This document shows, piece after piece, positions 1 to 64,000 of a stretch of 64,000 nucleotides of DNA. Origin of the DNA: Bacteroidales bacterium (GTDB taxonomy: Bacteria > Bacteroidota > Bacteroidia > Bacteroidales > G3-4614). Position 1 is the stretch's first letter, and every line of letters begins with the position of its first letter. The notes under the pieces were generated by a model, which saw only the letters and a list, made by a program, of their open reading frames with translations, searched no databases and was not told where the DNA came from. The translations under genes and the position numbers were made by a program. The stretch spans positions 10,443-74,442 of the forward strand of contig JAFYPQ010000012.1 in assembly GCA_017559955.1 (NCBI GenBank), written 5' to 3'.

Positions 1-80
1 TTCTAAAATAGAATAGTAAACAAACATAGAATAAGGATATAAAAAGAAAGTGGAGAAAGTTGAAAAACTTTCTCCACTTT
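1..80 (+). repeat. Window-truncated copy of a paralogous structured intergenic element (E-element), ending in a perfect 14-bp stem / 6-nt loop hairpin (47-80)
   Basis: Bases 1-16 (ttctaaaatagaatag) align to 4926-4941 (ttcgaaaatagaacgt) and 25076-25091. The hairpin aaagtggagaaagt-tgaaaa-actttctccacttt is near-identical to the 25105-25127 hairpin. Confidence 0.6.
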
Positions 81-116
81 AGAAACTTTGGAGTATATTA
101 ACAAATAAGACATTAT

Positions 117-1253
117 TTATTCAAACAAAGAGAGGTATGAATGGCAGACAAAAAAACGATTACGGCTTTGCCCTGTTATTTCTTTTAATAAGTTGTCGTT
201 CACCATCATCTTGACCAATGTATTTGCCGAATTGTAGGTGATATTACATATTTTTGATGCTTCATCCACAGAGATGTAAGGATTTACTAATAATTTATGT
301 AATAAAATTATAGCATTTGTAGAACGACTTTTATATGTTGATCGTATTTTCTCTTCTGCCTCACTTTTAAATTGGAGTATTGAGGAAATAGTGTTTGCTG
401 TAGCTGATGCAGTTTGTTCAATACCAACTAAAAAGTATTTAATCCATTGTATCATATCGTTTTTAGTCCTTATAGAAGATAAATTATCATAATAAAGGTC
501 TTTGGGATTCTCGAAGAAAGTTGATAAATACAAGAGAGGTTTGTCTAATATTTTTTCTTTTACTAAAAATAGAGTAATTAGTAATCTGCCAATTCTCCCA
601 TTTCCGTCAAGGAAAGGGTGAATTGTTTCAAATTGATAGTGAGCTATTGCAATTTTAAGAAGCGCTGGCAATAAAATTTGGTCATTGTTAAGAAATTTCT
701 CAAGATCACTCATCAATGATCCAACTAATTCATGTGAAGGAGGTATGAATTTAGCATCTGCAAGAGATTTTCCTCCAATCCAATTTTGACTCTTCCTAAA
801 TTCTCCTGGGAGTTTGTGTTCCCCTCGTACACTATCAAGTAATAATTTGTGGGTGTTGCGTATTAAACGGCTTGAAATTGGTAACGTATCTAGACTATTT
901 ATAGCTTCATTAATAGCTTTTACATAGTTTTGAACCTCTTTCCAATCATTCCTGCGTTCTTCTTTAATCTCAGTTTCGGGTAGCAATGCTTCATCCATTC
1001 TTGTTTGAGTTCCTTCTATTCTGCTTGATACTACAGCTTCTTTAGTTACATGTAGTTGAATGAATAAATCAATATTAGGGACTAGTTTTGAAAATGAATT
1101 TAGTTCTCCTAACTTAAGAGCAGCTTTCTCTAAAAGATGATTTATAGAAGGATTATTCCAAATCCATTGATGGTTAATAGTATTTGGGACAAAATATTTA
1201 TAGCCATATCCATCTTCATAATGGCCTGCATTAAAATTATCAAGTTCAATCAT
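117..1253 (-). CDS. Fic family protein (class II, with N-terminal inhibitory motif and canonical AMPylation-type active site)
   Basis: Carries the HPFLDGNGRIGR motif (HxFx[DE]GNGRxxR) and an upstream SSRIEG match to the [ST]xxxE[GN] inhibitory helix. The ORF track starts at a TTG (1277), but a -7 box at 1275-1282 overlaps it, so the ATG at 1253 (MIELDNF) is preferred. Confidence 0.85.
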   Translation of the reverse strand: MIELDNFNAGHYEDGYGYKYFVPNTINHQWIWNNPSINHLLEKAALKLGELNSFSKLVPNIDLFIQLHVTKEAVVSSRIEGTQTRMDEALLPETEIKEERRNDWKEVQNYVKAINEAINSLDTLPISSRLIRNTHKLLLDSVRGEHKLPGEFRKSQNWIGGKSLADAKFIPPSHELVGSLMSDLEKFLNNDQILLPALLKIAIAHYQFETIHPFLDGNGRIGRLLITLFLVKEKILDKPLLYLSTFFENPKDLYYDNLSSIRTKNDMIQWIKYFLVGIEQTASATANTISSILQFKSEAEEKIRSTYKSRSTNAIILLHKLLVNPYISVDEASKICNITYNSANTLVKMMVNDNLLKEITGQSRNRFFVCHSYLSLFE

Positions 1254-1274
1254 GTAGGTTAAATTTATATTGAG

Positions 1275-1282
1275 CAAAATTA
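1275..1282 (-). promoter_or_regulatory. Bacteroidota -7 promoter box (TAATTTTG on minus strand) for the Fic gene
   Basis: Exact TAnnTTTG match 22 nt upstream of the ATG at 1253. Confidence 0.5.
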
Positions 1283-1554
1283 CAATAAAAAAATCACTAT
1301 CTCAAATTTTAATGTAAAATTGAGATAAAAGAAATCTTATTTCAATTTTAATCAATATAATGAAATAGACAATTCCTTATTTCAAAAATAGAATAATCTA
1401 TCAAATTTTCAAATATAATATATTCATTTCGTCAAATAAGTAGAAATACAAAATAGGTGCTTTTGCTTTATTATAGGTTTCCCTGAAGAATGACATACTA
1501 TAATTAAGAGGGTTGCATATATGACTGGTTCTTATCTATGACATCCTAATATAA

Positions 1555-1650
1555 ATTTAAAGTCTTAAATGCGAGATAAGCCTTGTGTAAATTCGTTAGA
1601 AATAAAAAAGCAAGGATGTAAAAAGAGAAATCAATAATAAAGAGCTCTCA
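1555..1650 (+). repeat. Degenerate copy of the E-element in the Fic/DUF2971 divergent intergenic region
   Basis: gcgagataag (1571-1580) matches gtgagataag (4901-4910), and attcgttaga (1591-1600) matches attcgttcga (4921-4930). The caagg block is conserved. There is no clean terminal hairpin. Confidence 0.5.
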
Positions 1651-1788
1651 AAATTTCAACAAAAACGTAAGAATATCAAATCTATTCAACTCCTTTTTTT
1701 GCCTTTTTAAAAGCATTTTAACATCTTTATATGATGAACTAGCAAAATATAATATTTGAATATACATTAAGAATATAATTAAATTTAT

Positions 1789-1796
1789 ATACATTT
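1789..1796 (+). promoter_or_regulatory. Bacteroidota -7 promoter box (TACATTTG) for the DUF2971 gene
   Basis: Exact TAnnTTTG match. It abuts the GTG used by the ORF track (1797), which argues for a downstream ATG start. Confidence 0.5.
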
Positions 1797-1811
1797 GTGC
1801 ATAATACTTAT

Positions 1812-2747
1812 ATGTGTGTTTATATGGAAATAAAAATAAAGGACAAAAATGTTAGAAATAATATATTTAAGTTTCTTGATTACATCCAAGAATACTTAAA
1901 AAAACCAAACATGTCCTCTGGATTATATCACTATACTTCAATAGAAGCTCTATACAACGGAATTATTCAACAGGATTGTAAGTTAGGTCAAGAAATATGT
2001 CTTCGTGCAACAAATGTTTTATACTTGAATGATAAAGAGGAAATAAAAATAGGAATCTCATTTATTGAGGATTTTATAGAAAAATATATTGTAAAGACAG
2101 AGGAAAAAAAATTATTCCAGTCTCAATCTGATTTTTTAGACTTTTGCTCTTCATTATTTGTAACATCTTTTTCCCTACAAAGAGATAATCTTCCTATGTG
2201 GAGAATGTATTCTACTAATGCAACAGGAATTGCATTATGTTTTGACGATAAATTCTTTCGAGAAAGTGATGAGGAGTATTACTTAAAATGTAATTATTCA
2301 ACATCAAAATTACGACAAGGAATAGATGAATATTTAAAAGAATTTAAAGCTATTCCCTCATCGAATGATAAAATAGCGTGTATATTTTTAATTATATTCC
2401 TTGCACTTTTAATTTCTAACAAAAAAGAAGAGATAAATTATGCTATTGAAAAAATGCTTCCGCTTATTAAATTTGCTTTTTCTCTTAAACATCCAGCATA
2501 TAATTATGAAGAAGAAATTCGTCTTTTAAAGCTATGTAGTAACAAGGAATACAGAAAATTTCGATATAAAGACAACTTGATTATACCTTATGTCGAACAT
2601 TTTTTCCCAAAGGAATCTTTAACAGAAATTATTGTCGGACCAAATAACGATATGCAAAGGACTATTCATTCTTTGAAAGTATACCTTAAACATCATGGTT
2701 TCGAACATGTAAATATTATAGAATCTAAACTTCCATATAGGAGTTAA
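1812..2747 (+). CDS. DUF2971 domain-containing protein
   Basis: N-terminal LYHYTSIEAL ... LRATNVLYLNDKEE and PMWRMYS motifs resemble the DUF2971 pattern as I remember it. The start is ambiguous (ATG at 1812 or 1824). The GTG at 1797 is rejected because of the promoter box. Confidence 0.6.
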   Translation: MCVYMEIKIKDKNVRNNIFKFLDYIQEYLKKPNMSSGLYHYTSIEALYNGIIQQDCKLGQEICLRATNVLYLNDKEEIKIGISFIEDFIEKYIVKTEEKKLFQSQSDFLDFCSSLFVTSFSLQRDNLPMWRMYSTNATGIALCFDDKFFRESDEEYYLKCNYSTSKLRQGIDEYLKEFKAIPSSNDKIACIFLIIFLALLISNKKEEINYAIEKMLPLIKFAFSLKHPAYNYEEEIRLLKLCSNKEYRKFRYKDNLIIPYVEHFFPKESLTEIIVGPNNDMQRTIHSLKVYLKHHGFEHVNIIESKLPYRS

Positions 2748-3195
2748 AACTTTTAACTATTCATATTTCGTATTCCAATAAAACACATTTCCTTTTATTT
2801 AATAATTAATAAATCTTTTTCAGAGATAAGAGAATTTGAGGGAATTACCAAAGAAAAGAATGTTGTTTTATTACCTATAAGATATTCAATTGAAGATTGG
2901 TTGTTAACAGATATAGAAGGCTTCTATAAATATCTTCTCATAAAGAATAAACCTCTTAAATTATCAGATAAAAATGGATATGATAAATAAACCATTGATT
3001 TAAGCAACATTAGAAGATGTTTATAAAAAGGCTTTGATTGTAAGATATCATTAAAATCTTAATATAGCCATTATTATATCTGGGCATTCTGATGAACTAA
3101 AGCCTATTCGTTTAGTACTAAGGATAAAAGATATATAATAAAAATTATAGTAATAGATTGTAATTTCTATAGATATAAACTCTCCTTTTGTGTTG

Positions 3196-4017
3196 CTACT
3201 CTAATATCTTCTGGATTTCTTTTTCTTCAAATTTTAACAAATTATTTGTAACCTTCAGCAAAGTGACTTTATCTGAATGAATATTCCCCATTTTCAGAAT
3301 CCTTAAAGTACATGTTTCCTCTAATTCTTGAAATGTACATTTTGAGTTTAGTTTAATATCCAAGTTTTTTAGAAAAGTGCTAGGTGCTACGTCTGGATTA
3401 ATTTTACCTAGTTCTTCAAGTCGCTTTATTGACCCTTTTATATATTGAAAAACATCATTACCTTGAGAAATAGTAGTTTTTATTCCGCAAATCAGTATTA
3501 AATCATTTATATACTCACCATATTGCTTCAATATATTTCTGTAACAGTCAATGTATTCTATTTCACATTCATTAAAATTGTCTTCAGGTAAATACATATC
3601 AAAACTATAACCCTGCATCTCAATATCCTTGTTTAAATTCATTAGATAATCCAATGCGATCTGACAATTACCATTTGTAATATTATTTATCGCGATAGAG
3701 GTTTCTTGGAAGTTAAGAATGCGATAATTTATATCTAATTGTTTCCTTAACCCCTCTAACCAAGTCTGTCTGGCTTGATACTTGAGAATCTTGTTTTGAT
3801 TTTTTCTACTGTCTTCATTATCTTCTTTATTCCAGACTCTTGTACGATATAGTACAAACATTGTAATGATGGAGCCCAAAAGAGTTCCATAAAATCCTAA
3901 CCAACCATCAATACTCCCATTAACAATAGCCCCTACAGATACTCCCAAGATTATATAATTAATCAAAATTGGGGAACTTAATAACAAAACTAAAACAAAC
4001 CAATCTAATTTTTTCAT
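3196..4017 (-). CDS. Hypothetical membrane protein with two N-terminal TM helices and a roughly 200 aa soluble C-terminal domain
   Basis: MKKLDWFVLVLLLSSPILINYIILGV and WLGFYGTLLGSIITMFVLY are hydrophobic helices. A -7 box at 4044-4051 supports the ATG at 4017 rather than the ORF-track start at 4176. I recognise no family. Confidence 0.6.
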   Translation of the reverse strand: MKKLDWFVLVLLLSSPILINYIILGVSVGAIVNGSIDGWLGFYGTLLGSIITMFVLYRTRVWNKEDNEDSRKNQNKILKYQARQTWLEGLRKQLDINYRILNFQETSIAINNITNGNCQIALDYLMNLNKDIEMQGYSFDMYLPEDNFNECEIEYIDCYRNILKQYGEYINDLILICGIKTTISQGNDVFQYIKGSIKRLEELGKINPDVAPSTFLKNLDIKLNSKCTFQELEETCTLRILKMGNIHSDKVTLLKVTNNLLKFEEKEIQKILE

Positions 4018-4043
4018 TTTATATTCATGTTGTCTATTATTCA

Positions 4044-4051
4044 CAAAGGTA
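4044..4051 (-). promoter_or_regulatory. -7 promoter box (TACCTTTG on minus strand) for the 2-TM protein gene
   Basis: Exact TAnnTTTG match 27 nt upstream of the ATG at 4017. Confidence 0.5.
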
Positions 4052-4091
4052 TAAGTTATTTTGTATTTATTCTTATTATAAAATAAATAAT

Positions 4092-4099
4092 TACCTTTG
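4092..4099 (+). promoter_or_regulatory. -7 promoter box (TACCTTTG) for the SDR gene
   Basis: Exact TAnnTTTG match 37 nt upstream of the ATG at 4136. Confidence 0.5.
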
Positions 4100-4135
4100 T
4101 AGGTATTACAATTTATGAGAGCAAAATAGACAAAT

Positions 4136-4849
4136 ATGAATATTCTTATTATTGGAGGAACATCGGGAATAGGCAAAGCCCTTTATGATAAATATATTGT
4201 GAAGAATAATCAGGTTGCAGTTATCGGAAGAAGAACTGATATACTCGATAAATTGCTTAGAGATAATCCTCTCAATACTATTATTGCTACGGCAGATATA
4301 ACAATTCAATCCGAAATAGATAATGCAATTGAATCCATTTGTAAAAAGCTAAACAAAATAGATTTAGCCATTGTATGTTCGGGCATTGGTGAAATTAATT
4401 CTTCACTTAAATATTCAATTGAACTACCTACTATAAGTACAAATGTAACAGGTTGGACTTTTTGTGTTGATAAACTTTATAATATTTTCAATAATCAAGG
4501 ATATGGCCATTTTGTTGCGATAACCTCAGTTGGTGGATTACGAGGAGAACCAATGTCGCCTGCATATAGTGCATCAAAAGCATATCAAATTAATTATATA
4601 GAAGCATTGCGTAAAAAGTCTTTTAAAACAGGAAGTAAAATAGTAGTAACAGATGTCCGCCCAGGACTTGTTAATACTGCTATGGCGAAAGGAGAAGGGT
4701 TATTTTGGGTAATGCATGTAGAAAAAGTTGCTCAACAAATTTGCAATGCCATTCGTAAGAAAAAGTCCAAAGTTTATGTAACTAAACGTTGGCACATACT
4801 TGCTATAATTAATAAGATATTACCATTTTGGTTATATAAAAGAATCTAA
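4136..4849 (+). CDS. SDR family oxidoreductase (short-chain dehydrogenase/reductase)
   Basis: GGTSGIGKAL glycine-rich NAD(P)-binding motif at the N-terminus and the YSASK catalytic YxxxK motif. Confidence 0.85.
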   Translation: MNILIIGGTSGIGKALYDKYIVKNNQVAVIGRRTDILDKLLRDNPLNTIIATADITIQSEIDNAIESICKKLNKIDLAIVCSGIGEINSSLKYSIELPTISTNVTGWTFCVDKLYNIFNNQGYGHFVAITSVGGLRGEPMSPAYSASKAYQINYIEALRKKSFKTGSKIVVTDVRPGLVNTAMAKGEGLFWVMHVEKVAQQICNAIRKKKSKVYVTKRWHILAIINKILPFWLYKRI

Positions 4850-4877
4850 TGTACAAGTAGTATTTACTGGGTCAGGA

Positions 4878-4984
4878 ACAATGGTTCTTAATTCCCAAAG
4901 GTGAGATAAGTCTCTTAGAAATTCGTTCGAAAATAGAACGTCAAGGGGTACTAAGAGAAGTTCGAAAGAGCTTCTCTTTTTTTG
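4878..4984 (+). repeat. Best-preserved copy of the E-element (candidate small RNA or 3'UTR element) with an intrinsic terminator
   Basis: It has an inner hairpin cgttc-gaaaata-gaacg (4924-4940). An outer 8-bp pairing joins tctcttag (4911-4918) to ctaagaga (4951-4958). A terminal stem joins aagagaag to cttctctt (4953-4978) and is followed by a T-run. The element aligns without gaps to 25045-25110. Confidence 0.6.
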
Positions 4985-5054
4985 TTTGTATATCTTTCCT
5001 TTTTTTGAAATAAATCACTAACTTGCGGTAGTAATTTATATGCCTGATAACTTT

Positions 5055-5330
5055 ATGACAAAGAAACAATCTTTACAGATATTTGAAGATAAAAAAGTTC
5101 GTACTGTATGGGATAGCGAACAAGAAAAGTGGTACTTTTCAGTTGTAGATACAATTGAAATATTGACTGAACAAAGTAGCCATCAAGGAGCAAGAAATTA
5201 TTGGAAGGTTCTAAAAAATCGTTTAAGGAAAGACGGAAATGAAACGGTTACAAATTGTAACCGTTTGAAACTGCAGGCAGAAGATGGCAAAATGCGTTTA
5301 ACAATTCAAGAGCAACCAATTTCTTATTAG
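5055..5330 (+). pseudogene. Truncated Bro-N/KilA-N-type DNA-binding protein (N-terminal fragment only)
   Basis: MTKKQSLQIFEDKKVRTVWDSEQEKWYFSVVD...NETVTNCNRLKLQAEDGKMRLT matches the N-terminal part of a longer Bacteroidales Bro-N family protein as I recall it. Similarity ends near 5310 and is followed by 8 unrelated codons and a stop. Confidence 0.55.
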
Positions 5331-5420
5331 AATCAACAGAGGATGCGGAATAGGAGATAGGAATTTTACATCTTGCTTATGAACTTACATTAATCATTAA
5401 TTATTGGTGTCCGATAATAA

Positions 5421-5435
5421 TTATATCGAACTCAC
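5421..5435. repeat. Solo IS982-type terminal inverted repeat
   Basis: ttatatcgaactcac is identical to 23044-23058, the terminal repeat of the decayed IS at 22371-23060. It lies two bases from the stop codon of the GT2 gene. Confidence 0.6.
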
Positions 5436-5436
5436 T

Positions 5437-6432
5437 TCAAAAATGGTGCTTGCCTTTAAGATAGTAATCGAAGACTATGCTTCTATCGCCCTCCCTGAAT
5501 TTATTTAGAAGATTCTCTGAAGGTTGATTTTTGTATCGATGTTTGTTTCGCTCAAAATCACGATGAGCACGCCAGACTGATTTTACCTCGCCAAAACTTA
5601 ACTTTACCAAAAACATACAGGCGGCAATTCCGTCTAATAGTTTTCGTTTAAAGATTAGGCGTTTACCCTCTTTTAATGGAAGGTTTTTATATAGCATAAA
5701 TAGGTTGTTTCGGAAATTGAGGTATGTTTTTCTAGGGTTCCCTGCCGCCAATGTTCCTCCCCCCAAGTGATATATGGTGCTTTGTGGTACTACCGATATA
5801 CGTTTACCTTTGAGTTGCATTCTCCAACATAGGTCTATCTCCTCCATATGGGCAAAAAAGTCGGTATCCAAACCTCCTACTGCCAAATAGCTTTCACGTT
5901 CAACCATAAGAGCCGCCCCCGTCGCCCAGAATATATCTTTTGACTCTCCGTCATATTGCCCCGAATCTCTCTCTGTGGTATTAAAAATTCTGCCTCTGCA
6001 AAAGGGATAGCCGTATTTGTCGATAAACCCTCCTGCTGCTCCTGCATACTCAAACATCTCTTTATCGGTATATGATTTTAGTTTTGGCTGGCACGCCGCA
6101 ACATCGGAGTTGTTCTGCATATACTCTTTTAGTGGTGCCACCCAACCTTCGGTTACTTCTACATCGGAGTTTAAGAGTATTATATATTTGTATTCCAAAA
6201 GTGTCTCTATTGCAAGGTTATATCCTCCTGCAAATCCATGGTTTTTATCAAAGGTAAGAAGTTTCACTTGTGGGTAGTTCTCACACAACCACTCCACCGA
6301 ACCATCAGTTGAGCCATTATCTGCCACAACCACATCAGCTCCTTGCGATAGGGTTGCCACCGATGGCAAGAACTCGGTCATTAGGTGTTTCCCATTCCAA
6401 TTTAATATTACTACTGCTGTATCTTGTGCCAT
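5437..6432 (-). CDS. Glycosyltransferase family 2 protein
   Basis: VVILNWNG ... DNGSTDGS ... NSDVEV pattern typical of GT2 (GT-A fold, DxD-type). Confidence 0.85.
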   Translation of the reverse strand: MAQDTAVVILNWNGKHLMTEFLPSVATLSQGADVVVADNGSTDGSVEWLCENYPQVKLLTFDKNHGFAGGYNLAIETLLEYKYIILLNSDVEVTEGWVAPLKEYMQNNSDVAACQPKLKSYTDKEMFEYAGAAGGFIDKYGYPFCRGRIFNTTERDSGQYDGESKDIFWATGAALMVERESYLAVGGLDTDFFAHMEEIDLCWRMQLKGKRISVVPQSTIYHLGGGTLAAGNPRKTYLNFRNNLFMLYKNLPLKEGKRLIFKRKLLDGIAACMFLVKLSFGEVKSVWRAHRDFERNKHRYKNQPSENLLNKFREGDRSIVFDYYLKGKHHF

Positions 6433-6464
6433 AAAATGTATATTCTGAAATATATTTGATAATT

Positions 6465-7796
6465 CTACTCAATATATAATTTTTCAACATTTAAAGAACT
6501 CTTGTCTTCGGTAAAATCGCCCAAAAGTACTCTCACTCCGCTTTTATTTACCAGGCTCCTATCATATGGCATTTCAACTCTTATGTAGTTATCGGTAAAA
6601 CCATGCATCATTGTCCCGGGAGCAGGTTGTTCAAATAGCACAGGACGGGTTGCTCCTCGTTGCGATTTATAAAATGCCAAACGCTTCTCTTCTGACAAGG
6701 CAAGCATTTGGGTACATCTATCGTGTTTCTCCTGAGGAGTAACAACGTGTTCTATTTTCAGAGCTCTTGTGCCAGGACGCTCAGAGTATGTAAATACGTG
6801 AAGTTGAGAAATATCCAAACTTTCGACTGTCGCAAAACTTTCATTAAAGAGTTCTTCTGTTTCTCCTCGCATTCCAACAATTAAATCGACTCCTATAAAA
6901 GCATCGGGCATAACAGATTTAATTTTATTGATTTTTGAACAGAACAAAGCCTTGTCGTAATGACGACGCATTATTTTAAGCACTTCATCACTTCCAGATT
7001 GCAATGGGATATGAAAGTGAGGAGCCATTCGTCTTGATGTTGCTATAAACTCAATTGCCTCGTCGGTTAGAAGGTCGGGTTCAATCGAAGATATTCTGTA
7101 TCTTTCGATACCCTCAACACAATCCAAAGCCTTTATCAGATCAAGGAATGTTTCTCCTGTTGTTTTCCCAAAATCTCCTATGTTAACTCCGGTTATAACA
7201 ATCTCTTTGCCCCCCTCTTCAGCAACCTGACGTGCCTGCTCCACCATCGACTCGATAGAACCATTTCTACTTCTTCCACGGGCAAAAGGAATGGTACAAT
7301 AAGAACAGTAATAGTCACAGCCATCTTGAACCTTTAAAAAATAGCGAGTACGATCGCCCCTCGAACAAGATGGAGCAAAATTCTTTATCTCTGCCAAAGG
7401 AGTTGTATCTACTAAATGGGTCTGCTCCGACATCAAGAATGCTTCTAACCTATCGGGTAAATCCATTTTTTCGGCAGCTCCCAAAACCATATCAACCCCC
7501 TCTATTGCCCCCACCTCTTCACTTTTAAGTTGAGCATAACACCCCGTTACAACAATACAAGCGTTTGGATGCTGACGAGAAATTCGACGAATTGTCTGCC
7601 TACATTTTTTATCGGCTAATTCGGTAACCGAGCAACTGTTTATAATGCAGATATCAGCCTTTTCGCCCGACTTGGTTTTTATCACTCCTCTTTGCGAGAG
7701 CATCTTGCCAATTGTCGAAGTTTCAGCAAAATTAAGCTTACATCCTAATGTATAATATACAACTTTCTTATTATTAAGTATTGAGTGTTCTGTCAT
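6465..7796 (-). CDS. mtaB: tRNA (N6-threonylcarbamoyladenosine(37)-C2)-methylthiotransferase MtaB (MiaB-like radical SAM)
   Basis: N-terminal YTLGCKLNFAE, radical-SAM CDYYCSYC (CxxxCxxC) motif and a TRAM-like C-terminus. The ATG at 7796 is preferred over 7808. Confidence 0.85.
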   Translation of the reverse strand: MTEHSILNNKKVVYYTLGCKLNFAETSTIGKMLSQRGVIKTKSGEKADICIINSCSVTELADKKCRQTIRRISRQHPNACIVVTGCYAQLKSEEVGAIEGVDMVLGAAEKMDLPDRLEAFLMSEQTHLVDTTPLAEIKNFAPSCSRGDRTRYFLKVQDGCDYYCSYCTIPFARGRSRNGSIESMVEQARQVAEEGGKEIVITGVNIGDFGKTTGETFLDLIKALDCVEGIERYRISSIEPDLLTDEAIEFIATSRRMAPHFHIPLQSGSDEVLKIMRRHYDKALFCSKINKIKSVMPDAFIGVDLIVGMRGETEELFNESFATVESLDISQLHVFTYSERPGTRALKIEHVVTPQEKHDRCTQMLALSEEKRLAFYKSQRGATRPVLFEQPAPGTMMHGFTDNYIRVEMPYDRSLVNKSGVRVLLGDFTEDKSSLNVEKLYIE

Positions 7797-7847
7797 AAAA
7801 TTATGCACTCCTCTATTGAGTGTATTTAAGCATCTATAAATTTACAA

Positions 7848-8366
7848 TCAATCAAAAAGAATATTCCAGTAGGCACAAACAACATCTATTAGTGCGAATA
7901 TAACTATTACCAATACAACTATTCCGTATATTAGTTTTATTCCCGATGTCAAAAGAAATGCATAAAAAGACATCAGTGCTACCTTAAAGGCTTTCCCTTT
8001 TGACGATTTTGCAATAAGTTCTCCTAAGAAAGCTCCTACAAACGGACCTACTATAATACCCCAAGGCGATATAAACGGATCGAACAAACCTGCCACAAGA
8101 CCAATCATAGCTCCACGAGAAGCACTTTTCGAACCGCCTTCAGCCTTAGTCATCCACGAGGGAGCTATAAAATCAAAAACAGTTACAACAACCATTAATA
8201 CTCCCATAACAATCAATGCCCATGTGGGGAATGATGTATAATCACAAATATATACCAATACCAAAGAGACATAGCCTATAGGCGGTCCCGGCAATACAGG
8301 AACAACAGAACCTATTATTCCTATAAATGCACATATAAGAGCTAATATTACATATAAAATGTCCAT
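7848..8366 (-). CDS. DUF456 domain-containing membrane protein
   Basis: Multi-TM protein with the GSVVPVLPGPPIGY N-terminal motif characteristic of DUF456. Confidence 0.7.
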   Translation of the reverse strand: MDILYVILALICAFIGIIGSVVPVLPGPPIGYVSLVLVYICDYTSFPTWALIVMGVLMVVVTVFDFIAPSWMTKAEGGSKSASRGAMIGLVAGLFDPFISPWGIIVGPFVGAFLGELIAKSSKGKAFKVALMSFYAFLLTSGIKLIYGIVVLVIVIFALIDVVCAYWNILFD

Positions 8367-8592
8367 ATATGTCTATAAGAAATTGTTTTTGTGAAGTTGT
8401 TTAGGCTTTGAAATATTTTTATGCGAAGATAGTACAAAGAATTGATTAATTTAATTTTCGTATGTAAACAAATTATAAAATTTACATATAAATCAAGAAA
8501 AATAATTCTTGATCGCCTTTAAATTTTAAGATTTATGTTCTAAAACATTTTAGTAAAATATAAACTATTTTTAGTTTATTAATAAAATATTG

Positions 8593-8600
8593 TATATTTG
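8593..8600 (+). promoter_or_regulatory. -7 promoter box (TATATTTG) for the AMP-binding protein gene
   Basis: Exact TAnnTTTG match 57 nt upstream of the ATG at 8657. Confidence 0.45.
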
Positions 8601-8656
8601 TTCGAATTTTGGGATATCACAAACAAGATTTTGGTAATTAACTAAATGATATATAT

Positions 8657-10333
8657 ATGATTGAGAAAAATTTTATCAAACTTTATGAAGAGAGTTTTCG
8701 TGAGCATTGGGATATGCCTGCGTTATCAGACTACAATACTTCAAAAAATCTGACTTATAGAGAAGTAGCTGAACAAATTGAACGTCTTCACATATTGTTC
8801 CGTCAATGTAAAATAAGAAGGGGCGATAAAATTGCAATTGTAGGTCGCAATAATGTAAACTGGGTTATTACCTATATGGGAGCAATGATGTATGGAGCCA
8901 TTGCCGTACCCATACTTCAAGACTTCAATGGCAACGATATATCATATATAGTAAATCACTCAGAATCGTCTTTATTGTTTTTGAGCGATCATATTTGGGA
9001 AAATGTTGAAGTTGGACATCTCCCCAATTTAAGAGCTGTTATATCTCTTAACAATTTCAGCTGTATCGACCAACGTGACGGAGAAACTATTAGCACAATA
9101 CTTGCTAATATGGATACTCTATTTAAAAAAGAGCATCCAAAAGGCTTCCGAAAGGAGGATTTATGTTACGCCGAACTCGAAAACGATAAAATAGTAGAAA
9201 TAAACTATACATCAGGAACAACAGGTTATAGTAAAGGTGTTATGCTTACCGGAAACAACCTTGCAGGCAACGTATGCTACGGAATAAAAACCCGACTACA
9301 CTACAAAGGAAGTAAAGCTTTATCATTCTTACCATTAGCTCACGCATACGGTTGTGCATTTGACCTGCTTACACCTCTTGCAACAGGTTCGCATATCACA
9401 CTATTAGGAAAACTTCCCTCTCCAAAAGTATTGCTTAAAGCATTTGCAGAGGTTAAACCTAATCTGATTATAACAGTACCCCTTATATTTGAAAAAATAT
9501 ATCGTAAACAAGTTCTTCCAAAATTAAACAGCACACCTTTAAAATGGGCAGTAAATCTACCTGTATTAAATACTCAAATATATGCTAAAATCAGAAAGAG
9601 CTTAATTGATGCATTAGGAGGAAGATTTGAGCAAGTTATCATTGGTGGAGCACCTCTTAACCCCGAAGTTGAAAAATTCTTCCACAAGATAAAATTCCCA
9701 TTCACAGTAGGATATGGAATGACTGAGTGCGGACCTCTTATCAGCTACAAACACCATAGCGAATTCATCCCTTCTTCGGCTGGAGCAATTCTTGACGGCA
9801 TAATGGATGTTAAAATTCTATCGGAAGATCCCTATCTAATACCCGGAGAGATTTGTGTTAAGGGAGAAAACGTTATGAAAGGATATTATAAGAATGAAGC
9901 AGCTACCGCAGAGGTTATTGATGAAGAGGGATGGTTGCACACCGGAGATATGGGAATTATAGACAAAGATAAAAACATATTTATCAAAGGTCGATATAAG
10001 AATATGATTCTTGGTGCAAGCGGACAAAACATATATCCCGAAGAGATTGAAGCAAAATTAAACATCAAAGAGTTTGTATCTGAGAGTTTGGTTGTAGAAA
10101 AAGACGGCAAGTTGGTAGCGTTGGTATATCCCGACTACGAAGCAATTGAAACTTGTGGTATTACACTTCAAGATCTTGATCCTATTATGGAAGAAATTCG
10201 TAAAACATTGAATACCGAAGTAGCACCTTACGAAACTATATCAAAAATTTATATCTACCCGACAGAGTTTGAAAAAACTCCAAAACGTAGTATAAAACGA
10301 TACTTATATACCAATTTTACACCAATAAAATAG
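8657..10333 (+). CDS. AMP-binding protein / long-chain fatty acid--CoA ligase
   Basis: YTSGTTGYSKGV AMP-binding signature, GYGMTE motif and a C-terminal adenylate-forming domain. Confidence 0.85.
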   Translation: MIEKNFIKLYEESFREHWDMPALSDYNTSKNLTYREVAEQIERLHILFRQCKIRRGDKIAIVGRNNVNWVITYMGAMMYGAIAVPILQDFNGNDISYIVNHSESSLLFLSDHIWENVEVGHLPNLRAVISLNNFSCIDQRDGETISTILANMDTLFKKEHPKGFRKEDLCYAELENDKIVEINYTSGTTGYSKGVMLTGNNLAGNVCYGIKTRLHYKGSKALSFLPLAHAYGCAFDLLTPLATGSHITLLGKLPSPKVLLKAFAEVKPNLIITVPLIFEKIYRKQVLPKLNSTPLKWAVNLPVLNTQIYAKIRKSLIDALGGRFEQVIIGGAPLNPEVEKFFHKIKFPFTVGYGMTECGPLISYKHHSEFIPSSAGAILDGIMDVKILSEDPYLIPGEICVKGENVMKGYYKNEAATAEVIDEEGWLHTGDMGIIDKDKNIFIKGRYKNMILGASGQNIYPEEIEAKLNIKEFVSESLVVEKDGKLVALVYPDYEAIETCGITLQDLDPIMEEIRKTLNTEVAPYETISKIYIYPTEFEKTPKRSIKRYLYTNFTPIK

Positions 10334-10395
10334 GGATAAATTCCTTATTTTTGCAAAAAAAACATAAAAACACTATTTATTTCAAAAAATAGTAT

Positions 10396-10403
10396 TAACT
10401 TTG
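10396..10403 (+). promoter_or_regulatory. -7 promoter box (TAACTTTG) for the small lipoprotein gene
   Basis: Exact TAnnTTTG match 65 nt upstream of the ATG at 10468. Confidence 0.45.
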
Positions 10404-10467
10404 CAATGCTTTTGAAACATAAAGCAATAAATAAATTTATTATTTTAAATATTTAAAATTACGAGAA

Positions 10468-10671
10468 ATGAAAAAATTAGTTTTATTTGCAGCTGTTGCT
10501 TTCGCTGCTTCTTTCGCAGCTTGTAGCTCACAACCTGCAGCTGAGGAGGCTACTGAGGCTCCTGTAAGCACTGAGGCTACAATCGATGCTAACTATGCAT
10601 TCGAAGGCGATACTCTTCTTCTTCCTAACGCAGAAGAGACTGCTATCGACACAGTAGTTATTGCTGATTAA
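10468..10671 (+). CDS. Small acidic lipoprotein (67 aa)
   Basis: Signal peptide with lipobox SFAAC, a mature part rich in A/E/T, its own promoter box and a strong terminator. Confidence 0.65.
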   Translation: MKKLVLFAAVAFAASFAACSSQPAAEEATEAPVSTEATIDANYAFEGDTLLLPNAEETAIDTVVIAD

Positions 10672-10694
10672 TTTTAGCAAGCGAAGAAAAAAGA

Positions 10695-10721
10695 AAGCGA
10701 TACCAAGTATCGCTTTTTTTT
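10695..10721 (+). terminator. Intrinsic terminator of the small lipoprotein gene
   Basis: aagcgata-ccaag-tatcgctt 8-bp stem followed by T8. Confidence 0.8.
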
Positions 10722-10902
10722 ATGCCTTATTCTTAGCAGGAAGACTAAAAAATATTATTTTGAATGAACAATATATCCTATAAGGTTGTTATAATAGAAT
10801 TACAACAGACTATAAAATGGGATATATAAGATTTTGAAAACACCCGTAGAAGTATGTAGGAACGGGATTTTGTGCATTTTGGTGCATTTTTTTGAGGCAT
10901 AT

Positions 10903-10945
10903 AAAAAGCCTACAAGATTGAAAATCAATATCTTGTAGGCTTTTT
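10903..10945 (-). terminator. Bidirectional intrinsic terminator downstream of tRNA-Ser
   Basis: Perfect 11-bp stem gcctacaagat/atcttgtaggc flanked by A5 and T5. Confidence 0.75.
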
Positions 10946-10948
10946 CTG

Positions 10949-11035
10949 CGGAAAGAGGGGGATTCGAACCCCCGGTACCCTTACGAGTACGACAGTTTAG
11001 CAAACTGTTGGTTTCAGCCACTCACCCATCCTTCC
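10949..11035 (-). tRNA. tRNA-Ser (anticodon GCT), class II with long variable arm
   Basis: The reverse complement folds as a cloverleaf. Acceptor GGAAGGA/TCTTTCC, anticodon arm ACAGT-TTGCTAA-ACTGT, T-arm GGGGG-TTCGAAT-CCCCC. CCA is not encoded. Confidence 0.95.
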
Positions 11036-11064
11036 TTGGTTTATGCTTTAACCTTTTGCGACTG

Positions 11065-11072
11065 CAAAGATA
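11065..11072 (-). promoter_or_regulatory. -7 promoter box (TATCTTTG on minus strand) for tRNA-Ser
   Basis: Exact TAnnTTTG match 30 nt upstream of the tRNA 5' end. The same TATCTTTGCA sequence occurs upstream of tRNA-Leu and tRNA-Gln. Confidence 0.6.
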
Positions 11073-11169
11073 ATAGCAATTTCTGAATTTCCAAACTATA
11101 TTCATAAAATATTAATGACAACTGCAAATATTTTAACCAATTTATAATTTTATATTTGATTTGACGCTG

Positions 11170-11856
11170 TTAAATATACCCCATCACACGTAGAATAATA
11201 GGGGCAAATATCGATGTTAGAATTCCATTGATTATTAGCCCTAATGTTGCATATACTCCGTGAACAGGATTCACTTCCATTGATGCCGCAGTGCCTACTG
11301 CGTGAGATGCAGTACCCATTGCCATCCCTTTTGAGGCATCGTCGCTGAGTTTTATTATAGACATGGTTCGGTAGCCTATCATTGCCCCTAAAATGCCTAC
11401 ACACACCACTACAGCAGCGGTAAGAGATTCGATACCTCCAAGAGCGGACGATATCTCTATAGCTATTGGGGTAGTTACCGATTTTGGAGCAAGAGATATT
11501 ATTACATCGTTAGTGGCCCCCATAAAGTCGGCAATAGCTATAACCGAAATTATTCCCGCAACACACCCTGCTAATTGAGAAAAAAATATTGGGATAAAGT
11601 GTCGCTTTATCGAATCGAGGTGCTTATATAGCGGCACTCCCAATGCTACAATAGCAGGTTTCAGCCAAAACTCGATATATTTCCCGCCTTCGTTATATGT
11701 TTCAAAACTGATATTGGCAAACTTTAAATAGCATATGATTACAGCAATGGTAATGAGTATGGGATTTAATAATATTATTCCCGTTTTTTTTCGAACGATC
11801 GATGCGATATAATATACGGCAAAAGTTAAAGCTAAGAGTACAAATATATTATCCAT
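11170..11856 (-). CDS. lrgB: LrgB family protein (CidB/LrgB)
   Basis: Polytopic membrane protein of 228 aa. It overlaps the upstream LrgA-like gene by 8 nt, the typical lrgAB pair arrangement. Confidence 0.8.
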   Translation of the reverse strand: MDNIFVLLALTFAVYYIASIVRKKTGIILLNPILITIAVIICYLKFANISFETYNEGGKYIEFWLKPAIVALGVPLYKHLDSIKRHFIPIFFSQLAGCVAGIISVIAIADFMGATNDVIISLAPKSVTTPIAIEISSALGGIESLTAAVVVCVGILGAMIGYRTMSIIKLSDDASKGMAMGTASHAVGTAASMEVNPVHGVYATLGLIINGILTSIFAPIILRVMGYI

Positions 11857-12193
11857 TTCGTTTGCGATTTGTTAATTGAAACACCCATCCTGTTACAGCT
11901 ATAACTATAATTGTACTAACTAATGCCGATATGAATATTGGCCAAAATTGAGCTTCTATAATATCGAAATATAGCATAAGAGCAATACCCGGAGGGATAA
12001 AAAAGAATCCCATATTCGATATAAGGACGTTTGCCATCCCTTTTATCTTGTCATATTTAACAATGCCGACTTTAAGCAGGGTACAGAGCAAAATCATTCC
12101 TATTATGCTCGACGGGAACTTAATACCGGTAAGCATAACTATAAGTTCACCAACGGCAAGGCAGGCAAAAATTATAAGACATTGAATAATCAT
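11849..12193 (-). CDS. lrgA: CidA/LrgA family holin-like protein
   Basis: 114 aa protein with four TM helices, directly upstream of and overlapping lrgB. Confidence 0.8.
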   Translation of the reverse strand: MIIQCLIIFACLAVGELIVMLTGIKFPSSIIGMILLCTLLKVGIVKYDKIKGMANVLISNMGFFFIPPGIALMLYFDIIEAQFWPIFISALVSTIIVIAVTGWVFQLTNRKRNG

Positions 12194-12278
12194 TTTTTTA
12201 ATTAGAAAAGAGGAATGAGGAATGACTTAATTTCTAATTGTGGTGTAGCCACGAAAATTCCCAATTCCTAATTTGTAT

Positions 12279-12434
12279 CTATCTTTTACGTTTTTTCTTT
12301 TTCATAGGACAATTCTTATCGCAACCATAGCACGCCGAAAAATCTTTTCTTGAAATCATACAATAAATTCGTCGTGCCAAATATAGCAATACAAGTATGC
12401 CTATTGCCGTAACTATTATTTCTTGAAATCCCAT
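12279..12434 (-). CDS. FeoB-associated Cys-rich membrane protein (51 aa, absent from the ORF track)
   Basis: Manual translation gives MGFQEIIVTAIGILVLLYLARRIYCMISRKDFSACYGCDKNCPMKKKKRKR. It has one TM helix followed by a Cys-rich tail and lies 8 nt downstream of feoB. Confidence 0.75.
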   Translation of the reverse strand: MGFQEIIVTAIGILVLLYLARRIYCMISRKDFSACYGCDKNCPMKKKKRKR

Positions 12435-12441
12435 ACTCTCT

Positions 12442-14784
12442 CTAAATAATCAATAAAGCTATGCGGTAAGTTACAAATGCAAATATCCATGCTATAGCCG
12501 TATTATAGAGCATCGATAAGGCTGCCCATTTCCAATTACTCTCGTTTTTAATGGCAATCAGGGTGGCAATACATGGGAAGTATAGCAATATGAAAACCAT
12601 AAACGAAAGAGCCGATGCTATATTAAAAGCTCCGCTCGATTTAAGTTTTTTGGATAGTGCTCCTTCGCTTAGCTCTTCGCCCTCTTCTTCGGCATATAAA
12701 ACCCCTAATGTACTAACCACAATCTCCTTGGCAGGAACTCCCGATAGTACGGCTACCGATGCTTTCCAGTCCATACCCAAAGGTTCCATTACCGGTTCGC
12801 AAACCTTACCCAGTTGCTCCATATACGAAGTTTCACACTTGCCATTATTATCTGTTCCGTGAGGGAAATAACTCAAAAACCAAACAATTATAGATGCAAT
12901 AAGAATAAGCCCTCCCATTTTTCGAAGATATTGCTTGCACTTGTCCCACATATGACTTACGGTGGTTGAGACGGATGGTACTCGATAAGGAGGAAGTTCC
13001 ATTACAAACGGAGTATCGTCCTCCTTAAACATAAAGCGACGAAGCAGTTTTGAGGTAATAACAGCCATCAATATACCTCCTATATAGAATAGGAACAGAA
13101 CCAGCCCCGCATTATTGGGGAAGAATGTTCCAATAAAGAGGATAAATATAGGCAACCTGGCACTACACGATATAAATGGAGAAATCATCATAGTTATAAG
13201 TCTGCTCGAACGGCTTTCGATTGTGCGTGTTGCCATAATTGCAGGAACATTACAACCAAACCCCATAATAAGAGGAATAAATGACTTGCCATGCAATCCT
13301 ATTTTATGCATTATCTTGTCCATTATAAAAGCTGCTCGTGCCAAATAACCCGAGTCCTCCATAAAAGAGATAAAGAGATAAAGAATCATAATGTTAGGCA
13401 AAAATACGATAACACTGCCCACTCCGCCAATGATTCCATCGGTAATAAGAGAATTTAATATACCTGCGGGAATAAATCCGCTTACGTAATTGCTCAACCA
13501 TTCGACTCCTGCCTCAATCCACTCTTGGGGATAGGCACCCAAACTGAATGTGCAATAAAACATCAAAAACATAAGCAGAAAGAAGATTGGGAATCCCCAC
13601 AACTTATGAGTAACAAGGGTGTCGATTATACGGGTAACAATTACTCCATCGTTTTTACCAGGAGTATAACACTCTTTTAATGCTCCCGAAATAAAGCCAT
13701 ATTTCTGATTTGTTAATGCCCCTTCGATATCCTCCTTAAGGTCTCGTTCGATATGTTTAACTTCGTGATTGCGAATTTCAATCCACTCCTTAAAATCGGG
13801 GCAATCTTTTAATTGGTCCTCTACACCTGTATCACGTTCTAACAATTTTAAGGCATAGTATCTCGGAGGAAAATATTTGGGCAATTGTTCGTTTGAGCGT
13901 TTCAAAGCCTCTTTTACTTTCGACAATCCCTCCTCAATAATGCTGCCATTGTTTATGTGAATATGACGCATTTGTGAGTTGGTGTTTTCATATACCTCAA
14001 TGACGGTATCCAAGAGCCACTCTATTCCCTTGCCACTTTTTGTAGAAACAGGAATCATTGGAAGTCCCAATAAAGAGCCCAATTGCTGATAATCAAGAGA
14101 AGCACCGCTTCGCTCAAGCTCATCGAACATATTAAGCGAAACAACAATCTTCTCATCCATATCAATAAGTTCTGTTGTAAGATACAGGTTGCGTTCTAAG
14201 TTCGAAGCAACAACAGTATTTATAATAACATCGGGCGACTCGTTTTGTAAATGCTCTCTAACATAACGCTCCTCAGGCGTATATGCCGAAAGAGCGTATG
14301 TTCCCGGAAGGTCGGTAATAATAAAGTTATAACCTCGATAACGGCACTCTCCCTTTTTTGCATCTACTGTTACACCGCTGTAGTTGCCGACGTGCTCGTG
14401 CCTGCCCGAAATAGCGTTAAAAAGAGAAGTTTTTCCGCTATTGGGATTTCCCACCAACGCAACATTTATTTCACGATTACGTTGGGTAATAACCTCGTCG
14501 ATACTCTCCTTTGAGACTACAGCCGAAGCTTTATCGGCAGGGATAAGTTTTTTTGCCTCCTCCTCGGTGATAACCTCAATCATTGATGCCTCACTGCGAC
14601 GAAGCGAAACTTCATAACCCATAATCTCATATTTGATAGGGTCTTGTAAAGGAGCGTTGAGCAAAACTTTAACTCTTTTGCTTCGCACAAACCCCATCTC
14701 CATAATTCGACGACGAAAACCTCCGTGTCCCTTTACTTTTAAGATTATGGCAGATTCGCCTGTATTTAATTCCGATAAAAACAT
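12442..14784 (-). CDS. feoB: Ferrous iron transport protein B with N-terminal FeoA domain (FeoA-FeoB fusion)
   Basis: About 75 aa FeoA-like SH3 domain, then a G-domain with GNPNSGKTSLFN (G1) and a polytopic permease domain. Confidence 0.95.
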   Translation of the reverse strand: MFLSELNTGESAIILKVKGHGGFRRRIMEMGFVRSKRVKVLLNAPLQDPIKYEIMGYEVSLRRSEASMIEVITEEEAKKLIPADKASAVVSKESIDEVITQRNREINVALVGNPNSGKTSLFNAISGRHEHVGNYSGVTVDAKKGECRYRGYNFIITDLPGTYALSAYTPEERYVREHLQNESPDVIINTVVASNLERNLYLTTELIDMDEKIVVSLNMFDELERSGASLDYQQLGSLLGLPMIPVSTKSGKGIEWLLDTVIEVYENTNSQMRHIHINNGSIIEEGLSKVKEALKRSNEQLPKYFPPRYYALKLLERDTGVEDQLKDCPDFKEWIEIRNHEVKHIERDLKEDIEGALTNQKYGFISGALKECYTPGKNDGVIVTRIIDTLVTHKLWGFPIFFLLMFLMFYCTFSLGAYPQEWIEAGVEWLSNYVSGFIPAGILNSLITDGIIGGVGSVIVFLPNIMILYLFISFMEDSGYLARAAFIMDKIMHKIGLHGKSFIPLIMGFGCNVPAIMATRTIESRSSRLITMMISPFISCSARLPIFILFIGTFFPNNAGLVLFLFYIGGILMAVITSKLLRRFMFKEDDTPFVMELPPYRVPSVSTTVSHMWDKCKQYLRKMGGLILIASIIVWFLSYFPHGTDNNGKCETSYMEQLGKVCEPVMEPLGMDWKASVAVLSGVPAKEIVVSTLGVLYAEEEGEELSEGALSKKLKSSGAFNIASALSFMVFILLYFPCIATLIAIKNESNWKWAALSMLYNTAIAWIFAFVTYRIALLII

Positions 14785-14796
14785 AACTCAACTCAA

Positions 14797-15393
14797 TTAA
14801 AAAAGTGTCAGTTGTCTGTCGAGCAACTGAAACGACTTGCGATGGTGGGGAGTTATACCAAAATCTCTAATGGCATCACGATGTGCCTTTGTTGGATAAC
14901 CCTTATTCACATTCCATCCATATTGCGGAAACTCCTCGGCTATACCATTCATATAGTCATCACGGTATGTCTTGGCAAGGATAGATGCCGCTGCTATAGA
15001 TAAAAAACGTCCGTCTCCCTTAACCTCGCAAGAGTATGGTACCTTTCCGTAGGGTTTAAACCTATTGCCATCAACCAATATAAACTCAGGTTGTGTTTTT
15101 AATTGCTCCAAAGCTCTATGCATAGCAAGAATAGAGGCATTAAGGATATTGATTTTATCTATCTCCTCGGCAGTTACAACCCCTACTGCCCAAGCGACAG
15201 CACACTCTTCGATAACGGGTCGCAATTTGTATCGCATCCTCTCTGTCAATTTTTTAGAATCACTAATAAGTTCATCTTCAAAATCGGGAGGAAGAATAAC
15301 TGCCGCTGCAAAAACCGGTCCTGCAAGACATCCACGTCCTGCCTCATCGCAACCGGCCTCGATTATACCCCTATTTTTACACTGCAAAAGCAT
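14797..15393 (-). CDS. rnhB: Ribonuclease HII
   Basis: [14 protein letters not shown] active-site motif; 198 aa. Confidence 0.95.
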
Positions 15394-15534
15394 AATTACA
15401 AAGTTAAAAAAAAGTGAGCAAAAAATATTTAAGGGGAAATAAAATTGTTATAAAAATATTTGGATATGCAGCAAAGAATTCTTTTTATGGTTTATCAAAA
15501 AAGTATTTAGCATAAGCTGGTTATTATTAACAAA

Positions 15535-16767
15535 CTATCCGAAAAAGATGTAGGCTACAATTATTGCGGCAATAATTCCAACAAGATCGGCAAAGAGACC
15601 AACCCCTGCGGCATAGCGACTCTTTTTTATACCTACGGCACCAAAATAGACCGCAAGAATATATAGAGTGGTATCTGTCGAACCTTGTATTGTAGAGGCT
15701 ACCCGGGCAACAAACGAATCGGCTCCGTATGTTGTCATGGCATCAACCATCATACCTCTTGCTCCGCTTCCGCTAAGAGGTTTCATAAGTGCAGTGGGTA
15801 TTGCTCCCACAAAATCGGTATCAACACCGCAAGCTGCCACCAAGTAGGTTACCCCGTCGGTTAAAAACTCCATTGCTCCTGATGCTCTAAACATTCCTAT
15901 TGCAACCAACATAGCCACCAAATAAGGGATTATGGTTACTGCCGTTTTAAAGCCCTCTTTTGCTCCGTCAATAAATGCTTCATAAACATTTATTCTTTTG
16001 CGTACTCCTGCTATAAGGAAGAGCATTATAATTAAAAAGAGTAAGGAGTTTGCACCAACAGTTGAGTAGAGTGAAACCTTCTCTTGAGGAAGATTCATAA
16101 AGAATATCAAAACCCCGCCAATAAGGGCTGTAACAACTGCTATGGTTGATAATATAACTTTGTCGAATAAATTAATTCGTTGTTTTATACAGGTTACAAT
16201 CAATCCAACAAGAGTTGATATATATGTAGCTATAAGTATAGGAAGAAATACATCAGAGGGATTGATGGCTCCCATTTGGGCTCGATACACCATTACACTG
16301 ATGGGGACAAGAGTAAGCCCTGTTGTATTGAGAACCAAGAACATTATCATTGCATCGGTTGCTCTATCTTTTTGGGTATTTACCTCCTGCATCTCTTTCA
16401 TTGCTTTCAGACCAAGAGGAGTTGCCGCATTATCCAAGCCTAACATATTGGCAGAGAAATTCATAAATATCGACCCGAAAATGGGGCTGTCTTTGGGAAG
16501 AGAAGGAAACAAGCGTGAGAAAAACGGAGATACCATACGTGCAAATATTGCTATGATGCCTCCACGTTCTCCTATCTTCATCAGTCCGAGCCATAACGAC
16601 AAAACTCCTGTCAATCCCAAAGAAATTTCAAAGGCTGTTCGTGCCGACGAGAACGAAGAGTTCATGATTTCACTCCACACGTTATAATCACCAAAGAATA
16701 TGGTTTGCACAAGTGCAGCCAAAAAGGCAATAAAAAAGAATCCTATCCAAATATAATTCAGTACCAT
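15535..16767 (-). CDS. Nucleoside recognition domain-containing membrane protein (SpmA/SpmB-like fusion)
   Basis: 410 aa polytopic protein with a duplicated Gate/nucleoside-recognition type architecture. Confidence 0.7.
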   Translation of the reverse strand: MVLNYIWIGFFFIAFLAALVQTIFFGDYNVWSEIMNSSFSSARTAFEISLGLTGVLSLWLGLMKIGERGGIIAIFARMVSPFFSRLFPSLPKDSPIFGSIFMNFSANMLGLDNAATPLGLKAMKEMQEVNTQKDRATDAMIMFLVLNTTGLTLVPISVMVYRAQMGAINPSDVFLPILIATYISTLVGLIVTCIKQRINLFDKVILSTIAVVTALIGGVLIFFMNLPQEKVSLYSTVGANSLLFLIIMLFLIAGVRKRINVYEAFIDGAKEGFKTAVTIIPYLVAMLVAIGMFRASGAMEFLTDGVTYLVAACGVDTDFVGAIPTALMKPLSGSGARGMMVDAMTTYGADSFVARVASTIQGSTDTTLYILAVYFGAVGIKKSRYAAGVGLFADLVGIIAAIIVAYIFFG

Positions 16768-16772
16768 ATCTC

Positions 16773-19433
16773 TTAACCTCTGCCGCTATTGTCGATTAGT
16801 GTACGAAGTTTATTGTTAAATCGTTCGTTAGCCATTAGTTGTTCAATTGTCAAGTGCATGCGATAACGCCAATGATGACGTGCAACAGCAGGAATATTTA
16901 TGCGTTCGGTTTCAACATCGGCAAAACGTATATTCTCATCGATAGATAACCAGTCTTGGAATGAAAGAATAGCCAATAGCGAAGGGCTGTAAAGGTGTCG
17001 GCAAACAACCTCCTCACAAATCTCTCCACTTGCCACACGGGGTGTTGCTCCTCCATGGTTAAGCATAATACGATAGTAGTGGTCGGTAACTTCCGGGTTT
17101 TCTTCCCACCAACCTCTGAGTGTTGACATATCGTGAGTTGATATTGAACATACCGAGCGTAAAGGATATCCGTACGTGTAACCAAACTCATGATATGGAG
17201 CTTTTGGCATACGTTCAATCTCAAGGCTTAAAATTTGCAACTGCCCCATTACCCAAGGCACACACTCCGGAACCATACCTAAATCTTCTCCACACGCCAA
17301 CATGGCTGTACATTGGGTAAGCATAGGTAATTTTTTCATTGCCTGCTCGTACCAAAACTCGCTATGACGGTGATAGTAATAATAGTCATATAAAGCATTA
17401 AATGCTCCTTGCTCGGCAGATGAGAGCTGTTTGTATATATAGTCGTTTTGAGCACAAATACGGGGATGATAAAGGTTTGTATCGTTGCGATCGGGAACAA
17501 ACAATACATCGCTTATTAGCGAATAAACGCCCTCTCGTATATCGTCGTCAACATAAAAACGATTATTCCAGCACCATGTCTCTACTTTGCGTTGAGTGTC
17601 AAATTCGGGACGCATTTCCCATCGACCATTTGCTGTTGGCGTTAAGAATGTATCTTTAACAAAATCGGCTCTCTCCCCAAAAATATCATTCAGAACATTA
17701 TCATTAATGAAAGGAGTTGTCATAAACTGAGGACGGAATTCAAGTCCGAAACCGGCAATCTCCTCACTTGACATTCCTTTTGCAGGAACAAATTGTCCTA
17801 ACAATCCGTGAACCGAGTGTGTAGGAATTTCCCATATGCGGAAGAAACCAAGAATGTGGTCAATTCGATAAGCTGTAAAATATTCGCTCATCTTGCCAAA
17901 TCTTTTACGCCACCATGCATAATTATCTTTGGCCATAACATCCCAATTGTAAGTAGGGAAGCCCCAATTTTGTCCATTTGTAGAGAATGCATCGGGTGGA
18001 GCACCCGCCTGACCGCTCATATTAAAATAGTGAGGTTCAATCCAAGCCTCCACACTGCAACGGCTAATACCAATTGGAATATCGCCTTTAAGTATCACAT
18101 TTTTACTGCGTGCAAACTTACTTACTTCCAAAAGTTGAATATGCAAGTTGTATTGTATGTAGTAGTAGAGAGAAATGTTTTGATATGCTTCATTTGTTGG
18201 CGAGCATAACTCTTTAACTCTCTTCTCATCATAAACGGCATATTCGCCCCATGTATTAAAATCGGGAGTTGAATGAATGTCTCTCAGATACGAGAATGCA
18301 GCATATGGCAACAACCAATGAGAGTTCTCTTCAAAAAACTTCTTATAGCCTGCCGAAGCCAATACTCTTTTGCCATTTTGTTTGAAGAAGGCTTTGATAT
18401 ATGCCATTTTTGTTGAGTTAACACCTTCGTAATCAACAAACGGAGAGGCATTCAACCTTTTACGCTGAGCTTCAAACTCCTCGGCAAGAGCCTTATTACG
18501 CAAACTGCCCAATTGGCGAATATCGATATACATTGGGTGAAAAGCGTAAATGGATATACTATTATATGGATAAGAGTCTGTCCACGTATTACTTATAGTG
18601 GTGTCGTTAATAGGCAAAATCTGTACTGCCTTTTGATGTGTGTATGCCGCCCAACAAACAAAATCTTTAAGGTCTCCAAAGTCTCCTACACCAAAACTCC
18701 CTTCACCTCGTAACGAGAATACAGGAATAGCGGTACCTGCTATTTTTTTATCTAAACAGTCGAAGAATGGCTCCATTTCGGGCGAGTAAAAAATTTCACC
18801 CTCATCCAAGTCGGTAACATACATCGAACGATTTTCTCCTCGCTCCCACTCTATGATAACTCCATTCTCGTCAATGATAACAAACTTAAATTCATATCGA
18901 GCTGCAGAGTCGGCACAAATTGTACCTTCCCAAACAAAGGGTTCGACCTCCTTCATCGGAATAGGAATTTTCCAACCTCCCAAAATAGCCTCTCTTCCAC
19001 AAATAGCAACACGTTTACCATTGCCAATATGAGGTACCAATGCTCTAAAAACAGTGTTGCTATTCTCTATAACACAACCATCGTAAGGCGAAAAAACTTT
19101 ATCTCCGCTAAAAGCCGAGGTAAAAAGATATGCAAATTCGGGCAAATCTCTCCAAGTATCATAAACATAGAGTTTTGCTTTATTATTTTTGCCTATCCAT
19201 AATGAGTGAGATACTATTCCGCTCTCTATGCGAATAGGCTCTCCATTCTCATATACAGCATATGAATACTCTAATTTAATGTCGGAAGGAACCCCTTCCA
19301 ATGTTATTGCTCCACTCCATGTGGCATCGTTATAGCTATTCAAAAAAAGAGGTGAAATGTCTCTGTTTTTAAAAACAACTGCAATTACTTCATCGCCTTT
19401 GGTGCGATACTCAATCTTAAATTCTATTACCAT
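16773..19433 (-). CDS. malQ: 4-alpha-glucanotransferase (GH77) with N-terminal starch-binding (CBM20-like) domains
   Basis: YRIDHILGFFRIWEIP catalytic-region motif and WGFPTYNW. The long N-terminal beta-rich extension is typical of Bacteroidota MalQ. Confidence 0.9.
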   Translation of the reverse strand: MVIEFKIEYRTKGDEVIAVVFKNRDISPLFLNSYNDATWSGAITLEGVPSDIKLEYSYAVYENGEPIRIESGIVSHSLWIGKNNKAKLYVYDTWRDLPEFAYLFTSAFSGDKVFSPYDGCVIENSNTVFRALVPHIGNGKRVAICGREAILGGWKIPIPMKEVEPFVWEGTICADSAARYEFKFVIIDENGVIIEWERGENRSMYVTDLDEGEIFYSPEMEPFFDCLDKKIAGTAIPVFSLRGEGSFGVGDFGDLKDFVCWAAYTHQKAVQILPINDTTISNTWTDSYPYNSISIYAFHPMYIDIRQLGSLRNKALAEEFEAQRKRLNASPFVDYEGVNSTKMAYIKAFFKQNGKRVLASAGYKKFFEENSHWLLPYAAFSYLRDIHSTPDFNTWGEYAVYDEKRVKELCSPTNEAYQNISLYYYIQYNLHIQLLEVSKFARSKNVILKGDIPIGISRCSVEAWIEPHYFNMSGQAGAPPDAFSTNGQNWGFPTYNWDVMAKDNYAWWRKRFGKMSEYFTAYRIDHILGFFRIWEIPTHSVHGLLGQFVPAKGMSSEEIAGFGLEFRPQFMTTPFINDNVLNDIFGERADFVKDTFLTPTANGRWEMRPEFDTQRKVETWCWNNRFYVDDDIREGVYSLISDVLFVPDRNDTNLYHPRICAQNDYIYKQLSSAEQGAFNALYDYYYYHRHSEFWYEQAMKKLPMLTQCTAMLACGEDLGMVPECVPWVMGQLQILSLEIERMPKAPYHEFGYTYGYPLRSVCSISTHDMSTLRGWWEENPEVTDHYYRIMLNHGGATPRVASGEICEEVVCRHLYSPSLLAILSFQDWLSIDENIRFADVETERINIPAVARHHWRYRMHLTIEQLMANERFNNKLRTLIDNSGRG

Positions 19434-19491
19434 TTGTAACTATTATAGTAAATATAAGAATACTCTCTAAGTATTTGTATTAATACACTTT

Positions 19492-19499
19492 CAAAGATA
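19492..19499 (-). promoter_or_regulatory. -7 promoter box (TATCTTTG on minus strand) for malQ
   Basis: Exact TAnnTTTG match 59 nt upstream of the ATG at 19433. Confidence 0.45.
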
Positions 19500-19542
19500 T
19501 TACTATTTTTTTATCTATACTCAATTTGTCTTAAAAAAACTT

Positions 19543-19550
19543 TATATTTG
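19543..19550 (+). promoter_or_regulatory. -7 promoter box (TATATTTG) for the DUF4091 gene
   Basis: Exact TAnnTTTG match 77 nt upstream of the ATG at 19627, with a TTTG at 19525-19528 upstream. Confidence 0.4.
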
Positions 19551-19626
19551 AGCTACTATATTAAATAAATGAGATATTTTTGTAGAGATAAAAACATCCG
19601 ATGTCGGAATAAATAAAAACTACTAT

Positions 19627-21387
19627 ATGAAAAAAATACTATTACCATTTGCTCTGTTAGGTTTGTTGGCTTGTAATACAAACAAGGTTGAAGAGGTAAA
19701 TTATAATACTCCATACCCTTTGACATCGTACGAAGAGTTGGAAGATACAAAACCTGTTAATGAAGAGGCATGGAATAACCTTTCGGAGAGTTTCAATGTA
19801 ACATGGGCAGATAAAAACATTCACTACTCATATAAAAACGTACCCGATGTAGTTACTTTTACCGATACAACTATCCGTGTTTGGCGTGGAGAAAGGGTTT
19901 CGGCTTTAGCTCTTATTTATACAGCAGAAGAGATAGAAGACGTTGAATTAAAAATATCTCAGATTGACGGAGTAAAAGGGAGTGCCGAGGCAAACTTTGT
20001 AACATACGTTATGACCGACGGATTTAATGCCGACGGAAACGGTACTTGCGGACATCGTCCCGACCACTCAATATATGATAGTTCGATGGTTGCCGATGTA
20101 ATAGACAATCAAAAAGTAAAAAATTTAAAAGCTCGCAGGGTACGTCCGGTTTGGTGTACGTTTGAAGTGCCAATGAATATTGCTCCCGGCAACTACAATG
20201 TTACTCTTAAAGTAAAACAAGGCTGGAAAACATTAGGTAAGCTTACTGCTGAAATTGATGTGCTTGATAAGACTCTGCCCGAGCCAAAAGATTATGTATT
20301 TCACCTTGATTTGTGGCAACAACCATATTCTGTTTCACGTTACTACAATGTTGAGAAGTGGAGCGACAAACATTTTGAGGCTATGCGACCTATGATGAAA
20401 GCACTTGCCCGTGCAGGACAAAAGGTAATTTCAACCGAAATTATTTATGAGCCATGGGGCGAACAATCGCACGATAAATTTGACCCTATGATTGAGACCA
20501 CACTCAAAACCGATGGTTCATGGGCATATGATTACACTATTTTCGACCGTTGGGTTGAGTTTATGATGGAGTGTGGCATCGACAAAGAGATAAAATGCTT
20601 CTCAATGGTTCCGTGGGATATGAATTTCCGCTACTTCGATGAGGCAACAGGTGAATATAAATTCATACACGCTAAAACATCCGACCCCGAATACAGAGAG
20701 TTTTGGAGACCCCTTTTAACAGAGTTTGCAAAACACCTTAAAGAGAAGGGATGGTACGAAAAAACATCAATCTGTATGGACGAACGTGAGTTAAGTGCAA
20801 TGCTTGATGCCTATAACCTATTGCAAGAGATTGTACCCGGAATGAAGATGTCGCTTGCAGGAAACTATCACAAAGAGTTGGTTGATTTGTTGTATGACTT
20901 TACAGTGCAATATGAGCAATATTTCTCAAAAGAGGAGTTGGAACGACGTAAAGCAAACGGCGGAGTAACATTATACTACACAAGTTGTGCAACAACATAT
21001 CCTAACTCATATACATTCTCATCTCCTGCCGAGTCGGCTTGTATGCCTTTGCATGCAGTACAAGCAGGATTTGACGGATTTTTACGTTGGGCGTACAATA
21101 ATTGGGGGGAAGACCCATTGCACGACACACGCTACCGTATGTGGGGAGCAGGAGATGCATTTCTCATTTATCCGGGATTTAGAAGTTCGGTACGCTTCGA
21201 GCGATTGGTAGAGGGAATTCAGGATGCAGAGAAGATATGTATCTTACGTGAGGAGTATAAAACAAACGGAAACCATAAGGCGGTGGCAGAGTTGGAAGAA
21301 TTAATAAACAACTTTGCTGAAGGAGAAATGAACGCCGAGAATGCAGGTTGTAAAGTAAATGCTTTAGAAAAGGTATTAAACAGATAG
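19627..21387 (+). CDS. DUF4091 domain-containing lipoprotein (GH123-like glycoside hydrolase)
   Basis: Lipobox LLACN. C-terminal FLRWAYNNW and DAFLIYPG motifs resemble DUF4091/GH123 proteins as I remember them. Confidence 0.65.
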   Translation: MKKILLPFALLGLLACNTNKVEEVNYNTPYPLTSYEELEDTKPVNEEAWNNLSESFNVTWADKNIHYSYKNVPDVVTFTDTTIRVWRGERVSALALIYTAEEIEDVELKISQIDGVKGSAEANFVTYVMTDGFNADGNGTCGHRPDHSIYDSSMVADVIDNQKVKNLKARRVRPVWCTFEVPMNIAPGNYNVTLKVKQGWKTLGKLTAEIDVLDKTLPEPKDYVFHLDLWQQPYSVSRYYNVEKWSDKHFEAMRPMMKALARAGQKVISTEIIYEPWGEQSHDKFDPMIETTLKTDGSWAYDYTIFDRWVEFMMECGIDKEIKCFSMVPWDMNFRYFDEATGEYKFIHAKTSDPEYREFWRPLLTEFAKHLKEKGWYEKTSICMDERELSAMLDAYNLLQEIVPGMKMSLAGNYHKELVDLLYDFTVQYEQYFSKEELERRKANGGVTLYYTSCATTYPNSYTFSSPAESACMPLHAVQAGFDGFLRWAYNNWGEDPLHDTRYRMWGAGDAFLIYPGFRSSVRFERLVEGIQDAEKICILREEYKTNGNHKAVAELEELINNFAEGEMNAENAGCKVNALEKVLNR

Positions 21388-21393
21388 AAATTT

Positions 21394-22353
21394 TTGACTA
21401 TGAATAGAATATGTAAATTGTTTGGGATAAAATACCCCATTATATCGGGAGGTATGGTTTGGTGTAGCGGTTGGCGATTAGCCGCTGCCGTAAGCAATGC
21501 AGGAGGCTTAGGATTAATAGGTGCAGGTTCGATGCATCCCGAAACATTAAGAGATCACATTCAAAAGTGTAAAGCGGCAACAGACAAACCTTTTGGAGTA
21601 AACATTCCTCTTATGTATCCTCAAATAGAGGAGATAATGCAAATTGTTACCGAAGAGAAAGTAAAGGTCATCTTTACATCGGCAGGAAGTCCCAAAAAGT
21701 GGACCGATTTTCTACACCAAAACGGAGCGGTGGTAGCACACGTGGTCTCATCGTCGCTATTCGCCAAAAAGTGCGAAGATGCTGGAGTTGATGCCATAGT
21801 TGCCGAAGGATTTGAGGCAGGCGGACATAATGGTCGTGAGGAGACTACAACCCTTTGTCTGATACCGGCAGTACGCAAAGCAACAACACTGCCCCTTATT
21901 GCAGCAGGAGGAGTAGCAACAGGTTCGGCAATGGCGGCAACTTTTGCCCTTGGTGCGGAAGGAGTGCAAATAGGAACACGCTTTGCAATGACCGAAGAGA
22001 GTTCGGCGAATGAGGAGTTTAAAAAACTATGCCGTTCATTAAACGAAGGCGATACAAAACTTATGTTAAAGCAACTCGCTCCAACACGTCTGATTAAAAA
22101 CAACTTTTACAAACAGGTAGAGGAGGCTGAGTTACGAGGGGTATCAATTGAAGAGTTAAAAGAGCTATTGGGGAAAGGACGTGCCAAAAAAGGAATATTT
22201 GAAGGGGATTTAGAAGAAGGAGAATTAGAGATAGGACAAGTTGCATCCCTTATAACAAACCCTGAGACAGCACAAGAGGCTGTAAAAGATATAATAACCG
22301 ATTTCGAAGAAACAATAAAGAATATCTCAACTATAAAATTCGATTCTATGTAG
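21394..22353 (+). CDS. NAD(P)H-dependent flavin oxidoreductase (nitronate monooxygenase / FabK-like enoyl-ACP reductase II family)
   Basis: YPIISGGMVW, GFEAGGH and AAGG...GAEGVQIGTRF motifs of the NMO/FabK TIM-barrel family. Confidence 0.85.
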   Translation: MTMNRICKLFGIKYPIISGGMVWCSGWRLAAAVSNAGGLGLIGAGSMHPETLRDHIQKCKAATDKPFGVNIPLMYPQIEEIMQIVTEEKVKVIFTSAGSPKKWTDFLHQNGAVVAHVVSSSLFAKKCEDAGVDAIVAEGFEAGGHNGREETTTLCLIPAVRKATTLPLIAAGGVATGSAMAATFALGAEGVQIGTRFAMTEESSANEEFKKLCRSLNEGDTKLMLKQLAPTRLIKNNFYKQVEEAELRGVSIEELKELLGKGRAKKGIFEGDLEEGELEIGQVASLITNPETAQEAVKDIITDFEETIKNISTIKFDSM

Positions 22354-22368
22354 TCGCTTCCGTCTAAT

Positions 22369-22857
22369 TTAACGTAAGTTCGATATAATATTAGAATAAA
22401 TAAAGTTGTCCGTCGTTATAAATTTCAAATCAATGGCGGGTTTCTTTTCAAAGAAACAATATGCAGCAATAGCACTCAAAGCATTTGCAATAAAGTTATT
22501 AAACGAGCGATGACGAGAATGTTCAATTTGGGCAATAATTTTAAGTTGTCATTTACTGTTTAATATAAGTGCACGTTTTCTTAAACAAATGTCAGTAAAA
22601 TTCATAAGCGAGTTTTTCATATTATTCTTGACCTTGGTAAACAACTGAATACCATCAATAAAAAGGTTCTCTGTCATCAACCTCACCGGTTGTAAAACGA
22701 AATTCAAGATTTCGTCTTTATCGTTGATAATCAAATGGAGCTTGAAGCCAAAGAACCACCCTATAGAACATTTACCATAATTGGCAAAACCTTCAAAAGT
22801 TTTGTGAATATGTTGGTTACAACGATGACACTTGCCGTCATCAGGTGTTGAAAGCAT
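22369..22857 (-). pseudogene. IS982 family transposase pseudogene (internal deletion plus in-frame TGA at 22549-22551)
   Basis: GKCSIGWFFGFKLHLIINDKDEIL DDE region. After the in-frame stop, QLKIIAQIEHSRHRSFNNF carries the IEHSRHRS signature of IS982. The N-terminal ADEFCTFF segment upstream is out of context, consistent with a deletion of about 300 bp. Confidence 0.8.
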
Positions 22858-23060
22858 ATATTTTTCTTGTTGTGCATTAAAAAAGGTGCAGAATTCATCT
22901 GCTAAATAAAAAGTTTATGTAATTTTACCCTCAGAGAACATAGCGGTAAGAGTTTGTCGTTGTTCTTTGTGTTCTTAAATTTACAACTATTATCGCTATT
23001 CTCCTAATTTTTAAAGGGTTAATTAAAAATATTTTTAATTCCTTATATCGAACTCACGTT
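22371..23060 (-). mobile_element. Decayed IS982 family insertion sequence (about 690 bp, internally deleted)
   Basis: Terminal inverted repeats aacgtaagttcgatataa (22371-22388) and ttatatcgaactcacgtt (23043-23060) match at 17 of 18 positions. The interior encodes broken IS982-type transposase segments. Confidence 0.8.
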
Positions 23061-23074
23061 GAAATATAACTTTT

Positions 23075-25012
23075 ATGAAACGAATATTTTTACTTCTTGC
23101 TATTATTAGCCTTCTATCATCATGTTCTAAAAACAGCAATAAATCTATCGAACATATTGATTTTGACTTTGCAAACAACGAGAGACCGAGAGACTTGGAA
23201 AGATTAGAATATGATGATGATGGCTATCTGATTAAACGTATTTGGTATTCAAACGTTAAATTAGAATGGAAAGTTGTTTATAGCTACAATTCTGATGGTA
23301 TTAGAACAGGTAGAGTAAAATACAACTCCCTTGGAGATGTATTAGAAAGTCAGAAATATGATATAAACAATAAAAGTAATAAGGCGGAGGCAGAAGTAAA
23401 AACTAAAATAGAACCTAAATCTGTAAAAGAGACAGATTCTGAGGGAAATATAATTTTGGAGGCTGAGTATGATGAATACGGCGACTTAACAACCAAAGCT
23501 ACATATGAATATGATATAGATGGACATTGTGTTAAGGCAGAATATTATGACAAATATAATATATATTATACAATAAAATATAATCCTGAAGGATATATAA
23601 TTGAAGAGTTAAATTATAACCATAGAGGAAATTTATTATCAAAAATAATCTATAACTATTACCCTGATGAGAATAGAACAGAATGGGTGGGATATGACTC
23701 TTATGGCAAGCTTATCGAAAGGTATCTATTTACTTACAATCTATCAGGAAGCATATTAGAGTGTAAGGGCTATAGATCTGACGGCGAATTAGAGTATAAA
23801 ACAAAATCGGTTAATGACGCTAATGGGAATAGAATTGATTATGAACTTATGTGCTATTACGAAGAGCCAAACTCAGAGAAGTGGTTATTTAAATATGATT
23901 CAGACAGAAATATAATAGAAGAAGCAAATTATAGTTTCTGCGAGAACGAATGGAGCATAAACAATACATACAAGTATAAATATGATGCTAATGGGAATAG
24001 AATTGAGGTGAGTACATATAATCCTGAAGGGATTATGTTGGGGAAGACTACTACTAAATATGACTCTTTTAGAAATATAATTGAAAAAATAGTGTATGGC
24101 TCAGATGGAAAAATTGACAATAAATATATAACAAAATATAATTCTGAGGGAAATAAAAAAGAAACCGCAAAATCATTCATTAGAGACGGCAATAAATATA
24201 CTGAAACAACACGTAAGTTTAACTCTAAAGGCAAAATAATAGAATCTGTATCTTACAAAGGAGGGAAGTTAATCAAAAAGTTCATTGCAACGTGTAATTC
24301 TGAAGATGAGATAATTGAAACCTCTGAGTCGGAATACAATAATGGGAAATTAGTGAAAGAGAATATATGCAAATATAACTCAGCTGGCATAAAAACAGAA
24401 TCAGCATCGTATGGACTTGAAGGTGTATTGTATAATAAATATGTATCAAAATGGAACTCTCAAGGGAATATGACAGAAGAGTGTGAATATGGAAACGGAG
24501 AATATAAAGGGGAAGAGAGATACAAATACGATTCTGACGGAAATCTTATTGAGTGTGAATATTATAACTCTGACGGATATCTAAAGTTGATAAGTAAGTA
24601 TAATCCTCAAGGAGAATGTACCGAGGCTAAAAAATATGACAGTAACGGCAAATTACAAGAGATAGTAGTATATGAGTATGCCTTTATTGGAAACGAGATT
24701 GAAAAATGTGTTTATGATTCTATTGGTACCTTACAATACAAAACAAAGATTAAGACCTCAAATGGAGGCCAGAGAGAAATAATGAAAGAAATAGCAAATG
24801 GATTGGATGGGAAAGTAGGTTTTCTTTATAGTTTATTTGTTGGGGAAAATTCATTAAATGGAGAATACAATAAAAAAGAGTTGTATGCAATAAAATATGC
24901 ATTATCTGACAAAGTTTTAGAGAAAGGAGAATTACCTAAAAATGTAATGAATGAGTTAAGGGAGAGTAAAGATTTAGATAAAATAATAAATTACGGTTTT
25001 ACTGTTAAGTAA
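23075..25012 (+). CDS. YD-repeat-like lipoprotein (645 aa) with 25 or more tandem units of about 21-23 aa and a non-repeat C-terminal domain
   Basis: Lipobox LLSSCS. The recurring unit x-Y-[DN]-x-x-G-x-[IL]-x-E-x-x-x-Y is seen in YKYDANGNRIEVSTYNPEG and YKYDSDGNLIECEYYNSDG. No RHS core or toxin motif is seen. Confidence 0.7.
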   Translation: MKRIFLLLAIISLLSSCSKNSNKSIEHIDFDFANNERPRDLERLEYDDDGYLIKRIWYSNVKLEWKVVYSYNSDGIRTGRVKYNSLGDVLESQKYDINNKSNKAEAEVKTKIEPKSVKETDSEGNIILEAEYDEYGDLTTKATYEYDIDGHCVKAEYYDKYNIYYTIKYNPEGYIIEELNYNHRGNLLSKIIYNYYPDENRTEWVGYDSYGKLIERYLFTYNLSGSILECKGYRSDGELEYKTKSVNDANGNRIDYELMCYYEEPNSEKWLFKYDSDRNIIEEANYSFCENEWSINNTYKYKYDANGNRIEVSTYNPEGIMLGKTTTKYDSFRNIIEKIVYGSDGKIDNKYITKYNSEGNKKETAKSFIRDGNKYTETTRKFNSKGKIIESVSYKGGKLIKKFIATCNSEDEIIETSESEYNNGKLVKENICKYNSAGIKTESASYGLEGVLYNKYVSKWNSQGNMTEECEYGNGEYKGEERYKYDSDGNLIECEYYNSDGYLKLISKYNPQGECTEAKKYDSNGKLQEIVVYEYAFIGNEIEKCVYDSIGTLQYKTKIKTSNGGQREIMKEIANGLDGKVGFLYSLFVGENSLNGEYNKKELYAIKYALSDKVLEKGELPKNVMNELRESKDLDKIINYGFTVK

Positions 25013-25027
25013 TGATAATGCCATTAT

Positions 25028-25134
25028 TGAAAATGGTTTAATCCCCAAAGGCATGATAAGTCTCTTAAAAATTTGTTCGGAAACAGAACAATTAGGGATA
25101 CCACGGAGAGAGTTGAAAACTTTCTCCATTTTTT
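25028..25134 (+). repeat. Second full copy of the E-element with an intrinsic terminator
   Basis: 25045-25110 aligns without gaps to 4895-4960 at roughly 70% identity by eye. The inner hairpin is tgttc-ggaaaca-gaaca (25074-25090). The terminal hairpin ggagagagt/actttctcc (25105-25127) is followed by T6. Confidence 0.6.
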
Positions 25135-25165
25135 AGACACTATCCATAATTTTGTGTAAATAGAG

Positions 25166-25200
25166 ATTACAGGGTTCAGTATGAACCTTGTAATTTTTTT
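25166..25200 (+). terminator. Second intrinsic terminator-like hairpin downstream of the E-element
   Basis: attacagggttca-gta-tgaaccttgtaat 13-bp stem (one G-U pair) followed by T7. Confidence 0.6.
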
Positions 25201-25292
25201 ATTTAATAGCATTGTTTAAAAAGCAAGATGAGAAGGATAACTATGCTTACTCTATATTGCTAATAACTTTTCCGTGAGAGTCAGCGAGGAAT

Positions 25293-25320
25293 AAAAAAAG
25301 AGCAACCTTTCGATTGCTCT
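25293..25320 (-). terminator. Intrinsic terminator of tRNA-Leu
   Basis: agagcaa-cctttcga-ttgctct stem. On the minus strand it is followed by T7. Confidence 0.75.
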
Positions 25321-25324
25321 TTTG

Positions 25325-25406
25325 TGCGGATGACGGGACTCGAACCCACACGTCTCTCGACACTAGATCCTAAGTCTAGCGCGGCTACCAGTTACGCCAC
25401 ATCCGC
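25325..25406 (-). tRNA. tRNA-Leu (anticodon TAG), class II
   Basis: The reverse complement runs GCGGATG...CATCCGC-A. Anticodon arm CTAGA-CTTAGGA-TCTAG, long variable arm, TTCGAGT T-loop. Confidence 0.93.
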
Positions 25407-25439
25407 AAGGTGGTGGTCAGTATTTCTGATTTCCGAGTG

Positions 25440-25447
25440 CAAAGATA
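25440..25447 (-). promoter_or_regulatory. -7 promoter box (TATCTTTG on minus strand) for tRNA-Leu
   Basis: Exact TAnnTTTG match 34 nt upstream of the tRNA 5' end. Confidence 0.6.
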
Positions 25448-25533
25448 GTAAAAAATATTCAATCACAAAGATATTCTGCAAAAAAAATATTTTTTTATTC
25501 TTTATTTGCCTGTTTTAATAATATTGTTTCGTT

Positions 25534-28221
25534 TTAAAAGAGATGCATCTGTCCGTTTTCGTCAGGAGTCGGCTCTTCAGCAGTGCTGTCATTTTCGTTG
25601 TCTGCCTCTTCAACTATATCTACGAACGGAGCTTTTACTTTTTCTATATCTTGTTCGACCTCTTCTTCCGGTTCCGGTTGTCTAATGGGATCAAGCTCCT
25701 TAATCTCTTCAACTTCAAAAGTTGTAAGTCGTTTGCCTTTAGCTTTAAACGATTTCACACCTATAAACTCTTCTGCCTCAATTTCCAAAGCCTCTCTAAA
25801 CGAGTCGCCACCTCCGAATGTAACACCTATACGAGCATATGGCTCATCGGTAAGAAGTATTAGAGATGAGTCAGGGTTTTCTCCTAAGAAGTTTTGTTTC
25901 TTGCGAGAGTTTTCCATTTGGAACCGTTTTATGTACGGATAGCCCTGCTGCGATGCATCGTTAAGTACTGCAGTCCACACCTTGCCCTCTTCATATTTTT
26001 CAAATATGAGTATATCGTTTTCGTAGTGATTAGTTACATCGAAATTTGATGTATAGAAATCGCCGTTTTTCAATACCACAAGTATCGAATCTCCTCCTGC
26101 AAACTCTCCTATGTACTCCCCTCGTCCATCGTAGTTTAGGCGAAGCACATCACGATCGAACCACACTTTTAATCCTCCAAGAGTCGATTCACCTTTCTCT
26201 TTAAGGCTTATTCGGTGTATTTCGTTTTTGGTTACGATGTTACCCATCGATTGACGTCCTTTAATGGCTATTTCGCTGAAGCTTTTCTCCATAAATAAAG
26301 CTTTCATACGAGGTTTAGGCTTGAATGTTATTTTTAGCACCTCGGCCTCTCCGTTTGAGTTTGCCGAAAACCATGTAATTCTTGAGCCCGGTTTACCTTG
26401 TGTAAGATCGTATTCTTTATCACGAGATACTCCGGTTACGGCAAAACGTTTTATGTATTGCAATCCGTCTCGTCCGTCACGATATATTACATTGTATATG
26501 GTTCGGGTGTCGTTCTTTTTGAATACGTTTAGGTAAAGGATGTTTTTGCCTACAAACATCTTGTCTGCCACCTTTACTATTTTGTATTTGCCATCTTTGT
26601 AGAATATTATTATATCGTCAATATCTGAGCAATTACAAACATACTCGTCTTTTTTGAGCGATGTTCCTATAAATCCCTCTTCTCGGTTTATGTATAGTTT
26701 CTCGTTTGCCTCAACAACTTTGGTGGCAACAATGGTATCGAAACCTCTTATCTCTGTTTTGCGAGGATAGCCTGCTCCGTACTTCTCTTTAAGATGAACA
26801 AACCAATCAATTGTATATTCTATTATATGGGCGAGGTTATAATCTATCTTTGCTATTGCCTCTTTGTATGCCGCTATTTGTTCATCGGCTTTATCGGAAT
26901 TGAATTTTAAGATGCGTCCCATCTTAATCTCCATCAAATGAAGTATATCATCACGTGTAATATCACGTATGAAATCTTTTTTGAATGGCTCCAATCTTCC
27001 GTCAATATGTTTAACCGCCTCGTCCATATTACGGCTTTGTTCAAAGCCTTTGTCTTTATATATTCTCTCTTCGATAAATATTCTTTCGAGCGAAGCAAAG
27101 TGCAAGCGTTCCGATATCTCTCCTCGTTTTATTGTTAACTCTTTGCGGAAGAGTTCGACGGTTGAGTCGGCACTTCGGCGTAGCAACTCGCTTACGGTAA
27201 GGAATTGAGGCTTACGATCGCATATTACACAACAGTTTGGCGATATGCTGACTTCGCAATCGGTAAATGCATACAAAGCGTCAATTGTTTTATCAGATGA
27301 TGTTCCCGGTTGAAGATGCACTAAAATTTCGGCACGTTGAGCAGTATTATCATCGACTTTGCGGATTTTTATCTTACCCTTCTCTTGTGCTTTAAGTATC
27401 GATTCAATAAGTGTTGTTGTCGTTTTACCGAAAGGTATTTCGGTTATTGCCAAAGTTTTATTATCAATTTTGTCTATTTTGGCTCTTACCCTTACGGCTC
27501 CACCACGTTCACCGTCATTATATCTCGAAACATCAATAAAACCTCCTGTCTGAAAATCGGGATATAGTTCAAACTCCTCTCCTTGCAAATACGCTACCGA
27601 CGCATCAAGGAGCTCGTTGAAGTTGTGCGGTAATATTTTTGATGACAAACCAACGGCAATACCCTCTACTCCTTGAGCAAGCAACAATGGGAATTTTACA
27701 GGCAACGTTACAGGCTCGTTGTTACGTCCGTCATATGAGGGCTTCCACTCCGTAATTTTGGGATTGAAGAGAATTTCCAATGCAAAGGGAGAAAGACGAG
27801 CTTCAATGTAACGAGGTGCTGCTGCACCGTCGCCGGTCAGAATGTTTCCCCAGTTACCCTGACAGTCAATAAGTAACTCTTTTTGTCCCAATTGAACAAG
27901 TGCGTCTCCGATTGAGGCATCTCCGTGAGGATGGTACTTCATTGTGTTACCAACTACGTTGGCAACTTTGTTGTATCTGCCATCCTCAAGCTCGTTCATT
28001 GAGTGAAGAATTCGTCGTTGAACAGGTTTTAATCCGTCTTCAATATGTGGTACTGCACGCTCTAAAATTACATACGAAGCATAATCAAGAAACCAACTTT
28101 GATACATCCCTGTAAGATGATGTTTTTTGTCGCCCGATGATTGATGCTCTTTTGATGATATTTCGGAAGCGTTTGCTGAGATTTCCTCTCTCTCTTGTTT
28201 TAAAGAATCCTCGTCTGCCAT
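25534..28221 (-). CDS. parC: DNA topoisomerase IV subunit A (ParC-type gyrase/topo IV A subunit) with acidic C-terminal tail
   Basis: DGLKPVQRRILHSM and AAPRYIEARL (catalytic Tyr) motifs. The WFLDYASYVILERA N-terminus is typical of Bacteroidota ParC rather than GyrA. Confidence 0.85.
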   Translation of the reverse strand: MADEDSLKQEREEISANASEISSKEHQSSGDKKHHLTGMYQSWFLDYASYVILERAVPHIEDGLKPVQRRILHSMNELEDGRYNKVANVVGNTMKYHPHGDASIGDALVQLGQKELLIDCQGNWGNILTGDGAAAPRYIEARLSPFALEILFNPKITEWKPSYDGRNNEPVTLPVKFPLLLAQGVEGIAVGLSSKILPHNFNELLDASVAYLQGEEFELYPDFQTGGFIDVSRYNDGERGGAVRVRAKIDKIDNKTLAITEIPFGKTTTTLIESILKAQEKGKIKIRKVDDNTAQRAEILVHLQPGTSSDKTIDALYAFTDCEVSISPNCCVICDRKPQFLTVSELLRRSADSTVELFRKELTIKRGEISERLHFASLERIFIEERIYKDKGFEQSRNMDEAVKHIDGRLEPFKKDFIRDITRDDILHLMEIKMGRILKFNSDKADEQIAAYKEAIAKIDYNLAHIIEYTIDWFVHLKEKYGAGYPRKTEIRGFDTIVATKVVEANEKLYINREEGFIGTSLKKDEYVCNCSDIDDIIIFYKDGKYKIVKVADKMFVGKNILYLNVFKKNDTRTIYNVIYRDGRDGLQYIKRFAVTGVSRDKEYDLTQGKPGSRITWFSANSNGEAEVLKITFKPKPRMKALFMEKSFSEIAIKGRQSMGNIVTKNEIHRISLKEKGESTLGGLKVWFDRDVLRLNYDGRGEYIGEFAGGDSILVVLKNGDFYTSNFDVTNHYENDILIFEKYEEGKVWTAVLNDASQQGYPYIKRFQMENSRKKQNFLGENPDSSLILLTDEPYARIGVTFGGGDSFREALEIEAEEFIGVKSFKAKGKRLTTFEVEEIKELDPIRQPEPEEEVEQDIEKVKAPFVDIVEEADNENDSTAEEPTPDENGQMHLF

Positions 28222-28319
28222 TCTTACGTTTGTTTTCTTTTATTGGTAAATTTTGGAGAAGATTACTCTTGTCGCCTTCTTAAATTAATTAATATGGGCT
28301 AAATGAGCAATTTTACAAG

Positions 28320-28327
28320 CAAAGATA
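28320..28327 (-). promoter_or_regulatory. -7 promoter box (TATCTTTG on minus strand) for parC
   Basis: Exact TAnnTTTG match 99 nt upstream of the ATG at 28221. Confidence 0.4.
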
Positions 28328-28403
28328 CAAATTAAATCGAAAAAAATCGTTTACTTTGCAGAATATTACACATATTCTAAGATTTTATATAATTAACTAC
28401 GAT

Positions 28404-29951
28404 ATGACACAAGAAGAGGTTTTCAAAAAATTGATTTCACACTGTAAAGAGTATGGCTTTGTATTTCCTTCAAGTGAGATATATGATGGACTTTCGGCAG
28501 TGTATGACTACGGTCAAATGGGCGTTGAGCTTAAACAAAATATTAAAAAATATTGGTGGGATAGTATGATTCTGCTTAACGAGAATATTGTTGGCATTGA
28601 TTCAGCTATTTTTATGCACCCTACTATATGGAAAGCATCAGGACACGTTGACGCTTTCAATGACCCCTTGATCGATAACAAAGATTCTAAAAAACGTTAT
28701 CGTGCCGATGTTCTTATCGAAGAGCAAATGGCTAAGTATGACGAAAAGATTAATAAAGAGGTAGAGAAAGCTGCTAAACGCTTTGGAGAATCTTTTGACG
28801 AGGCTATGTTCCGTCAAACAAATCCAAGAGTATTGGAGAATATCGCTAAACGTGATGAACTTCACGAGCGTTTTGCCAAAGCAATGAATGATAACGACTT
28901 GGCAGAGTTACGTCAAATAATAGTTGATTATGAAATAACTTGTCCTATAAGCGGAACTCGCAATTGGACAGATGTTCGTCAATTCAACTTAATGTTCTCT
29001 ACCGAAATGGGCTCTACTGCCGACGGTGCAATGAAAATATATTTGCGTCCCGAAACAGCTCAAGGTATTTTTGTTAACTACATTAATGTACAAAAGACCG
29101 GAAGAATGAGAATTCCTTTTGGAATTGCACAAATTGGTAAGGCCTTCCGCAACGAAATTGTTGCTCGTCAATTCATATTCCGTATGCGTGAGTTCGAACA
29201 AATGGAGATGCAATTCTTTGTTCGTCCCGGAGAGGAGTTGAAATGGTTTGAGAAATGGAAAGAGACTCGCTTGAAATGGCACAAAGCTCTTGGCTTGGGC
29301 GACCAAAAATATCGTTTCCACGACCACGACAAATTGGCTCACTACGCAAATGCCGCAACAGATATAGAGTTTGAGATGCCTTTCGGATTTAAAGAGGTTG
29401 AGGGTATTCACTCTCGTACAAACTTTGACCTTGGAAGCCATGAGAAATATTCAGGTAAAAAACTTCAATATTTCGACCCTGAATTGAACGAATCGTATGT
29501 GCCTTACGTTATTGAAACATCAATAGGTGTTGACCGTATGTTCTTAAGCGTTATGTCTGCTGCCTATTGTGAGGAGAAATTGGAGAATGGAGAGAGCCGT
29601 GTAGTGCTTAAATTGCCTGCAGCTCTTGCTCCTATTAAACTTGCAGTATTCCCTCTTGTTAAGAAAGATGGGCTTCCTGATAAAGCTCGAGAGATTATGA
29701 ACGAACTTAAATTCGACTTTAAGTGTATGTATGACGAGAAGGATTCTATCGGTAAGAGATATCGTCGTCAAGACGCAATAGGAACACCCTTCTGTATCAC
29801 CGTAGATCATGATACTCTTGTCGATAATAAAGTAACTGTTCGTTACCGTGATACTATGCTTCAAGAGCGTATAAACATTAGCGACATTAAAGCATTAATC
29901 AGTGAGCAAGTATCATTTAAATCGTTACTTAAGAAAATTGCTCAAGAGTAA
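28404..29951 (+). CDS. glyQS: Glycine--tRNA ligase (homodimeric GlyQS type)
   Basis: FPSSEIYDG, RPETAQGIF and FRNEI motifs of class II GlyRS. The ATG at 28404 (MTQEEVFKK) is preferred over the ORF-track start at 28356. Confidence 0.93.
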   Translation: MTQEEVFKKLISHCKEYGFVFPSSEIYDGLSAVYDYGQMGVELKQNIKKYWWDSMILLNENIVGIDSAIFMHPTIWKASGHVDAFNDPLIDNKDSKKRYRADVLIEEQMAKYDEKINKEVEKAAKRFGESFDEAMFRQTNPRVLENIAKRDELHERFAKAMNDNDLAELRQIIVDYEITCPISGTRNWTDVRQFNLMFSTEMGSTADGAMKIYLRPETAQGIFVNYINVQKTGRMRIPFGIAQIGKAFRNEIVARQFIFRMREFEQMEMQFFVRPGEELKWFEKWKETRLKWHKALGLGDQKYRFHDHDKLAHYANAATDIEFEMPFGFKEVEGIHSRTNFDLGSHEKYSGKKLQYFDPELNESYVPYVIETSIGVDRMFLSVMSAAYCEEKLENGESRVVLKLPAALAPIKLAVFPLVKKDGLPDKAREIMNELKFDFKCMYDEKDSIGKRYRRQDAIGTPFCITVDHDTLVDNKVTVRYRDTMLQERINISDIKALISEQVSFKSLLKKIAQE

Positions 29952-29956
29952 TAAAA

Positions 29957-30505
29957 ATGAAGAGATTACCACATATTTTCTTTATTGCGATGGGAGTGCT
30001 TATTGCACTCGCATCGTGCAATAAAGAGGAGAACAATTGGGAAAAATATAAAGATTGGCGTAATGCCAATAATGATTTTATTGAAGCTAAATCGGTTGAG
30101 CTTAATGCAGAGGGAACAGCTTTGGCGTACGAGCAAATCAGCCCCGATTGGGATAAGGGAAGTGTAGTGCTTATGAAAAGACTTAAACATGGCACCGGCA
30201 CTAAAAACCCTCTATACACAAGTTATGTCGATGTTATGTATAAAGGCACACTATATGATGGTACTCCCTTTGATTCAACCTATTCATACGTTGATAGTAT
30301 AACTACTATTAAATTGTCTGCCACTGTGCAAGGATTTGCAATGGCTCTTACTAATATGGTGGCAGGCGATAGTTGCGAGGTTATAATTCCTGCATATGCG
30401 GGTTATGGAGAACAAGACAGAACAGGAATTCCCCCATATTCGGCTCTTGTCTTTGGAATAAAGCTTGTTGATATTCCTGCATACGAAAAACCTTATCAGG
30501 AGTAG
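29957..30505 (+). CDS. FKBP-type peptidyl-prolyl cis-trans isomerase lipoprotein
   Basis: Lipobox ALASCN. YKGTLYDGTPFDS and IPPYSALVFGIKLVDI are FKBP motifs. Confidence 0.88.
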   Translation: MKRLPHIFFIAMGVLIALASCNKEENNWEKYKDWRNANNDFIEAKSVELNAEGTALAYEQISPDWDKGSVVLMKRLKHGTGTKNPLYTSYVDVMYKGTLYDGTPFDSTYSYVDSITTIKLSATVQGFAMALTNMVAGDSCEVIIPAYAGYGEQDRTGIPPYSALVFGIKLVDIPAYEKPYQE

Positions 30506-30531
30506 TAGATTATTCTTGTGAATATATATTA

Positions 30532-30560
30532 AAGCAGCGTAGAGTTACGTTGCTTTTTTT
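30532..30560 (+). terminator. Intrinsic terminator of the FKBP gene
   Basis: aagcagcgta-gagt-tacgttgctt stem (one G-U pair) followed by T7. Confidence 0.75.
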
Positions 30561-30604
30561 GTGCAATTTTAATTATGAAACGAGTTGATATGAGGCTTTA
30601 TATC

Positions 30605-31306
30605 CTATTCAAAATAGAAGGTAAGTATTACCATCTTAGAACTTACTCTGTCTAATGCAGCAGTATATTTATATTCTGCGGGGTCAATTAAATCGTCTCT
30701 TTTGCGATTTAAGATATCGTGCAAACCGAATGAAAATTTAAGTTCGGGAATGAATTTGAAGTATTGGTAATAGATGTCGCAACCCAATCCAATCTCGATA
30801 TATGTGTCGTATGTTTTAAGGCGAAGCAAATCGCCCCGTTTTTTTGACACATCAAACGTAGGAGCAACACCTGCCATAATATATGGTCGATAGTTATTTA
30901 TTCGTTTTGCACTATATTTTAACTCAATTGGAGCTTGAATATAATTCGATTTTACATCGGTTTTTTTCTCTTCTCCCGAATATTCTCCTCGAAATGTTAC
31001 TGTTTTATTTCCGAATAAGAAAGTGGGGGTAAAACGTAAATTCAAATAGGGACATAGGTATAAGTCGCACAAGAGACCTACGTTAAATCCAGGAGAGAAA
31101 GTGGGCACATCGGCCAACCAAATTTCACCATTTTCATCCGGTTCGCCATTTGGAACCAAACGCAAATTTTGCATATTCAAGCCCAATGAAAATCCAAAGT
31201 GCACACGCTTTTGGTCGGCATACGGACGTCGTTCCAATTTACGTGTTTGTGCTGAGGCTGAAACAGCAAAGGATAGGGCAATTAATATGTATAATAAACG
31301 TTTCAT
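30605..31306 (-). CDS. Outer membrane beta-barrel protein (porin family; PorT/SprT-like)
   Basis: Signal peptide, an alternating beta-strand pattern and a C-terminal aromatic residue. The RPYADQKRVHFGFSLGLN region resembles PorT-family proteins as I recall them. Confidence 0.55.
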   Translation of the reverse strand: MKRLLYILIALSFAVSASAQTRKLERRPYADQKRVHFGFSLGLNMQNLRLVPNGEPDENGEIWLADVPTFSPGFNVGLLCDLYLCPYLNLRFTPTFLFGNKTVTFRGEYSGEEKKTDVKSNYIQAPIELKYSAKRINNYRPYIMAGVAPTFDVSKKRGDLLRLKTYDTYIEIGLGCDIYYQYFKFIPELKFSFGLHDILNRKRDDLIDPAEYKYTAALDRVSSKMVILTFYFE

Positions 31307-31383
31307 ATTCTCTCTTAAAACGAATAAAACAGCTACTTATTGCCCTATCCTTTGAAATTTACTTCTCAAAGTTTTATCTGCAA

Positions 31384-33096
31384 TTAAAATTTAATGGATG
31401 CTCCAAGCAAGAAGTGCATACGTTGAGCAGGCATTCCGTAATAAATATCGTAGTTTTGAGATAGAATATTATTCCATTGCAAATAGAAACTAATCATCTT
31501 ATTCAACGAGTAATTTGCCCCTAAATTAAGGTCGTATATATCGCTCATTTTTTCAAACACATTTCCATACTCGTTTTGGTAGCGATAACCTCTTCCCATT
31601 CCCATATAAAAGTTTGCATTGATAGTTAGGTTTTTAATAGGCTTTACTCCAAGCTTAACACTCCACTCGTTTTTAGGAAGTGCTGAAAGAATTTCGCCCT
31701 CTCCGCTACGACTTCTCCATTTATTTAATGTCCACTTAACCTCTCCCTCTAAAATCTTTTTTAACTTAAAAGCCACATTTGCTCCTCCCAACCAACGATA
31801 GGCATCGATAGGAGTGTAATCGACAACCTCGTATGATGTAATTTTCCCGTCGGTAATGGTTTCAATATTCCTCACGTCAAACAGGGCATCTGTTGAAGTT
31901 TTAAATCCGCCATATACTTTTATTGTAATTGCAGGATAATAGTTGAAAGCAACGCCCATTATTGCATTTGCAGCAGTATATGTGTTAGATAATTGTTCCG
32001 TTGGGTTTATATATATGTTTTGGGCCGACATCTTATTCCATGTATTAAGCTCTTTGCCTCCATTAACAGTTGTGTAGAATTGAAAATACTTACCCATATC
32101 GGCATTAAATTCAAAATCGGGGGCAAAACGAAGTATTGTTCCGTCGTTTATCGAAATATCGATTTTTGCACCGGCTTTTAAACGAATTTTATCATTTGCA
32201 AATTTATAGAATGGCGTGAATGACAACATTGTATAATTATTTGCATTTGCCGCACTATTGTATATCAGATTATCCATATTAAACTCAAATCCTAATCGAT
32301 TATTATTGCTTCCCAAACGTGCTGCAAGTTCGATATTAGAGGTTAAATGGTTCTCTCTTCCACCCTTTTCGCCTATTAAATATCCGATATTATTATAGTA
32401 ACCCACAAAACCTACCGATACATTTAAAGTTACATCTTTGTTTTTGGTTGAACGTAATGATGTTCCTACCGCATATTGATTTACTCTTTGATACTCGGTT
32501 TCAGAGATTGTGGGGAGTTGAGGCATTAGTTTTGCTCCATAATAGTTAAATGTATTGTGTTTGTATGCGGCACTTGTTTGCCACTCCAATTTATCAAAAG
32601 CGTGCTTGTAAGTAAGGTTAACAACATTGCTGTTTAAGTGTTGATACACTTTTTCCCCTCCATATACGGGAACATTGTCTCTATATTTTAGATGTCCGCC
32701 TGTTGAGGTGTGATTATACCACACACCAAGTTGATTGCGTGCCGAGTTGAGAATCCTAATACCTGCATCTCCATTTATATTCAGGTTATTACCCATACCG
32801 AAGTTTGCATATCCTCGTTGCTCGTTAAAATCATCCTGACTCTTTAATTCACTAACCAAGATAGGTTGCGAAGTAGGTGTTCCAGATAAAGGAACAGCCC
32901 AAGTTGAGTATTCGTTTACAGGCTTCTCAACCAAAGGATTTTCCGCTTCGGGAACTCCCGTCTTTTTTACTGCGGCATCAACCTCGGGCGTATATTCCTT
33001 CTCTACCGTAACTTCACGGTCAATTTCTTGTGCTTTAATTTGTTGCATATTAAAAATTAAAGCTATTGATGCTAATATTATAAGTTTAGTTCTCAT
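31384..33096 (-). CDS. Putative outer membrane porin / large beta-barrel protein (570 aa)
   Basis: Signal peptide ending KAQE, an aromatic and Gly/Asn-rich alternating pattern and a terminal LLGASIKF (C-terminal Phe). Its start overlaps the upstream TPR gene by 11 nt. Confidence 0.6.
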   Translation of the reverse strand: MRTKLIILASIALIFNMQQIKAQEIDREVTVEKEYTPEVDAAVKKTGVPEAENPLVEKPVNEYSTWAVPLSGTPTSQPILVSELKSQDDFNEQRGYANFGMGNNLNINGDAGIRILNSARNQLGVWYNHTSTGGHLKYRDNVPVYGGEKVYQHLNSNVVNLTYKHAFDKLEWQTSAAYKHNTFNYYGAKLMPQLPTISETEYQRVNQYAVGTSLRSTKNKDVTLNVSVGFVGYYNNIGYLIGEKGGRENHLTSNIELAARLGSNNNRLGFEFNMDNLIYNSAANANNYTMLSFTPFYKFANDKIRLKAGAKIDISINDGTILRFAPDFEFNADMGKYFQFYTTVNGGKELNTWNKMSAQNIYINPTEQLSNTYTAANAIMGVAFNYYPAITIKVYGGFKTSTDALFDVRNIETITDGKITSYEVVDYTPIDAYRWLGGANVAFKLKKILEGEVKWTLNKWRSRSGEGEILSALPKNEWSVKLGVKPIKNLTINANFYMGMGRGYRYQNEYGNVFEKMSDIYDLNLGANYSLNKMISFYLQWNNILSQNYDIYYGMPAQRMHFLLGASIKF

Positions 33097-36079
33097 ATTG
33101 TGTCAATCTCTCTTTTATCATTGTTTGTATATCATTATCATCGGTGTAGTTGTTCTTTAAGCTGTTTAGATACTGTTTAGCCTTAAAATTATCTCCTTGC
33201 TTTGCCGAAATATCTGATAATAAAATTATACCTCGTGCTATCCAATATCTTTCATTGCTACTGCTCGATAGAAGAGAATTTACACAATTCTCTGCCTCTG
33301 TAAGCATATTCTTATTGTATAGTATCTCTGCAATCATATATTTTGCTTCGGTCGAGAAAGCCGAATGTTGAGTTGTAGATAACACCTCCCAATCTTTTGT
33401 TGCACTATCGCTGTCGCCTATAGCATTATATGCTTTAGCTCTATAATACATTATTTCGTCAACGTATGGAATATCGGAATTTTCAGATAATATCTCTGTC
33501 GCTACTTTTATTACTTCATTATTTTTACCATCCAAACTCAAAACTCTGACAACTGAAGATTTTGCCTCTTTCCCAAGAGAGGTTGTAGAGTATTCTTGAG
33601 CAAGAGTATTGTAATATTGGTATGCTTTCTCATAATTTCTCTCCATCTCTTCAATCGAAGCCAATGAGAGTAATGTCTCTTCAAGCAATATAACATTTTT
33701 ACTTACCAATACGTTTTCGAAATATTGCGAGGCTTCATTTAAATTGCCTTGGTTATAAGAATATTGACCGATATAGAACGATGCATTTGCTTTAAATGTT
33801 CCATTAGGGTATTTATTAATATAGTTTTTTAGTTGCTCTACACTTTTAGTACCTGGCGACTTAAGAAAGGCACTCTCTGCAGCATAATAGCTAAGAGAGT
33901 CCATTTGAGCATTACTATATACCTCTTCTCCTTTTATCTGCTTAATGTATTCGGCATATGGTTCTATATCTCCTTGCTGTATATGGTAGTTCTTTAAATC
34001 TTCCATCGCTATTTTTGCTTCGTTACTGCCCGAATACTCTTCAATAAGAGTCTTATATGCCGATACAGCTTTGTCGTTTTCATTCTCTTTCATATATATC
34101 AAAGCCGATTGCAACAAGGCCTGACGGGCTTCGTTGCTTTTGGGATACATATCATAGACCTTTGCAAATGATGAAAGAGCATTGTCATTTTGATTTAAAG
34201 CAATTTGTGCATTTCCCTTTTCAACTATTGCCTTAGGAGCATATGCCGAAGAGGGATATAACATAACAAGGCTGTTCATTGCCTCAATTTTGTCAGAATG
34301 TTGTTTTAATACTCCATATATGATGCCCTGCATATATAACGAATAGTCAGCCGAAAGGTTATATGTTTTTTCGGCCTCACCATATGCCTTTATTGCATTT
34401 GAATAGTTTTTTGTCATATAAAGGCAATCTCCCTTTCTGTTATAAGCATCGGCTTTTGTTGCTTTATCTTTACTGTTAACAATGTATTTACTGAATTGCT
34501 TCTCTGCATCACCATATTGTTCCTGCATAAACAGAGTATAAGCAAGGGAATAATAAGCATTTACATCGGGCTGTTTTAGCAACGAGATATGCTTCATAAA
34601 ATCGTTTCTTGCCTGAGAGTAATCCTTAAACATATAGTTAATTTCTCCTCTCCATAAGTAAGCCTTGGCCTTTATATCAGTACTATAATCTCCTACAACT
34701 ATACTTTGGTTGAAATACTCTTTTGCTTTAGAATACTCTTTTTTCTCAAACTCCTCAGTTCCCAAGTTATATAGTATTACCTGCTTGGCTTTAAGCAACT
34801 CCTTACTTGGTTTGTTTACTTTATTTACCGAAGTCAGTGCCGCTTTGTAGTTTTTTGTATTATAATAACTTGCTGCCAACATCTGATTTATTGCCCCTGC
34901 ATTTATACTCTCAGGAAACAGATTTATATAGTTCTCGTAAATCTCGACCTTTTTATCAAACGGAAGTATATTGCTCTCCTCTATCAAAGCACAATAGTTA
35001 AACATTGCACTCTCTTTTGCCTGCATATCATTATCTTCAGCCATAGCCTTCTCGTATGCAAACATTGCTCCGTTTTTATCGCCTGTTTGCAGATATGAAT
35101 GTCCTAAATATAGATATGCACTTTGTGAAAATTCGTTACTTTCGTTTGTGAGCATAACCAATGTTTTTATAGCATCGGCATACTCTTTTTTGTTATAATA
35201 CGAAACTCCTAAAAGGTAAATACTGCGATTATCATTTCCATCTGTTTGTATATATTCTTGAAGGTATTTTATAGCATTATCAGTATAACCTTCTGCAAAT
35301 GCACTCTCTCCACAAATCTTTTTTAGTATCGGAGTATAGGCTTCGGAACAATTATTACCGTTCAATAGCTCTTCTCCTAAAGTTAGGGCTGATGAATAAC
35401 GTTTGTTTACAAAGTGTATATTTGTCAGATAATATTTAGCACTCGCACCATATTTTTCATCGTCTCGACACTCTATAAAACCCTCCTCTGCCTGACTGAA
35501 ATCTTCCTGTGCATAATTGGCACATGCCATATAAAATATGGCCGGTATGCGATTTGATGTTCGTTTTGTAGCAATCTCTCTTAACTCCTCCTCGGCCTTT
35601 GCATACTCTTGCTTGTTGAAAAACAAAATACTTTTGTTAATTACATACTCCTCTTGATCCTCAGCAGATAGGCGACTACTATTAATTTTAGCATAACATT
35701 TCTCTGCCTCATCAAAGTTCCCCTCCGAAACATATATGTTTCCTAACATCAATTCTGCTTTTTGAGAGTATAGAGCATCGTGGTTTTTTCTTTTATATTC
35801 AATGATTTTACTCTTAACATCCTTTCCTCCCGAGCGATAGGCACTCTCTATTTCAAGAAACTCTGCTTCTGCAACCGATGTATGATATATACTGCTATAC
35901 TCTTTGCAAAGAGCATTGTTAAGCTTATGATTTACTCCCAAATTATTTCCGCTATTATACATATTAATCAGAGAATTTGGTGTAGTGAATGTAATTACAT
36001 TCTCCTGAGCATTAATGCTTGAAGAGAGTGCTACTATACATAAAAATAGTAGTGAAGGTTTTATCTTTAAGTATCTCAT
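33086..36079 (-). CDS. Tetratricopeptide repeat protein (997 aa, secreted)
   Basis: Signal peptide (SSSINAQE). Many 34-aa TPR-like units with the recurring A..Y...A pattern, for example YYNKKEYADAIKTL and YMTKNYSNAIKAY. Confidence 0.8.
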   Translation of the reverse strand: MRYLKIKPSLLFLCIVALSSSINAQENVITFTTPNSLINMYNSGNNLGVNHKLNNALCKEYSSIYHTSVAEAEFLEIESAYRSGGKDVKSKIIEYKRKNHDALYSQKAELMLGNIYVSEGNFDEAEKCYAKINSSRLSAEDQEEYVINKSILFFNKQEYAKAEEELREIATKRTSNRIPAIFYMACANYAQEDFSQAEEGFIECRDDEKYGASAKYYLTNIHFVNKRYSSALTLGEELLNGNNCSEAYTPILKKICGESAFAEGYTDNAIKYLQEYIQTDGNDNRSIYLLGVSYYNKKEYADAIKTLVMLTNESNEFSQSAYLYLGHSYLQTGDKNGAMFAYEKAMAEDNDMQAKESAMFNYCALIEESNILPFDKKVEIYENYINLFPESINAGAINQMLAASYYNTKNYKAALTSVNKVNKPSKELLKAKQVILYNLGTEEFEKKEYSKAKEYFNQSIVVGDYSTDIKAKAYLWRGEINYMFKDYSQARNDFMKHISLLKQPDVNAYYSLAYTLFMQEQYGDAEKQFSKYIVNSKDKATKADAYNRKGDCLYMTKNYSNAIKAYGEAEKTYNLSADYSLYMQGIIYGVLKQHSDKIEAMNSLVMLYPSSAYAPKAIVEKGNAQIALNQNDNALSSFAKVYDMYPKSNEARQALLQSALIYMKENENDKAVSAYKTLIEEYSGSNEAKIAMEDLKNYHIQQGDIEPYAEYIKQIKGEEVYSNAQMDSLSYYAAESAFLKSPGTKSVEQLKNYINKYPNGTFKANASFYIGQYSYNQGNLNEASQYFENVLVSKNVILLEETLLSLASIEEMERNYEKAYQYYNTLAQEYSTTSLGKEAKSSVVRVLSLDGKNNEVIKVATEILSENSDIPYVDEIMYYRAKAYNAIGDSDSATKDWEVLSTTQHSAFSTEAKYMIAEILYNKNMLTEAENCVNSLLSSSSNERYWIARGIILLSDISAKQGDNFKAKQYLNSLKNNYTDDNDIQTMIKERLTQYEN

Positions 36080-36102
36080 TTTATTCTACTCATGCTATAC
36101 CA

Positions 36103-36110
36103 CAAAGGTA
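36103..36110 (-). promoter_or_regulatory. -7 promoter box (TACCTTTG on minus strand) for the TPR/beta-barrel operon
   Basis: Exact TAnnTTTG match 24 nt upstream of the ATG at 36079. Confidence 0.5.
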
Positions 36111-36327
36111 ACAAATATTTGACATATAAAATTAATATAAAACGACTTTTGTATTAATATAACATCTTTTACAAATTTGAGATTATTTTTTTACTAAAAG
36201 GTTTAATTTCCTATCTTATATCTCTCTTATCTAACGAGTTTTTGTTATTAAAGAGATACTGAAATATTGGAGCTATATCTATGACCCTGCCCTACCCTGT
36301 AGCCTCTCTGCTGGTGCAATAAGAGAG

Positions 36328-36376
36328 TAAAGAATAGGGAGTAAAGACAAATAACACCTTTACTCCCTATTCTTTA
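36328..36376. other. Perfect 19-bp inverted repeat (hairpin with 11-nt loop) downstream of the U32 peptidase gene
   Basis: taaagaatagggagtaaag (36328-36346) is the exact reverse complement of ctttactccctattcttta (36358-36376). No T-run follows on either strand. Confidence 0.7.
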
Positions 36377-36395
36377 ACAATTAAACGATTGATTG

Positions 36396-37649
36396 CTAAC
36401 AACTTTTAGTAATTGGTACAATTTTAAAGAGTTTGTCCGATGGGCGTATTTTAACACCTATCGCTATTGAGAAGAGGTCGCCTTTTACAACCTTAGTTAC
36501 AGGTTTGAAGTTAACTCGCATATCTTTAGCCTCTATTGTTATGGCTCCTGTTGTGGGGCCTGTTATCAATAGTTTATCGCCCTCATTAAACTCTCCGCTC
36601 TCCATTAAGAATTCGGCAACTCCTATGTTTGAAAAGTATTTCGTACCTTTTCCTATATACTCTTTACGTTCGGTTGCCTCAGAGCCATAACTTGACGACC
36701 ACTCTCCCAAACGTTGTCCCAAGTAATATCCGTTCCAGAAACCACGGTTGAATACTGTTGCCAATCGGGTATCCCAATCAGCAATTTTCTCTTCTGAGAA
36801 TGTTCCTTCAAGATATGCCTCAACGGCTTCTCGGTAACACTCTATAACGGTGCGTACATACTCTGCACTGCGTGCACGTCCTTCAATCTTAAACACTCTC
36901 ACTCCCGAATCAATCATTTTATTCATAAAGTGAATAGTCTTAAGATCTTTAGGAGACATTATATATTGGTTTTCGATATCTAACTCAATATCGGTTTCTT
37001 TGTCTTTAACCGTATATCCTCGGCGACATATTTGCAAGCACGAACCTCTATTTGCGGAGTGATTCATTTCGTGTAAGCTCAAGTAGCATTTACCCGATAC
37101 TGCCATACATAATGCTCCGTGAGCAAACATCTCTATACGAACTTGCTCTCCTTTGGGACCTGTGATATTCTCCTCTTGTATTCTTTTGTATATGCCCGAT
37201 ACTTGATCAAGATTTAACTCTCGAGCCAACACCACAACATCAGCAAATTGTGCATAGAATTTCAATGCTTCGGCATTTGAGATGTTCAATTGTGTTGATA
37301 GGTGTACCTCAACTCCTATCGAGTTGGCATAACTCATTGCTGCCACATCTGAGGCTATAATTGCACTAACACCCGACTCTTTTACTGTGTCGATGATTTT
37401 TCGCATTAACTCAAGGTCGCCATCGTATATCACGGTATTTACGGTAAGATACGTTTTTATGCTATTTTGGTTACAGATTTCAGCTATATTGCGAAGGTCG
37501 TCAAGTGTAAAGTTGTTCGACGAACGTGAACGCATATTTAACCCTTCCACTCCAAAATATACCGAGTCGGCTCCTCCTTGTATCGCAGCTGTAAGCGACT
37601 CGTATGAGCCTACGGGAGCCATTATTTCAAAATCTTTGCGTTGTAACAT
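36396..37649 (-). CDS. Peptidase U32 family protein
   Basis: U32 signature EMFAHGALCMAVSGKCYLS; 417 aa. Confidence 0.9.
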   Translation of the reverse strand: MLQRKDFEIMAPVGSYESLTAAIQGGADSVYFGVEGLNMRSRSSNNFTLDDLRNIAEICNQNSIKTYLTVNTVIYDGDLELMRKIIDTVKESGVSAIIASDVAAMSYANSIGVEVHLSTQLNISNAEALKFYAQFADVVVLARELNLDQVSGIYKRIQEENITGPKGEQVRIEMFAHGALCMAVSGKCYLSLHEMNHSANRGSCLQICRRGYTVKDKETDIELDIENQYIMSPKDLKTIHFMNKMIDSGVRVFKIEGRARSAEYVRTVIECYREAVEAYLEGTFSEEKIADWDTRLATVFNRGFWNGYYLGQRLGEWSSSYGSEATERKEYIGKGTKYFSNIGVAEFLMESGEFNEGDKLLITGPTTGAITIEAKDMRVNFKPVTKVVKGDLFSIAIGVKIRPSDKLFKIVPITKSC

Positions 37650-37653
37650 TGTA

Positions 37654-40263
37654 TTATCGTCCTAATAGAATTTTTTTAATTTCGTTTAATTTGTTAAGAG
37701 CCTCTACTGGTGTGAGATTATTAATATCCAATCCCAATATTTGGCTACGAATATCAGAAAGGACAGGATCGTCTAATTGGTATAACGATAGTTGCATTCC
37801 TCCTGCTTTGGCTGCCGATGGTATTGGTTTTGAAACATTTCTGTTTTCACTTCCCTTCTCTAACTCCTTTAATATCTCGTCGGCTCGAGATACTATATTT
37901 CTTGGCATTCCCGCCATTTTTGCCACGTGAATACCAAAACTATGTTCGCTTCCGCCACGTGCCAATTTGCGTAAGAAAACAACCTTGTTATCAACCTCTT
38001 TTACTGATACATTGTAATTGACTATTCGAGAGAACTCTTTTTCCATCTCATTCAACTCGTGATAGTGGGTCGCAAAGAGGGTTTTAGCCTTAGCCCTTTC
38101 GTTCTCATGTATATATTCAACTATTGCCCAAGCAATTGAGATACCATCATAAGTACTTGTTCCTCGTCCCAACTCGTCGAACAAGACAAGGCTTCTCTCC
38201 GAGATATTATTCAGTATATATGCCGCTTCATTCATCTCAACCATAAAGGTCGATTCGCCAAGCGAAATATTATCCGAAGCTCCAACACGGGTAAATACCT
38301 TATCAACTATTCCTATGCGAGCTGATTGTGCAGGAACAAAACATCCTATCTGTGCCATTATGGTTATAAGGGCTGTTTGTCTTAAAAGAGCCGATTTACC
38401 TGCCATATTAGGTCCGGTAATTATCATTATCTGCTCTTTTTCATTATCGAGCTGTAATGTATTAGTTATATATTCCTCGCCCGGAGGAAGTTGTTTTTCT
38501 ATTACAGGATGTCGTCCCTCTTCAATATATAACGACAAAGAATCATCAAGTACAGGGCGTATATATTTATTATCTTTTGCTACGGTGGCAAACGATATTA
38601 AGCAGTCCATTTGAGCCAACATTGTGGCATTGCGTTGCATTTCGCTTATATGCAGAGTGGTTGCCTGTACCAATTCCGAAAACAGACGACTCTCTATTGC
38701 CAATATTTTCTCTTCAGCACCCAAGATTTTCTCCTCATACTCTTTCAGTTCCTGAGTTATGTAGCGTTCGGCATTTGTAAGAGTTTGCTTACGTATCCAC
38801 TCTTCGGGAACTTTATCTTTATGAGTATTGCGTACCTCAATGTAATAACCGAATACATTATTGTAGCTTATCTTAAGCGAAGGGATGCCTGTTTGCTCGC
38901 TTTCTCGTTGTTGTATATGAATCAGGTACTCTTTACCCGAACCCGACATACGACGAAGCTCATCCAATTCTTCGTTTACACCTTCACGTATTATACCTCC
39001 CTTGTTTATTAGAGACGGAGCATCTGCAGAAATTTCTCGTTCGATGCGATTGCGTATCTCCTCACACAGATTTAGTTCATTAGCAAAGAGTTTTAGCACT
39101 TCGTTTTGGCTGTTTGCACATATCTCTTTTATCGGTTCAATAGCCGATAGAGCTACTCTCAATTGCACCATTTCACGAGGTGTTACACGACCTACTGCCA
39201 CCTTCGATGTAAGACGTTCAAGGTCGCCTATAAGCGACATTTTCTCTTCGAGTGAGGCTTTATCTTCCGGGAAACGGAACAGATGATCCACTACGTCCAA
39301 TCGATGGTTTATTGCTGTTACATCTTTAAGAGGGAATGTGAGCCATCGACGCATCATTCTGCTACCCATAGGAGTAAGAGTTCTATCGATTACATCCAAA
39401 AGCGATTTTCCTCCCTCGTTCATAGGAGCAAGAAGTTCAAGACTGCGAAGGGTAAATTTGTCCAACCTTACATATCGCTCCTCCTCTACCCTCGATAATG
39501 TTGTTATATGAGATATTTGTGTGTGTTGAGTAATATCTAAATAGTGAATTATTGCTCCGGATGCTACAACTCCCAATTTCAGATGATCGACTCCAAAACC
39601 TTTTAGATTTTTAGTCTCAAAATGTTTTAACAGACGTTCTCTTGCGGCATCGTTTGTAAATATCCAATCGTCCAATTCGAATATCAGAAATTTAGATCCG
39701 AATTTAGAAGTAAACATATCTCGTTTACCTCGCTCCACTAATATCTCTTTCGGTGCAAAACTATTCAATAGTTTATCTACATGGTCAAACCCTCCCTCCG
39801 AAGTAAGGAATTCGCCTGTCGATATATCGAGCAATGCCACTCCGCACGAATGGCGTTCGAAATGTAGAGCAGCAACAAAATTGTTCTCTTTGTGATTTAG
39901 TACATTGTCGTTTATCGATACTCCCGGAGTTACCAACTCGGTAATGCCTCGTTTAACAAGTTTTTTTGTCAGCTTAGGATCTTCAAGCTGCTCGCAAATG
40001 GCAACACGTTTTCCTGCTCTGACAAGTTTTGGCAGATAAGCATCTAATGCGTGATGCGGAAATCCTGCCAACTCAACAAATTGAGCCGCTCCGTTTGCTC
40101 GTCGAGTCAGCGTTATACCTAATATCTCCGACGCCTCTATTGCATCCGACGAGAATGTTTCATAAAAGTCGCCCACCCTGAAAAGAAGTATTGCATCGGG
40201 ATGTTTACCTTTCATCTCGATATACTGTTTCATCAGTGGAGTTTCCGCTATCTTGCCTGCCAT
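37654..40263 (-). CDS. mutS: DNA mismatch repair protein MutS
   Basis: GDFYETF mismatch-binding motif, GPNMAGKS Walker A and a C-terminal dimerisation region. Confidence 0.97.
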
Positions 40264-40332
40264 TATTTTCGGATATTTGCTTGATGCGAAATTAATAAAA
40301 ATATACCTCTTTTACAAACAGATTTTTTGATA

Positions 40333-40340
40333 TACATTTG
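40333..40340 (+). promoter_or_regulatory. -7 promoter box (TACATTTG) for the 40367 gene
   Basis: Exact TAnnTTTG match 27 nt upstream of the GTG start at 40367. Confidence 0.5.
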
Positions 40341-40366
40341 CAAGAGAAACATTAAAATTCAAAACG

Positions 40367-41200
40367 GTGAAGAAAAGAGAGATTACTATTACTCCATACG
40401 GAGGTTTGGCTAACAGAATGAGGGCTTTGAATGCCGTAATTGAACTCGCAAGGGTTTCATCGCTTCCCGTACATACGGTATGGTTCAGCAATTTTGAGTT
40501 AAATGCTCCTTTTGAAGCATTGTTTGAAATTCCGCAATATGAAAATTTATCAATTACAGAGGCCGATTTTTTTGACAGGTTTCTCTATCGTTCGCCTCGT
40601 AAGCATACCCTTTGGCTTCCCTACTTAACGGCTCCGTTTATGTTCGACACTAAAATATACTCTACCGACTTTATTCGTCTTCGGGACAAAGGCATTATTG
40701 CCGATACCATTTTAAATGGAGGCAGAGTACTGATAGAGAGTTGTTACGATTTTGGAAGTTATGCATCATCTCTATCTAAAAATTTTATTCCCCAAAAAGA
40801 TATTCTATCTCAAGTGGATGAGTTCGTGAATAATAACTTTTCTGAAAATTGTATAGGAATTCATATTCGACGAACTGATAACTCCCTGTCGATAAAAAAT
40901 TCTCCTCTGTCGATGTTTATTGATGCCATGCATAGAGAGATTGAGACATGTGCCGATACTAAATTTTATGTTGCCACCGATGATGCAGCAACAAAAAATA
41001 AGTTAAAAAGAGATTTCGGAGATAGAATTTTATATATAGACACCGACTGTAATCGTAACAGCTTGCAAGGTATGAAAGAGGCTGTTAAGGAGATGTGGAT
41101 TTTATCTCGTACAAAAAAAATCTATGGAAGTTTTTATAGTTCATATTCCGAAATTGCTTCGCAACTTGGGAATATTCCCCTTAATATTTTGCAAATATAA
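40367..41200 (+). CDS. Putative glycosyltransferase of the fucosyltransferase superfamily (HxRRxD motif)
   Basis: N-terminal YGGLANRM (compare the GGLGNQM motif of GT11) and IGIHIRRTDN (HxRRxD motif of alpha-1,2 / alpha-1,6 / O-fucosyltransferases). The start codon is GTG. Confidence 0.45.
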   Translation: MKKREITITPYGGLANRMRALNAVIELARVSSLPVHTVWFSNFELNAPFEALFEIPQYENLSITEADFFDRFLYRSPRKHTLWLPYLTAPFMFDTKIYSTDFIRLRDKGIIADTILNGGRVLIESCYDFGSYASSLSKNFIPQKDILSQVDEFVNNNFSENCIGIHIRRTDNSLSIKNSPLSMFIDAMHREIETCADTKFYVATDDAATKNKLKRDFGDRILYIDTDCNRNSLQGMKEAVKEMWILSRTKKIYGSFYSSYSEIASQLGNIPLNILQI

Positions 41201-41241
41201 CATTTCGCCTATTGAAAGATTTCAATATTGGCTGCTAACAA

Positions 41242-41772
41242 CTAAAAACTATCAACCATCAACTTAATATCGGTTATTGCTTCACGAATTGAGCGTAAAC
41301 CAAAATCGTCTGGCGATAAATCCTTAATGGGGATAAAAAATGTCTCTGCAACATCATCTTCTGCCACTAAATTCTCTGTTGTATCAACTTTGCAGATAAA
41401 GAACAGATCCATTGTATTCACTATCATCCCCGAGAAGGGATATATATTGGGCTTTGAAAATAGAAACGAGACCTCTGTTACATCCAATCCTGTCTCCTCT
41501 TTTACTTCACGTATTACGCCTTGTTCGGCAGTTTCACCTATATCTGTAAATCCGCCCGGCAAATCGAGAGTACCTTTCGCAGGCTCTTTTGCTCTACGAC
41601 AAACCAATATCTCTGAGTTTGAATTTATGATTACCGCAACAGTCGCAGCTTTGGGATTATCGTAATATGTAAATCCACAATCCTCGCATCTCTTCGAATA
41701 TACTCCGTTTTCGACAAATTGTGCCGAACCGCAAGCAGGACAATATCTGAATTTCTCTAACGGATGTGCCAT
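41242..41772 (-). CDS. NUDIX hydrolase with N-terminal zinc-ribbon
   Basis: CPACG...CEDCG zinc ribbon and the Nudix box GGFTDIGETAEQGVIREVKEETG. Confidence 0.9.
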   Translation of the reverse strand: MAHPLEKFRYCPACGSAQFVENGVYSKRCEDCGFTYYDNPKAATVAVIINSNSEILVCRRAKEPAKGTLDLPGGFTDIGETAEQGVIREVKEETGLDVTEVSFLFSKPNIYPFSGMIVNTMDLFFICKVDTTENLVAEDDVAETFFIPIKDLSPDDFGLRSIREAITDIKLMVDSF

Positions 41773-41777
41773 TTCAC

Positions 41778-43430
41778 TTATTTTTTTGGAGAGAGTATCT
41801 GTTTATATTGAATAGAGTCTTTTAGTATATCAACAGCTTGTTCGATACATTTATCCTGCTCGACTCCTCTGCTCATTACTCCTTTTTTATAGTAGTAACG
41901 TTCAACTATATCCATTTCAAGACGAGACTTTATATCCTCTTTAAATTTATCCAAATCTTTATCAAGATTATGTTCCAATTGCTTTTCAAGTGTAGCAATT
42001 GTCTCGCCTGCAACATCGATATAACCCTCAAATTTTGCAACCTCTTTCAAATTTTCCAATAACTTTAAGCTTTCACGGTCGTATGTAAAATTCTTTGTTT
42101 TTAGTTGCTCCTTAAATTGGTTATACTCCTCGTCGGTTAAGACAAACTCGTTAGCCGAGGCAATTGTGGGATGTGTAGCTACATATTGAGTCGCAAAATC
42201 GAATATATGGTAATCTATTGTAAGATAATATAGGATATTGCTTTGCTCGGGATATTTGTACTCTACATCAGGAGTTATACCTCCACCATCACGAACTATA
42301 CGCCCTGCAGCTGTTTTAAACTCGGTTGTTAGAGAATCGGGGATCCGAGTTGTTTTACCATCTTTGTCTCGATGCGAATAGTCGATTGCCTGTATAAGTC
42401 TGCCACTGGGAATATAGTATTTCGCAGTTGTTATTTTAAGAGTTCCTTCATAAGGCAACGGACGTGTGCTTTGAACCAACCCCTTGCCAAACGACCTGTT
42501 ACCAACTATTACAGCTCGGTCAAGATCTTGAAACGCTCCTGCTACAATTTCAGATGCTGAAGCACTCTCATCATCTATTAAAACGGCAAGAGGGATTTCC
42601 GTATCGATAGGCTTTTGTGATGTTTTATATATAGTCTCAAGTTCTTTAAGCCTTCCTCGTGTTTCCAATATCTTTTCGCCTTTTTGCACAAAAAGATTTA
42701 TTACCCCTATTGCTTCGTTAAGCAATCCGCCAGGATTTCCTCGCAAATCGATAATCAATGATTTTATATTGTAGTTTTTCTTTAAATCGAGCAATGCCTC
42801 CTTCACCTCGGCAGCGGTATTAGTATTAAAAGAGGATATATAAATATAGCCGACATCATCTCGTGTAACTCCGTAATATGAGACAGCCGGTATATAAATT
42901 TTTTTTCGTGTTACATTAAGAGTAATAATACTATCTGCCGATGGACGTTCTACCTTTATAACAGCAAGTGTATTCGCCTTGCCTCTTAGATGTTCGCTAA
43001 CATAGTCGTTGGTTTTTCCAACCATCGACTCTCCGTTTATCTCTAATATGCGGTCTCCCACCTTCATCCCATCTTTTTGAGCAGGATTTCCTTCATATAT
43101 ACTTGTAATTTGAATAAGAGAGTCTCGTTGCGATATTAATGCTCCCACACCGGCATACTCTCCTGTTGTCATAAACTTCAGGTCGTGCTCCTCCGATTTT
43201 GGAATATATGTAGTATATGGGTCGAGCGAATATAGCATACTGTTTATGCCTTTGGTTATTATCTTCTCGGCATCGATGGTATCGACATAAAAAAGCGATA
43301 ACTCCTTAAGAATGGCATTAAATATATTGTTGTTCTTTATAAGCTCGAAATTTTGTTTTTGAGCATTTGCACTAAACGATAATATCAAAGTTAGGGCTAT
43401 TATAGATATAAGTTTTAATGTATGTTTCAT
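41778..43430 (-). CDS. S41 family peptidase (C-terminal processing protease)
   Basis: PDZ region GDRILEINGESMVG, RGNPGGLL and SASASEIV catalytic-Ser region; signal peptide. Confidence 0.9.
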   Translation of the reverse strand: MKHTLKLISIIALTLILSFSANAQKQNFELIKNNNIFNAILKELSLFYVDTIDAEKIITKGINSMLYSLDPYTTYIPKSEEHDLKFMTTGEYAGVGALISQRDSLIQITSIYEGNPAQKDGMKVGDRILEINGESMVGKTNDYVSEHLRGKANTLAVIKVERPSADSIITLNVTRKKIYIPAVSYYGVTRDDVGYIYISSFNTNTAAEVKEALLDLKKNYNIKSLIIDLRGNPGGLLNEAIGVINLFVQKGEKILETRGRLKELETIYKTSQKPIDTEIPLAVLIDDESASASEIVAGAFQDLDRAVIVGNRSFGKGLVQSTRPLPYEGTLKITTAKYYIPSGRLIQAIDYSHRDKDGKTTRIPDSLTTEFKTAAGRIVRDGGGITPDVEYKYPEQSNILYYLTIDYHIFDFATQYVATHPTIASANEFVLTDEEYNQFKEQLKTKNFTYDRESLKLLENLKEVAKFEGYIDVAGETIATLEKQLEHNLDKDLDKFKEDIKSRLEMDIVERYYYKKGVMSRGVEQDKCIEQAVDILKDSIQYKQILSPKK

Positions 43431-43577
43431 ATTGTATTACATTTATTGGTGCGAAGGTAGTTATCTTTTATCTTATCTGCAACTTAAAAACATCTAAGAA
43501 TGTTGTTATAATTACATTTTTTATCTCATTATTTTAAAAAAAATCTCTCATTAGTTGCATAATTCAAAAAATGACAT

Positions 43578-43585
43578 TACTTTTG
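43578..43585 (+). promoter_or_regulatory. -7 promoter box (TACTTTTG) for the tandem tRNA-Asn genes
   Basis: Exact TAnnTTTG match 34 nt upstream of the first tRNA-Asn. Confidence 0.6.
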
Positions 43586-43618
43586 CAATGCATTTCCAAG
43601 AGAGGAGTGCAAAAGTCT

Positions 43619-43692
43619 TCTTCAGTAGCTCAGTCGGTTAGAGCATCTGACTGTTAATCAGAGGGTCGTTGGTTCAAGTCCAACCTGAAGAG
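43619..43692 (+). tRNA. tRNA-Asn (anticodon GTT), copy 1
   Basis: Acceptor TCTTCAG/CTGAAGA, anticodon loop CTGTTAA and T-arm GTTGG-TTCAAGT-CCAAC. Confidence 0.95.
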
Positions 43693-43719
43693 CATTATTT
43701 TTTCATAACTACCTTAATT

Positions 43720-43793
43720 TCTTCAGTAGCTCAGTCGGTTAGAGCATCTGACTGTTAATCAGAGGGTCGTTGGTTCAAGTCCAACCTGAAGAG
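43720..43793 (+). tRNA. tRNA-Asn (anticodon GTT), copy 2 (identical tandem duplicate)
   Basis: Sequence identical to 43619-43692, separated by a 27-nt AT-rich spacer. Confidence 0.95.
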
Positions 43794-43798
43794 CAAGA

Positions 43799-43833
43799 GC
43801 GAGATACTTGTGAAAGTGTCTCGCTTTTGTTTT
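43799..43833 (+). terminator. Intrinsic terminator after the tRNA-Asn pair
   Basis: gcgagatact-tgtgaa-agtgtctcgc stem (one G-U pair) followed by ttttgtttt. Confidence 0.75.
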
Positions 43834-43984
43834 ATATAATTTCCAATTAATATCCTCTTTTATTATATTGCTATTCCCTATTATAATATTTCTTTGAAAA
43901 CTTTTTTGTGATTTATAAAGGGGCAGAGATTTAGGCAGGCAGATTTATCATTAGCCCGATGTGTGAACTGTATTTATTAAACAT

Positions 43985-44010
43985 AAAAAAGGTCGCTGAT
44001 TAGCGACCTT
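43985..44010 (-). terminator. Intrinsic terminator of tRNA-Gln
   Basis: aaggtcgct-gatt-agcgacctt 9-bp stem. On the minus strand it is followed by T6. Confidence 0.8.
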
Positions 44011-44014
44011 TCAG

Positions 44015-44085
44015 TTGTCTTACCAGGACTCGAACCTAGACAGGCAGAACCAAAAACTGCAGTGCTACCATTACACCATAAGACA
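44015..44085 (-). tRNA. tRNA-Gln (anticodon TTG)
   Basis: The reverse complement reads TGTCTTA-TG-GTGTAATGGTAGCAC..., with anticodon loop TTTTGGT, T-arm CTAGG-TTCGAGT-CCTGG and a U1-A72 acceptor. Positions 31 and 39 form a T-T mismatch. Confidence 0.85.
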
Positions 44086-44127
44086 ATCCTTATTTGTTCG
44101 CAGGACTTTAACCTTGCGTAACGGGTG

Positions 44128-44135
44128 CAAAGATA
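44128..44135 (-). promoter_or_regulatory. -7 promoter box (TATCTTTG on minus strand) for tRNA-Gln
   Basis: Exact TAnnTTTG match 43 nt upstream of the tRNA 5' end. Confidence 0.6.
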
Positions 44136-44196
44136 CTACTTTTTTTAAATAGTGCAAGCGTTTTTTAGAAAAAATTTCAAGAAATATTGAAATTTC

Positions 44197-45495
44197 TTAT
44201 TTTGCAATAATTAGAAAGTAGTTCTTTTTACCTCTTTGGGCTAATATATATTTGCCATTTAATAGAGAACTTTCATCTATCACTGCATCAAATGCGGTTA
44301 GTTTTTCTTTGTTTATCATTACTCCTCCGCCTTGTACAGTTTTACGCATTTCGCCTTTTGAGGGGAATACGCTTGTTTTTTCAGCCAACAAATCAACTGC
44401 TTTTACTCCCTCTTTAAGCTCTTCTTTGCTTATCTCAAATTGGGGTACTCCTTCGAATACGCTTAATAGTGTATCTTCATCTATTTTTTTGAGGGCCTCT
44501 GATGTTGCTCCTCCAAACAATATTTGCGATGCCTCAACAGCTGCTTCGTATGCCTCACGTGAGTGTACCATTACTGTTACCTCTTCTGCCAATTTCTTTT
44601 GTAATGGACGTAGGTGTGGTGCTGCGTTTTGCTCTGCCACCAATGCATCAATCTCCTCCTTTGTTAGAGATGTGAATATCTTTATATATTTTTCTGCATC
44701 AGCATCACCTACATTCAACCAGAATTGGTAGAACTTATAAGGAGAAGTGTAGCGAGGATCTAACCATACATTACCCGACTCGGTTTTTCCGAATTTTCCT
44801 CCATCTGCTTTTGTTATCAAAGGACAGGTCAAGGCAAATGCCTCATCACCATTCATACGACGTATCAACTCGGTTCCTGTTGTAATGTTACCCCATTGGT
44901 CCGAACCGCCCATTTGAAGTTTACAACCTTTTGTTTTATTTAGGTAAGTAAAGTCGTATCCTTGTACCAATTGGTATGAGAATTCGGTAAATGATAATCC
45001 CGATGTACCCTCTCCTGCCAAACGACGCTTAACAGAGTCTTTGGCCATCATATAATTCACTGTTATATGTTTTCCTACTACACGTATAAAATCAAGAAAT
45101 GAAAACTCTTTCATCCAATCATAGTTGTTAACCAACTCGGCACTGTTGGGTGCATCTGAATCGAAATCCAAGAATTTTGATAGTTGTTTTTTGATTGCCT
45201 CTTGATTATGGCGTAGTGTTGCTTCGTCTAACAGATTACGTTCTTGCGATTTCATTGAAGGATCGCCTATCATTCCTGTTGCCCCTCCAATAAGTGCAAG
45301 GGGTTTGTGTCCTGCTCTTTGAAAGTGGCGAAGCATCATAACTCCTACCAAGTGTCCTATATGAAGAGAGTCGGCTGTTGGGTCAATTCCTACATACGCA
45401 ACAGTCATCTCTTTTTGTAATTGCTCTTCTGTTCCGGGCATAATATCGTGTATCATACCTCTCCAGCGTAGTTCTTCTACAAAATTGAAGTTCAT
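44197..45495 (-). CDS. tyrS: Tyrosine--tRNA ligase
   Basis: HIGH motif (SLHIGHL), KMSKS-type motif (KFGKT) and a C-terminal S4-like domain. Confidence 0.95.
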
Positions 45496-45559
45496 CTTTA
45501 TTGTATTTTATTGTTAATGCTTATTTTTCAAGTTGCGAAGTTACATATTTTTCTCCTAA

Positions 45560-46228
45560 CTATAAAGGTCCTATATGATTTATTAATGTTATGTTTTCTT
45601 TAAATATGCTTTTGTATGTTTTTTCTATCGCTTTTTGCAAATCTTCAACCGATATGTTCCGTTCATTTGCTATCTTTTCGTATATCGTCTCTATGGGAAG
45701 AGGACTTTCGTCGCTTTCAATTAACATCTTTTCTATTGGTATGTTTTTTACGGCTTCGGTATTGAATTTTTCCCCTATCGACAACACCATTCCCGCCTTT
45801 ATAAGCATCGAGGCAACTTCAGGTTTTCCTCTAAAACCATGTATTATCCACGGTTGAGAAGGCAGGATACTCTTTTTTAATTCCAATATCTCGTTATAAC
45901 TCCTTACACAATGTATTATTAACGGCTTCCGAAACTCTTCCGATATACTTATCTGTGCCTTAAGCAACTCCACTTGAATATCTATTGGGGTGTTGCACAA
46001 TTTATCAATTCCACACTCTCCCACCGCCACAATATTGTTCTGCTTTGCCAATGTTCTAAGAAATTCTATTGCTTGTTTAGTATTATCAGGCACATACCAA
46101 GGGTGTATCCCAACAGAATATATGTTTGACTGTTGTGTAGTAACAAATTTTTGAGGTTGCAGATTATATATGCTCAAATGGTTTTTGCCCGAGCTTATAA
46201 ATGTATGCGTATGTATATCGATATACAT
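45560..46228 (-). CDS. TatD family hydrolase
   Basis: N-terminal IDIHTHT metal-binding motif and a later GECGID motif; 222 aa. Confidence 0.85.
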   Translation of the reverse strand: MYIDIHTHTFISSGKNHLSIYNLQPQKFVTTQQSNIYSVGIHPWYVPDNTKQAIEFLRTLAKQNNIVAVGECGIDKLCNTPIDIQVELLKAQISISEEFRKPLIIHCVRSYNEILELKKSILPSQPWIIHGFRGKPEVASMLIKAGMVLSIGEKFNTEAVKNIPIEKMLIESDESPLPIETIYEKIANERNISVEDLQKAIEKTYKSIFKENITLINHIGPL

Positions 46229-46240
46229 CTTTTAATCTCT

Positions 46241-46459
46241 TTATGGAACAGGATCATATCCGCTACCTCCCCAAGGGTGGCATCGTAATATTCGTTTTAT
46301 TGCCAACCATAAGCCTTTAAAAGGTCCATGCTTTTTTATTGCCTCAATTGCATATTGCGAGCAAGTAGGAGTATATCTGCACGTCGCCGGAAACATTGGA
46401 GAGATGCAGTATTTGTAAAAATATATTGGTAATAATAGTATGAAACTTATTATTCGCAA
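46241..46459 (-). CDS. yidD: Membrane protein insertion efficiency factor YidD
   Basis: [19 protein letters not shown] signature. It sits directly downstream of rnpA. The start codon appears to be TTG. Confidence 0.9.
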
Positions 46460-46471
46460 GGTATTAGACTT

Positions 46472-46867
46472 TTATTCGGTTATTTGCTCTTCTGCGATTT
46501 TTGTAGCTATTTTGCTTAGTGCATCACACATTTTTTTTTGAAGATATGCAAAATCCTCTTTTTTATCTCCTATATATAAAAACGCTATATCTAATGCTTT
46601 GTTGCCTATTTGCTGACTTAACAATGCCTTATTAAGTCTATAAGCTTCACGGGTACGACGACGAAGCAAATTACGATCAACGGCGTGTTTGAATTTTCTT
46701 TTTGGTATCGATACCATTATTACATTTTCGCCCACGTTATTTGGGACAAACAACACTCTATAGGGATATGACAATACCCCTTTTGAATTTGCAAAGAGGT
46801 TGTCTATTCTCGTTTTGCCTCGCAACCTCTCAGATTGTGGTAATGAATATTTTTTTTCGTTTTTCAT
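46472..46867 (-). CDS. rnpA: Ribonuclease P protein component
   Basis: Basic 131 aa protein with an RLR...F motif region, in the conserved rnpA-yidD arrangement. Confidence 0.85.
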   Translation of the reverse strand: MKNEKKYSLPQSERLRGKTRIDNLFANSKGVLSYPYRVLFVPNNVGENVIMVSIPKRKFKHAVDRNLLRRRTREAYRLNKALLSQQIGNKALDIAFLYIGDKKEDFAYLQKKMCDALSKIATKIAEEQITE

Positions 46868-47030
46868 TTGCCGGCAAAGATACGAATAAAAGAGCGAGAA
46901 ATAAGAAGCTTATTCCATTATTTTTCACAGCGAAAGAAAGTATCCTCGAGATTTTTCTCAAAGATACAGAATAAGTGGGCAAAATAATTTCAAGCTTGCT
47001 TCTATATTTTACCCTTATTTGCACAAAGAA

Positions 47031-47063
47031 AAGAGGAGCTTCAAAAATTTTGAAACTCCTCTT
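47031..47063 (-). terminator. Terminator-like hairpin downstream of hemD
   Basis: aagaggagcttca / tgaaactcctctt stem with one mismatch, 25 nt after the hemD stop. Confidence 0.5.
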
Positions 47064-47088
47064 TCATTATTAAATTCAGTCTGCTTTG

Positions 47089-47850
47089 TTATTTCTTTTT
47101 AGCAGCTTTCACTTGTTCTTTTAAGAAGTTCTCTATCGCCACGGTTATTGACGGGAATTGTGGCGTTGGTGCAGCAACATCTAATCGCAAACCTGCATCG
47201 GTTACTGCTTTTGCTGTTGTTGCTCCAAGTGTTCCAATCTTAATGTCGCCTTGCTCAAAATTAGGGAAATTTTTCAATAAAGAGTTTATTCCGGCAGGGC
47301 TGAAGAACACCAACATATCATAATTAAACTCCTCCTCAGGAGAAAAATCATTGCTTACAGTACGATACATTACTGCTTTTTGGTATTTAATTCCTAACTT
47401 ATCTAATAGAGGAAACTCTCCGTTGCTTACATCTGATATAGGCAATAAGAAGTTCTCGGTTTTGTTACGTGTTAGGTGCGATTGCAACCCGTCAAGTTTT
47501 CCGGTTTCACTGAAGTTGACTTTGCGTTTACGATACTGTATATATTTTTGCAAATAGTTTGCTATTTGCTCAGATGTACAGAAATATTTCATTGTATCGG
47601 GTATGGTTACTCTCAACTCTGAACATAGTCTGAAAAAGTGATCTATCGCAGTACGAGCCGTAAATATTATTGCAGTATATTCGTCAATATATACTTTTTG
47701 TTGACGAAACTCTTTTGCATTTACTCCCTCTACTTTAATGAACGGACGAAAAACAACATCAACTCCATACTTTTCAGCAATAGTGAAATATGGCGATTTT
47801 TCGTTGTCAGGACGTGGTTGTGATACAAGAATTCTCTTAATTTTTGACAC
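47089..47850 (-). CDS. hemD: Uroporphyrinogen-III synthase
   Basis: 253 aa HemD-like two-lobe protein. It is adjacent to a DUF4271 membrane protein, as commonly seen in Bacteroidota. The assignment rests on recalled family resemblance. Confidence 0.7.
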   Translation of the reverse strand: MSKIKRILVSQPRPDNEKSPYFTIAEKYGVDVVFRPFIKVEGVNAKEFRQQKVYIDEYTAIIFTARTAIDHFFRLCSELRVTIPDTMKYFCTSEQIANYLQKYIQYRKRKVNFSETGKLDGLQSHLTRNKTENFLLPISDVSNGEFPLLDKLGIKYQKAVMYRTVSNDFSPEEEFNYDMLVFFSPAGINSLLKNFPNFEQGDIKIGTLGATTAKAVTDAGLRLDVAAPTPQFPSITVAIENFLKEQVKAAKKK

Positions 47851-47919
47851 GATACAGCTTTTTTTATAGTATTTGTATAAGGTTTTTTATTGCTTGCCGA
47901 AATTATATTTAGCTAAACA

Positions 47920-48693
47920 TCAGCTATTTAATGCCCACTTATATAAAAGTGCCAAGGGTAAAATTTCGACGGTGCAAAGGTACAAAATAATATAACAAGT
48001 TGTACTAATGTTTTGTTTAAAAATTTTAATATTTCTTATAATAAATGTTAATCTGATCAAGAAGATTAACATTAAAGCTATATATATTAATATTTTACCA
48101 CTTTCAACACTTAATATATATGATGTTATTGTAGGGGTTAATATTATTGCAGGCAAGGTATAAAATAGTATATTCTCTTTTAAAAATTGTTTTATCTCAG
48201 CTTTGTCAAAAAAGAGTTTCCCTATTATAAATAGTATGGTCTGCTGTAATAACACAAATAGTGCTAAGCCCCCTCCTATTATTAATATATGATTGAAGGT
48301 AAGTATTGGCTGTGTTGTTACTTGTGAGGTTAGAAATATTATTGATATGGCAAAAGATATTATGGTTATCGCACACAGCGACAGAGTTGTTATAAGGTCT
48401 ATTATTGTATGGCGGACCTCCTCTTTACTCTCCTCTTTGTTACTGAGAATTGTTCTTAACGATATTTTTTTTCGACTTATGGCTACAAATATCACAAAGA
48501 ATGAAAATATCAGAAATATTAAAAGGACTCCGTTATTGCCATTACTTTGTTGTCGAGGAACGCCTACAAATCCCTCCTCTATTACTACGACAGAGGAATC
48601 TTGCAGAGTTTCGATAGTCATACCTCCCTCTGTTGTGTCAGAGAGATTGATTATATTGCTTTCTAAGGTATCTGCTGTTTGTGTAACCATCAA
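47920..48693 (-). CDS. DUF4271 domain-containing membrane protein
   Basis: Polytopic membrane protein upstream of hemD, a conserved Bacteroidota gene pair as I recall it. Confidence 0.6.
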   Translation of the reverse strand: MMVTQTADTLESNIINLSDTTEGGMTIETLQDSSVVVIEEGFVGVPRQQSNGNNGVLLIFLIFSFFVIFVAISRKKISLRTILSNKEESKEEVRHTIIDLITTLSLCAITIISFAISIIFLTSQVTTQPILTFNHILIIGGGLALFVLLQQTILFIIGKLFFDKAEIKQFLKENILFYTLPAIILTPTITSYILSVESGKILIYIALMLIFLIRLTFIIRNIKIFKQNISTTCYIILYLCTVEILPLALLYKWALNS

Positions 48694-48697
48694 GTGT

Positions 48698-49285
48698 CTA
48701 TATTGCTGCTATTTTTCGTGCATCCTCTCTCCACACCATCTCCTCTGAAAGTAATTTTATCGCCTCCCGAGGGGTTGTGGCAACTTGCCATATTGCTCTA
48801 TGCTCCTCTCGCATAAAGTTCTCTTCAACTGCTCGTTCAAGCATCTCAATTAGTGGAGAATAGTAGTTGTTTATATTCAAAATTATTATGGTTCCGCCAA
48901 ACAATCCCAACTGCTTCCAAGTTATTATCTCCATTAACTCCTCAAGAGTTCCACACCCTCCCGGCATAGCTATTGTTGCATCCGAAAGCTGTGCCATAAT
49001 CTCCTTACGAGAGTGCATCGAAGGAGTTATCTCCATTTGGGTTAACTCATCGTTTCCCCACCCCTCTTCTACCATAAATTCGGGAATAACTCCTATTATC
49101 TCCCCGTTGTGGTCCATTACGCCTCGCGCTAATGCTCCCATAAGACCGGTTTTGCCTGCTCCGAATACGCAACGGATACCATTTTCGACAAACATCTTGC
49201 CGAGTGAATATGCCGCATCGATATATACCTTGTCAACCTTCGAACTCGATGCACAATATACGCATACTGTTTTTTTAGGAGCCAT
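48698..49285 (-). CDS. LOG family protein (TIGR00730 Rossmann-fold nucleotide-binding protein)
   Basis: GAGKTGLMG and PGGCGTLEEL motifs. Confidence 0.9.
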   Translation of the reverse strand: MAPKKTVCVYCASSSKVDKVYIDAAYSLGKMFVENGIRCVFGAGKTGLMGALARGVMDHNGEIIGVIPEFMVEEGWGNDELTQMEITPSMHSRKEIMAQLSDATIAMPGGCGTLEELMEIITWKQLGLFGGTIIILNINNYYSPLIEMLERAVEENFMREEHRAIWQVATTPREAIKLLSEEMVWREDARKIAAI

Positions 49286-49304
49286 CTACTACAAGAGATT
49301 TCTT

Positions 49305-50408
49305 TTATACGTTAAAGCGGAAGTGCATTATATCGCCGTCTTGAACTATATACTCTTTTCCTTCAATGCTTATTTTACCTGCTTCACGACATGCTGCCTC
49401 AGAGCCATATTTTATGAAGTCGTCGTATTTTATCACTTCGGCACGAATAAATCCCTTCTCAAAGTCGGTATGAATAACTCCTGCACATTGTGGTGCTTTA
49501 CTTCCTTTATGATAGGTCCATGCTCTTACTTCGAGTTCTCCTGCTGTAATATATGTTTCAAGATCTAAGAGTCGATATGCCGATTGTATCAAACGTGCCA
49601 TTCCCGACTCTTTCAAACCTATCTCCTCAAGGAACATTTGACGCTCTTCGTATGTTTCAAACTCAGCAATCTCCGACTCAATTTTCGCAGACACTATCAA
49701 CAGCTCAGCATTTTCATCTTTTATTGCCTCTCTTACGGCATCAACATATTTATTCCCGTTTGCCGCCGAAGCCTCATCAACATTACATACATAAAGTACA
49801 GGTTTTGATGTTAAAAGGAACAACTCACGAGCTACCTTTTGTTCATCTTTTGTATCAAACTCTACGCTACGGGCAGGTTTGCCTTGCTCCAATGCAGCTT
49901 TGTATGCCAATAGTACATCACAAACAAGTTTTGCATTTTTATCTCCTCCTGTTTGTGCTTGCTTTTGCACCTTTTGCAATCGGGTTTCCACAGTCTCCAA
50001 ATCTCGAATTTGTAACTCATAATCGATTATCTCCTTATCACGAACCGGATTAATCGACCCATCTACGTGTGTGATGTTTTCATCATCGAAACAACGTAAT
50101 ACGTGTAATATGGCATCTGTCTCACGGATGTTTGCAAGGAACTTATTTCCTAATCCCTCTCCTTTACTTGCACCTTTCACAAGTCCCGCAATATCGACTA
50201 TCTCAACTGTTGTGGGTACTATACGTTGAGGTTTTACTATTTCAGCCAATTTATTTAATCGCTCGTCGGGAACTGTTATTACCCCCACATTAGGTTCAAT
50301 TGTACAAAAAGGGAAGTTTGCCGCTTGTGCTTTTGCGTTTGAAAGACAATTAAAGAGGGTCGATTTTCCTACGTTGGGCAATCCAACTATTCCGCATTGT
50401 AATGCCAT
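49305..50408 (-). CDS. ychF: Redox-regulated ATPase YchF
   Basis: GLPNVGKSTLFN P-loop and a C-terminal TGS-like domain; 367 aa. Confidence 0.95.
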   Translation of the reverse strand: MALQCGIVGLPNVGKSTLFNCLSNAKAQAANFPFCTIEPNVGVITVPDERLNKLAEIVKPQRIVPTTVEIVDIAGLVKGASKGEGLGNKFLANIRETDAILHVLRCFDDENITHVDGSINPVRDKEIIDYELQIRDLETVETRLQKVQKQAQTGGDKNAKLVCDVLLAYKAALEQGKPARSVEFDTKDEQKVARELFLLTSKPVLYVCNVDEASAANGNKYVDAVREAIKDENAELLIVSAKIESEIAEFETYEERQMFLEEIGLKESGMARLIQSAYRLLDLETYITAGELEVRAWTYHKGSKAPQCAGVIHTDFEKGFIRAEVIKYDDFIKYGSEAACREAGKISIEGKEYIVQDGDIMHFRFNV

Positions 50409-50495
50409 AATTTTATTCTGTTTTTAATTTTATTTACTGGTTTTTGAATTACGAATAGTACTTATATTAATAAAGTATCTTCGCAAAAGATTTTG

Positions 50496-50503
50496 CAAAG
50501 ATA
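50496..50503 (-). promoter_or_regulatory. -7 promoter box (TATCTTTG on minus strand) for ychF
   Basis: Exact TAnnTTTG match 88 nt upstream of the ATG at 50408. Confidence 0.4.
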
Positions 50504-50541
50504 CTTATTTTTAATGAATTTTCGGTACTTCTTTTTCCCCC

Positions 50542-51822
50542 TTATGGTTTTGTTATCATCTCCATTCCTCCCATATATGGAACCAAGGCTTTTGGTATGC
50601 GTATTCCTTCGGGAGTTTGGTTATTCTCTAACAATGCAGCCACAATACGAGGCAAAGCCAATGCACTTCCGTTTAGCGTATGAACCAATTGTGTCTTTTT
50701 GTCTCCTCCACGATAACGGCATTTCAATCGGTTTGATTGGTAACTCTCAAAGTTTGATACAGACGATACCTCCAACCAGCGTTTTTGTGCTGCCGAATAT
50801 ACTTCAAAGTCGTATGTCAAAGCAGAAGTGAAACTCATATCGCCACCGCACAAACGTAAAATGTGCCAAGGCAACTCCAATTTATCTACAAGCGTTTGTA
50901 CATATGCAACCATTTCGTCAAGAGCAGCGTATGAATTCTCGGGTTTTTCTATACGTACTATCTCCACTTTGTCAAATTGATGCAAGCGATTTAATCCTCG
51001 AACATCTTTTCCGTACGAGCCTGCCTCACGACGGAAACACGCTGAATATGCAGTATTTTTACAAGGAAGATCTTTCTCCTCAAGAATTACATCACGATAG
51101 ATATTTGTTACAGGAACTTCGGCTGTTGGGATTAGATACAGATCGTCCTCGTTACAATGATACATTTGTCCCTCTTTATCGGGCAATTGACCTGTTCCGT
51201 AACCCGATGCCGCATTTACTACGTATGGAGGTTGAACCTCTAAATATCCTGCCTCACGTGCGTTATCAAGGAAGAAGTTTATTAATGCTCTTTGTAATCT
51301 TGCTCCATTGCCTTTATATACAGGAAATCCTGCTCCTGAGATTTTTACTCCCAATTCAAAATCTATCAAATCGTATATTTTTGCCAACTCCCAATGAGGA
51401 AGTGCATCGTCCGACAAATTAGGCATATTACCACCCTCTTTTACCACAAGGTTATCCTCGGCAGTTTTCCCGTCCGGAACAAGGTCGCAGGGGGTATTAG
51501 GGATTGTTAAAAGTATTTCAGTTATCGCCTTTTCGGCATTTGTCATTGCTTCGTCTAATTTCGCTGTCTTCTCTTTTAACGAAGCAACCTCTTGTTTTGC
51601 CTCCTCTGCTTTCTGTTTCTCACCGTTTTTCATCAACATTCCTATTTGTGAAGATAGGGTTTTTATTTGTGATAATGCGGAGTCTAATTCGGCTTGTGTT
51701 GCTCGACGTACTTTGTCTGTCTCTATAACTTTTTCTATTAGCTCTTTTGCATCAAAGTGTTTGCGAGCCAATCGGCGTATTATTTCGTCGGGATTCTCTT
51801 TTATTGCTGCAAGTGTTAACAT
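50542..51822 (-). CDS. serS: Serine--tRNA ligase
   Basis: N-terminal coiled-coil arm and a class II core (FRREAGS, GSALA regions); 426 aa. Confidence 0.95.
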   Translation of the reverse strand: MLTLAAIKENPDEIIRRLARKHFDAKELIEKVIETDKVRRATQAELDSALSQIKTLSSQIGMLMKNGEKQKAEEAKQEVASLKEKTAKLDEAMTNAEKAITEILLTIPNTPCDLVPDGKTAEDNLVVKEGGNMPNLSDDALPHWELAKIYDLIDFELGVKISGAGFPVYKGNGARLQRALINFFLDNAREAGYLEVQPPYVVNAASGYGTGQLPDKEGQMYHCNEDDLYLIPTAEVPVTNIYRDVILEEKDLPCKNTAYSACFRREAGSYGKDVRGLNRLHQFDKVEIVRIEKPENSYAALDEMVAYVQTLVDKLELPWHILRLCGGDMSFTSALTYDFEVYSAAQKRWLEVSSVSNFESYQSNRLKCRYRGGDKKTQLVHTLNGSALALPRIVAALLENNQTPEGIRIPKALVPYMGGMEMITKP

Positions 51823-51835
51823 TTTGCTATCCTCT

Positions 51836-52288
51836 TTATTTTGATAATAATTCTTTTACTTTTGCTGATATTGCTTTACCTTCGGCACGTCCTGCCAACT
51901 CTTTTGTTGCAACACCCATTACCATTCCCATCTGTTGTGGCGATGTTGCACCAACTCTTTCAATAATGGCTTTCAACGCCTCTTCAAGTTCTTCAACCGT
52001 TAGCTGTTGAGGAAGAAACTCTTCTATTATTTTTGCCTCGGCAAGATTTAAGTCTGCTATATCTTGACGATTATTCGCTGCAAAGATTTCGGCTCCTTCT
52101 TTACGTTGTTTTACCATTTTTACAAGAATTTTCATGGCGGTATCGTCATTCAATTCTCCTTCGGCTCCTTTTGCTGTTTTCGCTTCGATAAACTCTTTTT
52201 TTATTGCTCGCAAAGTATCAAGACGTACTTGATTTTTTGCTTTCATAGCCTCTTTTATGCCATCGCTTATTTTATCAAATATATTCAT
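51836..52288 (-). CDS. GatB/YqeY domain-containing protein
   Basis: 150 aa. MKAKNQVRLDTLRAIK and LPQQLTVEELE are typical of YqeY. Confidence 0.88.
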   Translation of the reverse strand: MNIFDKISDGIKEAMKAKNQVRLDTLRAIKKEFIEAKTAKGAEGELNDDTAMKILVKMVKQRKEGAEIFAANNRQDIADLNLAEAKIIEEFLPQQLTVEELEEALKAIIERVGATSPQQMGMVMGVATKELAGRAEGKAISAKVKELLSK

Positions 52289-52295
52289 CTCCTTA

Positions 52296-53600
52296 TTAAA
52301 AGATTATTGGGTTTACATTGTTGTTTGGTTGAGTCTCTCCATTTTCCGCATTAGGCAATTCGGTCTCTCTAATTTGTTGTTTAAAGTTTGATGGACGAGA
52401 GTAAGCCGGTGTATTTGCAACTTTCTCGATAAATGCATCATCATCCATCTCTTCAAGAGAGAAGAGAATGTATGAACCTCTTACGTTCTCCATAAACACA
52501 CGGTCCTCGGCAGATGTTCCATAAACCTCAGATATGATATCACTTTCGGGTCGAACCACCACAGTTGGTTGTGCCACTTGTGTTGTTGAGGTTGTAGGAA
52601 TTGTTGAGTCAACATTAAATCCTGTTGCCAAAAGTGTTACTTTAACCTTATCTCCTAATGTATCGTCAATTGTATATCCCCATATAACATCTACATCGTT
52701 TCCAAAACGCTCCATAAATGTATTTATCTCTGCCGATTCTGCCATTGACACAACATTGTCACCTTTCGACGATAGATATATGTTAAATAACACTCTCTTT
52801 GCATTGTTCACATCGCCCTCTTTTAGTAGCGGCGATTGAAGTGCGTTTTCAAATGCATTTAATATACGTCTCTCTCCTTCTCCCTCTCCTGTACTCATTA
52901 TTGCTACTCCTCCATCACGAAGGGTATTATATACATCTGCAAAGTCGAGGTTGATTTTTCCTTCAACGGTTATTAACTCTGCCACACTTTTTGCCGCATT
53001 TGTCAATGTATCATCAGCTTTGGCAAAAGCATTTACAAAGTTAAGGTCGGGATATATCTCACGAAGACGCTCATTGTTGATAATTAACAACGCATCTACA
53101 TTCTTACGCATCTCTTCAACACCCTTCCAAGCTTGAACAATTTTATTGCGTCGCTCAAACAAGAATGGAATTGTTACAATTCCTATTGTTAAAATTTCTC
53201 TTTCACGTGCTACCCTTGCAACTACAGGGGCTGCTCCGGTTCCGGTTCCACCTCCCATTCCTGCGGTAATAAATACCATTCGAGTATTGTTGTCAAAGAG
53301 TGTCTCTATTTGTGATATATTCTCTTCGGCAATACGTTTTCCCTCTTCAGGATTTCCTCCTGCTCCAAGTCCTTTACCTATCTGAACTTTTGTGGGTATT
53401 TCGGAATTTTGCATTGCTTGACGGTCGGTATTACAAAGTACAAAATCAACATCTTTTATGCCGGTTTTGTACATATGGGTTACCGCATTTCCGCCTCCAC
53501 CGCCAACACCTATAACCTTTATTATAGGGGTTAAGGTATTATTAGAACCGATAAACGGATCGGTAATTGCCGAGTCTGAGAAGAGTCTGTTTTCTTCCAT
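52296..53600 (-). CDS. ftsZ: Cell division protein FtsZ
   Basis: Tubulin signature GGGTGTGAAPV and an N-terminal GVGGGGGNAV motif. Confidence 0.97.
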   Translation of the reverse strand: MEENRLFSDSAITDPFIGSNNTLTPIIKVIGVGGGGGNAVTHMYKTGIKDVDFVLCNTDRQAMQNSEIPTKVQIGKGLGAGGNPEEGKRIAEENISQIETLFDNNTRMVFITAGMGGGTGTGAAPVVARVAREREILTIGIVTIPFLFERRNKIVQAWKGVEEMRKNVDALLIINNERLREIYPDLNFVNAFAKADDTLTNAAKSVAELITVEGKINLDFADVYNTLRDGGVAIMSTGEGEGERRILNAFENALQSPLLKEGDVNNAKRVLFNIYLSSKGDNVVSMAESAEINTFMERFGNDVDVIWGYTIDDTLGDKVKVTLLATGFNVDSTIPTTSTTQVAQPTVVVRPESDIISEVYGTSAEDRVFMENVRGSYILFSLEEMDDDAFIEKVANTPAYSRPSNFKQQIRETELPNAENGETQPNNNVNPIIF

Positions 53601-53623
53601 ATATGTATTATCTTTTTTAATTT

Positions 53624-55012
53624 CTATTTTATTGATTCGTTTTCATCTTCATTTAAAGACTCTTCAACGAAGCCTCGTATTCTGTCAAATAAACTTGTTT
53701 TTTCTTGTTTTTTCTCTTTTTGAGGTTTTACAGGTTTTGGTTTTTCCTTCTCCTTCTCTTTCTCTTTCACCTTTTCAGGTTCTCTCTTCTCTATTGGTTT
53801 TACCTCAACCTTTTCTGTTTCCTTTGATGATTTTTTCCAACCCCACCAACTCTGTTTATCTTTTTTCTCCATTGGGTTTGAGATAGTCTCTCCTGCTATT
53901 AGGAGCATACCCATTGCTTGTGAATATAAAGGAGATTGAATATCAATGTCTCGATCAAGAGTTATTCGTTCCGAAGTTGTACCACAGTGAACCTCCATTC
54001 CTGCCTCTTTGCGTAATAGTTCAGGAAGGTCTTTTAAAAGTGATGCCCCTCCGGTTATTATTATTCCTCCTTTTATCTCTGACTTATAACCCGACTCTTT
54101 TATTTGGTTAACTACATTTGAGACTATCTCCTCGATGCGAGCAACCGATACTCTGTTAAGATCTTTGGGTTTTATAGGTCCTTTACCTTGTGCATCGAGA
54201 GTTATATCTTTTAACTGCTCTCCGGTGCTTAACAAGGCACTTCCTATCGATATTTTATATTGCTCGGCTTTCTCTGCCACAAGACCTAACGACATTATAT
54301 CCATTGTAATATTTTTTCCGCCCAACGGAATTGTTGTGGTTTGCCTTAAGTATCCTTGGCAATATATTGATATTTCAGTTGTACCTCCTCCAAAGTTCAC
54401 CAATACACAACCTTTGTTTTTATCCTCTTTTGTTAATACGGCCTCAGCATCGGCTTTAGACGATAATATCAACCCTGCTATTGGCATACTCAATTTTTCA
54501 AACACCGTAGATATATTGCGTGATAGAGCTTGACGAGCTACTGCCAACAACATATCTACTTGTATCTTTTTAGCATCCATTCCCAATGGATTTTCCACTA
54601 CTGCATCGTTTAGATATGTTTCGTTAGGCAGAACATCTATTATCTCTGTTCCTGCAATTGGAATGTTACGAGCTTCCTTATTTAGTTCGTCGAGCAATGC
54701 TGCCGAGATTTTGGTACCGTCAGGCAAGTGGCGTGATACATTGTTTTTAATTGTACGAACCGATTGCCCTCCTATTCCTACATACACTTCAGATATATGA
54801 GTGGATAATTTATTGTCTAATTTTGTTATTAATTTGCGAACCTTCGATGTACATATATCGGTATTTATTATACATCCTCGACGCACAGCACCCTCTGAAG
54901 GTTCTTTCTCGACGGCAACAACTTTAATTTTATTGCCCTCTTTGATTCCTGCCAATCCTACTATATTAGATGAGCCTAAATCTATTGCTACAATTAAATT
55001 TGATGTATCCAT
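53624..55012 (-). CDS. ftsA: Cell division protein FtsA (with long K/E/P-rich C-terminal linker)
   Basis: Actin-like ATPase fold motifs (AIDLGSS, GGGTTE, GGASLL), in the dcw position between ftsQ and ftsZ. Confidence 0.93.
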   Translation of the reverse strand: MDTSNLIVAIDLGSSNIVGLAGIKEGNKIKVVAVEKEPSEGAVRRGCIINTDICTSKVRKLITKLDNKLSTHISEVYVGIGGQSVRTIKNNVSRHLPDGTKISAALLDELNKEARNIPIAGTEIIDVLPNETYLNDAVVENPLGMDAKKIQVDMLLAVARQALSRNISTVFEKLSMPIAGLILSSKADAEAVLTKEDKNKGCVLVNFGGGTTEISIYCQGYLRQTTTIPLGGKNITMDIMSLGLVAEKAEQYKISIGSALLSTGEQLKDITLDAQGKGPIKPKDLNRVSVARIEEIVSNVVNQIKESGYKSEIKGGIIITGGASLLKDLPELLRKEAGMEVHCGTTSERITLDRDIDIQSPLYSQAMGMLLIAGETISNPMEKKDKQSWWGWKKSSKETEKVEVKPIEKREPEKVKEKEKEKEKPKPVKPQKEKKQEKTSLFDRIRGFVEESLNEDENESIK

Positions 55013-55015
55013 GAT

Positions 55016-55753
55016 TTATTGTATGTTTTTTGTGCAAATTATTTTTCCGTCGTATCTTAAATTTATTTTGTTGTAATAGTTCCACCCTGTTGTATTGAAT
55101 ACTTGGGAGTAGAGCAACTCTAACGAATTAAATTTTTCTTCAAAGTTACTCATTTTTCCAAAAAGTATCAATTGTTTTCCTATTCGAGGAATCAATTCTA
55201 TCTCTTCACTGCCTGTTACAACTATTTGTTCAATTTGATTTTCCCATTTTTTATTCTCTTTTAGATACTGAACAAAGTCATATAATTCGTTTTGAGCAAA
55301 CTCATCTTTTATATTTCCTGTTGCGACAGGCAGGTATGCCAATATTTTTTCGGATAAGGGTAGTTTTTTTCTATCCTCATCGATATAATACGATGTTGTA
55401 GGAGTTATTACTCTTAAAACGGGGATACGTTGTTCAACTTCTATCACAACCTCTCCCGATGTTGTTTTATAACATTCGTTGTTTTTTATTATCGGGTTGT
55501 TTTGAATGGTTTGCTCTATCTTATTTAGATTTATCTTCTCAATATTTTCTCCTATCCCTGCTAATTTATTATCACTTACTATCTTTAATATATCTCCTTC
55601 CGACAGGTATTGGTGTTGTTTTTGGTTGAGCAGTATTACTTTAATATTGTCGCACACCTCTTCTCTGTATTTATATTGTGCATATACGTATGCAGCAATT
55701 AAATACATAGGAAGCAGCAATATCAATATTATTTTTATAACTCTCCAAATCAT
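55016..55753 (-). CDS. ftsQ: Cell division protein FtsQ
   Basis: Single N-terminal TM helix plus a POTRA-like domain. It has a 4-nt overlap with murC and lies in the dcw cluster. Confidence 0.85.
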   Translation of the reverse strand: MIWRVIKIILILLLPMYLIAAYVYAQYKYREEVCDNIKVILLNQKQHQYLSEGDILKIVSDNKLAGIGENIEKINLNKIEQTIQNNPIIKNNECYKTTSGEVVIEVEQRIPVLRVITPTTSYYIDEDRKKLPLSEKILAYLPVATGNIKDEFAQNELYDFVQYLKENKKWENQIEQIVVTGSEEIELIPRIGKQLILFGKMSNFEEKFNSLELLYSQVFNTTGWNYYNKINLRYDGKIICTKNIQ

Positions 55754-57117
55754 TGTTTCTCAATTATCTCTTTTATTTCGGGCAGATATATATCAATATT
55801 TCCGGCACCCATGGTCATAAGCACCTCAAATTTACCAACTTTTATCTTTTCTATCAAATTTTCTTTTAAAGTTATCTCTTTTTCTTTGCAAGTAAGTTTG
55901 TTTAATATTATTTCTGAACTTACACCCTCGATAGGTTCTTCTCTTGCAGGATATATTGGAAGCAGTATTACTCTATCGGCAAGAGAGAGAGCCTCGGCAA
56001 ATTGAGGAGCGAAATCACGTGTTCTACTATATAAATGCGGATAGAAGATTACTGTTAAATGTTTGTCGGGATACAACTCCTTTACCGACGATATCGATGC
56101 CGACACTTCGTCGGGATGATGTGCATAATCATCAAGAAGCACCTTATCTTCTCTCTTTAACCAAAAATCAAATCTGCGTTCCGGACCCTGATATGAGGCT
56201 ATTGCTTCACATATCTCATCATCTTCAACTCCATTAAGAGAGGCTATGGCCATTGCAGCTATGGCATTATCAATATTTATTTTTACCGGCACACCAAGTT
56301 TTATATCTTTTATAACCTTATCAGGTGTTACAAAATCAAATACTATTTCTCCACCTCCTATACGTATGTTTTGAGCATGATAGTCGCCCTCTTCCCTTCC
56401 AAAGGTTAACAATCTTACACCCTCCTTAATTCGAGGCACAAGGCTGATTCCTTTCTTTATCAGCAAAACCCCCGAGGGGTCTATCAACTCTGTAAAAGTC
56501 GCAAAACTTTCGAGGTAAGCCTCTTCGGTTCCATAAATATCAAGGTGGTCGGGGTCAGAGGCTGTTACAACAGCCATATATGGCGATAGCTGGTGAAATG
56601 AGCGGTCATATTCATCAGCCTCTATTACTGTAAACTCGCTCTTATCTGATAGAATAAGGTTGCTATTATAATTTTTAAGTATCCCTCCTAAAAATGCGTT
56701 ACACTCAACTTTTGATGATGCCAATATATGGGCAAGCATCGAACTTGTTGTGGTTTTTCCATGTGTTCCGGCAATACATAACCCTTTACTGTTTCGGGTT
56801 ATCATTCCTAATATTTTAGCTCGTTTTACCACTTCAAAGTTATTCTCTTTGAAATATTCAAATCCTTTATGATTTGAGGGTATTGCAGGAGTATATACTA
56901 TTAACGTCTCCTCAGGATTTAGGCAGTATGCAGGAATTGACTCAATATTCTCGTCGTATGATATTTCTGCTCCCTCACTCTCAAGAGCATCGGTTATGTG
57001 AGTTCTTGTACGGTCATACCCTGCCACTTTATACCCTTTTGATATAAAGTATCTTGCCAAGGCACTCATTCCAATTCCTCCAATACCTAAAAAGTATATC
57101 GATTTTTTATTATTCAT
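55750..57117 (-). CDS. murC: UDP-N-acetylmuramate--L-alanine ligase
   Basis: FLGIGGIGMS and GTHGKTTT motifs. The ATG at 57117 overlaps the murG stop by 8 nt. Confidence 0.95.
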   Translation of the reverse strand: MNNKKSIYFLGIGGIGMSALARYFISKGYKVAGYDRTRTHITDALESEGAEISYDENIESIPAYCLNPEETLIVYTPAIPSNHKGFEYFKENNFEVVKRAKILGMITRNSKGLCIAGTHGKTTTSSMLAHILASSKVECNAFLGGILKNYNSNLILSDKSEFTVIEADEYDRSFHQLSPYMAVVTASDPDHLDIYGTEEAYLESFATFTELIDPSGVLLIKKGISLVPRIKEGVRLLTFGREEGDYHAQNIRIGGGEIVFDFVTPDKVIKDIKLGVPVKINIDNAIAAMAIASLNGVEDDEICEAIASYQGPERRFDFWLKREDKVLLDDYAHHPDEVSASISSVKELYPDKHLTVIFYPHLYSRTRDFAPQFAEALSLADRVILLPIYPAREEPIEGVSSEIILNKLTCKEKEITLKENLIEKIKVGKFEVLMTMGAGNIDIYLPEIKEIIEKQ

Positions 57118-58222
57118 TACCTCTCTTTTTTGCAATTTCTATTACAATATCGGCTATTCGGCTTGCCGACTCTTTTTGTGCCAACAATTTTATATTCTCC
57201 GACAAATTTTTCACTCTTCTTTCATCTTTTACAATGCTAAACGCTTGGTGCATTAACGAAACATTTGCCTCTGCATCGGGTACCAATATTGCGGCATCTT
57301 TCGTTGACAATGCCATTGCATTTTTCGTTTGGTGGTCTTCTGCCACATTTGGAGAAGGCACCAATATAGAAGCTTTCCCCAATAGACATAACTCCGATAT
57401 TGATGATGCTCCGGCTCTCGATATTACCAAATCGGCAGCAGCATATGCATAATCCATACGAGTAATAAATGCACTTTGCTTAACCGCTACATCTCCAGCT
57501 TTGGTTATGGCCTCACTTGCACTCTTATCGTAAAATTTACCCGATTGCCATATTATTTGTATTCCCTCCGGTATCTCTTTTAGAGAATCGATAATACTTT
57601 CGTTTATGGTTCTCGCCCCAAGACTTCCTCCTATGGCAAGTATTGTTTTTTTGTTTTTATCGAGGCCGAAATACTCAATCGCTTCTTCTCTCGATACGCT
57701 CATTGTTAAATCTTTTCTGACGGGATTTCCTGTCAATATTATGTTTTCGACAGGGAAAAAACGCTCCATTCCTTCATAAGCGACACAAATCGCATCGGCC
57801 TTTTTCGACAACAATTTGTTAGTTACTCCCGCATACGAATTTTGTTCCTGTATGACAATGGGGATATTTTTCCCCGACGCACTCCATAGCGTAGGACCGC
57901 TGGCATATCCTCCCACTCCTACTGCGACATCGGGTTTAAACTCTTTGATTATCTTTCTTGCGAGTTTAAGACTTTTAAAGAGCTGTGCTATTACTTTGAA
58001 ATTTTTAAATATGTTTGTTCGGCTCAAACCGCTTATGGGGATACCTATTATCTTATATCCTGCGGCAGGGACTTTTTCCATCTCCATACGGCCCTCTGCC
58101 CCCACAAAAAGAATTTCTGCATCTGGCATCTTCTCTTTTACTGCATCGGCTATCGATATGGCGGGGAATATGTGTCCTCCTGTTCCTCCTCCGCTGATTA
58201 TTACCTTAATGTTCTTTTTCAT
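57110..58222 (-). CDS. murG: UDP-N-acetylglucosamine--N-acetylmuramyl-(pentapeptide) pyrophosphoryl-undecaprenol N-acetylglucosamine transferase
   Basis: GGTGGHIFPAISIA N-terminal motif; 370 aa. Confidence 0.95.
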   Translation of the reverse strand: MKKNIKVIISGGGTGGHIFPAISIADAVKEKMPDAEILFVGAEGRMEMEKVPAAGYKIIGIPISGLSRTNIFKNFKVIAQLFKSLKLARKIIKEFKPDVAVGVGGYASGPTLWSASGKNIPIVIQEQNSYAGVTNKLLSKKADAICVAYEGMERFFPVENIILTGNPVRKDLTMSVSREEAIEYFGLDKNKKTILAIGGSLGARTINESIIDSLKEIPEGIQIIWQSGKFYDKSASEAITKAGDVAVKQSAFITRMDYAYAAADLVISRAGASSISELCLLGKASILVPSPNVAEDHQTKNAMALSTKDAAILVPDAEANVSLMHQAFSIVKDERRVKNLSENIKLLAQKESASRIADIVIEIAKKRGNE

Positions 58223-59484
58223 ATATCATCTTTTAGATTTGGATTTGGAGCGGATATACTTTCGGGAATTTCCTCCTCATCCTTACTATTGTTACTATTG
58301 TTTTCTATTGTTGCATATCTGCTTATACTTAGTAATATTCCGAAGTATATGCCGGTTATCATTACCGATGTACCTCCACGACTAATCATTGGCAAAGGCT
58401 GTCCGGTTACAGGCATTACCCCCGTTGCCACCATCATATTTATTATTGCCTGAAATACTATCAACATTGCTATACCCATCATCAAAAATGCAGGGAATGC
58501 CTGTGTGCACCGTCGGGTGTTTTGATATGCCCTGAACAGTATCGATATATATAATCCCATAACAATCAAACCTCCTAATATTCCATACTCTTCAATTATT
58601 ATGGCATATATAAAATCGGAATAGGCCTGAGGGAGGAAATCTCTCTCCTGACTATTACCGGGGCCCAATCCTATTCCATTGCTGTTTGCAATTGCCATAG
58701 ATGCATGATGCTCCTGGTAATTATCATCGTTAGTATCCTCTTCAAAGCTTTTTTTACCATCGCTCTTTTCAAAAAAACTTGCAATCCTCGAATTCCATTC
58801 ATTTGCTCTATGCATAACCTTCATAAAGCCACCCTTACTGTCCGGATATTTTTTATCAAGGATATATGCCGTTCCTAAAATCGAGCCAACGAATATCATT
58901 ACCAACAGTAACAATATTCCAAGTTTCTTGAAACTTACTCCGGCAATAATCATCATACAATAGCTTACCAATCCTATAAGTGCCGCTGTCGAGAAGTTCT
59001 CGGTAAATATTAACAAGCAAGAGGTTCCTACAATTATAAGAACCTTTTTAAAGGCATTGGTTGATACCCCTTTTTCGTTCTGACCTTTTGCCAAGAAGTA
59101 TGAACTTAAAATTATTACGCCCAATTTAGCCAACTCCGAAGGCTGAATTCTTATTCCTGTATGCGGAATTATTATCCAACGAGAAGCATCATTAAGCTTT
59201 TCTCCGAAAAAAAGAGCCCATATCAACAACAGCGATGATATTATAAAGAGAGGGAACCCGAATAATCGTAAATATTTATAGTGTATGTAGTGAACAACAA
59301 ACACCACAATTACACTTCCCACCAAAAACTTGGCGTGTCTTATTATAGGGTCATATATGTCGTCCGATGTATATGTCAGCGTTCCACTCGCACTATACAT
59401 CGACAAAATTGAGATTAAGCATAATCCGAAGAATGCTCCCCATATATACTTGTCTCCTTTTAATATCTTGCTCTTTATCTCCAT
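58219..59484 (-). CDS. ftsW: FtsW/RodA/SpoVE family cell cycle protein (peptidoglycan glycosyltransferase)
   Basis: Polytopic SEDS protein located between murD and murG. Confidence 0.9.
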   Translation of the reverse strand: MEIKSKILKGDKYIWGAFFGLCLISILSMYSASGTLTYTSDDIYDPIIRHAKFLVGSVIVVFVVHYIHYKYLRLFGFPLFIISSLLLIWALFFGEKLNDASRWIIIPHTGIRIQPSELAKLGVIILSSYFLAKGQNEKGVSTNAFKKVLIIVGTSCLLIFTENFSTAALIGLVSYCMMIIAGVSFKKLGILLLLVMIFVGSILGTAYILDKKYPDSKGGFMKVMHRANEWNSRIASFFEKSDGKKSFEEDTNDDNYQEHHASMAIANSNGIGLGPGNSQERDFLPQAYSDFIYAIIIEEYGILGGLIVMGLYISILFRAYQNTRRCTQAFPAFLMMGIAMLIVFQAIINMMVATGVMPVTGQPLPMISRGGTSVMITGIYFGILLSISRYATIENNSNNSKDEEEIPESISAPNPNLKDDI

Positions 59485-59488
59485 TTAC

Positions 59489-60826
59489 CTATATCTCTTT
59501 TACACATTTTTTGAATTGTTCTCCTCTGTCTTCGTAACTTTTAAAAAGGTCGAAACTTGCACAACAGGGAGAGAGCAACACAGTATCGCCGGGTATAGCC
59601 AAAGAGAATGCTTTTTCAACAGCCTCTTTCATCGATGAAGCATCCGCCATCTCTTTACCCATACCATCAAAGAATTTATGAAGTTTGCTATTGTCAACGC
59701 CCAAACACACAATTGCTTTTACTTTATCTTTCACCAATTGCTCTATCTCCGAGTAATCGTTACCCTTATCTTTTCCTCCAAGTATTAGTACCACCGGAGT
59801 TTTCATACTTTCAAGGGCATACCAACAAGAGTTTACGTTTGTAGCTTTTGAGTCATTTATAAACTCCACACCACGAATACGACCGGCTTTTTCCAATCGA
59901 TGTTCGACGCCTTTAAATCCGCTTAATGCAGCCCTAATCTCCTCTTTTCGTATTTCAAGAACCTTTGCGGAGATTGATGCAGCAAGAGAGTTAAACAGAT
60001 TGTGGCGACCCTCGAGCGACAGAGCCTCTTCATCTATTGTTATTGCTCCTTTATTATCGCTTATTATTATGTTTGCTCCCTCTTTATAAGCAGCAACACC
60101 ATTACCGCTCTTCTCTGCAAACGGGTAAAGTTTCGATTTTAAATTATATTTCGATAACTCTTCTGTAATTATGGGGTCATCGTTCCAGAATATAAAGGCA
60201 TCATTTTCGGTTTGGTTCTGAGTTATTCTGAATTTCGCATCAACATAGTTTTGCATCTCATACCCGTAACGGTCGAGGTGATCGGGGGTTATATTGAGCA
60301 ATACGGCAATATTTGCCTTAAACTCATACATATTGTCCAATTGAAAACTGCTTAATTCTATTACATAGTAATCGAAGTTTTGTGTAGCTACCTGTAATGC
60401 CAAACTTTTGCCCACATTACCTGCCAATCCTACATTCAGTCCTGCACTTTTTAAAATATGATATGTTAAAAGAGTTGTTGTTGTTTTACCATTACTTCCG
60501 GTGATACATATCATCTTTGCATCGGTATATCGTCCTGCAAATTCTATCTCAGAGATTACCGGTATCTGCTTTTCGAGTATGGCTTTCATTACCGGAACTG
60601 TATCGGGTATGCCGGGACTCTTTATTACCTCATCGGCATTTAATATCTTCTCAAGAGTGTGGTTCCCGCTTTCACTCTCAATCCCATACTTCTGCAACAA
60701 TAGTTGATAACTCTCCTTAATCGGAGAACTGTCCGACACAAACACATCGAACCCTTTTACTTTTGCTAAAACCGCAGCTCCGGCTCCACTCTCTCCTGCT
60801 CCTAATATTACAACTCTCTTTGCCAT
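59489..60826 (-). CDS. murD: UDP-N-acetylmuramoyl-L-alanine--D-glutamate ligase
   Basis: VVILGAGESG and GSNGKTTT motifs. The ATG at 60826 (MAKRVVIL) overlaps the mraY stop as TAATG, and is preferred over the ORF-track start at 60883. Confidence 0.93.
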   Translation of the reverse strand: MAKRVVILGAGESGAGAAVLAKVKGFDVFVSDSSPIKESYQLLLQKYGIESESGNHTLEKILNADEVIKSPGIPDTVPVMKAILEKQIPVISEIEFAGRYTDAKMICITGSNGKTTTTLLTYHILKSAGLNVGLAGNVGKSLALQVATQNFDYYVIELSSFQLDNMYEFKANIAVLLNITPDHLDRYGYEMQNYVDAKFRITQNQTENDAFIFWNDDPIITEELSKYNLKSKLYPFAEKSGNGVAAYKEGANIIISDNKGAITIDEEALSLEGRHNLFNSLAASISAKVLEIRKEEIRAALSGFKGVEHRLEKAGRIRGVEFINDSKATNVNSCWYALESMKTPVVLILGGKDKGNDYSEIEQLVKDKVKAIVCLGVDNSKLHKFFDGMGKEMADASSMKEAVEKAFSLAIPGDTVLLSPCCASFDLFKSYEDRGEQFKKCVKEI

Positions 60827-62091
60827 TATCGTATTTTTAGTGTTACTATGGTTAATGCTGCCAAAAGTATGCTTATAATCCAAAAACGAAGTGTTATTCT
60901 CGACTCGGGCATCTTATTTTTTGGAGATTGCCAAAGTGCGTTTATTGAACCATCCCCATCTTTTTGAAAGTGATGATGAAGCGGTGTCATCTTAAATATT
61001 CGACGTCCCTCTCCATACATTTTCTTGGTAGTTTTGAAGTATGCGGTTTGCAGTATCACACTTAAACTCTCAACCAAAAATATTCCGCACAATAGCGGCA
61101 ATAAAAGTTCCTTACGTAGAGTTATTGCCAACACTGCTATTATTCCACCTATTGTCAAACTTCCTGTATCACCCATAAATACCTGAGCTGGATATACATT
61201 ATACCACAAGAAACCTATCAACGCACCTACAAACGCACTGATAAATACCACCAACTCCTCAGAGCCAGGAATATACATTATATCGAGATATGGAGCGTAT
61301 ATTACGTGTCCCGACAGATATGCGAATATTCCAAGAGTAACACCTATTATTGCCGTCGTACCGGCAGCCAAGCCATCAAGCCCGTCGGTCAGATTTGCAC
61401 CATTCGATACTGCCGTAACCACAAGAATAGATATTATCACAAATATTACCCATCCCGCAGTTTGAGCATGCTCGCCTGCGAACGGAATTAAATCGGCATA
61501 ATCAAAATTGTGGTTCTTCACAAACGGAATAGTTGTTTTTGTCGATTTTATATCGATATTCTGAACCTCCTCAGTTACTACACCAATTTGGTTAATTGTA
61601 TCTGCACTGCTTTTCTCGCGTATAACCACATCGGGCGACAAATAAAGGGTAAGTCCCACTATCAATCCTAATCCAATTTGTCCTATGATTTTGAATTTGC
61701 CTTTCATCCCCTCTTTATTCTTTTTGATTACTTTTATGTAATCATCAGCAAATCCCAACACACCTAACCACACGGTAGTTACGAGCATAAGAATCATATA
61801 TATATTATTTAGGCGACCCACTAAAAGACATGGTATAAGAGTTGCTATTATTATGATTATTCCGCCCATTGTGGGAGTTCCTTTTTTTGATAACTGACCC
61901 TCTAAAGAGAGGTCTCGAATTGTCTCCCCAATCTGCATCTGTTGCAGTTTGTTAATAATCTTACGTCCGATTACCATCGCTATAAATAGCGACAGTACAA
62001 AAGCCAAAGTAGCTCTAAACGATATATATTGAAACATTCCCGCACCGGGAATATCTATTGTGTTTAGGTAGTTAAAAAAATCGTACAACAT
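60826..62091 (-). CDS. mraY: Phospho-N-acetylmuramoyl-pentapeptide-transferase
   Basis: [18 protein letters not shown] and MGDTGS motifs. Confidence 0.96.
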
Positions 62092-62114
62092 TTCTTATTC
62101 TCTCCTTATTCTTT

Positions 62115-63572
62115 CTAAATTATCTCTTCAAATGCTTTTTCAATCTCTTCTCTGTCGTCAAAATGATGTTTCACACCTTTTATCTCTTGATAATCTTCAT
62201 GACCCTTGCCGGCAACAAGCACAACATCACCGGGTTTCGCCAAACGAATTGCCAAACGAATTGCTTCACGACGATCGGTTATAGCCAAACATTTTTTTAA
62301 TTGAGAGGCAGACAATCCCTCCTTCATATCGGCAATTATTTGTTCCGGTTCTTCATCCCTCGGATTATCTGATGTCAAAATTAACTGCGATGATAATTTC
62401 GATGCCTCCTGAGCCATAATCGGACGTTTTCCCTTATCTCTGTTTCCTCCTGCACCTATTACCGATATTATCTCGCCCTTACCTCGTATAACCTCTGTTA
62501 TCGATTGCAATACATTGGTTATTGCATCGGGAGTATGTGCATAATCAACAATTGCGGTTACTCCTCCTTTCGATATAGTTTGGAAACGTCCCGATACAGG
62601 TATCAACATTGAAATAACCGTTAAAACCTCCTCGGGTTCTCTTCCTAACAGACAAGCCGCCCCATATACCGCCAACAGGTTATAAGCATTAAATTTGCCG
62701 ACAAACAGAGTTTCTACCTCTCTGTTATTTATCTGCAATGTTGTTCCGTCAATTCTGCTCTCAATAATTTTACCTTTAAATTCGGCTACCGATTTAAGAG
62801 AATATTCACTCTTTTTAGCCTTGCAGTTTTGGAGCATTACCGCACCGGTTTTATCGTCTGCATTTGTTATTGCAAATGCTTTCTTGCTCAACGAATCAAA
62901 GAAACTTTTCTTTGCCTTCAAATATGCATCCACTGTTTTATGATAGTCCATGTGGTCTCGTGTAAGGTTGGTAAAAATTCCACCGTCAAATTCCAACCCT
63001 CCAATTCTTTTTTGGTCGGCTGAGTGAGAACTTACCTCCATAAAAGCATATGTACACCCCTCCTCTACCATATCGTTCAACAAAGAGTTTAATGATATTG
63101 GGTCGGGGGTTGTATGTGTTGACGGAACAGCTTTATCTCCTACATAATTACATACGGTTGATAATAGGCCTACCTTCTCTCCAAAAATTTTAAACATCTT
63201 GTACAAAAGTGTGGCAATGGTTGTTTTTCCATTTGTTCCGGTTACTCCCACAAGTTTTAATTTTGACGAAGGGTAGTTATACCATGCCGAAGCAATTTGT
63301 CCGAGTGCAAGTTGCGAATCGGCAACCGCAATATATGTTACCCCTTCTCTTTGAGTTTCGGGCATATCTTCGCAAACAATGGCTGTGGCACCCAACTCTA
63401 TTGCTTTGTCAATAAATTTATGTCCGTCAACAGTTGTGCCTTTTACAGCTATAAACATATATCCGGGTTTTATATTACGTGAATCGGAATCTATTCCTTT
63501 CACCTCTTGTGCTATATCTCCCGCTATATTTATTGTTTTAATTTTTTCTATAATAGCCGATATCTGTTTCAT
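62115..63572 (-). CDS. murE: UDP-N-acetylmuramoyl-L-alanyl-D-glutamate--2,6-diaminopimelate ligase
   Basis: GTNGKTT P-loop and DNPR motif ([10 protein letters not shown]). Confidence 0.95.
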
Positions 63573-63579
63573 ACTATTT

Positions 63580-64000
63580 TTATTCTAAGGTTATTATTAC
63601 TTCATCTCCTTTCCCCAGTTTACTGCCGGGGTCGGGCATCTGCTCTTTAACGCACCCTTGCCCCTTGATTTTAACATTAACTCCCGATTGTTCCAAAACA
63701 AGTAACGCATCTTTTAACCCCATTCCTATTACAGACGGAATTAAAGGAATTGAATCATTATCTTGGTTAAATACCTCGATATGCTCACCACTTATTCTAA
63801 TATCAGAATTGTCTTCTGCCTCTGTTGTATAAGCAACGCTTAAAGAGTCGCAAAGCGATTGTGTTATATTGCTTATGCCTCTCTTTATTTCAGGAGCCAT
63901 AACAATATCCTTATCAACCTCTAATGGTAATGCTTTATCGAGAAATCCGTTGGCATACAGATGCTCGGCTATTGTTTTTACAACCTCTCCCGATATTGCT
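63580..64000 (-). CDS. ftsI: Penicillin-binding protein (FtsI-type transpeptidase), C-terminal part only, ending in a PASTA domain; runs off the window
   Basis: The reading frame stays open to the window edge. The last roughly 57 aa ([56 protein letters not shown]) match the PASTA pattern. It sits upstream of murE. Confidence 0.75.

Follow-up and report, generated by a model that had tools for sequence, protein, structure and literature searches.

The window, by which we mean the whole 64,000-nucleotide stretch of Bacteroidales DNA analysed here, raises the question of what a non-coding element is that recurs on its plus strand within accessory patches. An earlier note made from the sequence had offered three options: a small RNA, a 3'UTR module travelling with accessory genes, or the conserved end of a mobile cassette. 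The last of these is supported here and can be made more specific. We think it probable, at about 70%, that the element (E in the following) represents the island-side arm of an attachment site used by integrative islands of gut Bacteroidales whose target is the 3' end of a tRNA-Leu gene, and that the copies in the window are junctions of cassettes.

Two full plus-strand copies had been reported, and both are supported by nhmmer (4862-4984, 115 bits, E 2e-34; 25015-25134, 80 bits, E 1e-23) as well as by R1, a 109-nt covariance model of the element; a 25-nt core pattern matched exactly these two sites, with none expected from shuffled sequences. The first copy, wA, has its E core at 4843-4951 on the plus strand (R1 117 bits, E 1e-21; nhmmer 115 bits). 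It has the stop codon of an SDR gene directly upstream, ends in ...CGTTCGAAAATAGAACGTCAAGGGGTAC and is 88-98% identical to copies at other Bacteroidales loci. A terminator scan placed a terminator hairpin, a T-run and GTTTGTATATCT behind it at 4953-4996 (plus strand), and this unit is repeated behind every copy of the element in the cassette array. An imperfect 15-nt dyad pairs 4917-4931 with 4961-4975 around a centre at 4946. The second copy, wB, lies behind an RHS-repeat gene at 24993-25101 on the plus strand (R1 82 bits; nhmmer 80 bits), and its core is mutated to GGGATAC (25095-25101). Aligned without gaps, 4895-4960 and 25045-25110 are 74% identical (49/66), where an estimate by eye had given about 70%. 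The likeness of the two full copies holds from about 25037 onward, but their 5' parts differ: in an analysis of 5' boundaries the copy first delimited as 25028-25134 showed homology to the family only from near 25037, and wB is therefore 5'-truncated. Its RHS-plus-element unit recurs at two other loci, L004 and L013.

The remaining copies are decayed. A degenerate copy described at 1555-1650 does exist (1512-1621, plus strand; R1 26 bits, E 0.0025; nhmmer E 0.005; pattern match at 1575-1602); it has the shared GATAAGNCTNNNNNAAATTYGTTNGRAA and sits between the Fic cassette and the cassette comprising DUF2971, an unassigned gene and SDR. The copy at 1-80 (plus strand), cut by the edge of the window, is a decayed 3' remainder (TTCTAAAATAGAAT ... 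AAGGATAT ... terminator at 47-80). Its 5' half is intact in the strain L020 (98.6% identity to the window), where positions 6244-6388 are continuous with window 1-80 (98.6% flank identity). A core-only fragment proposed at 1371-1398 was recovered neither by nhmmer nor by the covariance model. Decay among the window copies is thus graded, from 117 through 82 to 26 bits plus one remnant. Both full copies end in a hairpin followed by a T-run, and the hairpins at 47-80 and 25105-25127 are nearly identical, as had been noted.

The accessory patches that contain these copies are AT-richer than the core of the window, with a GC content of 29-31% against 39%. The cassette array at 117-4849 (29% GC) is bounded by copies of the element and comprises a Fic/DOC gene (117-1277, minus strand, Pfam), a DUF2971 gene (1797-2747, plus strand, Pfam), a gene for a protein of 326 aa with no assigned family (3196-4176, minus strand) and the SDR gene (4136-4849, plus strand, Pfam). 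Adjoining wA on its other side is a truncated Bro-N-like gene (5040-5401, plus strand, PHROG match 7e-24). The second patch, upstream of wB at 22549-25012 (31% GC), holds a fragment of a DDE transposase (22549-22857, minus strand, Pfam) and the RHS-repeat protein (23075-25012, plus strand, Pfam). A tblastn search for a recombinase or another island core gene found none within the window. Nor does the window contain a tRNA-Leu(CAA); the array model places one upstream of the window start, and none adjoins wB. It might be thought that wA and wB are the attL and attR of a single 20-kb island. This was rejected because the interval is filled with housekeeping genes (MiaB, FeoB, RNase HII, MalQ).

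Copies elsewhere suggest what the element belongs to. About 25 further distinct copies were recovered from Bacteroidales MAGs and metagenomes. The core-pattern scan gave six loci in the genome collection and, in the metagenome collection, three real loci and one chance match (L010); the frame that is open across the element served to fish 33 spurious ORFs and hence new loci. Viral contigs, scanned with two patterns, and PLSDB plasmids and INPHARED phages, searched with blastn, gave no matches. Both ends are visible in five islands (L005, L011, L019, L028 and L029), and all five have the same layout. At one end stands tRNA-Leu, followed by GGGTAC and a conserved terminator and adjoining a protein with Resolvase, Recombinase and Zn_ribbon_recom domains; at the other end stand E, GGGGTAC and a locus-specific terminator. 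The complete islands measure about 7-10 kb. Behind the tRNA-Leu and the island terminator come a large serine recombinase, a small resolvase, a WYL_2 protein and an HTH regulator, and then variable, often defence-like cargo, a rolling-circle-Rep-like protein of about 300 aa, a protein of about 63 aa and a non-coding stretch of about 300 nt. E is the last 95 nt or so of this stretch, and the former terminator of the tRNA comes next. The target is a tRNA-Leu with anticodon CAA or TAA. L015 is a recombinase island as well, with its left end cut, and L014 and L006 are without recombinase, yet have the same two ends. Conservation within the islands is highest in E: the E core averages 94% identity, and the genes for the recombinase, WYL_2 and HTH average 90%, 74% and 66%, respectively. 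In the short copies the 5' limits vary (at about columns 13, 29, 50 and 55 of alignment A5), and the 3' 53 nt are always kept.

The junctions themselves are informative. When attL was compared with attR in the five complete islands, GGGTAC was the only identity common to both. These junctions, together with the comparison with L020, locate the putative crossover region of wA, shared with the 3' end of tRNA-Leu, at 4946-4951 (plus strand). Window 4946-5140 matches L020 1086-1278 at 94%, and the same sequence follows tRNA-Leu(CAA)-GGGTAC in L020 and wA-GGGGTAC in the window. Judged by sequence, this is a comparison of an occupied with an empty site, with its breakpoint at GGGTAC. Because the sequence downstream of wA directly follows tRNA-Leu in the sister strain, wA is best read as an attR-type junction. 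The gene behind tRNA-Leu(CAA) in L020 is a full-length Bro-N-like gene (278 aa, Pfam Bro-N match); by blastn, window 5050-5140 and 5304-5401 match L020 and L022, and the middle of the gene is missing from the window. At L028, E is followed by an island-type terminator and the left-end sequence of an island, which makes an attP-like junction. The terminator of wB (25105-25134, plus strand) is likewise of the island-borne type (GGAGAGAGTTGAAAACTTTCTCC, compared with GGGGAAAGTTGAAAAACTTTCC in the islands), which is also found behind tRNA-Leu at the recombinase end of L005, L011, L019, L028 and L029, and this gives the configuration of wB an attP-like character.

Between the window and strains that are 98-99% identical, whole cassettes differ, and the breakpoints fall inside or at the end of E. 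The 3.3-kb DUF2971-SDR cassette is absent from L020, where the site of window 1512-1621 is taken by a hybrid copy (7869-7973) with an intact wA-like 3' half. L013 also has a hybrid copy, wB-like in its 5' half and wA-like in its 3' half, along with 3.1 kb of extra genes, and L026 matches the window up to 4996 only and then diverges.

The explanation that we favour for these observations is as follows. The recombinase would pair the 3' end of E (GTTCGAAAATAGAACGTCAAGGGGTAC, the putative left half of attP) with the 3' end of the tRNA (GGTTCGACCCCGGCTCTGGGTAC, the putative left half of attB), and strand exchange would occur within the common GGGTAC. The tRNA would be left intact and gain the island terminator, and E would gain the old terminator of the tRNA. 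We infer from the architecture of the islands that catalysis falls to the serine recombinase. In the window, 4843-4996 would then be an attR-type junction at which a tandem array of accessory cassettes without a recombinase ends, with 1-80 and 1512-1621 as older, decaying junctions of the same array. The wB copy (24993-25134) would be a 5'-truncated, attP-like copy at another variable locus, behind the RHS gene. The copies probably also serve as points of recombination, site-specific or simply homologous, at which strains acquire, lose and exchange cassettes. In the recombinase-less cassettes the repeat unit extends about 45 nt beyond GGGTAC. A crossover is therefore possible anywhere in the repeat of about 150 nt, which is compatible with plain homologous recombination, and these cassettes were presumably mobilised either in trans or by that route.

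GTTCGA, a motif within the inner hairpin of E, deserves a comment of its own. From its start to the end of GGGTAC there are 27 nt in E and 22 nt in tRNA-Leu, an offset of 5 bp that concerns the left half-sites only and was spotted post hoc. In LI integrase sites the motif bound by the zinc-ribbon domain lies 5 bp further outward in attP than in attB (PMC3783163). GTTCGA is thus a candidate for the zinc-ribbon-domain motif of the attP left half-site, its offset fitting the attP/attB rule. An examination of the right half-sites by eye for symmetry of the motif gave nothing convincing.

A serine-integrase half-site needs about 25 bp. Because E is conserved over about 95 nt, and over about 300 nt in the complete islands, attachment-site function cannot account for all of the conservation. 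The most serious alternative is that E is, perhaps in addition, a structured RNA, namely the 3' domain of an island transcript of about 350 nt that would regulate the island or its cargo; the window copies would be 3'UTR modules, or small RNAs released from the mRNA of the upstream cassette, that end at the terminator. We hold this to be possible but the less probable account. In its favour, the E core is conserved above any island gene and far beyond the 25-bp half-site. On the plus strand the helices hold up with frequent G·U pairing (20 of 24 copies have G·U at 33/46; at 59/69, 12 have G·U and 11 have A-U), and pair 32/47 covaries between A-U, G·U and G-C, which is not predicted for a site in double-stranded DNA. 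In the 24 copies 85% of cells are paired, against 33-51% when the partners are slid. These G·U-tolerant helices and the one covarying pair are a hint that the plus strand may fold. Moreover a stem in the long form's 5' domain includes three compensatory pairs, and in 10 of 12 long copies a near-consensus Bacteroides -7 box, TA(T/G)GTTT(A/G), precedes the E core by about 235-246 nt, its position being conserved.

Other features tell against an RNA. No TAnnTTTG was found in the 300 nt that precede each of wA, wB and the 1555 copy, and the short copies, whose 5' limits differ, have no defined 5' end. Helices 1 and 2 are missing from copies of the wB type and the 1555 type, the copies vary little, the covariation events are few and phylogenetically clustered, and the old copies of the array decay, unlike an essential sRNA gene. 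The inner hairpin cgttc-gaaaata-gaacg (4924-4940, plus strand) had been put forward with a compensatory change of its closing pair from C-G to T-A. This change is real between the two window copies but is poor evidence of covariation: in 24 distinct copies pair 82/98 is CG in 13, UA in 2 and unpaired in 9. The stem pairs 83-86/94-97 are kept in 24/24. An intrinsic terminator always stands behind E, as an RNA gene would have it, but it is accounted for by the swap of tRNA and island terminators; because it is the tRNA-Leu gene's or the island's own, it is no evidence of an sRNA gene. The earlier note had recognised no known RNA family in the sequence, and with Rfam 15 neither the short nor the long form matched one at gathering score or by E-value (at the gathering threshold the window and nine loci yielded tRNAs only, and in E-value mode matches at chance level). 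The small-RNA option is not supported by these tests: the missing family match, the missing -7 box before the window copies, the broken pair, the varying 5' limits and the decay of older copies all count against it. A riboswitch or attenuator was also considered, since TCTCTTAG could pair with the 5' half of the terminator in wA; it was discarded on finding no such complementarity in the terminators of L002, L006 and L009.

The protein of about 300 aa beside the long non-coding stretch suggests another function. The stretch, with E as a part of it, might be a rolling-circle origin or oriT for the adjacent Rep_trans/gpII-like protein, and the window copies inert leftovers. The genes in question lie divergently beside the long form and give weak, sub-threshold matches to Rep_trans (E 0.02 in three loci) and to Phage_CRI (E 2.4e-4, 21.3 bits with a cut-off of 21.7), as well as to a PHROG annotated 'replication protein' (6e-4), and three unrelated versions of the protein adjoin the same non-coding stretch. 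Hairpins with compensatory changes are expected in rolling-circle origins and oriT, and in integrated elements relatives of Rep_trans act as relaxases and initiate replication (PMC5704250). We nevertheless regard this account as unlikely. Every match of these proteins in Pfam, PHROGs and NCBIfam lies under the curated thresholds, PDB sequence searches with them found nothing, and no similarity to the element was found in plasmid or phage sequences. The helices with G·U pairs form on the antisense strand of the rep gene; in classical rolling-circle plasmids that strand is not the displaced one. Finally, an origin leaves the constant retention of the 3' 53 nt beside GGGTAC unexplained.

A combination of these ideas, which we consider distinctly unlikely, is that E is more than a site for protein binding and acts as a folded single strand, either in the island RNA of about 350 nt or in single-stranded DNA produced by the adjacent rolling-circle initiator. 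Its T-arm-like 3' end would act in recombination at tRNA-Leu or control it, and E plus terminator would form an attC-like cassette end. If this were true, integron-like arrays of defence and toxin cassettes could be assembled and rearranged at a tRNA gene in Bacteroidales by a serine recombinase acting in trans.

That E might be a degenerate tRNA-Leu pseudogene, a captured copy of the island target, is very improbable. E and tRNA-Leu do have GGGTAC and GTTCGA in common, a 5-bp stem with a 7-nt loop stands at the place of the T-arm, and AGATGG..CGG.AA resembles the 5' part of the tRNA. In alignments with three tRNA-Leu genes, however, z was only -0.4 to 1.65 and 32-350 of 500 shuffles scored as well; E is not called a tRNA by ARAGORN or the Rfam tRNA model and has no acceptor-stem complementarity. 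Hardly any weight can be given to a MITE, an IS fragment or a small-protein gene: E did not prove to be an inner piece of an IS or MITE, no transposase being associated with E and an inverted-repeat scan giving only internal hairpins and terminators, with no terminal inverted repeats common to both window copies. One frame is open through E in all copies and gene calling in metagenomes has produced 33 small 'proteins' from it, but these have only the 28 E-encoded residues in common and then diverge fully through the terminator, the start codon is missing in wA, L001 and L002, and a 1-nt indel shifts the frame in L004, so that protein coding was rejected.

The attachment-site arm thus remains the preferred reading, and it can be set beside known systems. 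As in the large serine recombinases of A118/LI, Bxb1 and phiC31, TndX of Tn4451 and Ccr of SCCmec, the site lies at the junction of a recombinase-bearing element, the identity common to the island junctions is very short (GGGTAC), and the candidate outer motif of the left half, GTTCGA, lies 5 bp outward on the element side, which may correspond to the shift in LI integrase sites (PMC3783163). Unlike those sites of about 50 bp, E, which is known here from its sequence, is conserved over about 95-300 nt, and solo copies persist between recombinase-less cassettes. The target of the islands is an intact tRNA 3' end, whereas serine-recombinase IMEs typically disrupt a gene (PMC5704250). In this respect the islands resemble NBU1 and MTnPi4 of Bacteroides and Prevotella, small mobilizable islands at the 3' end of tRNA-Leu that do not destroy the tRNA (PMC5704250; Shoemaker 1996 as cited in PMC5812530). 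NBU1 and MTnPi4 use a tyrosine integrase of the lambda family, however, and the islands described here have a large serine recombinase and a small resolvase, along with different genes (WYL_2, HTH, Rep_trans/gpII-like). No tyrosine integrase was found in the patches of the window or in the islands.

The array in the window recalls the tandem accretion of islands at tRNA genes, as in IME/ICE composites, in which elements likewise stand in a row with chimeric att sites between them and the older sites decayed (PMC5704250). The units here differ in being 1-4 kb long and without recombinase, and each brings a single accessory gene or a few (Fic, Bro-N, a Band_7/GYF set, DUF2971-SDR). Because each unit ends in the same E plus terminator of about 150 nt, the array looks cassette-like. 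As in integrons, a structured repeat of about 100 nt ends each short cassette and the content varies between near-identical strains. Unlike integrons, the array is anchored at a tRNA and has no IntI or attI, no R''/L''-L'/R' architecture and no GTTRRRY core, and its genes occur in both orientations, with Fic and the 326-aa gene on the opposite strand. FopS and GibS of Bacteroides are likewise multicopy, conserved and non-coding with a terminator, some are derived from 3' ends, and a spread by mobile elements has been suggested; the FopS sRNAs measure about 65-70 nt and have canonical promoters and a 5' seed acting on susC mRNAs (PMC11697453). Compared with them in length, promoter and context, E is longer (about 95 nt plus terminator), shows no promoter motif in the window copies and is linked to the junctions of islands.

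Conservation in the island is strongest over about 95-300 nt and not about 25 bp, and a reason for this beyond attachment-site function is of interest in itself. Thirty-three "hypothetical proteins" in databases are translations of this non-coding element. For the biology of the Bacteroidales the main consequence lies in the islands. In mobilizable islands as reviewed in 2017, the enzymes that use tRNA 3' ends are tyrosine integrases (PMC5704250). The islands described here would represent a previously undescribed family, in which a large serine recombinase probably acts on a tRNA 3' end. Their cargo includes candidate defence, toxin and accessory functions (Fic, RHS, Band_7/GYF, methylase plus helicase). 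If the activity is confirmed, the recombinase and its sites of about 50 bp would provide a tool for site-specific integration in Bacteroidales, and the R1 model together with the GGGTAC/tRNA-Leu rule offers a marker for cassette seams and for this island family in uncultured gut Bacteroidales.

The repeat described in the earlier note was borne out in the main. The 25-nt degenerate core GATAAGYCTCTTARAAATTYGTTCG matched only at 4905-4929 and 25055-25079 in a scan of the window, where shuffled sequences give an expectation of 0, and loosening the pattern added 1575-1602. A profile built from 12 copies scored 115 bits at 4862-4984 and 80 bits at 25015-25134, but reached only an E-value of 0.005 at 1562-1602. 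A covariance model of 24 copies, run over the whole window with filters off, gave a full copy at 4843-4951 (wA, 117 bits), a second at 24993-25101 (wB, 82 bits), a decayed one at 1512-1621 (26 bits, E 0.0025) and no further significant match. The gap-free alignment of 4895-4960 with 25045-25110 shows 74% identity, and a terminator-like hairpin with a T-run follows each of the two full copies, as had been claimed. Positions 1-80, read as a copy cut by the window edge, are the decayed 3' remainder of an element whose intact 5' half survives in a 98.6%-identical strain (L020 6244-6388), while the supposed core-only fragment at 1371-1398 is without statistical support. The accessory patches have the lower GC (29-31% versus 39% in the core). 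Because housekeeping DNA lies between wA and wB, the two are separate variable loci. The wA-type junction contains an imperfect 15-nt dyad (4917-4931 with 4961-4975, centre 4946). No Rfam family matched the element at gathering or permissive thresholds.

With a loose pattern, genome and metagenome collections yielded nine real loci, each in a Bacteroidales MAG or a gut metagenome; no copy was found in viral contigs, plasmids or phages. One of the element's reading frames has no stop codon, and the translation of window 4861-5010, used as a query against a protein collection, retrieved 33 tiny "hypothetical proteins" (P0001-P0033) of 29-87 aa. Their similarity is confined to the 28 residues that come from the element; beyond these they diverge. 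These are annotation artefacts, in which the non-coding element has been translated on through its terminator, and each therefore reports one more element copy; their contigs supplied loci L011-L029. A Candidatus Caccoplasma MAG (L002) carries two copies in direct orientation 2.1 kb apart (2479-2606 and 4758-4885), flanking three small opposite-strand genes of unknown function, which resembles another single cassette.

At seven loci (L011, L015, L017, L019, L028, L029 and L005) the element stands at one end of a common gene arrangement of 7-10 kb. It begins with a large serine recombinase of 480-550 aa (Resolvase, Recombinase and Zn_ribbon_recom domains), followed by a small resolvase, a protein of about 100 aa, a WYL_2 protein, a 64-aa protein and an HTH_3 regulator. 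A variable cargo slot comes next, holding, for example, a Band_7_1/GYF_2 gene set, an N6_N4 methylase with a ResIII helicase, or a WG_beta_rep protein. After it, proteins of about 300 and 63 aa are encoded on the opposite strand, and the far end is a conserved non-coding stretch of about 300 nt, with the element as its final 95 nt or so. Islands with this fixed backbone span L011 1-10200, L019 2030-10140, L028 1900-10200, L029 55-9420 and L005 189-7560. The slot adjoining the non-coding stretch is filled by three families of about 300 aa that are mutually unrelated by BLAST (L011 8651-9511, L017 6613-7548 and L015 8428-9396, all on the minus strand). The adjacent 62-67-aa proteins are mutually homologous and resemble a NUMOD3-type DNA-binding motif (a weak PHROG match to a homing endonuclease). 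In complete islands about 200 nt upstream of the element are also conserved (L005 7192-7430 and equivalents; columns 66-265 of A4, the alignment of the long island-borne form); a hairpin there has a different stem in L015 but keeps the loop motif CCTAC.

Wherever the recombinase end is present, ARAGORN places a plus-orientation tRNA-Leu there, with anticodon CAA in L005, L006, L011, L014, L019, L020 and L028 and TAA in L029. At this end the tRNA finishes in ...GGTTCGACCCCGGCTCTGGGTAC, followed by an island-conserved terminator, GCGGGGAAAGTTGAAAAACTTTCCTCGC, and then the 3' end of the recombinase gene. The element, at the opposite end, closes with ...CGTTCGAAAATAGAACGTCAAGGGGTAC and is followed by a terminator that varies by locus. 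The sole identity common to both junctions is GGGTAC, which is the signature of site-specific integration at the 3' end of tRNA-Leu. On integration the tRNA would gain the island's terminator and the element the tRNA's former one. Such a swap would explain why a terminator constantly follows the element and why a variable terminator stands beside a conserved core, and so accounts for the signs that had been taken to favour a small RNA gene. In three loci (L028 10087-10150, L004 ~6830-6890 and L003 ~285-340) what follows the element is a terminator of the island type and then the first 25 nt or so of the island's left end (TATTTAATCCTCGTAA...), an attP-like junction within a chromosome that suggests tandem or decayed islands. 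The same attP-like configuration is found at wB, which is 5'-truncated (family homology begins near 25037), has its core mutated to GGGATAC and carries an island-type terminator. A second terminator-like hairpin, a perfect 17 bp, lies at 25162-25198 between wB and a tRNA-Leu(TAG) gene.

By the island architecture, the acting enzyme would be the large serine recombinase, and the very short junction identity fits serine-recombinase elements, which have very short direct repeats (PMC5704250, an IME review). From the start of GTTCGA to the end of GGGTAC there are 22 nt in tRNA-Leu, where this is part of the T-arm, and 27 nt in the element, where it lies within the hairpin of the earlier note. The zinc-ribbon-domain motif of the LI integrase is shifted 5 bp outward in attP relative to attB (PMC3783163); the 5-bp outward shift of GTTCGA on the element side is suggestive of the same relation, in a post hoc comparison of left half-sites only.

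The window has no island core genes by tblastn and no tRNA-Leu(CAA), but sister strains supply the missing context. L020, 98.6% identical over window 1-1629, has tRNA-Leu(CAA), GGGTAC, a wA-type terminator with GTTTGTATATCTTTCC and a full-length Bro-N gene; then an element copy and a Band_7/GYF cassette; then a copy running into window 1-80, Fic and a hybrid copy. Window 4946-5140 corresponds to L020 1086-1278 at 94%. The sequence behind the tRNA in L020 is therefore that behind 4843-4951 in the window, with the switch at GGGTAC, and wA is therefore an attR-type junction. The Bro-N-like gene adjoining wA (5040-5401) is an internally deleted 96-aa remnant, compared with 278 aa in L020 and L023. 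The window starts within an array of small cassettes that lack a recombinase and stand in tandem (Fic, then DUF2971/unknown/SDR); presumably a tRNA-Leu(CAA) stands at its head, upstream of the window.

Where the window has its decayed 1512-1621 copy, L020 carries the hybrid, in which a 5' part from that decayed copy is followed by a wA-like 3' part, and it lacks the 3.3-kb DUF2971-SDR cassette. L026 encodes an identical SDR and matches the window only up to 4996, the end of the terminator plus GTTTGTATATCT. In L013 (99% identical over 17 kb) a wA-like 3' half with its terminator takes over from the 5' half of wB after GATAAGTCTCTTA; extra genes then occupy 3.1 kb before the match to the window resumes at 25263. 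Window 25068-25262 is there replaced by 3.2 kb encoding a zinc-ribbon protein, two unknown proteins and a Rce1-like protease. Near-identical strains thus differ by cassettes, with breakpoints that fall within the element or at its end. The repeated unit of the recombinase-less cassettes is the element, GGGTAC and about 45 nt. These cassettes could be exchanged through catalysis in trans or through ordinary homologous recombination across the repeats of about 150 nt.

Other features of the window may be mentioned here. A 102-aa DDE_Tnp_1_3 transposase fragment (22549-22857), just upstream of the RHS gene of the second accessory patch, is probably an IS-element remnant. Synteny with two related species (L003 and L002, compared over ~10385-10733) breaks near 10733, beside a tRNA gene at 10949-11035, which may mark a further hot spot of rearrangement. 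Two identical tandem tRNA genes lie 27 nt apart at 43619-43692 and 43720-43793 (73.7 bits each).

The element may also be an RNA, with evidence on both sides. Its 93-nt core is the best-conserved segment of the island (mean identity 94%; the recombinase gene has 90% and other parts 56-85%), far beyond the need of a 25-bp half-site. In 24 distinct copies a five-helix model pairs 85% of cells, a share that drops to 33-51% once the partners are slid. Several of its pairs are either G·U or switch between that and A-U, a pattern that fits folding of the plus strand only. The compensatory pair that the earlier note saw in the inner hairpin is broken in 9 of the 24 copies, although another, 32/47, covaries as A-U/G·U/G-C. 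Three compensatory pairs occur in a stem within the 5' domain of the long form (A4 columns 152-164 with 184-199), and a near-consensus Bacteroides -7 box occupies a conserved place about 240 nt upstream, yet the window copies are without this promoter motif. Truncated copies do without the 5' helices, the 3' 53 nt are always kept while the 5' limits vary, and old copies decay. The non-coding stretch may also be a single-strand-active origin or an oriT serving the neighbouring proteins of about 300 aa, whose only matches, to Rep_trans or Phage_CRI (gpII), are sub-threshold. A MITE and a coding sequence are both ruled out, the latter by ORFs that diverge after 28 residues, and similarity to tRNA-Leu over the whole length is not significant.

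Serine-integrase att sites are the closest functional analogues of the element. NBU1 and MTnPi4, the closest in Bacteroidales, are mobilizable elements that likewise target tRNA-Leu, but they use tyrosine integrases whereas the islands encode a large serine recombinase. Tandem accretion at tRNA genes offers a parallel to the cassette array, whose likeness to integron cassettes is superficial, the defining integron features being absent. A limited literature search found no description of the island family or the element. Of the earlier proposals, the conserved end of a mobile cassette is thus the one that island junctions and strain breakpoints favour, and we file the element as the putative att-bearing end of a tRNA-targeting island. 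The islands, with a fixed backbone and defence-like genes in their cargo slots, form a previously unnoticed family, and an att function does not account for all of the strong conservation in their non-coding sequence.
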